Shown here in pieces: positions 1 through 62,700 of a stretch of DNA of 62,700 bases. Location: positions 1 through 62,700 of IMG/VR virus record IMGVR_UViG_3300048625_000103; one strand, 5' to 3'. Both the position numbers and the translations under genes were made by a program. Position 1 is the stretch's first letter. Every line of letters begins with the position of its first letter. The notes beneath the pieces are model-generated. The model saw only the letters and a program-made list of their open reading frames with translations, made no database searches and was not told the origin of the DNA. Source of the DNA: a virus (lineage: Duplodnaviria > Caudoviricetes).

Positions 1-2
1 CG

Positions 3-1163
3 ATTGACCTTGCGGCTGGGGCGGGTGGGGTGAATATTAGTAATGGGGGGAGTGTTACTGGTATTACTAGGACTGCTACTGGTTCTGGGTATACGTCTGT
101 TCCAGCTGTTGCAATTACTGCACCGACTACAGTAGGCGGTGTTCAAGCCACTGCTTCACCGAATATGTACTTGGCAACTGTAGCGGTTGCTGGAGGTGGA
201 ACCGGTTACACGGTCAATGACGTTTTGACTATTGTTGGTGGAACTTTCGGAATTGTTGCCACTCTGACAGTTTCAGCAGTATCGGCTGGTGCTATTACCG
301 CAGTTACTATTTCAGCGAATGGTTATTACTCTGCTTTGCCAAGCACTCCTGCATCTGTAACAGGCGGTACAGGTTTTGGCGCTACGTTTAATCTGCTTAC
401 TTGGGGTGTATCTGGTTTAACCATCACCAACGCAGGCTCAGGCTATGTAGAACAACCCACAGTGACTTTCTCGGGCGGTGGTGGCTCTGGTGCTGCTGCT
501 TATGCTACTGTGGGTTTGGGCGTTATTTTTAGAACCCTAAATGCTGCTTTAGATTTTTATACACCTAACGGAAAATCTGCTTTCAGGGTGCAGGACTACG
601 CAGGGTCTACGGGTGATGGGTTTTGGACTGCATTTGGCGGTAACAGCTCTCCAATTTTGCGATCAACAGGTGCGAATTCTGGTTCTATTCAGACAAGCTC
701 AGGTGTCCCGCTGCAATTCGGAACTAATAACGGTGTTGAGCAATTCCGTGTAGCCCACACAGCCTCTGCTGTGAACTACGTACAGGTTACTGGGGCGGCT
801 ACTGGTGGCAGTGCAACGATTTCCGTTCAAGGTTCTGATGCAAACCCTAACTTAAATATTGTAGGTAAAGGCACTGGCGCTGTTTTATTTACAACAAACG
901 GAAGAAATGCTTTCGCAGTTGAAGGTGGAACATCGGCGGCGTCAAACTTTATTTCGGTTGTAAACGGCGCTACTGGTGTTGCTCCTCAAATTAAAGTAAG
1001 CGGGTTTAGCACAGACCCAGACGCAGACTTGGCCCTGACAACAAAGGGTACAGGCGTCCTCCGATTCGGCTCCCTAACCACCAACGCAGACGCCCCCATC
1101 ACAGGCTACATCACCATCAAAGACAGCGGCGGCACCGTCCGCAAATTGGCTGTTATTGCTTAA
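3..1163 (+). CDS. Tail fibre/tail spike protein, C-terminal part (5' part is at 62229-62700)
   Basis: Frame is open from nt 3 (IDLAAGAGGVNISNGG). G/T/A/S-rich with repeated ITxxGSGY and NY..V.GA.TG...KGTG motifs. Lies in the tail module. Confidence 0.75.
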   Translation: MDLAAGAGGVNISNGGSVTGITRTATGSGYTSVPAVAITAPTTVGGVQATASPNMYLATVAVAGGGTGYTVNDVLTIVGGTFGIVATLTVSAVSAGAITAVTISANGYYSALPSTPASVTGGTGFGATFNLLTWGVSGLTITNAGSGYVEQPTVTFSGGGGSGAAAYATVGLGVIFRTLNAALDFYTPNGKSAFRVQDYAGSTGDGFWTAFGGNSSPILRSTGANSGSIQTSSGVPLQFGTNNGVEQFRVAHTASAVNYVQVTGAATGGSATISVQGSDANPNLNIVGKGTGAVLFTTNGRNAFAVEGGTSAASNFISVVNGATGVAPQIKVSGFSTDPDADLALTTKGTGVLRFGSLTTNADAPITGYITIKDSGGTVRKLAVIA

Positions 1164-1183
1164 CTATCCATTAAGGAAAAATC

Positions 1184-1453
1184 ATGGCTCTCATTAAATC
1201 TGTCCCTACCGAGTTTGGCGTGGACGCCACTTACTGGAACATCGGCGCGGTGCAAGAAGACTTCAAGGGCAAGGGCACTGAGGTCACGCTGTACGGCTAT
1301 GCCAGCGAAGAGGCGCGCGCGCAAGGCAAGCAGCCTTTGTCTGCGGCCAAGGTGCAGTTTGCAGGCGAAGAATATGTGGCCGGTGCTGCCCGTGGAACAC
1401 TGTACGCCATCATTGCGCAGCGGCCTGAGTTTGAGGGTGCACAACAGGTTTAA
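1184..1453 (+). CDS. Small tail-fibre-associated protein
   Basis: AAGGA RBS, 89 aa, directly follows the fibre gene. Confidence 0.55.
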   Translation: MALIKSVPTEFGVDATYWNIGAVQEDFKGKGTEVTLYGYASEEARAQGKQPLSAAKVQFAGEEYVAGAARGTLYAIIAQRPEFEGAQQV

Positions 1454-1472
1454 GTAGCGTACACTTCCTAGA

Positions 1473-2360
1473 ATGCTAGGCTACTACCCACTGGCACAAT
1501 CCCCAATAGGGGGTAGTCCAACACCAAATGCATCCAACAATCTTGGGTGGGGTGGTAGCGCATGGGGAGATAATGGCTGGGGCGGTACTCTTGCGGCAAC
1601 GGGAGTTTCCTCTTCAGAAGCCGTTGGCTCAGTCACGGCTGATCGCACGATTGCCTTATCTGGCGTAGCCGCATCCGGATTAGTCGGCACCGTCGTAGCC
1701 GTAGAGACAGAAGCTGGACTTGGAGATGTTGCATACGGCAGCACAGGTTCAGTTGGCAATAGCCGCACAATCGTACTCACAGGCGTATCAGCCGCAGGCT
1801 CAGTCGGCACAGTTACCCACAGCAAAGACCTCTCCATCTCCGGGGTGGCGGCTACCGGCTCGGTGGGCACAGTGTCTCGCGGCGCTACGTTACTTGCGCT
1901 CATTGGCGTATCAGCAGACGGCCAGATTGACTCAGTTGGGGTAGACCGCGACAAGACGATCACAGGGGATTCGGCCGCAGGTTTGGTAGGAACCGTTTCA
2001 GGCGTAACGCAAGTTGATGTTTCCGGCGTATGGGCTCAGGGAATTGCGGATCGCGTTATTGTTCCGTTGCCATCCAACCAAGCGCTTGGATCTGTAGGAA
2101 CAGTCGTTAAAGAGGTTCTGATTTCGCTCACCGGAGTGGCATCTTCAGGAGCGGTAGAAAGCTTAGATAAAGCACCGCGTACACTTGCTATATCTGGATT
2201 GCAAGCACAAGGCGAAGTAGGTAGCGTAATTGCTGTTTACTGGAAGCAAATTGATGACAACCAGACACCAAACTGGCAAAATGTCAACAACACACAAACG
2301 GTTACGTGGACAGACGTTAACACGACGCAGAACACGGACTGGGTAGAAGTAACCACTTGA
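1473..2360 (+). CDS. Virion structural protein with G/S/V repeats
   Basis: GWGGxAWG motif and repeated (L/I)(S/T)GVxAxGxVGTV units; tail module context. Confidence 0.6.
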   Translation: MLGYYPLAQSPIGGSPTPNASNNLGWGGSAWGDNGWGGTLAATGVSSSEAVGSVTADRTIALSGVAASGLVGTVVAVETEAGLGDVAYGSTGSVGNSRTIVLTGVSAAGSVGTVTHSKDLSISGVAATGSVGTVSRGATLLALIGVSADGQIDSVGVDRDKTITGDSAAGLVGTVSGVTQVDVSGVWAQGIADRVIVPLPSNQALGSVGTVVKEVLISLTGVASSGAVESLDKAPRTLAISGLQAQGEVGSVIAVYWKQIDDNQTPNWQNVNNTQTVTWTDVNTTQNTDWVEVTT

Positions 2361-2367
2361 GGTAAAT

Positions 2368-4194
2368 ATGACAACAGCAGCAACATCACTCTTAGGTCTC
2401 GCGCTTCCGGTAACGGGCGAGTTGAATGGCACTTGGGGCGATACGGTCAACAACTCCATCACATCCCTGCTGGACTCAGCGATTGCTGGTACAACCACAA
2501 TCAGTACCGACGGCGACGTCACACTGACGACCACAACACTGGCCGCCAACCAAGCTCGTGAAGCGATTCTGTTGTTCTCTGGCGCACGCACAGCACAGCG
2601 TACAGTTACCGCTCCTGCCCAATCCAAACTGTACACAGTCATCAACGCAACCACTGGCGGCTTCGCGGTCAAGTTGGTAGGTGCAGGTCCAACAACAGGT
2701 TTGACTATCCCTGCTGGCGCAAGCGCTTTAGTGGCGTGGAACGGCTCGGACTTCGTTGAGATCGGCGCGACTACGATTAACAGCCTGACCGTCAGCGGGA
2801 ACTTGTCTGTTGGTGGAACCACCCTGCTGACCGGCGTAGCAACTTTGACTGCAAACCCCGTGCTTAATGGCGGCACAGCCAACGGTGTAGCCTATCTCAA
2901 CGGCTCCAAAGTCCTGACCACCGGGTCTACGCTGACGTTTGATGGGACTAACTTTGGGGTAGGAATCTCCCCTGTGTCTTCTTACAGAGCGGCTGTTAAC
3001 GGAGATTATTGGCAGGGCAACGGCGCTGGCGCAGTAATCGGCACCCTCATAAACAATGGGGGCTGGTATGAGCTTGCAGGAGCTATCAACGTCACTGGCC
3101 TGCAATTCGCACACGCCACTATCCAGCGCTGGATGTTGGGCGGCTCCGAACAAATGCGCCTAACCAGCACAGGTCTGGGTATTGGGACGAGTTCGCCGCA
3201 ACGCAAATTGCACGTTAACGCAACGCCCGGAGCTACTTACGGCGATGTTGCACGCTTTGAATCAAACGGCGCTGCTGGCCCTGTCACTTTGAGTTTTGGT
3301 GATTCTGGCACTTCTTCTGCACTACCGACAATTGGTGGCAATGGTAACGATTTGGTGTTTGGCACTGGCGCTGCTACTCAAATGCGCCTTACCCTCGCAG
3401 GCAACCTAGGCTTGGGTGTTACTCCTAGTGCTTGGAATGCGTACAAGCATATTGATGTTGGCGCATTTAATGGCATTTATGGTGACAATAATTCTGCTTT
3501 TAATCGTGAAATTGGGTTGTACACAAACGCCTATTACAGCAGTGGGTGGAAATACGCAGTTACCGGAAGCGCCGCAAACTGGTTTGTAGCCTATAACGGC
3601 ACATACGCTTGGAACACCGCCCCCTCCGGCACAGCAGGAAACGCCATCACTTTCACTCAGGCTATGACGCTTGATGCTAGTGGGAATTTGTTGGCGGGGG
3701 ACACTTCTAATGTGTTTGACAGCACTGTACGACTTTATGCAAAATCGTCAGGCTTTGCTGCATTTTTCCGCACTACAGCTTCATCAGGTTACTCAGCAGC
3801 GGCTTTCAGTAGGGACGGCAACGATGGAAACGTTTGCCAATTTTATCGTGTTTATAACGGTTCTGCGGTAGGTTCAATTTCGGTTACAGCGTCGGCTACA
3901 GCATACAACACAAGCTCCGATTACCGCCTCAAAGACATCACAGGCCCAATCACAACCTCTGGCGCTTACATTGACAGCTTGAACCCCGTTGAAGGCACAT
4001 GGAAAGCTGATGGCTCTACCTTTGTTGGTTTAATTGCGCACGAAGCACAAGAAGCCTCACGCACTCAGGTAGCTACAGGCGTCAAAGATGGTGCAGAAAT
4101 GCAAGGCATGGATTACTCTAGTGCTGAAATCATTGCCAACCTGATTGCTGAAATCCAATCACTCCGTAAACGCCTCGCAGCAGCAGGTATCTAA
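2368..4194 (+). CDS. Tail fibre with C-terminal intramolecular chaperone (peptidase S74-type) domain
   Basis: MRLTSTGLGIGT and MTLDASGNLL fibre repeats; TSSDYRLKD autocleavage motif followed by GLIAHE and a terminal coiled coil. Confidence 0.85.
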   Translation: MTTAATSLLGLALPVTGELNGTWGDTVNNSITSLLDSAIAGTTTISTDGDVTLTTTTLAANQAREAILLFSGARTAQRTVTAPAQSKLYTVINATTGGFAVKLVGAGPTTGLTIPAGASALVAWNGSDFVEIGATTINSLTVSGNLSVGGTTLLTGVATLTANPVLNGGTANGVAYLNGSKVLTTGSTLTFDGTNFGVGISPVSSYRAAVNGDYWQGNGAGAVIGTLINNGGWYELAGAINVTGLQFAHATIQRWMLGGSEQMRLTSTGLGIGTSSPQRKLHVNATPGATYGDVARFESNGAAGPVTLSFGDSGTSSALPTIGGNGNDLVFGTGAATQMRLTLAGNLGLGVTPSAWNAYKHIDVGAFNGIYGDNNSAFNREIGLYTNAYYSSGWKYAVTGSAANWFVAYNGTYAWNTAPSGTAGNAITFTQAMTLDASGNLLAGDTSNVFDSTVRLYAKSSGFAAFFRTTASSGYSAAAFSRDGNDGNVCQFYRVYNGSAVGSISVTASATAYNTSSDYRLKDITGPITTSGAYIDSLNPVEGTWKADGSTFVGLIAHEAQEASRTQVATGVKDGAEMQGMDYSSAEIIANLIAEIQSLRKRLAAAGI

Positions 4195-4212
4195 CCCAAA
4201 GGAAAAATCAAC

Positions 4213-4521
4213 ATGACAACTCAATTCAACTGGTCTGTACCAATGATGGATCGCCTCACTTCTGACGGCTTTGTTTGCACAGTCCATTACAACGTCACAG
4301 CCACGGATGACACCTTCAGCGCCAGCACCTACGGCACTATCGGCTACACCCAACAGCCTGATGAGACCTACACACCCTGCGCTGATCTGACTCAAGAACA
4401 AGTCGTTGGTTGGGTGCAAACCTCGCTTGGCAAAGACACCGTGGAAGCCAGCCTGCAAAACCAAATTGACTTGCAAAAGAACCCCGTGCAGGCAGCGGGT
4501 GTGCCTTGGTTAACGGTGTAA
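4213..4521 (+). CDS. Tail fibre-associated/assembly protein
   Basis: AAGGA RBS, follows the fibre gene, LTQEQVVGWV...NP...GVPW pattern. Confidence 0.6.
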   Translation: MTTQFNWSVPMMDRLTSDGFVCTVHYNVTATDDTFSASTYGTIGYTQQPDETYTPCADLTQEQVVGWVQTSLGKDTVEASLQNQIDLQKNPVQAAGVPWLTV

Positions 4522-4533
4522 GAAGCAAAAAAA

Positions 4534-4887
4534 ATGATAGACATTTCACAGTACACGTTAAATAAAATACTACTAGCGATCGGGGCGTTGGCTGGTGTTT
4601 CCATTATGAATGTGATGTGGCAACCGAAGTTTATTAAGCATAAAGGGGTTATCGCGGCGGCTATGATTTCCACAGCAATTGCAATTACGCTGGCACTGAC
4701 TGCGGGTGGCGCATTGCTAATTTGGTTGGGCGTTGACCAAGCCAAAGCCGATCTTGTTTTGTTTGTTGGCGTTGCCATCGGAGCGCTATCACCGTTCGCC
4801 CTGAACTCTCTGCGTAACTTCTTCGAAAAATACGAAGAAAAAGACATTATTGAACTCAAAGATGTTGTTAAAGGCATCAAAAAATGA
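4534..4887 (+). CDS. Holin-like membrane protein (about 3 TM segments)
   Basis: Three hydrophobic segments and a charged C-terminus. Confidence 0.5.
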   Translation: MIDISQYTLNKILLAIGALAGVSIMNVMWQPKFIKHKGVIAAAMISTAIAITLALTAGGALLIWLGVDQAKADLVLFVGVAIGALSPFALNSLRNFFEKYEEKDIIELKDVVKGIKK

Positions 4888-5174
4888 GCACGTTAATGGT
4901 TGAGTTTTGGTTGTTGGTGGTTATGGCGTTTAGCTTAATTGCGCTGGCAATTGCAACGGTATTGATCTACAGCCCGTACTGGCAGATTCGAGACAAACCT
5001 TTTCGAGTTGGGTTTCTGCTACTGTGTCTAGGGCTTGGAGTCCAGACGTTTAGGTCGCTTCACTTCTTGCAATTTAACAGCTACCCTGTTGACTTTTACT
5101 TTCCGACGTGGATTGTCAAAGACGCAGGATTTTGCCTCATCGTTTACTCTGAGTTTAAGAAATCTCAAAAATGA
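4884..5174 (+). CDS. Small membrane protein
   Basis: ATGA overlap with the upstream gene; 2-3 hydrophobic segments. Confidence 0.5.
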   Translation: MSTLMVEFWLLVVMAFSLIALAIATVLIYSPYWQIRDKPFRVGFLLLCLGLGVQTFRSLHFLQFNSYPVDFYFPTWIVKDAGFCLIVYSEFKKSQK

Positions 5175-5204
5175 AAACTATCAAAATTATTTTGAAGAAC
5201 TAAC

Positions 5205-5276
5205 ATGGCAATCATTCAGCATGATCTGCAAAAGAACCCCGTGCAAGCAACGGGAACACCTTGGGTTCAGGCATAA
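5205..5276 (+). pseudogene. Remnant copy of the 3' end of gene 4213-4521
   Basis: Encodes DLQKNPVQATGTPW versus DLQKNPVQAAGVPW; 19-nt exact repeat tgcaaaagaaccccgtgca at 4472-4490 and 5227-5245. Confidence 0.7.
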
Positions 5277-5327
5277 TATTCATCGGTTATTGCTGCTGCC
5301 AACTCAGTGGCTACATGAAAGTAAAAG

Positions 5328-5495
5328 ATGAACGAACCTGAAATCACACTTACCCTGCTAACGCAAGAAGCTATTGCCGTTGCCAATATTGTTGGCCAGC
5401 TGCCAACAAGCTCAAACGCATATCCGCTCTTCATGAAACTGAAGTCTCAGATTGATGCGCAATTGCCAAAGCAGGACGCCACTCCAGCGGAGTAA
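5328..5495 (+). CDS. Small hypothetical protein (55 aa, not in ORF track)
   Basis: MNEPEITLTLLTQEAIAVANIVGQLP...; purine-rich RBS; fills the intergenic gap. Confidence 0.55.
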   Translation: MNEPEITLTLLTQEAIAVANIVGQLPTSSNAYPLFMKLKSQIDAQLPKQDATPAE

Positions 5496-5498
5496 ATC

Positions 5499-6245
5499 AT
5501 TGATCCAATCAGCCTTTTGATGCTAGCTCAGTCCGCAGTTGCTGCGATACGCACAGGCTGCCAAATGCTCAGCGAAGGGAAGGCTGATCTCGACAAGTTT
5601 AAAAAGACTGTTGAAAAAGGTGTTGGGGATGCAAAAGCAATTTACAAAGAGGCAAGAGGGCTTTGGTCTTGGCTAAAGGGACTGTTTGCTAAAAAGGCAT
5701 CGAACCAAAACTCTTTGGTTCCCCCTGAAAAACAACTCGACGACATCAATGTCGCCGACATAACCAAAAGTACTAAGAAAGCAAAGCGTCCACCTGACCC
5801 GGAGCTGACTTACGAAGAGTTTCAAGCGCAGTCCGTACATGAGATCTGCGAAAATATGAAGGTCTACTTTGAGGCCATCCGCGCATTAAAGGCGCATTGT
5901 CGTGAGCTCGAGCATGATTCGGCTACGACGGATAAAGTGGCATCAAGTGCCATTGATAGGATAGAGATCGAATGGCAGCTCAAACAGCTGTCAACACAAG
6001 TTAGAGAGGCCATGGTGTACACGCCTGAGCACTTGGGTCTTCAGGATTTGTACGCGCGCTTCCTTGCAATGTATGAACAGATTCTTGATGAGCAGGAATT
6101 TGCCCGTGATGTGAAAGCCAAGAAAGATCGAGATAACGCATGGCGACACGAGCACCGCAAAGAAATCCTAATTTACAAGCTGGTGTACGCAGTAGCGGTG
6201 ATAATCGGTCTACTGGAACTGATTGGGCTGTATTTAACTCTATGA
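5499..6245 (+). CDS. Coiled-coil protein with C-terminal TM, lysis region; possible AUU start
   Basis: GGAG at 5489-5492 then ATT GAT CCA ATC (DPISLL); helical body; C-terminal hydrophobic segment. Confidence 0.6.
   Translation: MDPISLLMLAQSAVAAIRTGCQMLSEGKADLDKFKKTVEKGVGDAKAIYKEARGLWSWLKGLFAKKASNQNSLVPPEKQLDDINVADITKSTKKAKRPPDPELTYEEFQAQSVHEICENMKVYFEAIRALKAHCRELEHDSATTDKVASSAIDRIEIEWQLKQLSTQVREAMVYTPEHLGLQDLYARFLAMYEQILDEQEFARDVKAKKDRDNAWRHEHRKEILIYKLVYAVAVIIGLLELIGLYLTL
5702..5721. promoter_or_regulatory. Dispersed palindrome copy 1, GAACCAA-AACTCT-TTGGTTC
   Basis: Exact reverse complement of the copy at 59959-59978. Confidence 0.65.
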
Positions 6246-6409
6246 AAGAATTTTGGTTTTGGGTAATCATCGTCACGCTTATCATCATTGGGTTGATGGG
6301 ATTGTCGTTTTTAACCGTGTACCAAACCAAGCAGTTGAAAAAGACCGAAGCTATTTTGCTAAGGGCCGAAGAGCGTGAACGTAAACTCGAAAGGAAGAAG
6401 GATGAATAA
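6242..6409 (+). CDS. Small N-terminal TM plus coiled-coil protein (spanin-like or lysis accessory)
   Basis: MKEFWFWVIIVTLIIIG TM, then a charged helix; overlaps both neighbours. Confidence 0.5.
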   Translation: MKEFWFWVIIVTLIIIGLMGLSFLTVYQTKQLKKTEAILLRAEERERKLERKKDE

Positions 6410-6863
6410 CCTGTTCAATCTACTCAAAGACATCGCGCCGACATTGGCGACGGCCGTTGCAGGCCCGTTTGGTGGTGCCGCCGTTAGCGCTCTGGCCGCT
6501 AAGTTTGGCGTGTCTGACAGCGTTGAGGCGGTGGCAAAAGCCATTTCTGGCGATCCTGCGGCCGCAGCAAAGTTGCAAGAGCTAGAGTTGGAATACGCAA
6601 AACTCGACGCCGCTGACCGTGACTCTGCACGTAGAAATGAAGTTGCTTTGGCAACCAGCGAACAAGTACCCGTACTGAACAAATCGGTGACGCCTGTACT
6701 CGCCATCATCATCGTGTTGGCTTGGGGGTTTATCCAGTACCACTTGCTGACGCATGTTGTGGCTACCGAGATGCGCGAGATCATCATTCGCGTGTTGGGT
6801 ACGCTTGATGGTGCATTGGTCATGGTTTTGTCCTATTACTTTGGCGCGAGCCATAAACACTGA
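6402..6863 (+). CDS. Holin (GTA 3TM-holin-like)
   Basis: APTLATAVAGP N-terminus, DRDSARR motif, two TMs, YYFGAS end; immediately upstream of the endolysin. Confidence 0.7.
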   Translation: MNNLFNLLKDIAPTLATAVAGPFGGAAVSALAAKFGVSDSVEAVAKAISGDPAAAAKLQELELEYAKLDAADRDSARRNEVALATSEQVPVLNKSVTPVLAIIIVLAWGFIQYHLLTHVVATEMREIIIRVLGTLDGALVMVLSYYFGASHKH

Positions 6864-6870
6864 GACTTTT

Positions 6871-7395
6871 ATGCACAACAACTTTGACTTTGCTTTTGAA
6901 CGTGTCATCCAATCGGAAGGCGGCTATGTAAATGACCCTCATGACGCAGGTGGCGAAACTAATCTGGGGGTCACTAAGGCTGCTTGGAGCGCTTATATTG
7001 GCCGGGCTATTCAGGATGGTGAGATGAAGGCTTTGACGGTTGACGCAGTCAAGCCGTTCTACAAAAAAATGTATTGGGACAAGATGCACTGCGATGATTT
7101 ACCAAAAGGTCTTGACTACGCAGCGTTTGACTTTGCGGTGAATGCCGGTGTTGGCCAGTCCTCCAAATTTATTCAGCGCTGCGTAGGCGCAAAGGATGAC
7201 GGATCGATTGGGCCTGCAACGATGGCTGCTGTTGCAAAGGCTGACCCTCGGATGCTACTGCTTGGGTTTGCCAATCAGAAAGTGCTGTTCTACCGCAGTC
7301 TGGTCGAGAAGAACGCTACACAAGAAAAGTTCCTCAAAGGATGGTTGGCACGAGCTTCGGATGTTGAAAGCAAAGCCATGACAATGCTTGCTTGA
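6871..7395 (+). CDS. Endolysin, glycoside hydrolase family 108 with peptidoglycan-binding C-terminus
   Basis: EGGYVNDPHDAGGETNLGVT, FDFAVNAG, DGSIGPAT and FLKGWLAR motifs. Confidence 0.9.
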   Translation: MHNNFDFAFERVIQSEGGYVNDPHDAGGETNLGVTKAAWSAYIGRAIQDGEMKALTVDAVKPFYKKMYWDKMHCDDLPKGLDYAAFDFAVNAGVGQSSKFIQRCVGAKDDGSIGPATMAAVAKADPRMLLLGFANQKVLFYRSLVEKNATQEKFLKGWLARASDVESKAMTMLA

Positions 7396-7420
7396 TCTTC
7401 ACACCACTTGATGGGAAAAT
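7392..7420 (+). promoter_or_regulatory. Putative sigma70-like promoter, possibly leaderless
   Basis: TTGATC-17 nt-GAAAAT; ATG at 7427 is 6 nt after the -10 and has no SD. Confidence 0.35.
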
Positions 7421-7426
7421 GTCGCC

Positions 7427-9514
7427 ATGCCTCTACAGAAAATCCTCTTTAAACCGGGCGTGAACAGAGAGAATACGCGCTACACCACAGAAGGTGGTTA
7501 CTATGATTGCGACAAAATCCGTTTCCGCCAAGGAACACCAGAAAAAATTGGCGGATGGATGCAGATTTCGGCTGCAAGGTTTTTAGGTACTTGCCGATCG
7601 CTTTGGAACTGGGTAACTCTGGGCGGTGCAAACCTGCTTGGCGTTGGCACAAATTCGAAGTTTTATATTGAAAACGGTGGCGCTTATTATGACGTAACGC
7701 CTATCCGTTCTGAAGTTGCGCTGACAAATCCATTTGCTACACAAAACACAAGCACCACAGTTACCGTAACAGACGCTAATGGCGGATACAAAAACGGCGA
7801 TTACGTTACCTTTTACAACAGCACTGCCGTTGGCGGCCTGACCATTGTTGGGGAATACCAAATAACGTATTCTTCTGGATCAACATACCGTATTACAGCC
7901 GCATCTGCGGCAACATCAACTGCCACAGGCGGCGGTACGGTTTATGCTGTTTACCAAGTAAACACAGGTACAGACGTTGAGGTTCCAGCTGTTGGCTGGG
8001 GCGCTGGCGCTTGGAGCTCTGGAACTTGGGGTATTGGAACAACATCAACAACTTCTTTGCGCATCTGGAACCAAGAAAACTTTGGTCAGAATTTGCTTTA
8101 TGGTCCACGCAATGGCCCTTTGTACTTCTGGGACGCAACAATTGGCTACGCGCCACTGACAGTCACAATCTCCAATGCCTCACCTGCTGTTGTATCGACA
8201 ACCATCAATGCCTATGAAGGCATGGCCATGTCTTTCAGCACTACGGGCGCGCTGCCGACCCCACTGTTACCGGGTGTAACTTATTACGCAAAAAACGTAA
8301 CAGGCACCACGTTTAACCTGTCTTCTACTTTTGGTGGAGCGGCGATCAACACAAGTTCAGCCGGGTCTGGGATTCAAACAATTTCCCCTCGCGGCGTGCC
8401 CCTAACGGAATTGGCTGGCGCTTCGCAAACTCCACTGTCTCAAGGTTATTTCCTTGTATCTGATCAAAGCAGATTCACCATCTTCTTTGGTACCAATGAT
8501 GTTGGAAGCGTTGTGTTTGATCCAATGTTGATTCGTTGGTCAGATCAAGAATCTCTGACAGAGTGGAATCCACAAATTACAAACCAAGCTGGCAGTGTTC
8601 GCTTGTCTAGTGGATCAAAAATTGTCACCGCGCTGCAAAGCCGTCAAGAAATCTTGGTTTGGACTGACGCGTCACTTTATTCTCTTCAGTACCTTGGCCC
8701 TCCTTATGTATGGGGAACCCAACTCCTTACAGACAACATTTCGATCATCAGCCCTAATGCTGCCGTGATTGCTTCTGGTATTACGTACTGGATGGGGTTG
8801 GACAAGTTCTACAAATATGATGGCCGCTCGCAGACTTTGCGATGCGACTTGCGCCAGTACATTTTTGAAGACATCAATCAACAACAGGTGGAGCAAATCT
8901 TCTGTGGAACCAACGAAGGATTTAACGAAGTCTGGTGGTTCTATTGCTCTGCAAATTCAGACACTGTTGATAAATACGTTGTCTATAACTATTACGAAGA
9001 TGCTTGGTATTACGGCACCATGGCCAGAACGGCTTGGCTTGATACTGCACTTCGCGCCTACCCTGTGGCAGCCACTTACAGCAACAACATCGTTAACCAT
9101 GAAGATGGCGTTGATGACAATACGTCCGGAACCGCGCTTCCAATTAACGCATTCATCACATCTTCAGAGTTCGATATTGGCGACGGCCACAACTTTGGTT
9201 TTGTGTGGAGGATGTTGCCAGACATCACATTCCGTGGATCGGAAGGATCAAACACGCCACAAGTGACCATGACATTGATTCCGCTCAGCAACTCTGGATC
9301 TGGCTATAACAACCCAGCCTCTGAGGGTGGAGTTGATTACGGAACTGTGGCTCGCATTGGAACTTACACTGTTGAACAGTTCACTGGGCAGATTAACGTT
9401 CGGGTCCGCGGCCGCCAGATGTCGTTCAAGGTTGAATCATCACAGCTTGGTACGCAATGGCAGCTTGGTGCACCTCGTATTGACATCCGAACCGACGGCC
9501 GAAGAGGTACTTAA
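7427..9514 (+). CDS. Tail nozzle/DNA-stabilisation (tail tubular B-like) protein
   Basis: 695 aa beta-rich; IRWSDQE, YWMG and C-terminal RVRGRQ...DGRR motifs; precedes the ejection genes. Confidence 0.7.
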   Translation: MPLQKILFKPGVNRENTRYTTEGGYYDCDKIRFRQGTPEKIGGWMQISAARFLGTCRSLWNWVTLGGANLLGVGTNSKFYIENGGAYYDVTPIRSEVALTNPFATQNTSTTVTVTDANGGYKNGDYVTFYNSTAVGGLTIVGEYQITYSSGSTYRITAASAATSTATGGGTVYAVYQVNTGTDVEVPAVGWGAGAWSSGTWGIGTTSTTSLRIWNQENFGQNLLYGPRNGPLYFWDATIGYAPLTVTISNASPAVVSTTINAYEGMAMSFSTTGALPTPLLPGVTYYAKNVTGTTFNLSSTFGGAAINTSSAGSGIQTISPRGVPLTELAGASQTPLSQGYFLVSDQSRFTIFFGTNDVGSVVFDPMLIRWSDQESLTEWNPQITNQAGSVRLSSGSKIVTALQSRQEILVWTDASLYSLQYLGPPYVWGTQLLTDNISIISPNAAVIASGITYWMGLDKFYKYDGRSQTLRCDLRQYIFEDINQQQVEQIFCGTNEGFNEVWWFYCSANSDTVDKYVVYNYYEDAWYYGTMARTAWLDTALRAYPVAATYSNNIVNHEDGVDDNTSGTALPINAFITSSEFDIGDGHNFGFVWRMLPDITFRGSEGSNTPQVTMTLIPLSNSGSGYNNPASEGGVDYGTVARIGTYTVEQFTGQINVRVRGRQMSFKVESSQLGTQWQLGAPRIDIRTDGRRGT

Positions 9515-10155
9515 TGGCCAGCTTGATTCCAACAAAGTCACCGCGTTTACCTGCAAGCCCCGGTCAGCCAGACCGTGGCTACATGGATCAGCTTACAAAC
9601 GTATTGCGCTTGTATTTCAATCAGCTGGACAACATGTTTCAAACGCTGTTTGCGCCTCGTGGTGGCCAATACATCAACAACCCGTATGGTGGCTATCAAA
9701 GCAACGTAACGCAGACGGTGGCGACGATCAATACGCCAACATTGATTTATCTTGAGGTTGCTGACGTAGAGAATGGCACTTATCGGACTGCTGGGGATGG
9801 CATCCACGTAAGGCAAGGTGGTGTTTACAACGTTCAGTTCAGTTCGCAAGTTACAAACGCAGACACGCAGGCGCATGACGCAGCTATTTGGTTCCGTATA
9901 AATGGCGTTGATCATCCGTATTCAAACAGTGTGTTTACCATTTCAGGCACTCACGGAGGTCAACCCGGTTACAGCGTGGTTGCGGCTAACTTTTTCTTTG
10001 AGCTTGTGGCAGAAGATTACATCGAGATGTGGTGGTCAACAAACAGTTTGCAGGTAACTTTGAACACCTTGCCGCCAATCACATCACCATTCACAGCGCC
10101 CGGCGCGCCAGCTGTCGTTTGCACTCTATCATTTGTCTCTTCTCTGTTGACATGA
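9514..10155 (+). CDS. Virion structural protein
   Basis: LRLYFNQLD helix followed by a beta-rich domain (GVYNVQFS); translationally coupled. Confidence 0.55.
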   Translation: MASLIPTKSPRLPASPGQPDRGYMDQLTNVLRLYFNQLDNMFQTLFAPRGGQYINNPYGGYQSNVTQTVATINTPTLIYLEVADVENGTYRTAGDGIHVRQGGVYNVQFSSQVTNADTQAHDAAIWFRINGVDHPYSNSVFTISGTHGGQPGYSVVAANFFFELVAEDYIEMWWSTNSLQVTLNTLPPITSPFTAPGAPAVVCTLSFVSSLLT

Positions 10156-10192
10156 TAGACTTAACCAACCCCAAATTACCTAGGTTTTCCTT

Positions 10193-11419
10193 ATGAAAAC
10201 AAACTATTCTCGTCGTGAACTTTATGCTCTTGGAGAGCCTATTGGTGAGAGCTCGACTCGCATTGAGGTTGATCGTCGCGTGTATGGTGGCGGCGGCGGG
10301 ATTCTTGGTGATGTAACAGGTGCGATTGGGGATCTTGGTCAAGGTGCAATTGATGTCGTAAAGGACACCGGATCTACACTTGATGATTTGGCTCACAAAT
10401 CTACTTCCGCAGTGGATACACAGGTGCGTAAAACTATTCCCGGAGGTTGGGCTACGGTAGCCGCTCTGGCGGGAGCTAATGGCGCTGGTTTATTTGATGC
10501 TGCTGCCGCGGGTGGTGGGGCTGGTGCTGGATACGAAGCTGGTGTTGGTGGTACAAATTTGTTTGCTGACGGTGCAATTCCGGGTAATGCTGCGGATTTG
10601 GCTGGTGCCGGTGGAATTGACTTGGGTGGTGGAATTAGCCTTGGAGCAGATGGAAGCGTACTTGGTGGAACCTTTACTGGTGGCTCTGGATTAACTGGCA
10701 ATGCGGCAACTGATGCGCTTACAGGTTTATCTGGTGGATCTGGCGTTGGTGGTTATCTGAGCAATCTTCTGGGTAAATCTATCACTGGAAGTCCCGGTGG
10801 ATTGAGTTTGGGCGGCGCCGGTCTTGGGGCTGCTGGTTTGGCTGCCTTGATGAGCTATCTCAAGGCTGACAATGCTCGATATGGCACGCCCGGCCGTCAA
10901 GATAATGTTGGCGCCATGGGTCAATTCAAATACAACCCAGCCTCCTTTTCCGCTACACGACCCGATCCTTCCATGTTTCGCGCGCTTGGTGTTCCAACGG
11001 CAAAGGTCGGTTATGCAGATGGCGGACCAATTCAAGTTGGCCAAAACGGCCCAATGGAGCAGCAGCAGCAAGTCCCAACTCCAGATGCAGTTCCTTCGTA
11101 CATGAACTCAAATGTCGTGATGATGGCGCGCGGTGGAATCTCTAGCCTTGGCGGCTACTCGGATGGCGGCCGTATGTTGAAGGGGCCGGGCGATGGAATG
11201 TCGGATTCAATCCCAGCCTCTATCGCGGGTAAGCAGCCAGCACGTTTGGCTGATTCTGAATTTGTTGTTCCAGCAGATGTTGTTTCTCATTTGGGAAATG
11301 GATCTTCGGATGCTGGCGCCAAGAAGCTTTATCAGATGATGGACAAGGTTCGACAAGCCCGAACCGGCCGAAAGACACAAGGTAAGCAGATTAACGCAGA
11401 CAAGTTCTTGCCAAGATGA
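10193..11419 (+). CDS. Internal virion/ejection protein (Gly-rich) with conserved-looking C-terminal domain
   Basis: Gly/Ala-rich hydrophobic stretches; GPGDGMSDSIPA...ARLADSEFVVPADVVS domain; leader shared with 11829. Confidence 0.65.
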   Translation: MKTNYSRRELYALGEPIGESSTRIEVDRRVYGGGGGILGDVTGAIGDLGQGAIDVVKDTGSTLDDLAHKSTSAVDTQVRKTIPGGWATVAALAGANGAGLFDAAAAGGGAGAGYEAGVGGTNLFADGAIPGNAADLAGAGGIDLGGGISLGADGSVLGGTFTGGSGLTGNAATDALTGLSGGSGVGGYLSNLLGKSITGSPGGLSLGGAGLGAAGLAALMSYLKADNARYGTPGRQDNVGAMGQFKYNPASFSATRPDPSMFRALGVPTAKVGYADGGPIQVGQNGPMEQQQQVPTPDAVPSYMNSNVVMMARGGISSLGGYSDGGRMLKGPGDGMSDSIPASIAGKQPARLADSEFVVPADVVSHLGNGSSDAGAKKLYQMMDKVRQARTGRKTQGKQINADKFLPR

Positions 11420-11832
11420 CATTGAAGCTGGAGCCTATTCAGGCACATCATGTTGCTGTGTTGTGGCCCAAGTTGGAGCCACACATAGCGGACGCCTTAG
11501 ATAAGGCTGATGTTAAAGAATATGGATCTGAGCACGTCAAATATTTTCTTGAGCAAGGACATTGGTTGGCAATTGGATTCTTTGACGAAAGCTACGAGCT
11601 GCATGGTGCGGCCACGGTTTCGTTTGTGAGCTATCCGAATTTCAAGGTTGCATTCATTACTGCTATTGGTGGCAGATTGATTGCAAACCAAGACACGTTC
11701 AATCAGTTGAAATCTATTTGTAAAACGCATGGCGCAACAAAGTTGCAAGGCTATGCTCGTGAGTCAGTTGCGCGTTTGTGGAAGCGATTGGGCTTTGAAA
11801 ACCGTGCCATTTTGGTGGAAGCAAAACTATGA
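11416..11832 (+). CDS. GNAT-fold acyltransferase-like protein
   Basis: 138 aa; ARLWKRLGF end resembles GNAT motif B; located among ejection genes. Confidence 0.5.
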   Translation: MTLKLEPIQAHHVAVLWPKLEPHIADALDKADVKEYGSEHVKYFLEQGHWLAIGFFDESYELHGAATVSFVSYPNFKVAFITAIGGRLIANQDTFNQLKSICKTHGATKLQGYARESVARLWKRLGFENRAILVEAKL

Positions 11833-13595
11833 AAACCTCTTTTTCTCGTCGTGAACTTTACGCTTTTGGCGAAGCGCTGGGTGATTCAGCAACCCGTCAA
11901 GTTGCTGGTCGTCGTATTTATGGTGGCGGCGGTGGTGCATCTTCCATTTCGACAAGTGCCTTTTCTCCAACGCAAACATCCAATCCAAGCGTAAACCCAA
12001 GCGTGAGCCCGCTGTCTCAGAACGATGCTCAGCAGGGCGTGGCTGGATACGCTCAGCCATACGTCAACACCATGCTTGGTGCGACGATGCAGAACTTGTT
12101 TAACTACGACCAGAGCGGTAATGCCACCGGCTTGCAACAGTACAACCCGTACAGCTACAACCCATCTGACTACGTTGCTGGATTCTCTCCTTTGCAGCAG
12201 CAAGCTCAGCAAGGCGTATCCAATCTTCAGAATCCATACCAAGCTCAGCAAGCAACAGGCTATGCAAATCAAGCCATCCAAGGCTTGCTGGGCCAGCAAT
12301 ACAACCCTCAAACTGGCGGCTACCAATCTGTTGGCGCATCACAGTTCCAAGCCCCAAATCAACTGCAAGCGCAGAATGTTTCAGCAGAGCGCGTAAATGC
12401 ACCTCAACTGCAAGCACTGAGCATGAATGCTGCCGGTAATGTGGGCACGCAAAGCTTTACGCAACCCGGCGCGGCAGGTCAGTACATGTCTCCGTACATG
12501 CAAAACGTTGTCGATACCCAGACTCGTGAAGCGCAGCGTCAAGCAGATATTGCATCTACCAAGCGAGGTGCACAGGCAGCTGGCGCAGGAGCGTTTGGCG
12601 GATCGCGAATGGCCATTGAGAATGCAGAAGCTGCACGCAACTTGGCAACCCAAAAGGGCGACATTCAAGCAACTGGTTCTCAGGCTGCGTACAACAATGC
12701 TCAACAGCAATTTAACGCTGAACAGCAGGCTCGACTTCAGGCCAACTTGGCAAACCAAGGTGTGCAACAACAAGCAAATCTGCAAAACCTTTCTGCTGGC
12801 TTACAGACTCAAGGTCTTGGTGCGCAAACAGGATTGCAAGCGCAACAGGCAAACCAACAAACAGGTCTTCAGGCTTTGCTGGCAAATCAGCAGGCTGGCC
12901 TACAAGCTGGCCAAGCCAATCAAAACATGCAGTACAACACTGGCCTGCAAAATGCCCAGCTGTCGCAGCAAGCAAACTTGGCCAATCAATCTGCTTCTCA
13001 GCAGGCTCAGCAATTGGCGGCACAGCAGCAGCAATTTGGCGCGAACTATGGTCTACAAGGTCTGCAAGGTGCATTGTCTGGTGCTACCGCTTTGGGCAAT
13101 TTGGGTACATCAAACCTGAATAACCAACTTGGCATTTTGAATGCTCAGCAAGCGGCCGGACTCACCCAGCAGCAGCAGCAGCAAAACATCATCAATCAAG
13201 GCGTGCAGAACTATCAAACTGCACAGCAGTATCCAATGACGCAACTGACACAGATGAAAAACATCTTGTCTGGCTTGCCGATCACAACTACGTCTACGCA
13301 AAACTATCAGGCTGCTCCGTCAAACCTTTCCAACTTGGTTGGCTTGGGTCTTGGTGGTGCCGGTATTGCTCAGCTGCTTGGTGGCGGAAGCTCCGGAACA
13401 ACGGGTGGTGGTAACGCATTATCTGGATTGCTTAACCAAGGTGCCAGCGCAATTGGTGGCGGCTTGTCGAGTGCGGCAACTGGTATCGGAAATTGGTGGA
13501 ATGGCCTAAACTTTGCTGAAGGCGGCAAAATCAATTCTCAAACGAACGGCTCTGGTCTTAGCGATCTCGGCATTTACAACGCAATGAACAAGTAA
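11829..13595 (+). CDS. Gln-rich ejection/DNA pilot protein
   Basis: YMSPYMQNVV, GAFGGSR, many QANQQxGLQA repeats, C-terminal Gly-rich hydrophobic segments. Confidence 0.7.
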   Translation: MKTSFSRRELYAFGEALGDSATRQVAGRRIYGGGGGASSISTSAFSPTQTSNPSVNPSVSPLSQNDAQQGVAGYAQPYVNTMLGATMQNLFNYDQSGNATGLQQYNPYSYNPSDYVAGFSPLQQQAQQGVSNLQNPYQAQQATGYANQAIQGLLGQQYNPQTGGYQSVGASQFQAPNQLQAQNVSAERVNAPQLQALSMNAAGNVGTQSFTQPGAAGQYMSPYMQNVVDTQTREAQRQADIASTKRGAQAAGAGAFGGSRMAIENAEAARNLATQKGDIQATGSQAAYNNAQQQFNAEQQARLQANLANQGVQQQANLQNLSAGLQTQGLGAQTGLQAQQANQQTGLQALLANQQAGLQAGQANQNMQYNTGLQNAQLSQQANLANQSASQQAQQLAAQQQQFGANYGLQGLQGALSGATALGNLGTSNLNNQLGILNAQQAAGLTQQQQQQNIINQGVQNYQTAQQYPMTQLTQMKNILSGLPITTTSTQNYQAAPSNLSNLVGLGLGGAGIAQLLGGGSSGTTGGGNALSGLLNQGASAIGGGLSSAATGIGNWWNGLNFAEGGKINSQTNGSGLSDLGIYNAMNK

Positions 13596-13604
13596 GGAAT
13601 AGCC

Positions 13605-15824
13605 ATGATTGGTAGCACTTTTAGTCAAATGGCCAACGCTGAAAAGCTGTCTCCGCAGCAGCTTCAGATGGCTATTCAACATGGCACGATTCCTTCTTAC
13701 ATCGGCATTCCGTTGTTGCAAGAAAAGATGAAGCAGTCTCAAGAGGCTCAAGCTTTGGCCGGTGGTCAGCAAAAGCCTTCGATTGCTCAACAGATCATGC
13801 AACAAGCTCAGTCTCAGCAAGGTGTAGGCGGCTTACCTAGCGGCCTTCCTGTAGAGGGTATGGCTGGTGGTGGCATCGTTGCATTTGCTGATGGCGGCAT
13901 GTCCGGCATGGATGATGAAGAAGATAGCTACGAAGACTACATGGATGCTGCCCATCAATCCGAAGTTAATGACTTGCTGGATGAAGCAACTCAAGCTCTG
14001 GGTAGCAGGTCAGCAGCGCGCGCACCTGAGATGCAAGAAGCAGCTCGTGAAGTTCGTGCCAATCCTTCTGTTGGCGGCTTGGAAGCTTTGGCTTTGGAAA
14101 AGAACAAAGGCCATAACGCAACTGAGCGTTTGATTCAGCACGTCATGCAAAAAGAAACTGGCGGTCTGAAAGATCGTGCCAATGCCGTTTCTCCTGCTGG
14201 CGCCATGGGTGTGATGCAGTTGATGCCCGGCACAGCCAAAGATCTTGGTGTGCGAGATCCATTTAACGCAGAGCAAAACATTGAAGGCGGCGTCAAGTAT
14301 TTGGCCCAGCTCGAGCGCAAGTACAAAGATCCTAAGTTGGCCGCCATGGCATACAACTGGGGACCGGGTAACGTTGATAAGTGGCTGATGGCTGGCGCTG
14401 ACATGTCAAAGCTTCCTCGCGAGACTCAAGGCTACGTCAAGGGATTGGCTGAAGGTGGCATCACTGAGGATGATTATTCAACAATTGAAGGTCTTGAGCC
14501 AAGTGATCTCTTGGAGATGGCTCGCCGTAAGGTTGCTGAAAGCGTTCCAAAAAGGGAAGGTTTCAAGGCTCCTGCTAAAAATGCTCCTTCTCTTTCCAAG
14601 GATGCGATGGATCGACTCAATGAGGCTGATCTTTCAAACATTCCCGGCATGGAGGCTGGAAATCTTTACGCGAATGAAATGGCACGCATTCCAAAAGAGC
14701 CACCACAGAAAGCTCCAACATCAAAGGCTGGAATTACATACGCGCCAAACGCTGGCATGGGTAATGTGACGCCTAGCCGATACATTCCAAAAGAATCAAA
14801 CGAAGCTCCCTCCGAGTATCAACAGCAGATGGGTAACGTTGCCGGTTTCTTTGGTGACATTGGCAAGAATGTTTTGGGTGGAATCGGAACCCTTGGCAAA
14901 CATTTGGTCAGCGCGCCGGGCTATGGTTTTAGCAGTCAGTCCACTCCTTCGGTAGCTCAGGTGGCAAAAGTTGTTTCTCAGTTGCCTGCTGGTAATGTTG
15001 ACTTGTTGGCTGCGGATGCTCAGCGCCGTGCTGCTGCACAGCGAATGGCGGCTCAACGTCAGAGCCCAATTGATGAAGGGTACTTGAGTGGTATTGATAT
15101 TGGTGGTGCTGGCAGCAGTCCTGCAAATATGGGTGCACCTATGGATGCGACATCTCAAGCTTCTCAAGCTGGTGCTGCGGCCGCGGCGCCAGTAAACCCC
15201 CAGCAAGAGATTTTGGATATTCTCAAAGCTCGTCAAGAGAACTTGGGTAAGCAACGTGAGCAAGATCGTGCCATGGCTTTGCTATCGGCTGGTCTCGGCA
15301 TCATGGGTGGTCAATCGCCTCATGCTTTGGCAAACATTGGTGCTGGTGCACAGCATGGCATCCAGTCTTTGGCTCAGTCAAATGCCGCGCGTACAGCAGA
15401 AGAAAACGCCATCTTGTCTGGTCGTTTAGGCTTGGCCAAGCTCGGCTCGGCAGCGGAAGACAAGAAAGCCATGATGGATCTACGTCGTGAGTTGGCAAAT
15501 CAAACCAATGAGCGTCTAACGCAAGCCGGTCAAGAGCAGGCCCATTTACGCCAGTCTGGCTTGGAAGAGCGCACACGTAAAGATCTGGCAAATCAACTTG
15601 CTCAAATGGAAAAGTTGGCGACAACAAGATATTTGGCCAAGATGAAAAATCAGATCATTCCCGGGCAAGAGAATGTTATCGAAGCTCAGGCCATGGAGGC
15701 TCTGTATTCAGATCCTGCTTACCGTGCGTTGTACAAAAAAGTTCACGGCATGGACCCAATGGGTGCTGGCGGAATGGAGTCAAAGGGCGATAATGCAGGT
15801 TGGTCAATCAAGCCTAAATCATAA
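13605..15824 (+). CDS. Ejection protein with soluble lytic transglycosylase (SLT) domain
   Basis: ETGG...AVSPAGAMGVMQLMPGTA...AYNWGPGNV...ETQGYV SLT motifs. Confidence 0.85.
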   Translation: MIGSTFSQMANAEKLSPQQLQMAIQHGTIPSYIGIPLLQEKMKQSQEAQALAGGQQKPSIAQQIMQQAQSQQGVGGLPSGLPVEGMAGGGIVAFADGGMSGMDDEEDSYEDYMDAAHQSEVNDLLDEATQALGSRSAARAPEMQEAAREVRANPSVGGLEALALEKNKGHNATERLIQHVMQKETGGLKDRANAVSPAGAMGVMQLMPGTAKDLGVRDPFNAEQNIEGGVKYLAQLERKYKDPKLAAMAYNWGPGNVDKWLMAGADMSKLPRETQGYVKGLAEGGITEDDYSTIEGLEPSDLLEMARRKVAESVPKREGFKAPAKNAPSLSKDAMDRLNEADLSNIPGMEAGNLYANEMARIPKEPPQKAPTSKAGITYAPNAGMGNVTPSRYIPKESNEAPSEYQQQMGNVAGFFGDIGKNVLGGIGTLGKHLVSAPGYGFSSQSTPSVAQVAKVVSQLPAGNVDLLAADAQRRAAAQRMAAQRQSPIDEGYLSGIDIGGAGSSPANMGAPMDATSQASQAGAAAAAPVNPQQEILDILKARQENLGKQREQDRAMALLSAGLGIMGGQSPHALANIGAGAQHGIQSLAQSNAARTAEENAILSGRLGLAKLGSAAEDKKAMMDLRRELANQTNERLTQAGQEQAHLRQSGLEERTRKDLANQLAQMEKLATTRYLAKMKNQIIPGQENVIEAQAMEALYSDPAYRALYKKVHGMDPMGAGGMESKGDNAGWSIKPKS

Positions 15825-15836
15825 AAGGAGCCTTTA

Positions 15837-18800
15837 ATGCCGACCTATGAAGTAACGTCGCCAGACGGTCGTACATTTGAGGTTAACGCACCAGAAGGGG
15901 CATCGCAAAAAGACATTCTTGCGTATGCTCAATCAAACTTTGAAAAGTTTGCGCCAAAAGAAACTATTGGCGGAAACTTAAAAGAAGCTCTCAAGGGCGT
16001 TGTTCCCGGTGGCATTGGCTTGCTCGAAACTGCTGGCGCTGGTGCTGCTGCGTTGCTTCCTGAAGAATACGAAAAACCAACACGTCAGTTCATTCAAGAG
16101 GCTGCTACTGCTGGCAAGAAGCCATTTGAAGCCGCACCCGGCTATCAAGAATCCATCGGAAGGAAGATTGGTGAAGGCGTTGGCTCTACGCTTCCATTCT
16201 TTGCTTTGGGTCCATTGGGCTTGGCTGGTCGCGCTGCTGGTGCTGGACTTGGTGTTGCTGCGGGTGCCGGTGAAGCTCGTCTTGGCGCTGAAGCTAAGGG
16301 CGCAACGCCTGAAGAGCGGCGTACAGCTACGCAGCTTGGTGCACCAGTTGGTCTGCTGGATATTCTGGCCCCAGAGATTGGCCCATTGAAAGGCGTATTG
16401 ACCACTGCATTGGCGCGCGGCGGTGTCGAGGGTGCAACAGAAGCTGCACAAAAGATTGCACAGAACTTGATTGCAAAAGGCATCTACGATCCTAAGCAGG
16501 ATGTTCTTGCCGGTTCCGGTGAAGAGGGTGCTTATGGTGCTGGCGTCGGCGCACTTGCCAGTTTGATTGTTGATTTGACACTTGGCCGTAAAGCACATGG
16601 GGTATCAGCAAAGCCTGCCGCAACAGCTGGTGTTCCATTGGAACAGGCTCAGCCTTTACCCGAAGTTGAAGCCAAAGAGCCGCTGGCACTTGGAATGGCT
16701 CAGCCGTTCACTCCTGTTTCTTTACCTGATGGTTCCGTGGCCATGACGCAAGCAGACTTGGATGCTTACGAGCAGTCTCAGTTTGCAAACAAGTACGCTC
16801 CACAGCCAGCAGAAAAGGCTCCCGCCTTAGCTCTTGGAATGGGTGCTCCATTTACGCCTATCGCTCTTCCGGATGGCTCTGTGGCCATGACAAAAGAAGA
16901 CTTAGACGCGTACCAAAACAAACAGTTTGAAGAGAAGTATCGTCCTCAAGCTGTTGAGCAACAAGCCCCCGGCCTAGAGGCAGCAACTCCAGCTGGTGCA
17001 CAAGTACCGGCCGCCATGGCTGCTTTTACCGGAGCTCCAAATGCCAACTTGAGCATGATGGAACAGGTGCGCGCGCAAAAAGCAGAGCAAGTCAAGCAAG
17101 AAGTAAAAGCTCAGCAGGCCAAAGTAAAAGAGGTGATGAATACTGAGTTCAGCGCTGATCCTTTGCAGGATGCACTGGCACGTCAAAAGGCGCTTGAGCA
17201 GCTTGGCATTCCTCCTGTTCAAGCTCAGCAAGCTGTTGCCACAAAGACAGAGCCGAAGGTGTCTGAGCCTCCAGCTTTTGTTGAGGCAAAGCCAGCCAAG
17301 TTAACCAAAGAACAGCAAAAGCCAATTTACTCTCCAGAAGAGATTGCCGACGTTAAAGACGCGCGCGCTGCTTTGAAGGATGTCAATGCCCAAATCTCCA
17401 AAGCCAAGGAAGAGGGCACGGATCTGTTCAATCGCTTGAAGGGTGTGCTGCCGCCAGATGAGGTGCACAACATTCTTCCGGAAGAGAAGAAAGGCCGCGT
17501 TGGTACGCTTGCAAGCAAATCGGCCGGTACGCCATTGTCTAGTCTTGTGGCTGATGGATCTTTGAATGAGTTTCTGCCGCCTGATATGCGGATCACAGAA
17601 CCCGGCCAAGATGAAACACCCGGCGTCGAGTACATCACGCAAGCTATTCAAAACGGCGACACGAAATCATTTGATAGCAAGGTTGCTTTGACGCAACTAG
17701 AGAAGGCAAAGCAAGAGCTGAAGTCTCGTGTTGAGCAACCGGCTGCCGAGCGTGAAGCAAACTTGAATCTTGGCCAAGTGGCTGAAGAGCAAGCTGGCGT
17801 AGAAGGTTTGCCCATTGATGATCTGCTGGCTTATGCGCAACAGCAGGGCATCGACACGGACTCAATTGTTGAGAATGTCGCAACTCGCAATCAAGACGCA
17901 ACCACAGAGCAATACCACGGTGAAGTGCGTAAGGCATTGATTTCTGAGGTCAATAGTCGCGCGGGTTCAGCAAGCCAGACATTGGCATCTGTTGGTGCTG
18001 GCGAGAAGGGGTTGAATGCGAGCAAGGAAGAGCTGGACATGCAAAAGGCATTGACCGGCAAGACCATGGCTCAAGCTGCTCAGTACGTTATTGATAACGC
18101 ACCAAACGCTTTCTACAAGTTCGTTGGTAAAAGGGTTTTGTCAAAGCTGAACCAAATGCGTTCGCATGGCATCATCATGAACTTCTCGGTTGAGGGCGGT
18201 ACAAATCGACCAAGCAGTTTGTATGCTGCCAATGGCTTGTCAAAGTTTGTGTTTGGCCAAGACGGTAAACCTTCGTCGTTCACTGTTTTGCTGAATGGTG
18301 CACCTGTAGTTAAGAACCAGAATGGCTATCCATCTGGCATGAACTACAAGACCTTGCTTCATGAGTTGTTGCACGTAGCAACTCAAGCGGAGGTGCGATT
18401 CTTGAACTACACGGACTCAAATCATCCTGCTGTTCGTGAATTGATTCGCCTGTACAACACTGTTGCTGGCGAGTTGATTTCTCAAGAGAAGGCTGGCAAG
18501 TTGCCTGAGTTTCTTGTTGACTTCCGCAAGGGAAACAACAACGCACTTAGCTCTCCAGATGAAATGCTTGCTTGGTCCATGACTGATGACCGCATGCAAA
18601 AGTGGATGAGCGAAATCAAGGTTGGCGAGAAGTCTTTGTTCAGCAAGATCATTGAGTTGATCCGCAACGTCATGGGCATCTCAAAGCCATTTGAAACAGC
18701 CTTGGATCGCCTCGTCAGCACAACAGATCAGATCATTGACATTGACGTCCAGCAGACTGCTGATGGCATGGAAAAGCGCGGCTATTCATTTGGCCCAAAG

Positions 18801-21653
18801 GGTGGATTTAAGAAGGTTCCAAAAGAGCAGCAATCATTGTTCTCGCGCGCTGTGCAGGACATGATGAATGAGGAAACCAAATACTCAATCACCGGCAAGA
18901 AGGGTGTAGAGCCAACTCCTGTTGGTGCTGGCATTCAATCTATGCGTGTGCTCGAGCAGCTTGGCCGCGGCAATCAAGAGGTTGAGCCCGGCTACAAGGA
19001 AAAGATTCGTCAGTCTTGGGACAACGCGCGCGACAACCCAGAAGCAACAGCCAAAGCCGCCCGCAGTGCTGTCACTAAGTTTTTGGACAAGCTGGAAACT
19101 TGGGCCTTCTCGAGCGATGCCGCTTTGAACAACAACATTCGACGCTCCGTTGATGAATCAACGATCTCCAATCAAGACAAGATTGGCATGATGCTCAATA
19201 CGAGTCTGAGCCAGACCGTTCACTCCGATGCGGTGGCCAGTTTGTTCTTGCAGCGCGGCGGCATCAAGTACAACGAAGAGTTGCACAAGTGGGAAGGTGT
19301 TGAAAACCAATCCAACTTTGTGAAACTGTCTAAGCAGCTCGACGCCATGGCTGAGAAGAATGGCCTGACAAAGCAGCAGGCAGAACTTGTTGCGCATACC
19401 GCTTTCGAGGCTAAGCGTCTAAAGTCAATGGTGAAGTTCAACCAAGAGTTGGAACAGAAGATCGCTGGCATCAAGGCAGAGGCAAACGCAAAACGTAGCT
19501 CATCTCCTGTTGCCGCAAGTGCATTAAGCAAAGAAGCTGCACGCCTCAAGGATCAGTTCAAGTACATCTCCGAAGAGCAGTTGGCCATGATTGAGCCAAG
19601 CATGCAATTGTTCAAGATTCATCCAGAACTAAATGAGGTTGTGAAGACGTGGAATGAAATCCGAACCAACACAGTCAAGACGCTGGTTGATACGGGTTTG
19701 TGGAGCGAAAGCGAAGCTGAAGAAATGCTGAGCAACGCAGACTACGTACCGTTCTACCGCGAAGAGCAGCTTGAAAACAATCAGGGTCCAAAAGAGTTCA
19801 TCCGCGGCTTGCAAGTTCAAGCTAAAGAGAAGCGCCTGAAAGGATCTGATCGTCCAGTCAACGACATCTTCGACAACCAAGTTCGTTGGGTTCAGTATTC
19901 GATCAACCGTGCTGTGCGCAACCGCTCGGCATTGGCATTGGCTGATACAGCTGTTGAGGTTGGTGCTGCCAAGCAAGTATCCGAAGAGCAACGAAAAGGT
20001 GCTCCAAACGTGGTGAAGGTTTGGCGTGACGGAAAAGAACAGTTCTACTCCATGGACGATCCAATGTTCATGGATGCGTTCAATGGCTTGGAGGCGATCG
20101 TCATTCCATCATGGAAGTGGGCATCTAATCTGGCCAACGTGCTTCGCCAATCTGTGGTGATGTATCCGCTGTTCTCTGTTGCTCAGGTGCCACAGGACTC
20201 GTTTGCTGCGATCTTCTCGTCTGGCCTGAAGCCTCAGTATGCGTTGCGCATTCCTGTGCTGGCCGTCAAAGAGTTCGTCAAGACATTGACCGGCCGCAGC
20301 AAGACCCATGAAGAGCTGAAAAACGTCGGTGCCGTTGGTGTTCGTGACTTCACGTCCGCCATGGTGCGTATGGACGCAGAGATCTATGCTGGCCTGAAGG
20401 CGCCTCCCGGTGTCATGGGCAAGATCAAACACAGCTTGAATCACATTGCCATGTCTGCTGATAACGCTGTCCGTCAGGCTGTGTATGAGGCCTCTATTTC
20501 TCAGGGTTTGAGCCGCGCAGAAGCGATGGAGAAGGCATTCGAGGTGTTCAACGTGCGCCGTAAAGGTAGCAGTCGATCATTGGCATTGGCCGGTCAGCTG
20601 ATTCCCTTCTTTAACGCATATCTTGCAGCTCAGAACGTGGCCTATAAAACGATCACTGGTCGCGGTGTATCGCCTACACAGCGTCAGGACGCGTTTAAAA
20701 CGTTGGCTGCTACCACGGCATCAACCATGGTTCTTTCGTTGCTCTATGCCATGATGAACGGCGACGATGAGGATTATCTGAAGAAGCCAGCTACCCAGCG
20801 CGATCGTCTGTTGATGATTCCCGGTACCGGGATGAGCATTCCTCTGCGCGCTGACCTGTTCACCCTGCCAAAGATCGTCACAGAGCACATGTATCTGATG
20901 ATGACCGACAAGGGTTATGAGGACGGCCGCAAGTTCCGTGATTCGATGAAAGCTGCTTTGGGCTCTGCACTGCTTGGCCCAACTGCTGTGCCACAGGCTA
21001 TCAAGCCTTTGGTCGAGGTAGGCATTAACTATGACTTCTTCCAAGGACGTCCGCTGATCGGTACGTATCAGCAGAAGCTGGAAACCGAGCGTCAGTTCAC
21101 AGACAGCACATCTGAAATGGGCAAGATCCTTGGTAGCACTGGATTGGTATCGCCAATTGCGGCCGATCATTTGATCCGCGGCATGTTCGGTTCTGCTGGT
21201 GGCCTCATCATCTATGCAACCAACCCGATCCTGCACAGCGATCCAAACTCACCACGTCCATCTTTGAGTGAGCGTAATGCGATTGCTTCATTGCCCGGCA
21301 TGAGTGGCTTTGTGTCCAAGCAATACGAGACAGCACTCAAGAAAGACTTCTACGTCTTGAAAGAGGAAGTTGATCGTGCAGCAAACACATTGAACGATCT
21401 GAAGACGCGCAGCCCACAGGAAATCAAGGGCTATCTGGGTGAGGAAGAAAACGTTGCTCGTCTTGGCTTGCATAAGACCGTCAACGCGATCGGTGAGAAC
21501 CTGTCCAAGATCCGCAAAGCGATTGCCTACACAACGAATGCAGACATGCCTTCCGATGAAAAGCGTGATCGTCTTGCTCAGCTTCGCAAAGCTGAAGATG
21601 ACATGCTCAAGGGTGTGGACGTTAAGAAGCTTCGTGAGCTCGGGAAAATCTAA
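15837..21653 (+). CDS. Large ejection/polyvalent-type protein (1938 aa) with HExxH motif and LPD38-like C-terminus
   Basis: YEVTSPDGRTFEV N-terminus, LLHELLHVAT zincin motif, IPFFNA and NYDFFQGRP motifs; last gene of the late operon. Confidence 0.7.
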   Translation: MPTYEVTSPDGRTFEVNAPEGASQKDILAYAQSNFEKFAPKETIGGNLKEALKGVVPGGIGLLETAGAGAAALLPEEYEKPTRQFIQEAATAGKKPFEAAPGYQESIGRKIGEGVGSTLPFFALGPLGLAGRAAGAGLGVAAGAGEARLGAEAKGATPEERRTATQLGAPVGLLDILAPEIGPLKGVLTTALARGGVEGATEAAQKIAQNLIAKGIYDPKQDVLAGSGEEGAYGAGVGALASLIVDLTLGRKAHGVSAKPAATAGVPLEQAQPLPEVEAKEPLALGMAQPFTPVSLPDGSVAMTQADLDAYEQSQFANKYAPQPAEKAPALALGMGAPFTPIALPDGSVAMTKEDLDAYQNKQFEEKYRPQAVEQQAPGLEAATPAGAQVPAAMAAFTGAPNANLSMMEQVRAQKAEQVKQEVKAQQAKVKEVMNTEFSADPLQDALARQKALEQLGIPPVQAQQAVATKTEPKVSEPPAFVEAKPAKLTKEQQKPIYSPEEIADVKDARAALKDVNAQISKAKEEGTDLFNRLKGVLPPDEVHNILPEEKKGRVGTLASKSAGTPLSSLVADGSLNEFLPPDMRITEPGQDETPGVEYITQAIQNGDTKSFDSKVALTQLEKAKQELKSRVEQPAAEREANLNLGQVAEEQAGVEGLPIDDLLAYAQQQGIDTDSIVENVATRNQDATTEQYHGEVRKALISEVNSRAGSASQTLASVGAGEKGLNASKEELDMQKALTGKTMAQAAQYVIDNAPNAFYKFVGKRVLSKLNQMRSHGIIMNFSVEGGTNRPSSLYAANGLSKFVFGQDGKPSSFTVLLNGAPVVKNQNGYPSGMNYKTLLHELLHVATQAEVRFLNYTDSNHPAVRELIRLYNTVAGELISQEKAGKLPEFLVDFRKGNNNALSSPDEMLAWSMTDDRMQKWMSEIKVGEKSLFSKIIELIRNVMGISKPFETALDRLVSTTDQIIDIDVQQTADGMEKRGYSFGPKGGFKKVPKEQQSLFSRAVQDMMNEETKYSITGKKGVEPTPVGAGIQSMRVLEQLGRGNQEVEPGYKEKIRQSWDNARDNPEATAKAARSAVTKFLDKLETWAFSSDAALNNNIRRSVDESTISNQDKIGMMLNTSLSQTVHSDAVASLFLQRGGIKYNEELHKWEGVENQSNFVKLSKQLDAMAEKNGLTKQQAELVAHTAFEAKRLKSMVKFNQELEQKIAGIKAEANAKRSSSPVAASALSKEAARLKDQFKYISEEQLAMIEPSMQLFKIHPELNEVVKTWNEIRTNTVKTLVDTGLWSESEAEEMLSNADYVPFYREEQLENNQGPKEFIRGLQVQAKEKRLKGSDRPVNDIFDNQVRWVQYSINRAVRNRSALALADTAVEVGAAKQVSEEQRKGAPNVVKVWRDGKEQFYSMDDPMFMDAFNGLEAIVIPSWKWASNLANVLRQSVVMYPLFSVAQVPQDSFAAIFSSGLKPQYALRIPVLAVKEFVKTLTGRSKTHEELKNVGAVGVRDFTSAMVRMDAEIYAGLKAPPGVMGKIKHSLNHIAMSADNAVRQAVYEASISQGLSRAEAMEKAFEVFNVRRKGSSRSLALAGQLIPFFNAYLAAQNVAYKTITGRGVSPTQRQDAFKTLAATTASTMVLSLLYAMMNGDDEDYLKKPATQRDRLLMIPGTGMSIPLRADLFTLPKIVTEHMYLMMTDKGYEDGRKFRDSMKAALGSALLGPTAVPQAIKPLVEVGINYDFFQGRPLIGTYQQKLETERQFTDSTSEMGKILGSTGLVSPIAADHLIRGMFGSAGGLIIYATNPILHSDPNSPRPSLSERNAIASLPGMSGFVSKQYETALKKDFYVLKEEVDRAANTLNDLKTRSPQEIKGYLGEEENVARLGLHKTVNAIGENLSKIRKAIAYTTNADMPSDEKRDRLAQLRKAEDDMLKGVDVKKLRELGKI
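16683..16949 (+). repeat. Intragenic tandem duplication (about 41-aa unit, 144-nt period)
   Basis: LALGMAQPFTPVSLPDGSVAMTQADLDAY versus LALGMGAPFTPIALPDGSVAMTKEDLDAY. Confidence 0.85.
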
Positions 21654-21655
21654 TC

Positions 21656-21675
21656 GAACCAATTTTCTTTGGTTC
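21656..21675. promoter_or_regulatory. Dispersed palindrome copy 2, at the junction of convergent operons
   Basis: GAACCAATTTTCTTTGGTTC; arms extend to 12 bp (21651-21680). Confidence 0.7.
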
Positions 21676-21690
21676 GATTAAACGAAGGTA

Positions 21691-21978
21691 TTAACTTTCG
21701 TTGAGAAGCTGGATGGTGTTCGCAAGGGCATCCATCTCTCCTACGTTTGCAAGCTTCCATGCTCTTCGCTGGCCATGGATGCCGTCTGGACTGCTGTTTG
21801 CGTGATGGCGGTCACAGAGCGGCACGGTTAGGTAATTGCTGTTGCGCTGACCCATGCCTACCCCTTCTCTTAAATGGTGCACCTGAGCGGGCGTAGGGCC
21901 ATAGCCAAGGTGTCGGCACAGGTAGCAACCGAGCTCGGCAACACGGCCCATGTATTCTTTCTCAGCTTTGGTGCTCAT
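21691..21978 (-). CDS. Ref-like (RecA-dependent) HNH-type Zn nuclease
   Basis: CxxC, VHH and PLCxxHH motifs. Confidence 0.7.
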   Translation of the reverse strand: MSTKAEKEYMGRVAELGCYLCRHLGYGPTPAQVHHLREGVGMGQRNSNYLTVPLCDRHHANSSPDGIHGQRRAWKLANVGEMDALANTIQLLNES

Positions 21979-22181
21979 GCGTTCTTCTCACGTAATTTAG
22001 CTTCGACCAATGTTGCATATGTGTGAAACCTTGGAATTGCGGCACGGCTTTCAAGCCAAAGATTTGACTTTTCTCTATCTGTCAGCCCCACCCATTCACG
22101 TTTGTAAATTTGTTCTTGTGGGATAACTTGAACAACAAGTTCCCCGTCTTCCATCCAGCTTTTCGTTACCTGAGTTGTCAT
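21975..22181 (-). CDS. Modular hypothetical protein (WVGLTD...EAKLREKN)
   Basis: Shares motifs with 22178-22489. Confidence 0.6.
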   Translation of the reverse strand: MTTQVTKSWMEDGELVVQVIPQEQIYKREWVGLTDREKSNLWLESRAAIPRFHTYATLVEAKLREKNA

Positions 22182-22489
22182 GTGTTCTTTTCCTTGAGTT
22201 TGGCTTCAACCAATTCCATAACGGTGGTGCGGTCATCTCTTTCGGTTGCGTAGATGATTTCCCATCTGCCCTGTGCCGTCATCCCAACCCATATGCGTTG
22301 TTGTGGTGTGGTGTAGAGAGGTTCACATCGAGGATCATTTTTGTTATCTAGGTATGTGCAATAGTTCCAAACCCAATGGTCATCTTCAACAGGCATCTTG
22401 TAGAGATATGCCACAGGCTCACCCTGCTCTTGCTTTGGTTGAACTGGGTGTGTTGCTTTTGAAATATTTTTATAGCCTTCGTCTTTCAT
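22178..22489 (-). CDS. Modular hypothetical protein (KQEQGEPVA...WVGMT...EAKLKEKN)
   Basis: Shared modules; AAGGAG RBS. Confidence 0.6.
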   Translation of the reverse strand: MKDEGYKNISKATHPVQPKQEQGEPVAYLYKMPVEDDHWVWNYCTYLDNKNDPRCEPLYTTPQQRIWVGMTAQGRWEIIYATERDDRTTVMELVEAKLKEKNT

Positions 22490-22492
22490 GTC

Positions 22493-22624
22493 TTACTCCT
22501 TAATGCCGTAAACGGCTTCTGCATCCATACAAAACATTTCAAGCAACTCATACAACTCGACGCACCTGTTTTGCCAAGCAATAGCGTTGTCTAATGCTTT
22601 TAAAAATAATTCACGATCTGTCAT
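22493..22624 (-). CDS. 43-aa protein, paralogue of 33883-34014 (not in ORF track)
   Basis: MTDRELFLKALDNAIAWQNRCVELYELLEMFCMDAEAVYGIKE; AAGGA RBS. Confidence 0.7.
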   Translation of the reverse strand: MTDRELFLKALDNAIAWQNRCVELYELLEMFCMDAEAVYGIKE

Positions 22625-22627
22625 GTT

Positions 22628-23443
22628 TTATTCCTTAATGCCGTGGGCGGCTTCGATTGCTCGTACAACTTTTACAAAGTCATCAATCTTGCACATATCG
22701 CAATCTTCAAGGCCGTTATCACGCCCCCACCATTTACGGATTTCAGCATCCGTAAGTGGCTTGCGTTGTTGTGGCGTTAGTCCTCTTATTACTTCAAGAC
22801 ATTCATTCCAGCCAGTCCGATAATCGGGACTTTCGCTGTCATCGGTAATGGAATCGGGCAATGCCATATGGTGTCGTTTGGTGTAGAGCAACGTACCAAT
22901 AGGCATAGGTTCGCCACGCCATTGGATAGTCTTTGTGTGTCTGATTTGGCCGAATCCAGCATATTCATTTGTACCGATTACTTCACCCACAGGCTCACCC
23001 TGCTCTTTCTGTGCTGCGGGTGGGGTGGAGAACAATCGGCACAAGTCAGAACGCCACCAAAACGCGCCCCTCTTTGTCGGGTGCTTTTGCTCAAACCAAA
23101 CGCCATCCCAATCGCCAGCGCCATAGAGGAAGTTCAGCATTTGCAGTTGCTCGCCTGTCCACGCCACAGGATCACCCTGCTCTTGCTTGGCTAGTGCAAC
23201 GTCGTACAAAGGAACAACCTGCCCAAGCGGTGTAAATGAAGCGCTGTTTTTATCTGTGCTCACTGCGCCATTGGACGGGTCGTACCATGCCAACGGTTTG
23301 CCATGCTCTTGTTGTGCCAAGGATTTTTCTAAAACCTCAATCGCATCGTCAACTTTGTTCAGATCAAACGATTTTTCATACGATGATGTGTAGGTGCAGC
23401 TATTCAACGCATCAAGCACCAGATTCATTTCTTCTTTGGTCAT
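22628..23443 (-). CDS. Modular multi-segment hypothetical protein
   Basis: Three QE(Q/H)G.P linkers, KPLTD and AIEAAHGIKE end. Confidence 0.65.
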   Translation of the reverse strand: MTKEEMNLVLDALNSCTYTSSYEKSFDLNKVDDAIEVLEKSLAQQEHGKPLAWYDPSNGAVSTDKNSASFTPLGQVVPLYDVALAKQEQGDPVAWTGEQLQMLNFLYGAGDWDGVWFEQKHPTKRGAFWWRSDLCRLFSTPPAAQKEQGEPVGEVIGTNEYAGFGQIRHTKTIQWRGEPMPIGTLLYTKRHHMALPDSITDDSESPDYRTGWNECLEVIRGLTPQQRKPLTDAEIRKWWGRDNGLEDCDMCKIDDFVKVVRAIEAAHGIKE

Positions 23444-23453
23444 GTTGGATTCC

Positions 23454-23645
23454 TTAGTCGTACCGTTTGCGGCTTTCTATCACCATGGCATCTGCCAAGT
23501 CATAGGCTTCTTTTGGAGATGATCCGCCGAAGGCAAACACTGTTGCCATCAAGTCTTGCGCGGTCAGATCATCCACTGGCATAGGCTTTACCTTTGGCTT
23601 TAGAAGGTCGATACCTTCAGCGACTTGTGGTTTTTTTGTTGCCAT
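23454..23645 (-). CDS. Hypothetical protein
   Basis: AYDLADAM motif; coupled within the operon. Confidence 0.5.
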   Translation of the reverse strand: MATKKPQVAEGIDLLKPKVKPMPVDDLTAQDLMATVFAFGGSSPKEAYDLADAMVIESRKRYD

Positions 23646-23937
23646 TTTTTACTTTCAATGTGGGAAACATATTGATCAGTTTTTCCACCAGACCAATCGC
23701 GATTGTTTTGCCGTTAAGCGCCACACTGTTGGCTGCCTCATCTTTGCTGATGGCGTTCATGGCATCACGAAGACCGGCTCTGTATCCGCTGTCGTACATT
23801 GAACCGCCTTCTATGTAAGACGTGATTGCGTCGCGTACAAGTGATGCTGCTTTGCGATTACCGGCTGCCTCTTTGATCTTGGCGTGAATATCTCGTCGCA
23901 GATGTACTGAGTACGGGATTAACGTTGTGCTTTCCAT
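23617..23937 (-). CDS. Ribbon-helix-helix-like DNA-binding protein
   Basis: YSVHLRRDIHAKIKEAAG...SLVRDAI pattern; start reassigned to MESTT. Confidence 0.45.
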   Translation of the reverse strand: MESTTLIPYSVHLRRDIHAKIKEAAGNRKAASLVRDAITSYIEGGSMYDSGYRAGLRDAMNAISKDEAANSVALNGKTIAIGLVEKLINMFPTLKVKNGNKKTTSR

Positions 23938-24341
23938 GCTTGGAACTCCTGATGGACAAACCGAAACTGTGAAGCTGCGGCTTGATTTGTTTTTAATTCT
24001 GTTCTTGATTGGATGTTGAGTTCCATCCGTAGCCATTCTGTTGCCGTGTTTTCAGTCTCTTCAAAAGTCTGGCCGGTCTCAAGCAAAAAGGTATGGAACA
24101 ACGGATCACGGCATAGCACACCCGCCAATCGAACCAAGTCTTTTGTTGGGTATTCCTGCTCGCGAACCATCGGCTTGTCATCGTCGGTAAGTCGAACCAT
24201 TACGACCTGATAGCGTGCGCCAACGAAATCTTGAACCAAGGGCATTGGGATCTCATCTGGGTGCACAGACAGGGTAAGTACATACCCCGTCCTATCCTGC
24301 TTCATGGCGATCTTTCGACCTTCAAACTGGATGGTTTGCAT
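23919..24341 (-). CDS. Hypothetical protein
   Basis: 140-aa ORF in a tightly packed operon. Confidence 0.55.
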   Translation of the reverse strand: MQTIQFEGRKIAMKQDRTGYVLTLSVHPDEIPMPLVQDFVGARYQVVMVRLTDDDKPMVREQEYPTKDLVRLAGVLCRDPLFHTFLLETGQTFEETENTATEWLRMELNIQSRTELKTNQAAASQFRFVHQEFQAWKAQR

Positions 24342-24343
24342 GA

Positions 24344-24661
24344 TCAGAAGGGGATCGAATCGTCTAGATCTTCATCAGCCTGCTGTTGCGGCGTCTTGGC
24401 ATATTGCTTTTGAGGTGCTTGCTGTTGCTGCTGCTGGGGCTTGTAGTTGTTCCAAGAGATTCGCATCCAAGGGCCGTAGTTGCCTTCCATGCTCCATGCA
24501 GATAGCTTGATGGTGATGTCGTCTTCGTCAGTCTCTTCAAGCAGCTGCTTTAAGGTTGAGCGAGTCATCACGATTTCGCCGTGCATGTCTGGCTTTTTAT
24601 CGCCCTGCTCTTTGTATTTGTTGCTGGAAAGTTTTCCGCTGTTTGGGTATTGCGTTGCCAT
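24344..24661 (-). CDS. Single-stranded DNA-binding-like protein
   Basis: Gln-rich linker and acidic DDSIPF tail; follows erf. Confidence 0.65.
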   Translation of the reverse strand: MATQYPNSGKLSSNKYKEQGDKKPDMHGEIVMTRSTLKQLLEETDEDDITIKLSAWSMEGNYGPWMRISWNNYKPQQQQQQAPQKQYAKTPQQQADEDLDDSIPF

Positions 24662-25362
24662 TACTTAGTTTCCTCAAATGATTTCTTTGCTGCTGCGAAT
24701 TTGTCCATGATTGCTTTGTGGGATTCTTCAGATTCCAACTTCAACTTGTCGAAGATGTTGCGGTTGTTCTTGAAAATGTTCATCACATCGTCTTTGCTCT
24801 TGGCCACTTCCAGCATCACTTCAACTGAATCGTTCACAAGGCTGATCCAAGTTTGGATCGGTGTGTTTTCATCTGTGGTGATTTTGATTTGCCATTCGCC
24901 GCCGTTCTTACCGTTGCCTTCGATCTTGGCTGGTGGCTTACCCACTGGCGCTGCTACCGGCTTGGGAGCTGGTTCTGCCTTCGGTGCTGGCTTTGATGCT
25001 GCATTGCCATCATCATCTTCAGGGGCGATACCACAGGCTGTCATCAGTGAGTAACGACGTGCGTAGGTGAGTGCGCTTCCGTAGCCTTGTGCGTCATGCT
25101 TGGTGGCTGGAACGTGCAACTTACCGCTGCTCATCTGCTCACCAGACTCATGGACAAAAATGGTTTCAACGATCACACCATCATTGCAGTCATGGGTTGG
25201 CTGCATCAAGAAGATGCCGTTATTGTTGAGGGCGTCAATTACAGCTTCGATACAGGCAGACAGGTTTGCATACTTGGAGCGAAATGCTGGGTTTGTATGT
25301 GTCTTCAGTGCCGGTCCAAACTCCTTCTGGGCTTTAACCAGAGCGGCCGAGATTTCTTTCAT
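24661..25362 (-). CDS. erf: Erf-family single-strand annealing protein
   Basis: NPAFRSKYANL and QGYGSALTYARRYSL...EDDDGN motifs. Confidence 0.9.
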   Translation of the reverse strand: MKEISAALVKAQKEFGPALKTHTNPAFRSKYANLSACIEAVIDALNNNGIFLMQPTHDCNDGVIVETIFVHESGEQMSSGKLHVPATKHDAQGYGSALTYARRYSLMTACGIAPEDDDGNAASKPAPKAEPAPKPVAAPVGKPPAKIEGNGKNGGEWQIKITTDENTPIQTWISLVNDSVEVMLEVAKSKDDVMNIFKNNRNIFDKLKLESEESHKAIMDKFAAAKKSFEETK

Positions 25363-25412
25363 GATTTTCCTTTGTGTTTATGGTTTTCCATTTTCTTCTT
25401 TTTACGGCTCAA

Positions 25413-25583
25413 CTAGAAGGCTCCGAACCAAACTCCTGTACCGTGAATCCAAGAGATTGGGAAGATGATGCTTCCGATGATCAAGAGTGCCCAAGACGCT
25501 GTTTTGATGCAGGCCACCACATGGGTGAACCACGCCAAAACAGCCCAAACGACAAGTGCGATTGCGACTGTTCCGGAGTTCAT
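25413..25583 (-). CDS. Small 2-TM membrane protein (56 aa, not in ORF track)
   Basis: MNSGTVAIALVVWAVLAWFTHVV...IHGTGVWFGAF; AAGGA RBS. Confidence 0.6.
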   Translation of the reverse strand: MNSGTVAIALVVWAVLAWFTHVVACIKTASWALLIIGSIIFPISWIHGTGVWFGAF

Positions 25584-25585
25584 GA

Positions 25586-25717
25586 TTAATCCTTTGAGAA
25601 TACGTCTTTGACTTTTGACTTGATGGAGTTGCCCATCTCTGTCATGGAGCCAAACTTAGATCCGCAGAAGAAACCTGCGATGAAGATGACGAGCGTGTAG
25701 AGAATGATGTCTGACAT
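25586..25717 (-). CDS. Small single-TM protein (43 aa, not in ORF track)
   Basis: MSDIILYTLVIFIAGFFCG...; AGGA RBS. Confidence 0.55.
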   Translation of the reverse strand: MSDIILYTLVIFIAGFFCGSKFGSMTEMGNSIKSKVKDVFSKD

Positions 25718-25719
25718 GA

Positions 25720-26322
25720 TTAATCCTGAATGGCTGCGATGATGAGATCAGCGGTGGTTGAGAATTTCTCAGCCTCTGCCACGGTCTTGGCGTCAACGAT
25801 GTCGAACTTACAGCCACCCAAGCTGTCGTCCAAAGACTTCAGGTAAGCAGTTGCTTGTGCGTCATCGCCAACTTGAATGAACAAGATGGTCAATGCGTCA
25901 TCTGACTCTTGCTTGTTTGCTGCGTTGCGGATAACACTGGCTGCTGCTGCTTGATCGTTTGGCACGCCGTCAGTGAAGATGATGATGAAGTCTTTCTTGG
26001 AAGACTTGCCTGCGAGCTGCAAAGAGGCCACAAGAGCTTCGGCCAATGGTGTGCCGCCACGAGGTGAGTTGGTAGCAAAAGCTTCGCGTGCTTTAGCGCT
26101 GTTGACGCCATCGAACGATTGAATGTTTGAGCCACCGAACAGGACCAAGCCAATGCCGTTGTCATCGAGCTTTTCGATGTCGCGGATAAAGGTCATTGCT
26201 GCTTCTTGAACCGACTCCCAGCGCGTGATGTTTGAGCCAGCTTTCACTGGTTCGCCCATGGAGCCTGATGTATCGATGGCCACAATGAAATCGTATTCTG
26301 TGAGTGTTGATGCGTTTGTCAT
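25720..26322 (-). CDS. von Willebrand factor A (vWA) domain protein
   Basis: MIDAS motif DTSGSM, GGTPLAEAL, IIFTDG, FIQVG; start reassigned to MTNAS. Confidence 0.9.
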   Translation of the reverse strand: MTNASTLTEYDFIVAIDTSGSMGEPVKAGSNITRWESVQEAAMTFIRDIEKLDDNGIGLVLFGGSNIQSFDGVNSAKAREAFATNSPRGGTPLAEALVASLQLAGKSSKKDFIIIFTDGVPNDQAAAASVIRNAANKQESDDALTILFIQVGDDAQATAYLKSLDDSLGGCKFDIVDAKTVAEAEKFSTTADLIIAAIQD

Positions 26323-26335
26323 GTTGTTCTTCCGG

Positions 26336-26515
26336 TTAGTCTTTGATTGGTGTTTTGTTAACGTTGCCAGTGGTGACAAAGTTGTGGATGCGGCTGGCAT
26401 ATTCGATCATGCCGCCTGCAAACAAGGCTTCGTCTTTCAACGTCAACTTGATTGCCAGTTCAACGCATTGGAGGCGCAAAGCCTCGTCCTGCGAAAGTAC
26501 GGTGCGCTCGTTCAT
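26336..26515 (-). CDS. Hypothetical protein (59 aa, not in ORF track)
   Basis: MNERTVLSQDEALRLQCVELA...; stop/start overlap with 26515-26733. Confidence 0.5.
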   Translation of the reverse strand: MNERTVLSQDEALRLQCVELAIKLTLKDEALFAGGMIEYASRIHNFVTTGNVNKTPIKD

Positions 26516-26733
26516 TACTCTTGTGGGAGTTCGAGTTGATCTGCATCCTTGGCGCTTTCAACCTTGATGCCTTTACCGAGTGCGGTGATCAGGTCATCTT
26601 GGCTGGCCACGCGGACGGTGAACAGTGATTGAGCAACGTGCGACAAGGCTTGTTGACGGATGGTTGCTTTGACCAGACGAACTGGAAATGCTGGGTCGCT
26701 AGAACCGACGAGATAAATTCGAGAAGCAGTCAT
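26515..26733 (-). CDS. Hypothetical protein
   Basis: AAGGA RBS, 72 aa. Confidence 0.6.
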   Translation of the reverse strand: MTASRIYLVGSSDPAFPVRLVKATIRQQALSHVAQSLFTVRVASQDDLITALGKGIKVESAKDADQLELPQE

Positions 26734-26748
26734 GATTTTCCTTTTGAG

Positions 26749-26850
26749 TTAGTTCTTTTTCGAAGATTGGCCGAACCTGTAGCCAATGTGGAAGGCGAGG
26801 GCGATCACTACGATCAGACCTGTGCCAATTAGGATTTCAACAAGCATCAT
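26749..26850 (-). CDS. Single-TM micro-protein (33 aa)
   Basis: MMLVEILIGTGLIVVIALAFHIGYRFG; fills the gap. Confidence 0.45.
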   Translation of the reverse strand: MMLVEILIGTGLIVVIALAFHIGYRFGQSSKKN

Positions 26851-26853
26851 GGG

Positions 26854-27804
26854 TTAGTCCCAGCTTGATGAAGAGTCGCTAGAAGAGCTTCCGCTATCCC
26901 AGCTTGATGAGCTGCTTGAGCTGCTGCTCCATGAACTGGAGCTAGAGCTTGGTGTGTCCCATGAGCTTGACTTGCTTGAGCTGCTGTCGTCCCAGCTTGA
27001 GCTGCGCGATGGAGCGGGTGTATCCCAGCTTGAATCACGAGATGGAGCAGGAACCTCACGGATCACTTCACGCTCGACGACGCGAGTTGTGTCATGGTGA
27101 TGATGGCTCAGCATGTCATTGATCAATATGGCATTCACCAAATCGCTTGATCCTGAGCTGTGATGATGAATCACTGTTTGCGTTGGAGCTGGCGCATAGC
27201 TAGGTGTTGATTGAACGTAGCTTGGTGCTGCTGGAGCCGCGGCAGGTGCTGGCGTTGAGACTGGCTTTGTTTGCTCTTTCTTGGCTGCCGCCTTTTCCTC
27301 TAACTCGCGCTTGAAATCAGCTGCGAATTTTTCACGCAAGGCTCGACCTTCGGCGATGGCTTCTTCTTTTTGCTTGGCTTCTTTTTCACGTCGTGTTTTA
27401 CCAACGTGATACCACCAGACCAAACCAAGGACACCAAAGATCAGAGCCCACTTCAACCATGCGTAGTCATGTTCGTGCACAGGTTCAATCTTGGCTGTGT
27501 TTGGAACAATGGCTTGTTGCAGGTTCTGAACATTGCCGGTACTGGCAAACTTCAGATCAGGGTCTAAGCCGCGCGCCTTATCCAGTGCGAACTGAGCCTT
27601 CTCTTGATTGCCCAAGCCTGCCTGAGCCTGCGACATTGCGTAGTACGCCTTGGCCGACTGTGGGTGGTTCTTGATGATCTCGATCAGGCCCTGCTCTGCG
27701 GCACGGTATTGCTTCTGCTCAATGAGAGATTCGATCTGTTGAAATGACGCTTCCGCAAATGCCGATAAGCAAATGAACGAAAGCAAGAGAAACAGTTTTT
27801 TCAT
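26854..27804 (-). CDS. Signal-peptide TPR protein with TM and Ser-rich SSSWD tail
   Basis: N-terminal signal peptide, TPR-like helices (HPQSAKAYYAMSQA), TM, then low-complexity His/Ser repeats. Confidence 0.75.
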   Translation of the reverse strand: MKKLFLLLSFICLSAFAEASFQQIESLIEQKQYRAAEQGLIEIIKNHPQSAKAYYAMSQAQAGLGNQEKAQFALDKARGLDPDLKFASTGNVQNLQQAIVPNTAKIEPVHEHDYAWLKWALIFGVLGLVWWYHVGKTRREKEAKQKEEAIAEGRALREKFAADFKRELEEKAAAKKEQTKPVSTPAPAAAPAAPSYVQSTPSYAPAPTQTVIHHHSSGSSDLVNAILINDMLSHHHHDTTRVVEREVIREVPAPSRDSSWDTPAPSRSSSWDDSSSSKSSSWDTPSSSSSSWSSSSSSSSSWDSGSSSSDSSSSWD

Positions 27805-28676
27805 GTTGATTCCTTAGTTGATAAATACTGCTGATGCGTTGTGCAAAAAGCAGACACTTGGCAGAAAGATTCGCAGCGTGTGCGTTCTCCCGGCCGGTGC
27901 TCGATGAAATACCCTTTCTCTGGAAGCATGAGGTCTGCTTCTTCGCGGGTATCGTGTACTGATTTAGCGCGTTTGCCACCTTCTTTCATGACGGCAAACT
28001 TTTCGGGTTTGGCCCACATCTCGTCTTCCGTGCAAGGTGCGATCTCGCCATTTGTTTCAACTTCAAAGAAGGCTTCGGTGTGCATGTGAATGCGGTCACG
28101 GATGTACTGTTCGCGATCTTCAAATGTCCACAGTGGGATATCGATCACAACGATAGGTGCTTGTGGGTACGTATCCTTTTGCTTGGCTTCACGGCTGGAC
28201 CAGTCTCGGATGATGGCCACGATCTGGAGCTTCTTAACCTTGATGCCTTTGGTCTTCTCCACCAGAAACGCATAGCCATTGAGCTGGTTGTGCCAGTCTT
28301 GCTTTTCGTTAACTATGGACCACGCGCTGGTAGTTTTATAGTCTGAAAGAATGATTCCATCTTCTTCAATTTCTTGAAGATCAATAGCTCCAGAAATTGT
28401 CATGCCGTCAACTTCAGCAAACACACGTTCTTCAACGATGTGGTTGTCTCCTTTGCCGTGCTCAAGAATATTATGGATTGCAGTGCCAAATAATGACCAC
28501 ACCATTGATGCCGCATCTTCTTCCAAGTCATCCCAGTGCTTACGTTTCAATTGAACAATTCTTGGGCTATTTAAAAGCTCCGTCATTGAAAGGTTTGACT
28601 TACCTTTTGAATACGTGGGCCTAGCCAACACATTCATTACCGTTTCAGGCAAAGAATATTTATTAGTTAATTTCAT
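27801..28676 (-). CDS. PD-(D/E)XK exonuclease (Cas4/RecB-like)
   Basis: GTAIH, SGAIDL, DYKTT, QLNGY motifs and C-terminal Cys cluster; start reassigned to MKLTNK. Confidence 0.85.
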   Translation of the reverse strand: MKLTNKYSLPETVMNVLARPTYSKGKSNLSMTELLNSPRIVQLKRKHWDDLEEDAASMVWSLFGTAIHNILEHGKGDNHIVEERVFAEVDGMTISGAIDLQEIEEDGIILSDYKTTSAWSIVNEKQDWHNQLNGYAFLVEKTKGIKVKKLQIVAIIRDWSSREAKQKDTYPQAPIVVIDIPLWTFEDREQYIRDRIHMHTEAFFEVETNGEIAPCTEDEMWAKPEKFAVMKEGGKRAKSVHDTREEADLMLPEKGYFIEHRPGERTRCESFCQVSAFCTTHQQYLSTKEST

Positions 28677-29391
28677 TTTTACGCTCCAGTTTTTGTTTCG
28701 CAAGATAAGCAAGCCTTGATTGCCTCATCTTTTCTTTTGCTTCTTCTGTGTACTTGTATCCAGTTTTTGACTTTGCTAGTTTTTCTCGCATCGCATCTGA
28801 CTTTGGCTTTCCTTTGCTTGCCTCTGACAGTTTTTTCTTATGCTCTTCTGTTAACTTGACTCCTGTTTTTGATGCGATCATCTTGGCCATTGCATCTGGA
28901 TTAACGCTCACATGTTTCGCCATCATTGCTGCATGAACATGAGGTAATGCTGGCTTACCTTTGTTTAGTGCTGGCTTGCCAAATCTTGGATGCTTTTCTC
29001 CTTTAAGAGCTTCTGATATGCGAGACCTCCACTCTTGGCTCTTAGCTTGTTCACGAACTCTTTCTGTGTGTTTTGAAAGCTGATCTGGTGGCATTTTTCT
29101 TCCTGCTGTGCCCTTTCCTCCTTCGGTGATATTTGCCAGTTCGCATCCCATATCCCTGAAGCAGGCAATCAAAAGTCGCTCATGGTCAAGCGCCTCTTGT
29201 TCTGTTTTCCATCTTGCACAGATCTCTACCGTGCGGCCATGCTTCTTCTCAATGTTGAGCCAGAACTTATTCCTGCCGTGCAGGGTGCTTGCCCGGCTTG
29301 CAATTCCCTTGCCGACATAGAAAACTGATCCATCGCTGGCTTTGCGGTGGATGTATGTGTAAAACATATCAGTCAGTTTCATAGTCGTCAT
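28663..29391 (-). mobile_element. Free-standing GIY-YIG-like homing endonuclease with NUMOD3-type repeats
   Basis: YTYIH...FYVGKG...R, LANITEGG and repeated TEEHKKKLS / SDAMREKLA / TEEAKEKMR. Confidence 0.8.
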
Positions 29392-29501
29392 CTTCCTTTT
29401 CTACTGGCTCACATCCTGAGCCTTTGCACTTGTAGCAACGTGAGCCATCCCACATTCCTTCTCCAGATCCGCTGCATGCAGAGCAGATGTCGTAGCTGTC
29501 G

Positions 29502-30198
29502 TCATCGTTCATTTGGAAATGCCAGTTCAATGGTGATGCGAACTTTTACTGGGATCGCATTCAATGGAGAAATGTCGATCGCAGATTGAGCCGCGGCTTT
29601 GGTTGAGTAAATGTGGAAGCCAAGGTTGTCATCTGATTTCAAGAGACAGTTCTTGCGGTGCTCAATGGCCCATACAACTCGCTTGTGTTTCTTAACTGTT
29701 TTCATTCGTCGTTCTCGATTGGTTCGCAAACAAGATTTGGAAACATCTCGTCGATCTGTCTCACCATCAAAAAGCCATCAGAGACACCCGGAATTTCAAA
29801 CATGCCGAAATACGCATCGAGCCATCTGCACTTCTTCTTTCCTGCTGGGAAGTCTGCATAGAACTCTGCCGAATCGAAACCGTTGTTCTCTGCCCATTTT
29901 TGACATTGATAGATATTCATGCTTCGATGGCCAACAGCTCGTTGATCTTTGCGTCAATCTCCATGACGCGCTTAGAGAAGTCTGCTTGCGCTTTTTCTCG
30001 TTGAGCCTTCAATGCTGCAATCTGGCCGGGACGAGGATCGAAGTTGTCTGGCACTTCAACATCGAAGATGTGCTCCATAACTAACGCTTCATATTCAGAC
30101 AAATATTCCACATTCCCAGACGAAGAAAGCCGGTACTTTGGGGATTTTTCCCATGGGTAGTTGATCTGTACGATGTAACCTTTGATCGTGATTTTCAT
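29502..30198 (-). CDS. Three small coupled hypothetical genes (29917-30198, 29702-29920, 29502-29705)
   Basis: ATGA-type overlaps; first gene has AGGAG RBS below a leftward promoter. Confidence 0.55.
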
Positions 30199-30227
30199 GT
30201 TCACTCCTGTTATGTGTTGGGGACTCG

Positions 30228-30256
30228 AATATAACAGGTTGTTCCCATACCAACAA
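30228..30256 (-). promoter_or_regulatory. Leftward sigma70-like promoter of the recombination operon
   Basis: TTGTTG-17 nt-TATATT with extended -10 TG. Confidence 0.5.
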
Positions 30257-30303
30257 GATATATCGTAAAATGTTTTTGATGGAAAAAGAAAGGTCGATAG
30301 CTT

Positions 30304-30594
30304 ATGTCTAAATACGCAAGACGAGTGGATGAGAATCAAGGTGACATCGTTAAAGCGCTGCGTGCTTGTGGTGCCACGGTGCGTGTGATCTCGCAGGGAG
30401 ACGGCATTCCTGATCTGTTGGTGGGGTATCAGGGGTACACAATTCTGATTGAAGTTAAGGATGGCCAGAAGCCTCCATCGGCGCGCAAGTTGACTGAAGC
30501 TGAGCAGGATTTCTTTGACAAGTGGACTGGCGGCATGTTGGTTATCGTCAATAGCGTGGAAGAGGCGCTTGAAACTCTGAAAAAGTGCTGTTAA
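30304..30594 (+). CDS. VRR-NUC-like PD-(D/E)XK endonuclease
   Basis: GIPDLLVG...IEVK...LTEAEQDF motifs. Confidence 0.8.
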   Translation: MSKYARRVDENQGDIVKALRACGATVRVISQGDGIPDLLVGYQGYTILIEVKDGQKPPSARKLTEAEQDFFDKWTGGMLVIVNSVEEALETLKKCC

Positions 30595-30597
30595 TAT
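30569..30597 (+). promoter_or_regulatory. Sigma70-like promoter of candidate sRNA
   Basis: TTGAAA-17 nt-TAATAT with extended -10 TG. Confidence 0.55.
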
Positions 30598-30603
30598 CGG
30601 GGC

Positions 30604-30681
30604 GCGGTTTGTTCATGGGCCGCTATGTTCCTTAGTTGGTTGGATAGGTGGGCTACCTGACGGGTGGCTCACCTTTTCTTT
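30604..30681 (+). ncRNA. Candidate anti-RBS small regulatory RNA
   Basis: 5' hairpin, single-stranded UUCCUUAGUUGGUUGGA seed and 3' terminator; complementary to RBSs at 32604-32622, 27810-27820 and 23450-23458. Confidence 0.55.
30646..30681 (+). terminator. Intrinsic terminator
   Basis: AGGTGGGCTACC/GGTGGCTCACCT stem followed by TTTCTTT. Confidence 0.7.
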
Positions 30682-30685
30682 CAAC

Positions 30686-31822
30686 ATGAATGAGTCTTGG
30701 GGCAATCCTGCCCAGCTACAGTACAGGGCTCATTCATGTTGGTGGTCAAGGACGAAAGACAAAGGTACACGCTGGGTGCAGAGCAATGTCTTGGCGACCA
30801 TCGAGAACACAGACCCAAACTGCTATTGGCTTACTACTTACTTGGAGACCGCACTATTACGTGCTGTATGGTATCCAACAACCGTAGCCACGCAGAGCTG
30901 GCACATCAAGCAAATCATCAAAGGCTTTCTGGAGAAAACAGGTGATACTTCTCTCATTGATTTTAAGTTGCACGATTTTGGCGCTCGTGGTGCATCTAGC
31001 TTGGAGTCAGCCGCAATTGGTGGTGCCGCTCACCTCGTTAACTTCATGGGTACTGATACTGTTAGCGGCTTGCTCTACGCTCGTAAGTTTTATGATGCTG
31101 GTATTGCTGGCTTTTCCATCCCCGCTGCTGAGCACAGCACCATAACCAGCTGGGGTCGTGCAGGTGAAGTAGACGCCTATCGCAACATGCTCAAGCAGTT
31201 TGGCCAAGCGGGAAAGATCTTTGCCGTGGTGTCCGACAGTTACGACATCTTCAATGCAGCTGCAAAGCTGTGGGGTGAAGAGCTGAAGGATGAGGTGATT
31301 GCAAGCGGTGCGACATTGGTTATCCGTCCCGACAGTGGCGACCCCGTGGTGATCAACAGGCAGTTGATTGATATCCTTGGCCAGAAGTTTGGCTATACGG
31401 TCAACAGCAAGGGCTTTAAGGTTCTCAACCATGTCCGCATGATCCAAGGTGATGGCGTCAATGAGCTGTCTATCCGTTCCATCCTCGGCGCTTTCATGGC
31501 CGCAGGGTGGAGTGCAGACAACATCGCTTTCGGCATGGGTGGTGCACTGCTGCAACAGCTTGATCGTGATACCCAACGCTTTGCCATGAAGTGCTCGTCC
31601 GCTCAGATCAATGGTGAGTGGGTGCCAGTGCAAAAAGACCCGGTGACAGATTCCGGCAAGAAGTCCAAGGCTGGCCGCGTAACTTTGTACAAGAACCATG
31701 AAGGTGAGTTCTTTTCTGGAGTGGAAGATTGGCCAAATCCTGAGCTAAAAACTGTTTACATGAACGGCGTGATGTTCAATCAAATCACGTTTGAGCAGGT
31801 AAGGAAAAACAGCAACAAATGA
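30686..31822 (+). CDS. nadV: Nicotinamide phosphoribosyltransferase (NAMPT/NadV), apparently lacking the N-terminal ~100 aa
   Basis: LHDFGARG, SIPAAEHS, VSDSYD, IRPDSGD, IQGDG, FGMGGALLQ and KDPVTD..KKSK motifs present; the N-terminal DSYK motif is absent; ATG has no SD. Confidence 0.85.
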   Translation: MNESWGNPAQLQYRAHSCWWSRTKDKGTRWVQSNVLATIENTDPNCYWLTTYLETALLRAVWYPTTVATQSWHIKQIIKGFLEKTGDTSLIDFKLHDFGARGASSLESAAIGGAAHLVNFMGTDTVSGLLYARKFYDAGIAGFSIPAAEHSTITSWGRAGEVDAYRNMLKQFGQAGKIFAVVSDSYDIFNAAAKLWGEELKDEVIASGATLVIRPDSGDPVVINRQLIDILGQKFGYTVNSKGFKVLNHVRMIQGDGVNELSIRSILGAFMAAGWSADNIAFGMGGALLQQLDRDTQRFAMKCSSAQINGEWVPVQKDPVTDSGKKSKAGRVTLYKNHEGEFFSGVEDWPNPELKTVYMNGVMFNQITFEQVRKNSNK

Positions 31823-31847
31823 AAAGGGGGCTACGGCCCTCTTTTTT
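31822..31847 (+). terminator. Intrinsic terminator
   Basis: AAAAGGGGGC-TACG-GCCCTCTTTTTT. Confidence 0.8.
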
Positions 31848-31848
31848 A

Positions 31849-31876
31849 TTGCGCGCCGGTTCAGGATATGTATAAT
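31849..31876 (+). promoter_or_regulatory. Sigma70-like promoter
   Basis: TTGCGC-16 nt-TATAAT. Confidence 0.6.
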
Positions 31877-31883
31877 CCAAACC

Positions 31884-32010
31884 GTTGCTGTGAAGGGCGA
31901 CAGGATAGATAGGCCGATTACACATGCGTTCCGCCTTATTTAATGACCGAGTATGCAGAGTCATTACGTAAGGCCTTCACCGGAATGCAGTTGTAATCGG
32001 CTTTTTTGTT
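31884..32010 (+). ncRNA. Structured leader: small hairpin plus long bulged hairpin ending in a U-tract
   Basis: Stems aggccgattaca/tgtaatcggctt, tgcgttccg/cggaatgca, cctta/taagg and taatgac/gtcatta; loop GTGAAGG is complementary to bulge CCTTCAC. Confidence 0.6.
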
Positions 32011-32012
32011 TC

Positions 32013-32151
32013 TGTGTGTTTAATGATGGTGAATGCGTAGGCTGATACGCAACTCTGCTTGGGCCGCTACACATTCCGTGTAGCGCGTGACCTATCCCAA
32101 GGTGAGGAACCAAGCTGGGAATCAGCGCCAGCCATCATCATTAAACACATA
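32013..32151 (+). ncRNA. Multi-way junction RNA with kissing loops
   Basis: 17-19 bp closing stem; hairpins tgcgta/tacgca and gctgg/ccagc carry complementary GCTGA(T) and (A)TCAGC loops. Confidence 0.65.
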
Positions 32152-32505
32152 CCGCCCTCCGCAGCTTCCGTACTCCGCACGATAGCAAGCACCTGCATGG
32201 GTGGCGCGGAAGGAAACACCGTCCCAACAAATCGTAATTGGCCCCCTTTTAGTCGAGCCGGGGGGATGCTGCAAATTATGCGAGGCGGCAAGGAAAATGG
32301 GTAAAGCACGTAAGACGTGAGGGGTAAGACAGAGGTGTCAGGGCGTACCTTAAAGCGCCACCCAGATGGAAAGAGCATACGGCAGAAGATCGCGTATTTT
32401 TGTGATCCAACCGAACTTGGTCGAAGGCAGCAGCTTTTGATGGAGAAGCTACTAAGAACCCTTGTAAACAACACGGGGTCATCTGGTGGCGGCTCGACCC
32501 ATGGC
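32152..32505 (+). ncRNA. Large multi-stem structured region
   Basis: About ten nested stems, including cgccacccagatg/catctggtggcg and atgggt/acccat; no credible ORF. Confidence 0.5.
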
Positions 32506-32626
32506 GAATCAAAATCCAATTGCTTTTCACTATTGCACTTAATTGTCGATAGTTATATTTATGTGTAGCGATGTGTAGATATGTGCTTATTGGTGTATTA
32601 TTCGTCCACCAACTAAGGAGTAACAC

Positions 32627-32941
32627 ATGAAACAGTATTTGAAATTCTTGGAATCTGCCGGAGACTTTTCGGTTCCTTTTGACAAGACGGCACAGCAGGT
32701 TCTTGAAGAGATTGCACTGGTAGAGCTTAGTGATCCATTGACCGTTGGAGAGGCCATGAAGATGCTTCATATCGCATCCCCTGCAACCATCCACCGAAAG
32801 CTCACTGACCTTCTTGCTTTTGGTTACATCAACTTTTTCTACAAGGGTAAGAACCGTCGTACAAAGTATCTCGAGCTGACGCCGCGCGGAATTGCGTATT
32901 TCAATACGATGGAACGTTTTATGTTGAAGGTGGCCAAATGA
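32627..32941 (+). CDS. Winged helix-turn-helix (MarR-like) regulator
   Basis: SPATIHRKLTDLLAFGYI...NRRTKYLELT motif; AAGGAG RBS. Confidence 0.75.
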   Translation: MKQYLKFLESAGDFSVPFDKTAQQVLEEIALVELSDPLTVGEAMKMLHIASPATIHRKLTDLLAFGYINFFYKGKNRRTKYLELTPRGIAYFNTMERFMLKVAK

Positions 32942-33886
32942 GCTTAGACCAAGACATTCAACTTCGTTACATTGACGCCCTTGTTGGACACACCATCAAA
33001 GCAGTGATTGAGAACCCAACTGGAAAGCGTCAGGTTGACATTGTTATCGTCACCGATACAGGTTGCTACCTTGCGCTAAGCGCCGAAGGTGGAAGTTACA
33101 GTTACGATGAAGCCCCGACAATCGAAGTGGAGCCATCGTTTTACGGCTCAAGCGACATACCGCTTGGCGAATACCTAAGTGCGTGGGACTCCTTCGAGAA
33201 TGGATTGATTAACAAAGCAACTTATGAGTTGCTGTTGACCAAAGAGCTGGAAGAAAAAGAAGCAGAGAAAAAAGCCAAGGCGGACCGTTTACGCAAACAG
33301 CTGGCAGAACTTGAAGGAGATTCAAAATGAAGACACCACATCCACACGCAGAGTTGATCAAAGCATGGGCCGATGGCGCACAGATAGAGGAGTACAAGGG
33401 AAGTGGCTTATGGATATATTTGTCAAGTCCAACATGGAATGAAGGAACAAGTTATCGCATCAAGCCAGAGCCAAAGCCTGATGTTGTGTACTACGGTGTT
33501 TTTGGTGATATTGGATCGGCAGCTTTAGAAAGTTGTTTTACAAAATTTAATGACGATGATGAAGACGCATTAAAACTCACGTTTGATGGCAAAACTGGCA
33601 AACTGAAATCGGCAGAGGTTCTATGAAACCAGAGCTTACCTTTGAAGAGTTCTGTGCAAAGCCAATGGATTTGGTGATGCACATGAGCGCGGAGAAAGAG
33701 CACTACCTTCACCGTTGCAATCGTGAGATCGGCGTGACGAAGATTGTCATCACGAAGGTAAAGAAGAATGGTGGATTTGGCAAGTCGTATACGGCTTACA
33801 TGCTGGATGACGACAAGCGAAATTTCACGACATCGGATCAGGTGTACGTGGCATACATGGAACAAGTTTGCGGGGTGAAGTCATGA
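32938..33886 (+). CDS. Three coupled hypothetical genes (32938-33330, 33327-33626, 33623-33886)
   Basis: ATGA overlaps; HPHAELIKAWADG motif in the second gene. Confidence 0.6.
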
Positions 33887-34014
33887 CAGACCGTGAATTA
33901 TTTTTGAAGGCGCTAAACAACGCCATCGCTTGGCAAAACAGATGTGTTGAGCTATACGAATTGCTTGAGATTTTTTGCATGGACGCAGAAGCCGCCCATG
34001 ACATCAGGGAGTAA
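33883..34014 (+). CDS. 43-aa protein, paralogue of 22493-22624 (not in ORF track)
   Basis: MTDRELFLKALNNAIAWQNRCVELYELLEIFCMDAEAAHDIRE. Confidence 0.7.
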   Translation: MTDRELFLKALNNAIAWQNRCVELYELLEIFCMDAEAAHDIRE

Positions 34015-34017
34015 GAC

Positions 34018-34389
34018 ATGAGTGTAGGACGTTATTTGCGAGGCGAAGACCGCCACGTTGGAACTGCAAGGGTTTCTAAAATAAAACAACAAAACACAAA
34101 AGATATTTATCCAATGGATACGCCGCTACCTTGTGATGTGAAAGTTGGTCATGTGACTATTCGCAAAGGTGTCGCACTTCGCACATTGGTAATGCGGATG
34201 CAGGTGCTTTATGACATGGCACAACAACGCCCGTCACGAAGTGACATAAAGCCGCTGACGGATGAGGAAATGTATCTGGCAATTCGTCCGCTATACAAGA
34301 CGGACGCCTTGGCAAATGCCGCACTTTCTTTGAGTAAAGATGAGTATCGAGCAATCGAAGCCGCCACGACATTAAGGATTAAGACATGA
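34018..34389 (+). CDS. Modular hypothetical protein (KPLTDEE...RAIEAA)
   Basis: Shares modules with 22628-23443 and 37050-37754. Confidence 0.55.
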   Translation: MSVGRYLRGEDRHVGTARVSKIKQQNTKDIYPMDTPLPCDVKVGHVTIRKGVALRTLVMRMQVLYDMAQQRPSRSDIKPLTDEEMYLAIRPLYKTDALANAALSLSKDEYRAIEAATTLRIKT

Positions 34390-36293
34390 AGCAAAAAAAG
34401 CCAGTGCAAATGCACCCAATCTTGCGCGCGCAGATTCGTCAAAAGTGGGAATCAGAATCCATCAATGCACTGATCCATGCGCTCACAGGAAACAACAAAG
34501 ACAAGCTGTTGGCCTACGGTTCAATCATGATGTTTGTTGCCAGTGCTTGTGCCGCTTATACAGGCATCAGTGAAGACAGCATCAAGTTCAGAGTGATCCG
34601 TGGAGCCATTAATGCTCTTGATGATTTGAAAGAGCGGCCGTTAATAACATCGGTTGATCGCGGATCTATTTACTCTGGGTTGATTGCATCTCAAGAGCTG
34701 ATCAAAGGTTCGCCAGTTGAGGTTGTCAACGATGCAGCCAACATGTACAAGCTCATGGAGCAGCAGCTTGGGATGACCGCATCATGAGCATTGAGATTGA
34801 TTCGACAGGTGCCGCGGCCGTGGACCAAGACTATTTCTGGAAAGAGATTGAGAGCTGTCCACGAGGGGTGAAGGTCCAACTTCTTAGCTCGGGTGGAGTG
34901 GCCATGTACGGCCAATACAACGGCAAAGACAAGTTTTACACACACTGGGCACCACTGCCAAAAGTAAAAAACAAAGGGGATAAAAAATGATGAGAGAACT
35001 TATGAATCGATTAGCTGGCGTCTTTCGTTTGCCTAGCGCAGACATGATGGCCGTTAAAGAACTTGATGAAGCAAAGCGTTCGCTGTTGCAGATGCAATCG
35101 GCACAGGACTATGCAAAGCGAATGTGCGAGTATCACCAAGATAGATGCAAGCGTTTGAGCGCATACCTTGTTAAAGAGCAGCAGTCATGACAGCAACGTG
35201 GGCGCTTGTTTACATGCTGTGGACTGGTGGTTGGACCCCTCAGTACGCGGTACCTTTTTCATCTCGTGCGGAGTGCATGCGCAACATTCCAAGCAAAGAA
35301 AAAGTGAACGAGAAATACATCTGCGTACCAATTTCAAAGGATTGAAATCATGATTGAGATAATGGAAGACCTGTGCGGCTTTGCTGTTGTTTGCTATTTG
35401 TTGGCGGTGTACTTCAGATGAACGACGAACTCACGTTTCACTTATTCCTTATGGGCACATGTCTTGTTGCTCTTGGGATCATCGTCATTCCAGTGATGGC
35501 TGCAATTGCAATCAAGGCGGCAGATCGTGATTGAGTTTCACAAAATAGCCAATCCAAAACCATTGGTTTCGATTGATCAACATGGCGAGGTTCAAATCTT
35601 TTGGGATGCAGTTGAAGAGTTGGCCAAAGAGTACAAGCCACTTTGTCACAACGAAACAAACACGGCATGGGCGTATGTCTTGATGAAACTGAAAAATGAA
35701 CATTGACTTAACTTGGAAAATCAAATGACAAAAACAGAAATGACAACACTCTTGCGCAGCGTGGGAGTTAACGAGAACACGATCACCGCGATGGAAAACG
35801 CTTTTGAGATCGGTGTTGAGCAAGGGAGATCTGAGTTTGTGGAAGTTGAAGGCCGCTTCTATTCAGATTCAGGATTTCATACTTATTACGAACGTCAACG
35901 AGGTGAGGAATGACAAACATTAATGCCTTTCATCCTGATTTTGTGAAGACGCACATGCCTCAGTTCATGAGTGACATCAAGACCAACTCACGTCAAGCGG
36001 GGGCCGGTGCAACGCTTTCAAAGCACGTCACAAAGAAGCGTGAGACAACCCCATCGCACGGAACGGTTTACGGAATGTCAAAGGTCACTCGCGAGTCCAG
36101 CAACCTAACGCCCAACCAACTTCATGAGTTCCCAAAGACCAAGAAGGTGCAGAAGGGGTGGCAGCGCACCAAGGAACGAGAGATGACAATGGAAGAGATC
36201 AAAGAAGATCTGTCGGCCATGCAGCGAGCAAAGATGGCATCAAAAGAATTTCACACGTTAACAAAACCAGTTGCATCAAAGGAAAAGAAATGA
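34386..36293 (+). CDS. Run of small hypothetical genes (34386-34787, 34784-34990, 34987-35190, about 35725-35913, 35910-36293 and shorter ones)
   Basis: Same strand, overlapping stop/start codons; no confident family assignment. Confidence 0.5.
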
Positions 36294-36601
36294 GCACTTA
36301 CAAAGATTTGGAAATGAAGGTTATCCAGTGGGGTGAGGCGCGCGGTATCGTGCAGAACTCAACGCCAGAGGCGCAATGGCATAAGACCAAAGAGGAAGTG
36401 CGTGAGTTGTATGAGGCCATACGAACCAACAACCTAGCCGAAATGAAAGACGCCTATGGGGACATTTTGGTCACGCTGATCATGGGTTGTGCAACGGCCG
36501 ACATTGACCTGACGGAATGCCTTGAGTTGGCATACAACGAGATCAAGGACCGCAAGGGCTACCTCAACAAGGACGGCATCTTCGTGAAAGAAGTGAAATG
36601 A
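36290..36601 (+). CDS. MazG-like nucleotide pyrophosphohydrolase
   Basis: KTKEEVREL...DAYGDILVTL...AYNEIKDRKG motif; start reassigned to MSTYK. Confidence 0.85.
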   Translation: MSTYKDLEMKVIQWGEARGIVQNSTPEAQWHKTKEEVRELYEAIRTNNLAEMKDAYGDILVTLIMGCATADIDLTECLELAYNEIKDRKGYLNKDGIFVKEVK

Positions 36602-36936
36602 AGCTGTCCATTGTCCTGCTTGTGTTGTTCTTGGCGGGGTGCGCTACGGGGCACGATATCCAAGGGTTCACTGCGCTGGATAAGGACAAACGAGTCACTA
36701 ACCGAACGATGGTTGCATGGGTAGTATTGGATGATGTTCATGCTTTCTGCATGGATGATTTGAATATGTCTCAGCCCGTGGGTGCGCAAGCGCTTACGCC
36801 GCGTGGCAAAGTTCTCGCCTGCTCCCGCAACACAGGTAATACCTGCACCATCTTCACTGCAAAAGATACAAGCATGACCTTGCTAGGGCATGAGCTACGA
36901 CACTGCTTTGAAGGTGCATTCCATGACTACAACTGA
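36598..36936 (+). CDS. Lipoprotein with HExxH motif
   Basis: Lipobox LAGC; LLGHELRHCF. Confidence 0.65.
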   Translation: MKLSIVLLVLFLAGCATGHDIQGFTALDKDKRVTNRTMVAWVVLDDVHAFCMDDLNMSQPVGAQALTPRGKVLACSRNTGNTCTIFTAKDTSMTLLGHELRHCFEGAFHDYN

Positions 36937-37049
36937 GGACTAACCATGTGGCCGTTCCCAACCCAAGACAACCCGCTCAAATCGTGGACACCTAAGCAGG
37001 TGCGTGAGTACGCACAGCAACAACGCAGCAAAGAAGAGGATGCACTGTT

Positions 37050-37754
37050 ATGAGTAAAGAAGCAATGAAGCAGGCGCTTGAGGCGTTGACATTTTCACAA
37101 AGCGATTCAATAGCGGTAGAGGAATTGATTGACGATGCAATTATTGCCCTAGAAGAAGCACTAGCCAAGCAAGAGCAGGGTGAGCCTGTTTGGTCACTTG
37201 AAGATTGTGTGCGCACTTTAAAAACCCTGAACTACATAGAAGGAATTGCTGTAAAAGGCGAAGGTCGTCAAATGCGAGAGGATGAGTCGCTTGAGCAATT
37301 CATCCTTGGGTATGTAAAACGATTGGAAGCAGCATTTGCAAAGCAAGAGCAGGGTGAGCCAGCACCTGTGCAGAAGCCCGTTTGCCAAAAATGTGGCGGA
37401 ACAGGCAAAGTCGAAGAAGGCGGCGTTTATCCATCTGGGGATTTAGCGTATTTGCCCTGTGAATGCGCCACCACCTCACCCGCAGCACAACACAAGCCGC
37501 TGACGGATAAGACGGAAGGAAGAAGTGATCTAGAAATTGTCATTCAGACCGAAGACGTTGCGGCATTACTGATGCTTGAGATTTACCAACGAGAGTTAGG
37601 CGGCATAGCAAACCCTTTCAGGGACTCCGAGAACCCGCGAGCAAAACATTGCTGGCGCCTTGCTTGTCGCCTTCAAGAGATGCTGACAAACACCGACCCG
37701 ATGAACGCTGTCGCAGCAGTGGACGACGAAACCGCCCACGGCATTAAGGACTAA
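37050..37754 (+). CDS. Modular multi-segment protein with Zn-finger-like insert
   Basis: EAMKQALEAL start, two KQEQGEP linkers, CxxCGG...CxC, KPLTD, AHGIKD end. Confidence 0.65.
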   Translation: MSKEAMKQALEALTFSQSDSIAVEELIDDAIIALEEALAKQEQGEPVWSLEDCVRTLKTLNYIEGIAVKGEGRQMREDESLEQFILGYVKRLEAAFAKQEQGEPAPVQKPVCQKCGGTGKVEEGGVYPSGDLAYLPCECATTSPAAQHKPLTDKTEGRSDLEIVIQTEDVAALLMLEIYQRELGGIANPFRDSENPRAKHCWRLACRLQEMLTNTDPMNAVAAVDDETAHGIKD

Positions 37755-37757
37755 GAC

Positions 37758-37988
37758 ATGACAGATGAGCAATACGAAGAGCTAAGTTGCCCGCAGCCTT
37801 CATTCGTGGTTCGATCTTTGCGCGACAACCCAGACTACATAAAATGCCCGCGCTGCTGGAACTATACGCACGAAGGGTTGCATAACCATGACGGCCTATG
37901 TGATAGATGCTGCACTGTATTAATTGAAGCATGGCCGGATCATGAAAGTGTTCCACACATCAAAAAAAGGAGAGAGGCTAATGGCTAA
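37758..37988 (+). CDS. Small Zn-finger protein
   Basis: KCPRCW...LCDRC, resembling the FPG/IleRS-type zinc finger. Confidence 0.55.
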   Translation: MTDEQYEELSCPQPSFVVRSLRDNPDYIKCPRCWNYTHEGLHNHDGLCDRCCTVLIEAWPDHESVPHIKKRREANG

Positions 37989-38291
37989 TGAGGCAGGCAA
38001 AGGCGACAAGCAGCGCCCGACAGATCATGAAAAGTTTGCGTTCAACTACGAAAACATTTTCAAAAAGAACTCATCAAAAGAGAAGAATGAAGAGTTGCGA
38101 ACTTGGTACACACCAGAAGAATTGAAAGAAAAGAAAGAGGGAAACGATGTTTAAAGCACGACAGGTATTTGAAGCGTTCATGCGTTCCAAAGGTAAGGAC
38201 GTTAGCTGGGATGGCAACAAGTACAACACGCCAAACATTCAAACGAAGTGGCGCTATTTCTTGATCGGCTGGACACAGCGGGAGATGCACG

Positions 38292-39104
38292 ATGGAGCGT
38301 AAGTTACTTGGTATTGATGTAATCCGCATCGACGGAGATACACAATCGCGCGCTGAGATCGATCAGGCAATGGTTGCAGAGTATTCAACCAACATGCAAG
38401 ACGGAGATCAGTTTCCTGCTGTTGTTGCTTACTTTGATGGCGTCAATTACTGGCTTGGTGATGGCTTCCATCGCTATCACGCAACCAAGAAGGCTGGCAT
38501 CGGATCTATCTTGGCAGATGTGATCAACGGCACAAATCGTGATGCTCAGTTGTATTCGCTTGGTGCTAACTCTTTGCATGGCTTACGTCGCAAAAACGCA
38601 GACAAGCGTAAAGCGGTGATGACCATGCTGAACGACTTTGAGTGGCAAGAGTGGAGCAATGCAGAGATCGCACGCCACTGTCGCGTATCTCCTACGCTTG
38701 TTGCATCGTTGCGCGGTGATGATGCACCTGACGTTCGTAAATTCAAGATGGCAGACGGCACAGTTGCAGAAAAGCGTGTGCCTAAGCGAGCTGAACAGGC
38801 AGCATCTAAGCCGGTTGCAGAAGAGCCAGTTGTGGATAGCAACAGCGACCATGACGACATGGTGGCCGAGCTGGTAGCAGAGAACGAGCGTGTCAATGAT
38901 CGCTTGGCAGTGGCTGCTATGGAAGGCACAGAGGAAGAGAAGGCCATGGCTGCCGACACAATCGAAAGCCTGCGCGAAGAGATCCGCATCTTGAAGATCG
39001 AGCTGGTGGCAGTGAAGCAAAGCCGTGACCAGTACCAATCAGAGAATGGCCAGATGAAGAAGCAAATGTCCATGTACGAACGAAAGCTAAAGGCTAAATC
39101 ATGA
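38292..39104 (+). CDS. ParB-like protein (ParB/Srx N-domain, HTH, coiled coil)
   Basis: YWLGDGFHRYHA, HGLRR, WSNAEIARHCRVSPTLV HTH, C-terminal coiled coil. Confidence 0.8.
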   Translation: MERKLLGIDVIRIDGDTQSRAEIDQAMVAEYSTNMQDGDQFPAVVAYFDGVNYWLGDGFHRYHATKKAGIGSILADVINGTNRDAQLYSLGANSLHGLRRKNADKRKAVMTMLNDFEWQEWSNAEIARHCRVSPTLVASLRGDDAPDVRKFKMADGTVAEKRVPKRAEQAASKPVAEEPVVDSNSDHDDMVAELVAENERVNDRLAVAAMEGTEEEKAMAADTIESLREEIRILKIELVAVKQSRDQYQSENGQMKKQMSMYERKLKAKS

Positions 39105-39364
39105 TCAATATTCATGAAACTTTGAGTGAGCGACAAGCAACCCACGGTGATTTTGCAACTCATGCGTTGATTGCTCAAAGCATCAAATGCCAAATGTTTA
39201 ATGCTCATGGGTATGTAGCGCTGAGTGCCATGCAACGAGAGGCGTTGGACATGATCGCCCATAAGATTGCCCGCATTTTGAATGGCAACCCAGATGTTCA
39301 TGATCATTGGCATGACATTGGGGGATATGCAACTTTGGTCGCCAATACGATGGAACCGAAGTAG
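39101..39364 (+). CDS. Conserved phage protein (DUF6378-like)
   Basis: ERQATHGDF...HKIARI...DHWHDIGGYA. Confidence 0.65.
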   Translation: MINIHETLSERQATHGDFATHALIAQSIKCQMFNAHGYVALSAMQREALDMIAHKIARILNGNPDVHDHWHDIGGYATLVANTMEPK

Positions 39365-39383
39365 AACCAATTTTCTTTGGTTC
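39364..39383. promoter_or_regulatory. Dispersed palindrome copy 3, upstream of the helicase
   Basis: GAACCAATTTTCTTTGGTTC, identical to copy 2. Confidence 0.7.
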
Positions 39384-39425
39384 GCCCAAGCCAGCGGGCG
39401 TTGTGTGCTGGCAGTGGAGAGATAC

Positions 39426-40919
39426 ATGGGACTTAATTTACGTCCGTACCAAGCGGAGATTTTGGAAGCATTGAGAAAGGGATTTGCGGCAGGCCATCGT
39501 TCGCAGATCCTTTATCTTCCAACGGGTGGTGGCAAAACAGAGTGCGCAATTGCTCTGCTTGAAGCAACCAAGATTAAGGGAAACAAAGCGGCCATGCTGT
39601 TGGACCGCATCATCCTTTGTGATCAGACAAGCCAGCGTCTTGACAAGTACAAGATTGAACACGGTGTGCTCCAGTCTGGCCATTGGAGGCACCGGCCATA
39701 CGAGAACATTCAGATCTGCTCCGCTCAGACATTGGAGAAGCGTGGATCTTTTCCAGACCTCAAGATCTTGATCATCGATGAATGCCATGCGACCCGCGCG
39801 CAGACGGTTGAGTTCATCAAGAACAACCCAGACGTGAAGGTAATTGGCTTGTCGGCCACCCCTTTCACCAAAGGTTTATCAAACATTTATCATTCAGTGG
39901 TTAGCACAATCACGACAAAAGATCTGGTTGATCAGAAGGTTTTGGTTCCGCTCAAAGTGTTCGTGGCCAAAGAAATTGACATGGACGGAGCCAAGAAAGT
40001 AGCGGGCGAATGGTCTCAAGCAGAGTCATCAACGCGTGGTATGCAGATCACTGGCGACATCGTTGCAGAGTGGATCAAGAAGACGCACGAGATATACGGA
40101 AAGCCTCGCAAGACCATTGTGTTTTGCTCAGGTGTTGAGCATGGCGCCGATCTGTCAAAGAAGTTTGCGGAACAGGGATACAACTTCATCAGCATTAGCT
40201 ACCGTGATGATGACGAGTTCAAGAAGGATGTCATCGACGACTTTAGCAAGCCTGACACGGAGATTCACGGCCTGATCGCAACGGACATTCTTACCAAGGG
40301 ATTCGACGTGCCTGACGTGATGATCGGGGTATCTGCGCGGCCATTCTCAAAGTCTTTATCAAGTCACATTCAGCAGATGGGTAGGGTGATGCGCGGCATG
40401 CCTCATGCACCCGAAGAGAAGCCGTTTGCGGTCTGGCTTGATCACTCAGGTAACTATCTGCGCTTCCGTGAAGACTGGGACGCGGTGTATGAGAACGGTG
40501 TGCACGAGCTGGACGACGGCAAAGAGAAGGCCAAGAAAGAAAAGACAGAGACAGAGAAGAAGGAAGCCAAGTGTCCGGTGTGTAGTCATCTGTGGCCGTC
40601 TGGTTCTGATAAATGCCTGCATTGTGGCCACGAACGAGAACGTCGAAGCAAGGTGGCAGAGGTGGCCGGTGAAATGGAAGAGCTTAAAGGCGCCATGTCC
40701 AAGGACGACAAGCAACAATTCTGGTCAATGTGCCAGTACAAGATTGCCAACAGTGGATGGTCTGAAAGTAGAGCGCTGGCCGCATACAAATCTAAGTTCA
40801 GCGTGTGGCCAAAGGGCCTGCATAAAACACCAATCACTCCGGATGCGAAGTTCGACAGGACGGCGAAAGCTGGGATGATCCGTTACCTTAAGGGTAAAGC
40901 GAAAGGGGAAAACAAATGA
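39426..40919 (+). CDS. Superfamily 2 DExH helicase with Zn finger
   Basis: LRPYQ, PTGGGKT, DECH, SAT, QQMGRVMR and two CxxC; start reassigned to MGLNL. Confidence 0.9.
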   Translation: MGLNLRPYQAEILEALRKGFAAGHRSQILYLPTGGGKTECAIALLEATKIKGNKAAMLLDRIILCDQTSQRLDKYKIEHGVLQSGHWRHRPYENIQICSAQTLEKRGSFPDLKILIIDECHATRAQTVEFIKNNPDVKVIGLSATPFTKGLSNIYHSVVSTITTKDLVDQKVLVPLKVFVAKEIDMDGAKKVAGEWSQAESSTRGMQITGDIVAEWIKKTHEIYGKPRKTIVFCSGVEHGADLSKKFAEQGYNFISISYRDDDEFKKDVIDDFSKPDTEIHGLIATDILTKGFDVPDVMIGVSARPFSKSLSSHIQQMGRVMRGMPHAPEEKPFAVWLDHSGNYLRFREDWDAVYENGVHELDDGKEKAKKEKTETEKKEAKCPVCSHLWPSGSDKCLHCGHERERRSKVAEVAGEMEELKGAMSKDDKQQFWSMCQYKIANSGWSESRALAAYKSKFSVWPKGLHKTPITPDAKFDRTAKAGMIRYLKGKAKGENK

Positions 40920-41421
40920 CAAAAGAAGAATCAGATCGCTACATTAGAAATCTAGCATCGAGGGCAACCAGACTATCTGTAGAAGATTGGCACATACCAA
41001 GCTTTTCTAAGCATGAAAAAACCATCATAGACAATATGGAATTTTTGTATTGGATGGTTCAACTTGCCAAGATAGATGAGCGTGAAGCGTGCGCAAAGGT
41101 GTGTGACACAGAATGGAACGGTGATTCAGACACATTTGAATACGCTGCCGCCTGTAACGAATGTGCCGAAGCAATCCGAGCAAGGAAGAAAGCATGACAC
41201 AAGAAATTATTGATATGGCTATACGTGCTGGTATACCAAGTGTAAATGTACCTTCATTGGGGTTTGGGCGCGTTGAAACTGGCTTGGAATTACTGGTAGC
41301 CTTTGCCAAACTGGTAGCAGCTAAAGAGCGCGAGGAGTGTGCTGATCTGATGTTTGAAATTGATCTATGTGGTCGAGAGCATGCAGCATTTGAAGCAATT
41401 AAAGCAAGAGGTGAAGCATGA
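40916..41421 (+). CDS. Two related small proteins (40916-41197, 41194-41421) with ERExCA...AI(R/K)AR module
   Basis: Shared motif; ATGA coupling. Confidence 0.6.
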
Positions 41422-41581
41422 CAGTAGATAGCGTAATTATTGAGAAGGTTGTGCCTATGCTTTATGAATTAATAGACCAACTGCTCAACACAGAAGGCCA
41501 TGATAAAAAATTAGTGGTGGCAGCGAAGAAGTTGCTACCTGCTAAATATAAAAATTCATTTGCAAACGAAAAAGGTAAAGC

Positions 41582-42409
41582 ATGGACTTCTTAACCTATT
41601 GCAAACTCAACGACATTTTGATTGACTATCTGCCGCCGCTTGGAGTCTGGCGCCGGTACCCGACTGTTGACCATCCATCAAAACGTAACGGGGCCGTGAA
41701 ATACATGGGCACATACGGATTTATCCAAAACTGGGCCACCAACTTGGAGGTCGAAGTTTGGAAGTCAGATGCACCAAACGATTTTGATCGGGCCAAGCTA
41801 ATGCGTGACGTTAAGGCCGCCGAAGACAAGAAGCGCGCGCTGCAACGTGAGGCAGCAGGAAAGGCAGCATGGATTCTCAAACAGTGCCAGTTCGGCCACC
41901 ATCAGTATCTAATCGGGAAGGGATACGACGACGAGCAGGTCAACGTCTGGGCTCATGAGGGCATCAAGACAATGGTGATACCTATGCGCGTGGATGGCCA
42001 TCTTGTGGGTGTTCAGCTAATCGATGAGGCCGGTGTAAAGAAGTTTCTATTTGGCCAACGGACTAGCGGCGCCTCATTCATATTTGATAACCGAGGCCCA
42101 AACGTTTTGTGTGAAGGGTATGCCACGGCACTAGCCATTCGTAAGGCATTAAAAAACATGAAGAGGCGATACACCCTCCATGTTTGTTTCAGTGCTGGCA
42201 ATATGGTTAAAGTCGCGGCCGCTCTAGGTAGTGGGTTCGTCGTGGCAGACAACGATGCGAGCGGTACGGGTGAGCGTGTGGCCAAGGAGATTGGCTGGCC
42301 GTATTTCATGCCGGATGTTGTCGGTGAAGATGCCGACGATTCTCTAAAAAGGTTGGGCCTGTTTAAGTTCAGTCAGGCCCTTGTAAAGTCAATGCAAGGA
42401 ATCATTTGA
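41582..42409 (+). CDS. TOPRIM-domain primase-like protein
   Basis: CEGYATAL, CFSAGN and ADND motifs. Confidence 0.8.
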   Translation: MDFLTYCKLNDILIDYLPPLGVWRRYPTVDHPSKRNGAVKYMGTYGFIQNWATNLEVEVWKSDAPNDFDRAKLMRDVKAAEDKKRALQREAAGKAAWILKQCQFGHHQYLIGKGYDDEQVNVWAHEGIKTMVIPMRVDGHLVGVQLIDEAGVKKFLFGQRTSGASFIFDNRGPNVLCEGYATALAIRKALKNMKRRYTLHVCFSAGNMVKVAAALGSGFVVADNDASGTGERVAKEIGWPYFMPDVVGEDADDSLKRLGLFKFSQALVKSMQGII

Positions 42410-44089
42410 ATCGACGAACCGCTGCACTTTAAAAAGTCCGGCGGCGTCTCGCTCAAGTGCTTTGAGCCCGTCCATGATCTCAATGCCAATATCAAGGGCT
42501 CGGCTGGGCCTGCCTACGATCTCAGCTTTGGCGATCACGGTTCCGTCTGGCTCTTCGGTTAGGTAGACGGCGAATATGTGGGCCTTCATAGTGGGGCATC
42601 CTGTTGTTGTTCGCGCTGCTGCTTGGCGTATTCGCGGCACTGTTTGGGTGTCCAAGGTACGGCGGGGAAGGGTGGAAAGGGCCACATTATGCGGCCTCTC
42701 TCAGCTCCTCAATGGTTGAGATATGCCAGTCTCCGTCCCACCCTTTAAGCGGCGTAAACCCTCCACCATCCAGCTCTCGGGCAATACCCCACGCTTCGGC
42801 CTCGCTACTGGCCTCCACCTCAGTCTCGCAGTAGACGGTATAACTTGCGGTAACTTTAAATTTTTTCATGGTTGGCCTTTTTAAAATGCGTCGATTAATT
42901 GGTTGTCATCGGTTAGGACGGCGTAACGGATAACGGCGCCTCCTTCCATCATGTCGGTGGCAGCTTGCACAATCTCACGTAAGTCGGCCACGGGGCCTAC
43001 GTCTTTGCCTCTGTAATAGTGGTCGTCCATGTATATGAACTTAACGCCTCCCATTTCGATGGCTTGTTTAAAATGGGTGTATTGGTCGTCGCGGTAAAAA
43101 ATTACTTTCATGTCGGGCCTTTGTTAGTTTTTGCGGGCTTCTGCGCGGCCTTGCTCAATCAGGCGGCGGGCTTCGGGTTTGTCGGTGATGTGCTCACCTT
43201 CAAGCATGTGTCGGATACCTTCGGCTATGCCTGCGGCCTTCTGTGGCTCTGCGCGTTCGTACCTGTAACCCGCGTCGATATATTGGTGCTCTGTGTGTCG
43301 CATTTTTTATTCTCCAAGTGCTGCGCGGATTCGTGCCACGGTTGCGGTTACGGCTCCAGCTTTATAGATCGGGCTTCCTTCGTGGTCTTCCACAAAGGGT
43401 AAGGCCACATAGAGGGCGTTTTCGAGTTCTTCTATCCGTGCGGATAGTGTGGCGTTATCGTTCATGGCTTGGCCTTTCAAAATAGAGCGTTTTGTGCCGT
43501 TGTTGTGCGCGGCTGGTTCGGTGTGTGGCTCAGCGTGAAGGCTGCGGCCTCTGTTGCTTGGTGCGGGTCGCGCGGGTGCCATAAATCGGCCTCTGTGTTT
43601 AGGTGGTTGGCGTGGTTCAGGTCTGCGGGGTTGCCTTCCTTCTCATAGCGGGCAAGATAGGTTTGTGCCATGGCGCGGAGGGCTGAGGCTTTGTTATGCG
43701 GTTTCATCGCGTCAAAGGCGCGGACTAATGCGGCGTTATCGTTCATGTCTTGCCCCTTAAATGTTGGTGTGTCGTGCGGTAATGCGGCGGGCTTTGCCTT
43801 GCTGTTGGCCTTGCCTGATTTGTGCCACGTTTCCATAGAATTCGATCTCGTCCACGGCCTCGGCAAAAGCTGCGGCGGCCTCTTCTTCATGTAGATAGAA
43901 AGTGCGGCGGGCTGGTTGCTCGTAATGGGTAATCTCCACGAAGTGAAGGCGGGTCGGCGTAATGCTCAGGATTGCAGAGCGCGGGCACCTTTCCACTGCT
44001 TGCACGATAGTGGCGGCGGCTTCGGGGCTGCTGGCCGTGGTGTGGATGCGGGCTTTTGTCGTTTCGACGGTGTATGGTTGCGGTGTCAT
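42389..44089 (-). CDS. Leftward cluster of small hypothetical genes (42389-42589, 42687-42869, 42881-43111, 43124-43303, 43307-43465, 43477-43746, 43757-44089)
   Basis: Contiguous short ORFs, most with AAGG-type RBS; probable early region. Confidence 0.55.
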
Positions 44090-44099
44090 GGTCTTATTC

Positions 44100-44707
44100 T
44101 CAGAAGTAGAACTCTTGGCAATATGTGAGAAGGGTCGATTGTTCGATGTCAAAAAATTGCGTCATTGGTGTTCCCCAGTCTTGGTATTGCAGCCATGCGC
44201 GGCATGGTTGCTGATACTGGTCAAGCTCTCCGCGAATCTCAACGTGTGGGCCACCAGTGCAAAGGACAATTCGAAACTCTGCGGCGCTCAGGTCTCCGCC
44301 TACAACGTCCCAGCCGCTACGCACTTCTACGCTGAGCGGTCTTCCTGTATGCGTTGTTGTGCGTCCTCTTGGTCGGTACAGTCGCCCGCTTGATCTTCTA
44401 AATCTTTCAGCTCTTCGGCGTTTTCCTCGTCCCACAATGTAAGGGCGGCGACTGCCTCGCGCATGGTGTTCTGTTCGCGTGTGCTGCTTGAATAGCTGCG
44501 GCATGCTTCGGCGTGTGTGGCTTCGGCTTCGGTCACGGCTTCGGCTAACTCTTCGCGTTCGTCTCGCAACTCTTGCAGGCGGTCATAGTCGCAGGTAAGC
44601 GCACAAACCATGTCAACAAGGCTTTCCGCTTGTGCTTTGGCCTGTTGGTGGCCGTGGTCTTCTTTGGCTTCGGCTTGGCTTGGTGTTAATAGTGTTTCGG
44701 TGTTCAT
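44100..44707 (-). pseudogene. Single gene split by a 1-nt frameshift near 44338
   Basis: ...RIQED in one frame and PLSVEVRSGW... in another; adding one C gives a continuous IQEDPLSVEVRSGW. Confidence 0.6.
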
Positions 44708-44729
44708 GGTTTGGCTTTCGGTTGGTTGG

Positions 44730-45185
44730 TTAATCGTGGCATGGTGTGAAGCTGGCGACAATCGCGCCACGGCTCACAATGACGGCTGACGGGTACAGCA
44801 TGGCCCATTCTTGGGCGGCTTCGCGTGTCAGTGTGTAATGCGTGGCGCTAGGCAGTGGCAGATACTCACCTGTGCCAATGGTTTGGAAACCATAGCGGCG
44901 AGACAATGCGCGGAGGATAGCGGCGCGTGTGATGCGGTAGAGGGTGCGTGCGGTGTTCATGTCGTCGGCTCCTGCTGGTTAAAGTTTGGTGATGGTCACA
45001 TCGTCGGCTGTGTAACTGTCAACTCCAGCGCATGGCGTAAATTCATGCCCTGAGTTGCAAAGTGCGGCAAAGGCCACGGCATCAGCCTTGCTGGCGAACC
45101 TTAAGTAATCGTGATACAGGCGCCCTTTGAGCGGACCGCTAGTGATGCGCTTGGAATAGTTGACCTGATATGTGTAAGGCGGCAT
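44730..45185 (-). CDS. Two small hypothetical genes (44730-44960, 44979-45185)
   Basis: GGAG RBSs; first genes of the leftward cluster. Confidence 0.55.
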
Positions 45186-45607
45186 AGTGGGTGCTCCGTT
45201 GTTGATGGGTGCAAGTATGTGCGCATATCCTTACATGAAACTTACAAACCACAATTATTTTCACTGATCGTTTGTTCAGTGGTTGGACGTGGTGAGGGTG
45301 AGCGGTCGCGGCGGGTAACGGTTCAGGGTGTGCTCTGCCTATAGGGTAAGACACACGGCCTTGTGTTCTTTCCTTTGTTCGTTTCCGTGCCTGTTGATTG
45401 GTGCGCGGGTGAGGTGTTCGCCTGCTGGCACATCATCGCGGCGGCTGAGTTAATCGCGGGAGCCTAGCGCAGCGGACAGTTCTGGGTGTGCTCTACACAT
45501 AGGGGACGATACAACGTCCTCGACCTTTCCACTTCCTGCCTTCTCTTGTCTTTGCTCTATTGTTTCGGGGCTTTGTGCTTTTTGAATGTGTTCCTATAAT
45601 CCCGACC

Positions 45608-46351
45608 ATGAAACTCACACGCAACCAAATCAAACAAGGGCTCGACCAAGTGCCGATGGTTGACATCCTCGGGCCACAGGTAAACGCCAAGCTAACCCCG
45701 AAACAGAAAGACTTCGCCATGAACTTAGCCAAGGGTGACGCACCAAGTGCAGCCTATAAGAAAGCCTTCAACCGCAAAGGTAAGGTGGCAACAATCGCCA
45801 ACGATGCGTATAAGCTGAGAAAGAAACCCGATGTGATCGCGATGCGTGATGCCTATTCGTCGGCTTTAGATGCTCAAAGATACCAAACCCCTGCTGCTTT
45901 GAGAGCTTTAGTTATCGAATCCCTCGTGTCAGTCATCATTGATCCCGAGGCTAACCATTCCCAAGTGGTCGCCGCGGCTAAGGTCCTAGGCACCGTGACT
46001 GAGGTTGCTGCCTTCACTGAGCGCAAAGAAGTGACGACCATTACTAATAGTGATGACGCTAAAGCGCGTGTCATGAAACAATTGCGCGACTTGATGGCCA
46101 GCGATGCGAGCGACGCGAACGTGATTGAAAGCGACGCCCTATCCCTTGAGAACGAGCTGCGGGGCCTGAGCGCAACCCCCACCACCCCGAATGGCCAGTT
46201 GGAGTCCCTTGTAGCCATACATACTATTCCACACGAACGATCCCCACAAAAAACAGACCCCCTCCCCTCCAACAATTCCAGCGCCGATGATGGTGATGAC
46301 GATTTTGAAACACCCCCCGGTCATGTTTCTAAACCAAATGGCCTAGGGTGA
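45608..46351 (+). CDS. terS: Terminase small subunit (putative)
   Basis: LTPKQKDFA...AYKKAF HTH-like N-terminus; upstream of terL; TATAAT 7 nt before the ATG. Confidence 0.65.
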   Translation: MKLTRNQIKQGLDQVPMVDILGPQVNAKLTPKQKDFAMNLAKGDAPSAAYKKAFNRKGKVATIANDAYKLRKKPDVIAMRDAYSSALDAQRYQTPAALRALVIESLVSVIIDPEANHSQVVAAAKVLGTVTEVAAFTERKEVTTITNSDDAKARVMKQLRDLMASDASDANVIESDALSLENELRGLSATPTTPNGQLESLVAIHTIPHERSPQKTDPLPSNNSSADDGDDDFETPPGHVSKPNGLG

Positions 46352-46359
46352 TATAAAAA

Positions 46360-46710
46360 ATGGGAACTAATAGAGGGGTAGAACCAAAGAAAATTGGTTC
46401 GATTAAGAAGAGGGTGGTCGAGATCAATTACAAGATGACGGCCAAGAGTAGGGATTTGACGGAAGAGAAGTGTAAGGAGATGGATATGAGCCCGGCGCAG
46501 AGAGAGGTGTTTTTGATTGTGGATGAGTGGTGGAAGAAGTTTGGGTTTAGTCCGAGCTTGAGGGATATTGCGAACCAGAGGGGGAAGATGGGGTTGGGCA
46601 ATACGATGAGGTTGGTTGATCGGTTGGTGGAGCTGGGTGTGTTTAAGAAGATTGATGGGTGTGGGAGGACGGTGCGGCCGGTGTACATCAACTTTAGGAA
46701 CTTGGAGTAA
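46360..46710 (+). CDS. LexA-type DNA-binding domain protein (no peptidase domain)
   Basis: MSPAQREVF...GFSPSLRDIA...LVELG...RTVR matches the LexA N-terminal winged-helix pattern. Confidence 0.75.
   Translation: MGTNRGVEPKKIGSIKKRVVEINYKMTAKSRDLTEEKCKEMDMSPAQREVFLIVDEWWKKFGFSPSLRDIANQRGKMGLGNTMRLVDRLVELGVFKKIDGCGRTVRPVYINFRNLE
46381..46400. promoter_or_regulatory. Dispersed palindrome copy 4, at the 5' end of the LexA-like gene
   Basis: Exact reverse complement of copies 2 and 3. Confidence 0.7.
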
Positions 46711-46797
46711 ATATGCACGGCGGATCAATTGGCTCGACATTGCTTCTACTTTTTTGTGGCTTGATGGCTGCATATTGCACAGGCAAAAAACGCAAAC

Positions 46798-48342
46798 ATG
46801 ACAAAAAATAAAAAACCGGCTCCGCAGGAGTTGAGTGAGCTCGACAAGTTGCTTTCTGGGTTGGCGCCTAGTGAGCAGGAGCAGTTACTTGCTGACGTAG
46901 AAGAGTACAGAAATGCGCTGGAGAGGGAGAAGTGTCAGAACAGTTTCATGGCCTACGTCAAAACCATGTGGCCCGGGTTTATTCACGGCCGCCATCATGC
47001 GTTACTGGCTAAAAAGTTCGAGGATATTGCGTCAGGGAAGATCAAACGGCTGGCAATTTCACTTCCACCGCGGCATACCAAGTCGGAATTTGGCTCGTAC
47101 CTCTTTCCGTCGTGGTTTTTGGGTAAATTTCCCGGCAAAAAGGTGATGCAAGCGTCAAACACGGGCGAACTTTCGGTGGGTTTTGGCCGAAAAGTGCGTA
47201 ACTTGGTGATGTCAGAGCAATATGCCAAGACATTTCCTGATGTGGCGCTGCGACAAGACTCGAAAGCGGCTGGTCGATGGTCTACTAACCATGATGGTGA
47301 GTATTTTGCGATCGGCGTAGGCGGTACGATGACTGGTCGGGGTGCGGATTTGGTTATTATTGACGATCCACACACGGAAGGTGAGGCGGCGCTGGCTGCC
47401 CATGACCCAAGCGTGTACGACAGGTCTTATGAGTGGTACACATCAGGCCCCCGTCAACGTTTACAACCCAATGGCGCGATCATCATCATCGCAACGCGTT
47501 GGTCAGAGCGTGATTTGATTGGCCGGGTGTTAAAAGATGCGGCCGAACGTGGGAAGGTGGACGAATGGGAGGTGGTTGAACTTCCTGCCATCATGCCGAG
47601 CGGCAACCCCCTGTGGCCAGAGTTCTGGAGCTTGGCCGAACTCGAGGCGCTGCGTGAAGAATTGCCACCATCTAAGTGGAATGCTCAATATCAGCAATCT
47701 CCAACGGGCGAAGAGGGTGCGATCGTCAAAAGGGAGTGGTGGCAGACGTGGAAAAAAGACGAGCCGCCGCGGTGTGAGTTCATCATCCAAGCATGGGACA
47801 CGGCTTTCACCAAAAACGAACGTTCTGACTATTCAGCATGCTCGACATGGGGCGTGTTCTTCATGAACGAAGACCCGGCAGATCCGCACATCATTTTGTT
47901 GGATGCTTTTCAGAAACGGATGGAGTTTCCTGAGCTCAAAGAAAAAGCTCGGTCACATTATGAGGAATGGGAACCTGATGACTGCATCATCGAAGCCAAA
48001 GCATCTGGCGCGTCGTTGATTCAAGAGCTTAACAAGCAGGGTGGGATGTTCATTCGGCCGTACACACCGACGCGCGGCAAAGCTGGCCAGTCAAACGACA
48101 AGATCAGTCGCTTAAACGTGATCGCTCCGATCTTTCAAGCGGGCAAAGTTTGGGCGCCGGAGACACGTTGGGCACAGGAAATGGTTGAGCAAATGGCGGC
48201 GTTTCCCAATGCTGCACATGATGACTTGGTTGATACCGCGGTGATGGCTGTAACAAGGTTTCGACAAGGCGGATTTTTAAGACTAGAATCCGATGAACGT
48301 GAAGAAATCGCGAGCTTTAGGCGTGCGCGAACTTACTACTGA
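46798..48342 (+). CDS. terL: Terminase large subunit
   Basis: PPRHTKS, IIDDP, TRW, WDTA and HDDLVD motifs. Confidence 0.95.
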   Translation: MTKNKKPAPQELSELDKLLSGLAPSEQEQLLADVEEYRNALEREKCQNSFMAYVKTMWPGFIHGRHHALLAKKFEDIASGKIKRLAISLPPRHTKSEFGSYLFPSWFLGKFPGKKVMQASNTGELSVGFGRKVRNLVMSEQYAKTFPDVALRQDSKAAGRWSTNHDGEYFAIGVGGTMTGRGADLVIIDDPHTEGEAALAAHDPSVYDRSYEWYTSGPRQRLQPNGAIIIIATRWSERDLIGRVLKDAAERGKVDEWEVVELPAIMPSGNPLWPEFWSLAELEALREELPPSKWNAQYQQSPTGEEGAIVKREWWQTWKKDEPPRCEFIIQAWDTAFTKNERSDYSACSTWGVFFMNEDPADPHIILLDAFQKRMEFPELKEKARSHYEEWEPDDCIIEAKASGASLIQELNKQGGMFIRPYTPTRGKAGQSNDKISRLNVIAPIFQAGKVWAPETRWAQEMVEQMAAFPNAAHDDLVDTAVMAVTRFRQGGFLRLESDEREEIASFRRARTYY

Positions 48343-48353
48343 TAGGAACAAAT

Positions 48354-50846
48354 ATGGCAATGGATAAAGGTTTGTATGCGGCTCCAGCTGGCTTGGAAGG
48401 TCTGGCAGCTTTAAACGAAACTCCAGAAATTGAAATCGAGATTGAAGATCCGGAAGCTGTGCGAATCGGCGTTGACGGATTGGAAATTGAGATTGAGCCG
48501 CAAGAAGAATCTGATGAAGATTTTGATGCAAACCTTGCTGAGTATTTACCAGAGACTGTCCTGTCTCAATTGGCCGGTGACTTGATTGGCGACTTTGATG
48601 AAGACGTTTCTTCACGCAAAGATTGGATTCAAACTTACGTTGACGGCTTGGAGTTGCTTGGCCTGAAGATCGAAGAGCGGTCAGAGCCATGGGAAGGCGC
48701 TTGCGGTGTTTATCACCCACTGATGTCAGAGGCGCTGGTTAAGTTTCAAGCTGAGACCATGCAGGCAACATTCCCTGCATCTGGTCCAGTCAAGACGCAG
48801 ATCATCGGCAAAGAAACAGCCGAGAAAAAAGCTGCTGCCGTTCGTGTCCAAGAAGACATGAACTATCAACTGACGGACGTGATGAAAGAGTACCGTCCTG
48901 AGCACGAGCGCATGCTTTGGGGCTTGGGTTTGTCCGGTAACGCTTTCAAGAAAGTGTATTTCGATCCTCAGTTGAATCGTCAAACATCCATCTTTGTACC
49001 GGCCGAAGATTTGGTTGTGCCTTATGGCGCCTCGGATCTGGATTCAGCTCCACGCATTACTCATGTGATGCGCAAGACGGACAACGATGTTCGTCGATTG
49101 CAAGTGGCTGGCTTTTGGCGCGACATTGATCTTGGCGAACCAGAAACAACTCTTGATGAAGTTGAGAAAAAGATCGCTGAGAAAATGGGCTTCCGTGCAA
49201 CCATGGATGACCGTTTCAAGATCTTGGAGATGTGCGTCAACCTAGACATCGAAGGTTACGAGCACAAGGATAAAGACGGCCATCCAACTGGCATCGCTAT
49301 CCCATACATTGTCACTATCGACAAATCAAGCAGCAAGGTTTTGGCTATCCGTCGCAACTGGGAACCAGACGACGAGACATACCAAAAGCGCCAGCACTTT
49401 GTGCACTACGGCTACATCCCCGGATTTGGCTTCTATTGCTTTGGCCTGATCCATTTGGTTGGTGCGTTTGCTAAATCTGGCACTTCGTTGATCCGTCAAT
49501 TGGTTGATGCCGGTACATTGAGCAACTTGCCAGGTGGTTTTAAGGCCCGCGGTATGCGCGTCAAGGGAGATGACACTCCGATTGCACCCGGTGAGTTCCG
49601 TGACGTTGACGTTCCAAGCGGCACCATCAAAGACAACTTGATGACCTTGCCATACAAGGAGCCAAGTCAGGTTCTGTTGGCTCTGTTGAACCAGATTGTT
49701 GAAGACGGCCGCCGGTTTGCAAACGTTGCTGACATGCAGATCAGCGACATGTCTGCCAATAGCCCAGTTGGTACAACATTGGCCATCTTGGAGCGCACGC
49801 TCAAGGTGATGTCTGCTGTTCAGGCCCGCGTACATTACTCGATGAAGCAGGAGCTCAAGCTCTTGAAGGTCATCATCGCTGACTACACGCCTGAAGATTA
49901 CGACTACGATCCAACAGAAGGCAGCCGACGCGCCAAGAAATCCGACTACAAGAATGTGGACGTGATTCCTGTCAGCGATCCAAATGCTGCCACCATGGCG
50001 CAGAAGATTGTTCAGTACCAAGCTGTGTTGCAGTTGGCTCAGTCAGCTCCGCAGATGTACAACATGCCTTTGTTGCACCGTCAAATGTTGGATGTGCTTG
50101 GCATTAAAAATGCGAACAAGCTGATTCCAATGGACGAAGATCAAAAGCCAATGGACCCGGTGAGCGAGAACCAAAGCATCTTGATGGGTAAGCCGGTAAA
50201 GGCATTCTTGTACCAAGACCACCAAGCGCACATCACTGTGCACATGTCGGCCATGCAAGATCCTCACATCAACCAGTTGTTGCAAGGTAATCCAAACGCT
50301 CAGTCGATCTCCGCGGCAGCCATGGCCCACATCAATGAACACTTGGGATTTGAGTATCGCAAGCAGATTGAAAAGCAGTTGGGCATGCAATTGCCGCCAC
50401 AGCAAGACGAGTCTGGCGAAGACACAAACATGTCTCCAGAAGTTGAAGCTCGTTTGGCTCCATTGTTGGCTCAGGCTGCTCAACAGTTGCTCCAACAAAA
50501 CCAAGCTCAGGTCGCTCAACAGCAAGCTCAACAGCAAGCTCAAGACCCAATGATCCAGCTGCAACAACAAGAGTTGCAACTGAAAGCTCAGGAAGTTGAA
50601 ATCAAGAAGCAAAAACTTCAGATGGATGCAAACTCAAAAGCCAATCAGTTGGCCGTCGAGCAAGAGCGTATTGCTGCCCAAGAGCGTATTGCTGGCGCGC
50701 AGATTAATGCCAAGGCTAAGAATGATGAGGCAAATCTTGCTGCAAAGCATCAAATGGAAGATATGCGAGTTGGCATTGATGCAGTCAAGCATCTGTCAAC
50801 ATTGAAACATCAAGCAAGTCAAAAACCGACAAAAGGTGAAGAATGA
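48354..50846 (+). CDS. Portal protein
   Basis: 830 aa directly after terL; Gln-rich C-terminal barrel-like coiled coil. Confidence 0.85.
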   Translation: MAMDKGLYAAPAGLEGLAALNETPEIEIEIEDPEAVRIGVDGLEIEIEPQEESDEDFDANLAEYLPETVLSQLAGDLIGDFDEDVSSRKDWIQTYVDGLELLGLKIEERSEPWEGACGVYHPLMSEALVKFQAETMQATFPASGPVKTQIIGKETAEKKAAAVRVQEDMNYQLTDVMKEYRPEHERMLWGLGLSGNAFKKVYFDPQLNRQTSIFVPAEDLVVPYGASDLDSAPRITHVMRKTDNDVRRLQVAGFWRDIDLGEPETTLDEVEKKIAEKMGFRATMDDRFKILEMCVNLDIEGYEHKDKDGHPTGIAIPYIVTIDKSSSKVLAIRRNWEPDDETYQKRQHFVHYGYIPGFGFYCFGLIHLVGAFAKSGTSLIRQLVDAGTLSNLPGGFKARGMRVKGDDTPIAPGEFRDVDVPSGTIKDNLMTLPYKEPSQVLLALLNQIVEDGRRFANVADMQISDMSANSPVGTTLAILERTLKVMSAVQARVHYSMKQELKLLKVIIADYTPEDYDYDPTEGSRRAKKSDYKNVDVIPVSDPNAATMAQKIVQYQAVLQLAQSAPQMYNMPLLHRQMLDVLGIKNANKLIPMDEDQKPMDPVSENQSILMGKPVKAFLYQDHQAHITVHMSAMQDPHINQLLQGNPNAQSISAAAMAHINEHLGFEYRKQIEKQLGMQLPPQQDESGEDTNMSPEVEARLAPLLAQAAQQLLQQNQAQVAQQQAQQQAQDPMIQLQQQELQLKAQEVEIKKQKLQMDANSKANQLAVEQERIAAQERIAGAQINAKAKNDEANLAAKHQMEDMRVGIDAVKHLSTLKHQASQKPTKGEE

Positions 50847-51031
50847 CAGCTTTAGAACTTCTGGTCAAACAACTAGATGAAAAGGCTTCGTATCTCCGAG
50901 AAGGGCTCAGCTTAGGCCGGGCCTCAAACTTCGAAGAGTACAAAGGAACTTGCGGCGAGATTAAAGGTCTGCTGGTCGCTAAGGGATACATATTAGACCT
51001 CATGCAAAACATGGAAAGCTCAGATGACTAA
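50843..51031 (+). CDS. Small hypothetical protein
   Basis: EEYKGTCGEIKGL; coupled between portal and GroES-like gene. Confidence 0.6.
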   Translation: MTALELLVKQLDEKASYLREGLSLGRASNFEEYKGTCGEIKGLLVAKGYILDLMQNMESSDD

Positions 51032-51431
51032 CCAATTCAACCTCCAAGCGGTTGACCTGTCGGGTATTCTCAACAAGGATACTGACCAAAAGGCAAAGCA
51101 GCTGCCTGATCCAAAAACGTTTCACATTCTTTGCGTCGTGCCAGAAGCGATGGAAGAGTATGCTGAAAGCACGTTGATTAAATCAAGCCAAACGATGCAC
51201 TATGAAGAAGTGCTGACGCCAGTGTTGTTTGTGGTCAAACTTGGCCCAGACGCTTACGCAGACAAGTCTCGCTTCCCAAGCGGTCCGTCTTGCAAGGAAG
51301 GTGATTTCATCATCGTCCGTCCAAACTCAGGCACCCGTATGAAGATCCACGGCCGTGAATTCCGCATCCTCAATGATGATTCGGTTGAAGCAACGGTCCA
51401 AGACCCCAGAGGCATAACAAGGGCGTCATGA
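51024..51431 (+). CDS. GroES-like co-chaperonin
   Basis: VVKLGP...KEGDFI...GREFRILNDDSV pattern. Confidence 0.75.
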   Translation: MTNQFNLQAVDLSGILNKDTDQKAKQLPDPKTFHILCVVPEAMEEYAESTLIKSSQTMHYEEVLTPVLFVVKLGPDAYADKSRFPSGPSCKEGDFIIVRPNSGTRMKIHGREFRILNDDSVEATVQDPRGITRAS

Positions 51432-51895
51432 CTGACAAAGAGCGTAAAGCTCGCAACGCCGAAAAATCTAAACGGTGGAGAGCAAATAACCCGGATGCTG
51501 CAAAAGCTGCAAAACAGCGTTATTACGCGTCTGAAAAAGGAAAAGCTCAAAAACGCAAAGAGGACGAGGCGTACAAAAATTCTGGTGGAAGAGCGGAAGC
51601 AGAAAAACGAAGGCTTGAAAAACCGTTATCTGAAGTTAGAAAACAAGCAAAGTTGCGTCATCAATTGATGCGTAGAACTGGCGAAAAAGCATTGAACGAA
51701 TTTGATTCTTGGGTGTTAAAAGAAGCTGTTCATCTAACACGGTTGCGCAATAAGTTGTGCGGTGGAAGATGGCACGTTGACCATATCATCCCTGTAAGCA
51801 AAGGCGGCTTATGCTCACATAACAACCTTCAGGTTGTACCAGCAAGTTGGAATCAATCAAAATCCAACAAGCACACAAACCGTTTTTTTAATTAA
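51428..51895 (+). mobile_element. Free-standing HNH homing endonuclease
   Basis: HVDHIIP...GG...NNLQV...N..K motif; basic N-terminus; AT-richer than neighbours. Confidence 0.85.
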
Positions 51896-51910
51896 CAGGA
51901 GCCTTCAAAA

Positions 51911-52849
51911 ATGGCAACATTCCGTTTTCCAGACGAGCTGGACCAAGAAGACAACACGCCTGAAATTGAGATTGAAATTGAGGATGACACCCCAGTTGAA
52001 GATCGCAATAAAGAGCCAATGCCTAAAGAGATCGTCGAGCAGCTAGATGCTGATGAGCTCGATGAATATGACGGCAAGGTCAAGGAAAAGCTCAAGCAAA
52101 TGAAGAAGGTGTATCACGATGAGCGACGCGAGAAAGAGCGCGCGCTACGTGATCAACAGGAAGCTATTGCTTTTGCCCAACGTGTTGCCGAAGAGAACAA
52201 GCGCATCAAAGCGATGTACTCGAATGGTGAAAAAGAATACGTAGAGTCTTTGAAGACTTCTGCTGAAATGTCACTTGAAATGGCAAAGCAGAACTACAAG
52301 AAAGCTTACGAAGAAGGCGATACGGATAAGGTAATTGAAGCCCAGCAAAAGATGCAAGAAGCAAACTTGCGGATGATGCAGGCAAAAAACTTTAAGCCTA
52401 CCGCTTTACAAGAAGAGAATTTTGAGGTACAAACTCAACGTGAGCAGACCCAATCTGTTCCAAAACCTGACAACAAAGCGTTAGCGTGGCAAGAGCGCAA
52501 CAATTGGTTTGGTCAGGATGAGGAAATGACAGCATCAGCTTTAGGCTTGCATGAAAAGCTTAAACGCAATGGTGTCCAAATTGGATCTGACGAGTATTAC
52601 GCGACATTGGACAAGACAATGCGCAAACGCTTCCCCGAAAATTTTGAGGAAGCACAAGAGGAAGAAGTCGTTTCGAAGGCTGAACCAGTACGAACCAAAC
52701 CCCGTACCGTTGTCGCCCCGGCCGTCCGCAGCACAGCTTCTAACAAAATTAAGCTGAGCCCACGACAAGTCGAACTTGCCAAAAAATTTGGTTTGACACC
52801 GGAAGCTTATGCACTTGAAATGAGAAAAATTGAGGCCCAAAATGTCTGA
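51911..52849 (+). CDS. Scaffolding protein (putative)
   Basis: Acidic N-terminus, long coiled coil, located upstream of capsid genes. Confidence 0.65.
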   Translation: MATFRFPDELDQEDNTPEIEIEIEDDTPVEDRNKEPMPKEIVEQLDADELDEYDGKVKEKLKQMKKVYHDERREKERALRDQQEAIAFAQRVAEENKRIKAMYSNGEKEYVESLKTSAEMSLEMAKQNYKKAYEEGDTDKVIEAQQKMQEANLRMMQAKNFKPTALQEENFEVQTQREQTQSVPKPDNKALAWQERNNWFGQDEEMTASALGLHEKLKRNGVQIGSDEYYATLDKTMRKRFPENFEEAQEEEVVSKAEPVRTKPRTVVAPAVRSTASNKIKLSPRQVELAKKFGLTPEAYALEMRKIEAQNV

Positions 52850-53300
52850 AGTTACACAAACACGCAAATCCCGCGAAGCTGATTCTCGCGCCGTCTTTAC
52901 ACGCCCAGAAGCATGGAGACCACCAGAAGCTCTTCCCAGTCCTGATGACCGTCCCGGATGGTCTCATCGTTGGGTTCGTTTGAGTACCTTGGGCACGTCG
53001 GACCCCAGTAACATTTCTTCCAAGCTGCGCGAAGGATACGAACCCTGTAAAGCAGATGAGTATCCTGAAATGATGATGCACGCTACTACCGAAGGTCGCT
53101 TTAAGGGCAACATTGAGGTTGGCGGGTTGATGCTCTGTCGTATTCCGTCGGAGTTCTTGGATCAACGTTCTGCGTACTACGCAAACATGAACAAGTCTCA
53201 AATGGAGTCCGTGGACAACAACTTTTTACGCGATAGTGACCCACGTATGCCTCTTTTCTCTGAAAAGAAAACGAAGGTCACTTTCGGATCTGGTTCTTAA
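52842..53300 (+). CDS. Head-module hypothetical protein
   Basis: HRWVR...KLREGYEP...GGLMLC; start reassigned to MSEVT. Confidence 0.6.
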   Translation: MSEVTQTRKSREADSRAVFTRPEAWRPPEALPSPDDRPGWSHRWVRLSTLGTSDPSNISSKLREGYEPCKADEYPEMMMHATTEGRFKGNIEVGGLMLCRIPSEFLDQRSAYYANMNKSQMESVDNNFLRDSDPRMPLFSEKKTKVTFGSGS

Positions 53301-53315
53301 ACTTGGAGTTCTAAC

Positions 53316-53933
53316 ATGGCTTATCCCACTGTTTCTGCCCCATACGGCCTGAAAGCAATCAATTCGATTGATGGCAAGCCTTATGCTGGTGCAATTCGTC
53401 AAATCCCTATCGCTTCTGGCTACGCCACAGCTATCTTTAACGGTGACACCGTGAAGATCAGCGGCGGCTATTTGGTTGCCGATACAAGCACAAACGCTGC
53501 CACGCCTTGCGGTGTGTTGGTCGGTTGTTCTTACATCAACTCTTCTGGCCAGCCAGTGCAGGGTCAATACTACCCAGCCGCTGCTGCTACCTCTACAAAC
53601 CCAGCATTTGCTTACGTGATCGATGATCAACAAGCTTTGTTCAAGGTTGCATTGGTCACTGCCGGTACAACTACCGTTGTGTCTAGCACCGTTGGCGCTC
53701 GTAGCACATTGGTCGGTCAAAACATCGCTTTGGTTCAAAACTCTGGCAGCACCATCACTGGTGACTCTGCTATTGGTGCAACCGTTACAGGCGCTGGTAC
53801 CACAGCCACCATTCCTTTGCGCGTTATTGACGTGGTTCCTGAGTCGGCTCAAGTCATCTCTGGTACTACCTATTACCGCGAAGTGTTGGTGAAAATCAAC
53901 ACACATCAGTACAACAACACCACTGGTGTTTAA
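53316..53933 (+). CDS. Head decoration/minor capsid protein (putative)
   Basis: Directly upstream of the major capsid gene; GGAG RBS; highly biased codons. Confidence 0.6.
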   Translation: MAYPTVSAPYGLKAINSIDGKPYAGAIRQIPIASGYATAIFNGDTVKISGGYLVADTSTNAATPCGVLVGCSYINSSGQPVQGQYYPAAAATSTNPAFAYVIDDQQALFKVALVTAGTTTVVSSTVGARSTLVGQNIALVQNSGSTITGDSAIGATVTGAGTTATIPLRVIDVVPESAQVISGTTYYREVLVKINTHQYNNTTGV

Positions 53934-53943
53934 GGAGTAAACC

Positions 53944-54855
53944 ATGGCTATTTCACGCGCACAGTTACTTAAAGAACTGCTCCCCGGCTTGAACGCTTTG
54001 TTCGGTCTTGAGTATGCACGCTACGGCGAAGAGCACAAAGAAATCTACGAAACAGAGACATCTGAGCGTAGTTTCGAAGAAGAAACCAAACTCTCTGGTT
54101 TCTCTGCCGCTCCTGTCAAGAATGAAGGCTCTGCCATCAGCTATGACAACGCTCAAGAAGCATGGTCCACTCGCTATACGCACGAGACTATCGCCCTCGG
54201 TTTCTCCATCACTGAAGAAGCTGTTGAAGATAACTTGTACGACAGCCTGTCTGCTCGCTACACCAAGTCTTTGGCTCGCGCCATGGCTTACACCAAGCAA
54301 GTGAAAGCTGCCGCTGTTCTGAACAACGGTTTCACTTCTGGCTACAACGGTGGCGACGGCGTGCCTTTGTTCTCTACAGCTCACCCACTGATCTCCGGTG
54401 GCGTGAACAGCAACACACCCGCTACTCAAGCCGACTTGAACGAGACTTCTTTGGAAGCCGCCGTTATTCAGATCGCTGCTTGGACAGACGAACGTGGTTT
54501 GCTGATCGCTGCAAAGCCCAAGAAATTGGTTGTGCCTCCAAGCCTGCAATTCGTTGCAACCCGCTTGTTGGAAACCAACCTCCGCGTCGGTACAACTGAC
54601 AACGACATCAACGCAATCAAGAACAATGGCGCCATCCCTGATGGTTACACCATTAACCACTTCTTGACCGACAACAACGGCTGGTTCTTGACCACTGACG
54701 TTCCTAACGGTTTGAAACACTTCGTGCGTTCGCCTTTGGCCAACAGCATGGACGGTGACTTCGATACTGGTAACGTCCGTTACAAGGCTCGCGAGCGTTA
54801 TTCGTTCGGTTGGTCTGATCCTTTGGGCATCTTCGGTAGCTCGGGTTCTAACTAA
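53944..54855 (+). CDS. Major capsid protein (Mu gpT-like family)
   Basis: AISRAQLLKELLPGLNALFG start, DGVPLFSTAHP, YKARERYSFG; strong RBS, biased codons, downstream terminator. Confidence 0.85.
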   Translation: MAISRAQLLKELLPGLNALFGLEYARYGEEHKEIYETETSERSFEEETKLSGFSAAPVKNEGSAISYDNAQEAWSTRYTHETIALGFSITEEAVEDNLYDSLSARYTKSLARAMAYTKQVKAAAVLNNGFTSGYNGGDGVPLFSTAHPLISGGVNSNTPATQADLNETSLEAAVIQIAAWTDERGLLIAAKPKKLVVPPSLQFVATRLLETNLRVGTTDNDINAIKNNGAIPDGYTINHFLTDNNGWFLTTDVPNGLKHFVRSPLANSMDGDFDTGNVRYKARERYSFGWSDPLGIFGSSGSN

Positions 54856-54873
54856 TCCTAGAACGATTAAGAT

Positions 54874-54898
54874 AAGGGGCTTCGGCCCCTTTTCTTTT
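54874..54898 (+). terminator. Intrinsic terminator
   Basis: AAGGGGC-TTCG-GCCCCTT followed by a T-tract. Confidence 0.85.
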
Positions 54899-54925
54899 GC
54901 CTAAAACGGGTGTATATTTACGCAA

Positions 54926-54994
54926 CCCGGGATTTTTCCGGCGTATCAAACAGGCCCGGCTGACCTCATGCAGATTGATATGCCACAACGCATG
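54926..54994 (+). ncRNA. Compact double-pseudoknot RNA element downstream of the capsid gene
   Basis: ggcgtatcaa/ttgatatgcc stem, inner cag/ctg hairpin, ccggg/cccgg and catgc/gcatg cross-pairings. Confidence 0.5.
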
Positions 54995-55007
54995 TAAGGA
55001 GATCCTC

Positions 55008-55532
55008 ATGGGATTCGCAACTCACCTCGGCCCTTGGTTGTTGGGTACTGTTAAAAACACCACCGGCACCACTCCCGGCACGGTTAAAAACACTGGCGAC
55101 ACTATGGTTGCCCAGACATTCAAGAAAGATTACACAGGCACCACAACTGCTGGCCGCGCTGACGTTATCGCTTGCTTGCCTGCTGGCGCTCAGATCATCA
55201 ACATTTACCAAGACACATTGGTCGCCTTTACTGGTTCCACATTGGCCAATGCCCAAATTGGCGATGGCACAACAGTGAACAAGTATTTCACCACTACAGA
55301 CTTGACCGCAGCTGGTCGTGCAGCAAGCACAAACGGCGTTTTGGCCAACTGGGCTGGCGCTGCTACTACAGCAGTTCCATCTGGCGCTGGTATCGGTTCT
55401 ACGGACGTTTTGGTGACAGCCACAATGACTCCTACGGCCGCTACCGTTACTGCCGGTACAGTGCAATACACCATTGTTTACACAGTGCGTAACTCTGACG
55501 GTGCACAAGCTCCTACAGCGTTCCAACAGTAA
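55008..55532 (+). CDS. Virion structural protein
   Basis: T/A/G-rich; AAGGAG RBS; start reassigned to MGFATHLG. Confidence 0.65.
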   Translation: MGFATHLGPWLLGTVKNTTGTTPGTVKNTGDTMVAQTFKKDYTGTTTAGRADVIACLPAGAQIINIYQDTLVAFTGSTLANAQIGDGTTVNKYFTTTDLTAAGRAASTNGVLANWAGAATTAVPSGAGIGSTDVLVTATMTPTAATVTAGTVQYTIVYTVRNSDGAQAPTAFQQ

Positions 55533-55543
55533 TCAATCCTGCG

Positions 55544-55564
55544 GAGGGCTTCGGCCCTCTTCTT
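55544..55564 (+). terminator. Hairpin/weak terminator
   Basis: GAGGGC-TTCG-GCCCTC-TTCTT. Confidence 0.6.
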
Positions 55565-55584
55565 AAAACTTTAGGAGATTGATT

Positions 55585-55866
55585 ATGGCTATGCAAACAG
55601 ACGTTAAAACGGGATCTGCTGCCGCTGGTGCAACAACCACTATTTTTGGTGGCCCGGCACGAATCAAGGCTGTGACCATTAGCTACCCATCGGGTGGTAC
55701 TGTGGTTTTGAATGACGGCACTGCTGGTACAGCAATGTTTTCATTTACAGCGCCAGCTGCTGCTGGATCGGTTCACATTTTGTTTCCCGGTGAAGGAACG
55801 AAATGCAACACAAATATCTCTGCCGTGTGCGCAGCAGCAACAACAGCTGTAGTGTTTTATGGCTGA
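55585..55866 (+). CDS. Small structural protein
   Basis: MAMQTDVK...; AGGAG RBS. Confidence 0.6.
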   Translation: MAMQTDVKTGSAAAGATTTIFGGPARIKAVTISYPSGGTVVLNDGTAGTAMFSFTAPAAAGSVHILFPGEGTKCNTNISAVCAAATTAVVFYG

Positions 55867-56587
55867 TCAAAAGGTTTTCGACGTATCTGGCCGCCGCCTC
55901 ATGGTGGCAATTCCAGCTTACGACGGCAAGCTGAATATTAAGTCGGCGTTCGCCTTGGCCAACCTTGCAGTTCATACTGCACAGGCTGGGGTGACGCTGC
56001 AACTTAATCAAATTTCTGGGTGCTCGCTTATCACCAAAGCGCGCAACGTTCTAGCGGCCGACTTCCTTGCTTCGGACTGCACTGATTTGCTTTTTATTGA
56101 TGCAGACGTTATTTTCAAAGCTGAAGATGTAATGCGTTTGCTGGCACTGAGCGGTGACAAAGACATCACCGCAGGGGCGTATCCACGACGCTCAAAAGAC
56201 AAGAAATTCTTCACAGACCTGTACTTAACCGAAGATGGCAAGCTCGAGTTTGCTGACGGCATGTTGCGCGTGCAGCGTATCGGTACAGGTTTTATGCTGA
56301 TCCGTCGCCATGTGCTTGAGACTTTGCGAGACAAGCATCCTGAGTGGCGCTGTTACAACAATGTTTTGGAGCGGGATGAACATGCAATATTCGACTTCCA
56401 ACTCAAAGACGGCGAATACTATGGTGAAGACTACACCTTTTGTAACCGCGCATCTGAAGAAGGATTTACTGTGCATTTGGACACGGACATCAATCTACCG
56501 CATGTCGGCACGGAAGAGTTTGCCAACCATTTTGGTGAAGAGGTGTTGAAGCCCTTGCTTGAACATTACGAGGTGAGCAATGTCTAA
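55859..56587 (+). CDS. GT-A fold glycosyltransferase-like protein
   Basis: VAIPAY, ARN, LLFIDAD (DxD), GTGFMLI, GEDYTFC and HVG motifs. Confidence 0.8.
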   Translation: MADQKVFDVSGRRLMVAIPAYDGKLNIKSAFALANLAVHTAQAGVTLQLNQISGCSLITKARNVLAADFLASDCTDLLFIDADVIFKAEDVMRLLALSGDKDITAGAYPRRSKDKKFFTDLYLTEDGKLEFADGMLRVQRIGTGFMLIRRHVLETLRDKHPEWRCYNNVLERDEHAIFDFQLKDGEYYGEDYTFCNRASEEGFTVHLDTDINLPHVGTEEFANHFGEEVLKPLLEHYEVSNV

Positions 56588-58102
56588 AAAAACACCATCA
56601 CTTGCAATTGGACGCGGTGAAAAGCTCCCAGTTTCAAAGGGTGCTGGCCTCACTGCCAAGGGTCGCGCCAAGTACAACGCTGCAACAGGCAGTAACTTGA
56701 AGGCTCCACAGCCACAAGGCGGTAAACGCAAAGATTCTTTTTGTGCTCGCATGTCCGGAATGCCCGGCCCCATGAAAGACGAAAAAGGTAAACCAACTCG
56801 TAAAGCAGCCTCTTTGGCGCGGTGGAAATGTTAATGGATGCAAACACTATTTGGAGCACTGCTCTAACTATCATCATGGCCCTGCTTGGATTTATTGTGA
56901 AGGCAAAAGATGCTGAGCATAAAGAAACAAAAGACGAGCTTGGACGCGTCACAATCCTTCTCAATCGAACTCGCGAAGAAGTCGCTAAAGAGTACGTCAC
57001 AAAAGTTGAAGTCCACGCAGACATCAACCGGGTCTTGGACAGGCTTGATCGCTTGGATGAAAAACTGGATCGACTTATGGAGAACAAGCATGCCATCTAA
57101 AAGTGAAGCTCAAAAGCGTTTGATGGATGCCGCGGCACATAATCCATCGTTTGCAAAAAAGGTGGGAATTCCATCAAAGGTAGCAAAAGATTTCAGCGAA
57201 TCCAGTGTTGGCATGAAGTTTAAAAAGGGTGGCGCTGAATCTCAACCTCAGCGACAATCCATCAATCAACCAAAAATTAACCACGGCGATCAAGCGCTGT
57301 TTTCGAAAGGTGGCAAAGCCATGGATAAAGCGGACATCAAACAAGATAAAGCAATCGTAAAGAAGGCTTTTGGCATGCACGACAAACAGTCGCATGAAGG
57401 TAAGAAAACAAATCTTTCAAAGCTGGCACGCGGTGGTGGTATTGAGTCCAAGGGTAAAACCAAAGGCAAAATGATCACCATGTGCGGTGGCGGAATGTCG
57501 AAGAAAAAATAAGGAATCATCATGGCTACAAAAGAAATGACGTCAGCAGAGTACACAAAAAAAATGTACGAAGAATCTCCTTATAAAGATAAAGCGCGTG
57601 ACAGTGATATGAGAAACAAGTTAAACGCTATGCTGAATACAGCAGGCGCAGGCCGAGGAAATCAAGGTGGCCCTACAGCCAAACAAGTTGGCCAAAATCG
57701 TGGAATGATGAGCGATGCTGAAAAAGGTGCTCGCGAAGAGATGGAATTTAAAAAGCTATCAGAACCAAACGAAGATCAACGATACAAAAAAGGCGGTTCA
57801 GTTTCTTCTGCTTCGCGTCGTGCTGACGGTATTGCTTCCAAAGGCAAAACACGCGGTAAGGTGATCTGATGCGTGCCAGTCGCGGTATGGGCGCAATCGC
57901 GCCCTCTAAGATGCCAAGCGGTGTTCGCAAAGCACGCCGTGACAATACAGACTTCACTGAATTTGCTGAAGGCGGAAAAGTGGGTCTGTACGCAAACATC
58001 AATGCCAAACGCAAGAGCGGTGCAAAAATGCGCAAACCCGGCGCAAAAGGTGCCCCAACTGATCAGGCGTTCATTGATTCAGCAAAAACTGCAAAGAAAT
58101 AA
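56580..58102 (+). CDS. Cluster of small basic proteins (56580-56834, 57090-57512, 57522-57869, 57869-58102) plus TM/coiled-coil protein 56834-57100
   Basis: Lys/Gly/Ala-rich; recurring xxxGG and KGKTxG motifs; coupled starts. Confidence 0.6.
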
Positions 58103-58104
58103 TC

Positions 58105-59025
58105 ATGGCAAACACATCCGGTAAAACAGTATTCAACTTGGACTTGTCCGAGCTGATTGAGGACGCTTTCGAGCGTTGCGGTCAAGAGCTGCGCACCGGA
58201 TATGAGATGCGTACAGCCCGTCGATCGCTCAACCTTTTGACTATTGAATGGTCAAACAGAGGCATCAACTTGTGGACCATTGAGCAGGGCCAGATCGTAA
58301 TGAATACTGGCCAAGCCATGTACGCCATTCCATCTGACACCATTGACTTGCTGGACACGGTTACACGTACAGGCTCTGGAACTACACAAAGTGATGTGAG
58401 CGTCACTCGCATCTCAGAGCCGACGTACATGACAATTCCAAACAAGAATGCAACTGGCCGCCCGGTTCAAGTTTGGATCAACCGTCAAACAGGTTTGGTA
58501 AACACAACGTCAGTGGTTACTGTTGCTGCGATCAATGATACTGATACAACGATTACAGTTTCCGACGCAAGCCAGCTTGGCACGATTGGGTTCATCAATA
58601 TTGGCTCAGAGACAATTGCCTACCAAAACGTTTCTGGAAATCAGCTGTTGAACTGCTTCCGCGGGCAAAACAACACAACGGCAACGGCTCATGCCATGGG
58701 ATCTTCTATTTCCGTGGCAAACCTGTCGTCGATTAACGTTTATCCAACACCAAGCGCGCCGGGCAATCAGTACACGTTTGTGTATTACCGTATGCGCCGC
58801 ATTCAAGATGCCGGTGGCGGTGTGAACATTCAAGACATTCCATTCCGCATGCTTAACTGCATGGTTGCTGGCTTGGCCTTCTACTTGTCTCAAAAGGTTC
58901 CCGGTGCAGAAGCTCGCATGCCTTGGCTGAAGTCGGAATATGAAGAGCAGTGGCTTTTGGCATCCACAGAAGATCGAGACAAATCTGCCGATCGTTATGT
59001 CCCACGGAACATGATGTATGCCTAA
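58105..59025 (+). CDS. Head-tail adaptor/tail tubular-type protein
   Basis: ARRSLNLL...NRGINLWT N-terminus, beta-rich insert, GLAFYL...EDR end. Confidence 0.6.
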   Translation: MANTSGKTVFNLDLSELIEDAFERCGQELRTGYEMRTARRSLNLLTIEWSNRGINLWTIEQGQIVMNTGQAMYAIPSDTIDLLDTVTRTGSGTTQSDVSVTRISEPTYMTIPNKNATGRPVQVWINRQTGLVNTTSVVTVAAINDTDTTITVSDASQLGTIGFINIGSETIAYQNVSGNQLLNCFRGQNNTTATAHAMGSSISVANLSSINVYPTPSAPGNQYTFVYYRMRRIQDAGGGVNIQDIPFRMLNCMVAGLAFYLSQKVPGAEARMPWLKSEYEEQWLLASTEDRDKSADRYVPRNMMYA

Positions 59026-59533
59026 AAAAGACGCAGAGGCCCGTAAAGCGTATCAACGCGAATACAGTCAACGCAAACGTGTTGAGGCTTATGCTCGTGT
59101 AAAACAATGGAGAAAAGAAAATCCAGAGAAGGTTGCAGAGCAAAACCGGGTCTATGCTGAAAAACATCCAGAAAAGCTGGTTGAAAAATCCATTCGATGG
59201 AAAATAAAAAATCCAGAACGTGCCTCTCAAGTCTCAAGGGCTTCTCGTTTAAAAAACAAAGGTCGGATTGTCGCAAATAAGGCGGCATATAGGGCCGCAA
59301 AAAAAAATAGAACGCCATGTTGGCTAACTGATTTTGACCGTTTAAAAATAAAATGCATGTACCAGTTGGCTGCAATGTACAGCAAAGAAAATGACTGTAA
59401 ATTTGAAGTTGACCACATAATTCCGATGTGTGGAGAGCTTGTTTCCGGCCTTCATGTACCAAGCAATCTTCAGGTGATAAGAGCATCTGAAAACAGAATG
59501 AAGAACAACAAATTTGAGGTAAGCAATGCCTAA
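59018..59533 (+). mobile_element. Free-standing HNH homing endonuclease
   Basis: EVDHIIP...GLHVPSNLQV...EN..K motif; AT-rich; overlaps both neighbours. Confidence 0.85.
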
Positions 59534-59954
59534 TCGTTTTGCTTCTGGTAAATATTCAATTGCTGAATGCGATCGTTGTGGTCAAAGATATAAGCTAAAG
59601 GAGCTTAGAAAATTAACCATAAAGACAAAACAAGTTAGCATTAAGGTGTGTCCTGAATGTTGGGAACAAGACCAACCACAATTGCAGATCGGTATGTGGC
59701 CGGTTAACGACCCGCAGGCGGTGCGTGAACCACGTCCAGACACAAGCTATACGGCATCTGGCACAACTGGCCTGCAAGTTAACAACTCCGGCAACACAAC
59801 GCTGCTTGGAGAAGGTTATGTTTCGGAAGGAAGTCGCAACATCCAGTGGGGATGGGCGCCTGTAGGTGGTGCTCGTCTTTTTGACGATGCGTTGACGCCA
59901 AATAACTTGTCTTTAGCTGTGATAATCGGTACAGTACAAGTCGTGGCGAATTGA
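59526..59954 (+). CDS. Zn-ribbon hypothetical protein
   Basis: CDRCG...CPEC...QPQL...PRPD. Confidence 0.6.
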   Translation: MPNRFASGKYSIAECDRCGQRYKLKELRKLTIKTKQVSIKVCPECWEQDQPQLQIGMWPVNDPQAVREPRPDTSYTASGTTGLQVNNSGNTTLLGEGYVSEGSRNIQWGWAPVGGARLFDDALTPNNLSLAVIIGTVQVVAN

Positions 59955-59958
59955 AATC

Positions 59959-59978
59959 GAACCAAAGAGTTTTGGTTC
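59959..59978. promoter_or_regulatory. Dispersed palindrome copy 5, next to an RBS
   Basis: GAACCAAAGAGTTTTGGTTC directly upstream of AAAAGGAG. Confidence 0.7.
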
Positions 59979-59987
59979 TAAAAGGAG

Positions 59988-60424
59988 TTGAAAATGGGAT
60001 TTAAGAAATCAGCAGATGGCGTTGCTAAAAAGGGCAAAACCGAGGGCAAGAATCTTGGTGATAGCGGCCCTACAGTTTCCATTCAGTCCGCCAAAGCAGG
60101 CAAGTCTGGTAAATCTGGTGGCAAGACCAATGAAGAAATGATGAAACTTGGCCGCGGCATGGCTAAAGTGGCAAACCAAAAGCGAGGTTAATCATGGCTA
60201 CCAAGAAAAATAACAAGCCAGCATCTGCTTATGCTGGTCGTTACAAAGAAGCTGCTACTGATTTGGCAAAGAAGGCCAATATGAGCAAGGCTGATACGGT
60301 GGATATGTCTGTTGGAAACATCAGCAAGTCTGCCGGTAACGAAGGTGTGAAAACTTCTGGTATCAAAATCCGTGGTACTGGCGCAGCTACTAAGGGCCTG
60401 ATGGCTCGAGGTCCAATGGCGTAA
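59988..60424 (+). CDS. Two small basic proteins (59988-60191, 60194-60424)
   Basis: ADGVAKKGKTEG and RGTGAATKG motifs. Confidence 0.6.
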
Positions 60425-60426
60425 AT

Positions 60427-61077
60427 ATGGATTACCAAAGCCTCATTACAGCGGTTAGTGACTACACGGAGAACACGTTTCCCACCGTGGACATGAACAC
60501 GTTCATCACGCAGGCGGAACAGCGTATATACAACTCTGTGCAGTTCCCTTCTTTGCGTAAGAATGTCACTGGCACATTGACTCCAAGTAACAAATACTTG
60601 TCGTGTCCGCTTGACTTCTTGTCGGTGTATTCGCTGGCTGTAATTGATGATGCTGGTTCCTATGAGTACCTGTTGAATAAAGACGTCAACTTTATTCGAC
60701 AGGCTTACCCAAATCCAAGCGATACCGCTATTCCAAAATATTACGCCCTGTTTGGCCCAAACACTGTGCAGCCTAATGAGCTGTCTCTTATTGTTGGTCC
60801 AACGCCGGATGCTGTGTATTCTGTTGAGCTCCACTATTTCTTCTATCCTGAATCAATCGTCACGGCCGGTAACACTTGGCTTGGCGACAACATGGATTCA
60901 GTATTGCTGTACGGCACGCTGGTTGAGGCAAACACGTACATGAAGGGTGAGGCAGATATGACCGCTCTTTACAACACCAAGTACCAAGAGGCATTGGCAT
61001 TGGCTAAGCGTCTGGGAGATGGTTTGGAGAGACAAGATAGCTATCGCAGTGGTCAGTATCGTCAGCCGGTGAACTAA
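60427..61077 (+). CDS. Adaptor/tail tubular A-like protein
   Basis: FITQAEQRI, PKYYA, GPTPD and LLYGTLVEA motifs. Confidence 0.65.
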   Translation: MDYQSLITAVSDYTENTFPTVDMNTFITQAEQRIYNSVQFPSLRKNVTGTLTPSNKYLSCPLDFLSVYSLAVIDDAGSYEYLLNKDVNFIRQAYPNPSDTAIPKYYALFGPNTVQPNELSLIVGPTPDAVYSVELHYFFYPESIVTAGNTWLGDNMDSVLLYGTLVEANTYMKGEADMTALYNTKYQEALALAKRLGDGLERQDSYRSGQYRQPVN

Positions 61078-61078
61078 T

Positions 61079-61525
61079 ATGACAATTGCACAAACTGCAA
61101 CAACATCTTTCAAGACGGAGTTAATGCAAGCTGTGCATAACTTTGGACCAGTCACGCCTGACACATTCTTTATTGCGCTTTACACGGGCGCAGCAAACAT
61201 TGATGCCACAACAACTGCGTACACAACTGATGGTGAGGTTGTTGGAACTGGATATACGGCAGGCGGTCAACAGCTGACCATTACAACGTCGCCAACAGCA
61301 GCAAACAACAATTACGGTGTGCCAACGGCATACGTTAACTTTGCAGATGTCACATGGGCAAATGCTACGTTCACTGCGCGCGGTGCATTGATCTATAACG
61401 CAACACAAGGCAATAAGTCGGTTGCTGTTTTGGATTTTGGTGGCGACAAGGTTAAGAGCGGAACGGACTTTACAATTCAGTTTCCTGCTGCCGGTGCAAA
61501 TACCGCCATCATCCGTATTGCGTAA
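61079..61525 (+). CDS. Tail structural protein, paralogue of 61743-62219
   Basis: TSFKTEL...HNF...ALY...TTAY...GEV.GTGYTAGG...ALIYN. Confidence 0.65.
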   Translation: MTIAQTATTSFKTELMQAVHNFGPVTPDTFFIALYTGAANIDATTTAYTTDGEVVGTGYTAGGQQLTITTSPTAANNNYGVPTAYVNFADVTWANATFTARGALIYNATQGNKSVAVLDFGGDKVKSGTDFTIQFPAAGANTAIIRIA

Positions 61526-61535
61526 AGGATCTGAC

Positions 61536-61730
61536 ATGTTAGTGAACACTACAAAAGGCGAAATGGACGATTCATTGCTTGAAAAGCGTGAAGGTTCTAT
61601 CGACAACGAAAACGAACTGACCACTTGGGTTGAGTACTGGCTCTTGGATGAGCTTGTGCACCGCTCTGTGCATGTGACTTTGAAAAAGATGCCCGTATTC
61701 GCGGGCGCTGAAGCCGCTTCTATCGCGTAA
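61536..61730 (+). CDS. Small hypothetical protein
   Basis: MLVNTTKGEMDDSLLEK; AAGGA RBS. Confidence 0.6.
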   Translation: MLVNTTKGEMDDSLLEKREGSIDNENELTTWVEYWLLDELVHRSVHVTLKKMPVFAGAEAASIA

Positions 61731-61742
61731 AGGAAAGACCAA

Positions 61743-62219
61743 ATGGCCAATACCCAATCAATGTGCACCTCGTTCATGGGCGAGTTGTTGACAGGCACAC
61801 ACAACTTCGGCGTCGCACCTATCCGTGCAGCGGCTACGGCAGACACCTTCAAGGCTGCTCTGTATTTGACTTCGGCCACGATTAACGCGGCAACTACAGC
61901 CTATTCGTCAACAGGTGAAGTATCGGGTACTGGCTATACAGCTGGCGGCGTAACCGTCACTAACGCAACCCCTCCGTCATCTACAAACAGCTCGGCAACG
62001 GCTGGCGTGGCTTACTGGACTCCATCGGCTTCGATCACGTACACAACCGTGACGCTGACAACCGCCTTTGATACGGTATTGATTTACAACTCGACACAGA
62101 GCAACAAATCCGTATCGGTGCACACCTTCGGTTCGCAAACCATCACGGCCGGTACATTCACACTTACCATGCCATCGAACACAACGTCAACAGCTCTGTT
62201 GCGTTTGGCTACAACCTAA
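61743..62219 (+). CDS. Tail structural protein, paralogue of 61079-61525
   Basis: Same motif series as 61079-61525. Confidence 0.65.
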   Translation: MANTQSMCTSFMGELLTGTHNFGVAPIRAAATADTFKAALYLTSATINAATTAYSSTGEVSGTGYTAGGVTVTNATPPSSTNSSATAGVAYWTPSASITYTTVTLTTAFDTVLIYNSTQSNKSVSVHTFGSQTITAGTFTLTMPSNTTSTALLRLATT

Positions 62220-62228
62220 AGGGGTTCT

Positions 62229-62700
62229 ATGGCGCTGGTACTACCTGATCGCGTACAACAAACAGGGACGGCTAACACAACCGTTAGCTTTACCCTAGGA
62301 TCGACAATCTCTGGGTTTCAGTCTTTTGCAAGTGTAGGCGACGGTAATAGTACGTACTATGCAGCCACAGATACCGCAAACAACTGGGAAGTAGGGGTTG
62401 GCACATACACAGCCTCTGGCACACTGCTAACCCGTAGTGTGGTGCTGTCTTCCAGCAACAGCGGAAGCGCGGTAACGTTTGTCGGTACGGTTACTGTTTT
62501 TGTTACCTACCCGGGGTCTGTTTTCTTTAACCCTGCCGTTCCAGCTGCAATTGGAACTACAACACCTGCTGCCGGTACGTTTACTACGTTGATTGGTGGC
62601 GGTGGCTCACCCAACTACCAACAAGTGTCAGGCGCCGCCACGGGTAAAGGTGTGGTGCAGTCTGTGCTGGGCGCAGACGCCAACATTGCCCAAGTTTTTC
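62229..62700 (+). CDS. Tail fibre N-terminal part, open at the right edge (not in ORF track)
   Basis: MALVLPDRVQQT...WEVGVGTY...LTR; 157 codons plus 1 nt with no stop. Confidence 0.75.
   Translation, partial: MALVLPDRVQQTGTANTTVSFTLGSTISGFQSFASVGDGNSTYYAATDTANNWEVGVGTYTASGTLLTRSVVLSSSNSGSAVTFVGTVTVFVTYPGSVFFNPAVPAAIGTTTPAAGTFTTLIGGGGSPNYQQVSGAATGKGVVQSVLGADANIAQVF

Follow-up and report, generated by a model that had tools for sequence, protein, structure and literature searches.

Beyond the model temperate phages, few riboregulators of phage origin have been described. The c4 RNA of phages P1 and P7 is presented, in the passages of one account that deal with it (PMC12197685), as a small RNA, short of a perfect cis-antisense transcript, that pairs with complementary stretches around the ribosome-binding site (RBS) of a phage mRNA and blocks its translation, and whose specificity varies between related phages. 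The locus analyzed here lies in a window of 62.7 kb, the whole stretch of DNA that was studied, which is a complete virus record with an estimated completeness of 99%. Within this window, positions 30595-30684 on the plus strand form the gap between the stop codon of a small nuclease gene and the next ORF (starting at 30686). This gap carries a candidate element whose complement likewise covers a Shine-Dalgarno (SD) sequence plus AUG and differs by lineage. Complementarity to the RBS region of phage mRNAs, a feature of the c4 type, was found in silico. By analogy, the element would work most like the P1/P7 c4 RNA, namely as a partial, RBS-directed, and lineage-specific antisense. In a temperate phage, the c4 RNA serves immunity: it is processed out of the operon transcript that also contains its target, and it governs an antirepressor. 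The best-tracked target of the element, by contrast, is on a divergent transcript, its candidate targets are on other transcripts, and neither an integrase nor a repressor was found among the 74 ORFs scanned here.

Lambda OOP and P22 sar are introduced in the same account, in the portion that concerns them, as short phage RNAs that pair with phage mRNA and possess their own promoter and terminator (PMC12197685). The candidate element is similarly short, with a promoter-like site and a terminator. OOP and sar measure about 70-80 nt, are transcribed opposite their targets, and are perfectly complementary to them, whereas the complementarity of the element to its distant candidates is partial. 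No conserved minus-strand gene lies opposite the element, and the only gene that it overlaps is the nuclease, on its own strand and at the 3' end. Among bacterial sRNAs, CpxQ, DapZ, and RsaE/RoxS represent molecules that are derived from 3'UTRs or carry CU-rich anti-SD sequences. The seed of bacterial 3'UTR sRNAs is located just 5' of the Rho-independent terminator of the mRNA, sometimes with an internal promoter in the upstream coding sequence, and C/U-rich seeds pair with the SD regions of several mRNAs. These bacterial sRNAs are host-encoded and chaperone-dependent, with ends that have been mapped experimentally; unlike them, the element is encoded by uncultured freshwater phages and is known from sequence alone. 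In the lambda nut site, boxA is followed by a short non-terminator boxB hairpin and acts together with an N-type protein. The CU-rich tracts of two relatives (L002 and L021) appear boxA-like by eye; the hairpin that follows has a U tract and is a terminator, unlike that of nut.

The nuclease preceding the element matched PHROG 93 (endonuclease, 4.9e-8) and PHROG 5702 (Holliday junction resolvase, 3.2e-5), and its match to Pfam Hjc was sub-threshold only (0.069). The genes to its left are oriented leftward: one of 93 aa (29917-30198) and others for a GIY-YIG/NUMOD3 homing endonuclease, a PD-(D/E)XK exonuclease, a TPR-like product, and an Erf-like annealing protein. Given this orientation, the nuclease opens the rightward side of a divergent early junction. 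At the position of the putative early-left promoter (Table 1), relatives of group B carry TTGACA-17-TATATT, as read by eye.

Table 1. Features of the junction and of the candidate target sites, numbered from the first letter of the window
Feature	Positions	Strand	Basis or remark
SD region of gene 22628-23443	23450..23458	-	9-nt complement of the seed
SD region of the TPR-like gene 26854-27804	27810..27820	-	11-nt complement of the seed
TIR1: leader with SD and start codon, gene 29917-30198 (first early-left)	30196..30227	-	Target tracked by the element in relatives
Inferred early-left promoter, TTGTTG-17-TATATT	30228..30256	-	By eye; -35 only 3/6, hence unlisted by the consensus scan
Small nuclease gene, 96 aa, Holliday-junction-resolvase-like	30304..30594	+	ORF and PHROG matches; promoter-like site of the element begins within the 3' end of the gene
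Promoter-like site, TTGAAA-17-TAATAT	30569..30597	+	Consensus scan 9/12, TG before -10; -10 overlaps the stop codon (30592-30594)
5' hairpin, 7 bp, loop GUUCAU, conserved CAU at 30614-30616	30604..30623	+	Scan and folding
CU-rich "seed" UCCUUAGUUGGU, anti-Shine-Dalgarno	30629..30640	+	Complement to RBS regions
Intrinsic terminator: 13-bp stem-loop (30646-30674) and T-rich tail	30646..30684	+	Consensus scan
SD region of gene 32627-32941 (104 aa; possible HTH protein)	32608..32619	+	12-nt complement of the seed

The initial annotation of this DNA had described a promoter, a 5' hairpin, a CU-rich seed, and a plus-strand terminator, and our scans and folding placed all four at the same coordinates. 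Scanning 26000-36000 in the same way returned 4 sigma-70-like sites, compared with 11.0 +/- 3.5 in shuffles. A match alone thus provides no evidence; moreover, the "TA" of the -10 box is formed by letters of the nuclease stop codon. The 80-nt plus-strand RNA was predicted to fold at -33.6 kcal/mol (z -3.88; 1/200 shuffles as good), in comparison with -18.8 kcal/mol for the minus strand of the element. The minus strand folds less well because two terminator G-U pairs turn into A-C mismatches, and these two pairs, read from the sequence, render the terminator specific to the plus strand. The terminator stem comprises 13 pairs, 7 of them G-C, and is followed by the tail TTTCTTTCAA. Across five trial 5' ends, the mean unpaired probability of the seed was 0.57-0.75. 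Database searches returned no known RNA family: Rfam 15 gave 0 matches at the gathering score over the whole window, only chance-level miRNA-type hairpin matches (E of at least 0.34) over 30200-32700, and three tRNAs and nothing else on 15 related loci. ARAGORN detected neither tRNA nor tmRNA in the window, and an exact 27-mer of the element was unmatched in viral contigs.

Two further roles for this stretch were considered and rejected. A plus-strand micro-ORF starting from CATG would be only 6 codons long in the window, and the ATG is missing at this position from L007 and L008. Autoregulation, in which the CU tract pairs with the RBS of the nuclease itself, is contradicted by several relatives that lack an SD before the resolvase start and look leaderless by eye. 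In RNA run X5, contigs near-identical to the neighboring genes were present and none extended over 30471-31004; assembled contigs cannot show an 80-nt RNA.

Within the window, the initial annotation had reported complements of 12, 11, and 9 nt to three RBSs, all of which are exact. They are also the longest exact complements to RBS regions and belong to the gene at 32627 and to genes 26854-27804 and 22628-23443, respectively. The sequence ACCAACTAAGGA occurs exactly at 30629-30640 on the minus strand and at 32608-32619 on the plus strand, the latter 7 nt upstream of the ATG at 32627, and with one mismatch at 27811-27822 on the minus strand. The extended duplex between 30623-30650 and 32598-32630 was predicted at -26.7 kcal/mol. 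As for the products of these genes, the 104-aa protein (32627-32941) has only sub-threshold Pfam HTH/LexA matches (0.04-0.2), and the product of 26854-27804 matches TPR_19 with an E of 2.4e-4, which is under the Pfam cut-off. RNAduplex scans, which ignore intramolecular structure, proved too permissive for ranking targets, and an ungapped G-U-aware score over-rewarded wobble pairs; gapped scoring and cofold ddG were used instead, the cofold energy ranking allowing for the internal structure of the RNA. Among 110 RBS regions, this ranking placed the three named targets at 3, 4, and 5, behind two genes that begin with ATGAAC at 1 and 2.

At up to 2 mismatches, the 12-mer has 8 matches versus 3.64 +/- 1.89 expected, and 5/100 shuffles reach 8. 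With the TAAGGA core fixed and the flanks random, the probability of a match at any of 109 RBS regions was 0.013 for at least 12 nt and 0.048 for at least 11. RBS cassettes are near-identical across many gene junctions of this phage and take the form ..A(C/T)TAAGGAnTAAGACATGA.., and 9/22 of its real AAGGA RBS regions share a word of at least 11 nt with another RBS (2/22 for at least 12). Because AAGGA RBSs so often share words of this length, a merely RBS-like antisense sequence would yield the observed matches. The three named RBSs also resemble one another, and their matches are therefore not independent. When the 5' 43 nt were shuffled (n=48), the best energy was reached by 11 shuffles and the top-5 mean by 10, a control that is conservative because shuffling destroys the hairpin. 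Judged from the window only, complementarity thus appears to exceed chance only weakly. The hairpin loop GUUCAU is complementary to AUGAAC. Four minus-strand ORFs in the 43-45 kb cluster do open with ATGAAC (starts at 43465, 43746, 44707, and 44960), as the initial annotation had pointed out; a 6-nt match is too short to carry weight, and ATGAAC occurs 50 times on both strands versus about 31 expected.

Relatives gathered through nuclease and exonuclease searches are uncultured, mostly freshwater phages (IMG/VR and metagenome contigs). The exonuclease search yielded 69 loci, with the nuclease present in 38. Conservation was assessed on a set of 38 distinct copies of the stretch 3' of the nuclease stop, in which the identity of the nuclease protein ranges from 54% to 99%. 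The layout after the nuclease is common to all 38 copies. A rule-based terminator was found in 37/38, the row of L003 being cut at an earlier T run, and a CU-rich tract within 3-16 nt after CAT was found in 32/38 by the rule of the script and, by eye, also in L100. CAT is not present in L070, L071, L073, L089, and L099. The remaining spacer sequence is barely alignable among the copies; MAFFT/RNAalifold on 13 of them recovered 5 terminator pairs, and alignment-based covariation was uninformative. The plus strand folds better than the minus strand in 24 of the 37 relatives (means of -21.7 vs -17.9). A promoter-like site at a fixed offset over the stop codon scored at least 8/12 in 21/38 copies, compared with 2.2-4.4% of random 54-nt windows, and at least 9/12 in 12/38, compared with 0.2-0.6%, although these counts come from related copies and are hence not independent trials. 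Relatives with a TGA stop have weaker -35 boxes. In several relatives, the CU tract forms the 3' arm of the first hairpin and is hence less accessible.

Relatives that do not encode the 96-aa nuclease carry instead a non-homologous, RusA-like resolvase as the first rightward gene (PHROG 34, E = 2.5e-23 and 1.7e-25; Pfam RusA, 4.4e-14 for L108). After RusA in L075, L076, L085, and L096, a similar module of hairpin, CU-rich tract, terminator, and next promoter is present. The recurrence of the module behind an unrelated resolvase argues that it is retained for its own sake. The trans-acting sRNA proposed initially is thus partly supported: the plus-strand element with an RBS-like complement is conserved across 38 relatives, and the pairing energies do not exceed those of the shuffled controls.

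The comparison also points to a target other than those first named. With CAT as the anchor of the alignment, the plus-strand element resembles, in the manner of a direct repeat, the stretch of the first early-left gene that spans its start codon, SD, and leader. As transcription runs leftward through the leader and rightward through the element, RNAs from the two sites would be complementary. This similarity carries lineage-specific words: element and leader share CATGTnnTCTCCTGT in group B, TGATAGA in L063, TTCTCC.TTGGTTA in L072 (sites about 1 kb apart), and CATAGTTyTCCTA in L087 (sites about 1.5 kb apart), and they match at 32 of 42 alignment columns in L007. Permutation tests were run on cluster representatives using the cognate element/leader sum. 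The cognate sum was reached by 5/120 permutations with 5 representatives, by 38/20000 with 16 clusters (cognates first in 5/16), and by 26/20000 with 18 clusters including two RusA loci (5/18). Leaders for the hand-added loci L058, L072, L087, L088, and L100 were chosen after alternatives had been seen, and L066, L068, L090, and L091 were omitted owing to the lack of an assignable leader. Because some leaders were chosen post hoc, the unbiased test is the one restricted to 14 clusters with automatically assigned leaders, in which the sum was reached by 398/20000 permutations (cognates first in 4/14), giving a P of about 0.02 rather than the value of about 0.002 obtained with the hand-added loci. 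Replacing the element with a coding stretch as a control raised the count to 12648/20000. Transition differences were G-U-compatible in the element-RNA:leader-mRNA orientation in 15 cases and not in 7 on representatives, which is not significant alone.

The co-variation is partial: roughly half of the clusters give no cognate signal. When ranked genome-wide, the cognate leader was third by similarity and 2nd of 93 by cofold energy in G001, first after the self-match and 4th of 104 in G002, and outside the top 8 and 25th of 103 in G003. The window's own early-left leader has no special match (similarity rank 13/16 and 12/14; ddG rank 17/110). Judged from the comparisons between relatives, the likely conserved target is the early-left leader, which differs from the targets named in the initial annotation. 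As for the seed/target covariation proposed there as a check, the 12-nt pairing with the gene at 32627 is not kept in L002, and a partial, uneven signal is seen at the early-left leader.

On balance, we favor the reading in which the element is a conserved anti-RBS or anti-leader riboregulator, produced from its own promoter or from the 3' end of the nuclease mRNA, and assign to it a probability of roughly 45%. In this scheme, a plus-strand RNA of about 80 nt would either start at the internal promoter-like site or represent the nuclease mRNA 3' end, with a 5' hairpin, a mostly unpaired CU-rich anti-SD tract after CAU, and a Rho-independent terminator. The CU tract would represent an antisense image of a phage leader, RBS, and AUG, and the RNA may reduce the translation or stability of early phage mRNAs by pairing where their translation begins. 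For most relatives, the predicted target is the leader that precedes the first gene of the early-left (Erf/exonuclease) operon, on the divergent side; in the window, the putative targets are the gene at 32627, which heads the rightward operon, and the leftward genes starting at 27804 and 23443. As an outcome, the two divergent early units might be cross-regulated. On comparative evidence only, the element is a credible new addition to the phage antisense riboregulators.

A more far-reaching version of this reading is itself doubtful. It would hold that a family-wide "anti-leader" sRNA of about 80 nt stands behind either resolvase family, as a diverged antisense copy that co-evolves with the early-left leader and serves as a lineage-private post-transcriptional switch between divergent early units, retargeted in the window to the first rightward gene and downstream leftward genes, in phages that are apparently virulent. 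Should the riboregulator be real, uncultured freshwater phages would possess an sRNA that can be defined by sequence across a whole family, divergent early operons would be linked post-transcriptionally in a phage without a repressor, and natural compensatory RNA/leader variation would make the mechanism directly testable. If the element is merely a terminator plus an RBS-like relic, the finding is an ordinary one.

This ordinary explanation is the main rival, one that accounts for the window and not for the comparative data, and we consider it unlikely on the whole. It states that the stretch is the plain 3' end of a monocistronic nuclease gene, with an intrinsic terminator and a stabilizing stem, and that the RBS-like complement descends from an RBS cassette, as a remnant or as a copy at a recombination boundary, and plays no pairing role. 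The terminator is indeed unambiguous, near-identical RBS cassettes are re-used in this phage to the extent that 9/22 AAGGA RBSs share words of at least 11 nt, the pairing energies lie within the shuffles (10-11/48), and the variable island to the right suggests that the terminator marks a module boundary. A decayed minus-strand RBS with no covariation, the counter-case that the initial annotation had itself raised, likewise agrees with the window, in which no cognate-leader signal is seen. A neutral relic should decay, however, yet CAT and the CU tract are kept in 32/38 copies amid unalignable spacer and survive the replacement of the resolvase by RusA, and the fixed-offset promoter-like site and lineage-specific leader similarity would be left unexplained. 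A more specific proposal, that of the initial annotation, is an independent sRNA that targets exactly the RBSs of 32627, 26854-27804, and 22628-23443, reaches the ATGAAC genes through its loop, and stands in for a CI-type repressor. Its exact complements of 12, 11, and 9 nt (P = 0.013 for the 12-mer with the core fixed) and the placing of the named genes and two ATGAAC genes as the top 5 of 110 by energy speak for it, as does the RBS of the gene after the exonuclease, which is the TPR gene in the window; this RBS ranks 2 of 103 by cofold energy in G003 and has a 10-mer match with the loop region of the element in L002. We nonetheless regard this proposal as distinctly improbable. A homologue of the 32627 protein was found in L002 only (59% identity), where the 12-nt pairing shrinks to about 5 + 5 bp by eye, and the gene was found in 0/5 further relatives' records that keep the element. 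Shuffles match the energies, the mutual likeness of the three RBSs deprives their matches of independence, and the loop match is uninformative at 6 nt given the excess of ATGAAC. Replacement of a CI-type repressor is unsupported, since no integrase or CI-like protein was found among the 74 ORFs scanned with PHROGs and there is therefore no sign of lysogeny to regulate.

The similarity between element and leader could also act at the level of DNA, the two being direct-repeat sites (an operator or roadblock) for one phage DNA-binding protein and co-varying with its specificity. Both sites do have the same orientation on the DNA and share lineage-specific similarity, and the G-U-direction test (15 vs 7) is not decisive. 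The parts kept in all lineages, however, are the anti-SD and CAT, which are RBS features rather than those of a typical operator, there is no palindrome, plus-strand folding is favored, and no candidate protein was identified, making this account very improbable. Least probable of all, and barely plausible, is the view that translation of a micro-ORF or leader peptide truly starts on the minus strand, opposite the 3' end of the nuclease gene. The minus strand of the element reads as a well-spaced SD and ATG in most relatives, but the corresponding ORFs vary from 6 to 66 aa and fall in three frames among close relatives, and there is therefore no conserved coding gene there. The SD-ATG spacing is 12 nt in the window, five relatives have no ATG, no minus-strand promoter is evident downstream by eye, and the minus strand folds worse.

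Several minor observations concern the surroundings of the element. The post-exonuclease RBS is itself SD-rich and falls within the exonuclease gene, at its conserved 3' end. The ORF 3' of the element is a 5'-truncated nicotinamide phosphoribosyltransferase gene (nadV), whose homology to the ACP17 enzyme begins at residue 106 of that enzyme, corresponding to window position 30761. An N-terminal NAMPT domain was found nowhere in the record, which rules out a group I intron or split gene as the explanation of the truncation. The region to the right of the element is a variable island, occupied by the truncated nadV here and by three tRNAs in L002.

The region to the right of the candidate sRNA module, past the terminator that closes it, is a variable cargo island. 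In the window this position is occupied by a 5'-truncated nicotinamide phosphoribosyltransferase gene (nadV), in place of which the closest relative, L002, carries three tRNA genes (2624-3042). In six other related phage loci, a strong promoter followed by a structured non-coding stretch was found past the terminator; this stretch shows clear compensatory changes (CTAAGG/CCTTAG, ACAAGA/TCTTGT and GTGAAG/CTTCAC) and matched no Rfam family. Inspection by eye also revealed an apparent tRNA immediately after the terminator in L059 and L060.

Features of the window and its relatives
Feature	Location	Strand	Details
GIY-YIG/NUMOD3 homing-endonuclease gene	window 28663-29391	-	between first early-left gene and exonuclease
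Long, very stable hairpin	window 30678-30745		-35 kcal/mol, z -6.2
nadV ORF, 5'-truncated	window 30686-31822		homology from 30761
sRNA-like unit	within window 31823-32626		TATAAT box, long closing stem, terminator; -58.5 kcal/mol, z -6.7
Strong promoter, then structured non-coding stretch	L003-L006, L024, L029; ~60-250 nt past the module's terminator	+	
Junction motif sites	window 22150-22180, 34000-34020, 34370-34390, 37740-37760, and others		

The remaining nadV frame is intact and aligns with residues 106-458 of the 463-amino-acid ACP17 enzyme at 59% identity, and an N-terminal NAMPT domain was found nowhere in the 62.7-kb record. No Shine-Dalgarno sequence precedes the ATG at 30686, and the nominal first ~20 codons of the ORF fall within a non-coding hairpin. 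This hairpin lies immediately next to the tail of the module's terminator. Many relatives carry a counterpart at the same position, in which the outer stems are conserved (..ACGCATGGGGATTG .. CCCCAGCCGTGTTGG) and the middle is variable; the window's hairpin was matched by no Rfam family.

Beyond nadV, no convincing gene was identified across the ~800 nt of 31823-32626. The sRNA-like unit within this stretch is conserved in four related loci (L008, L092, L089 and L100), and positions 32164-32506 share 84% identity with L071. A 54-nt block in the same stretch retains 80-96% identity across many relatives and reaches very high depth, up to ~550x, in contigs of run X14. Two parts of the stretch stand out, 31878-32016 and 32168-32221.

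Gene content also differs among the divergent early genes. The homing-endonuclease gene is missing from L002, in which the exonuclease gene lies next to the first early-left gene. On the rightward side, relatives without the 96-amino-acid nuclease (L075, L076, L079, L085, L096 and L108) encode a RusA-like resolvase as the first gene, a non-homologous swap of resolvase type at a fixed genomic slot. Elsewhere in the window, several gene junctions have in common a ~30-nt motif (GAAGCCGCCCAyGrCATTAAGGAnTAAGACATGA) encoding a shared C-terminus, a stop codon and the ribosome-binding site of the next gene; the motif may be a recombination boundary sequence.
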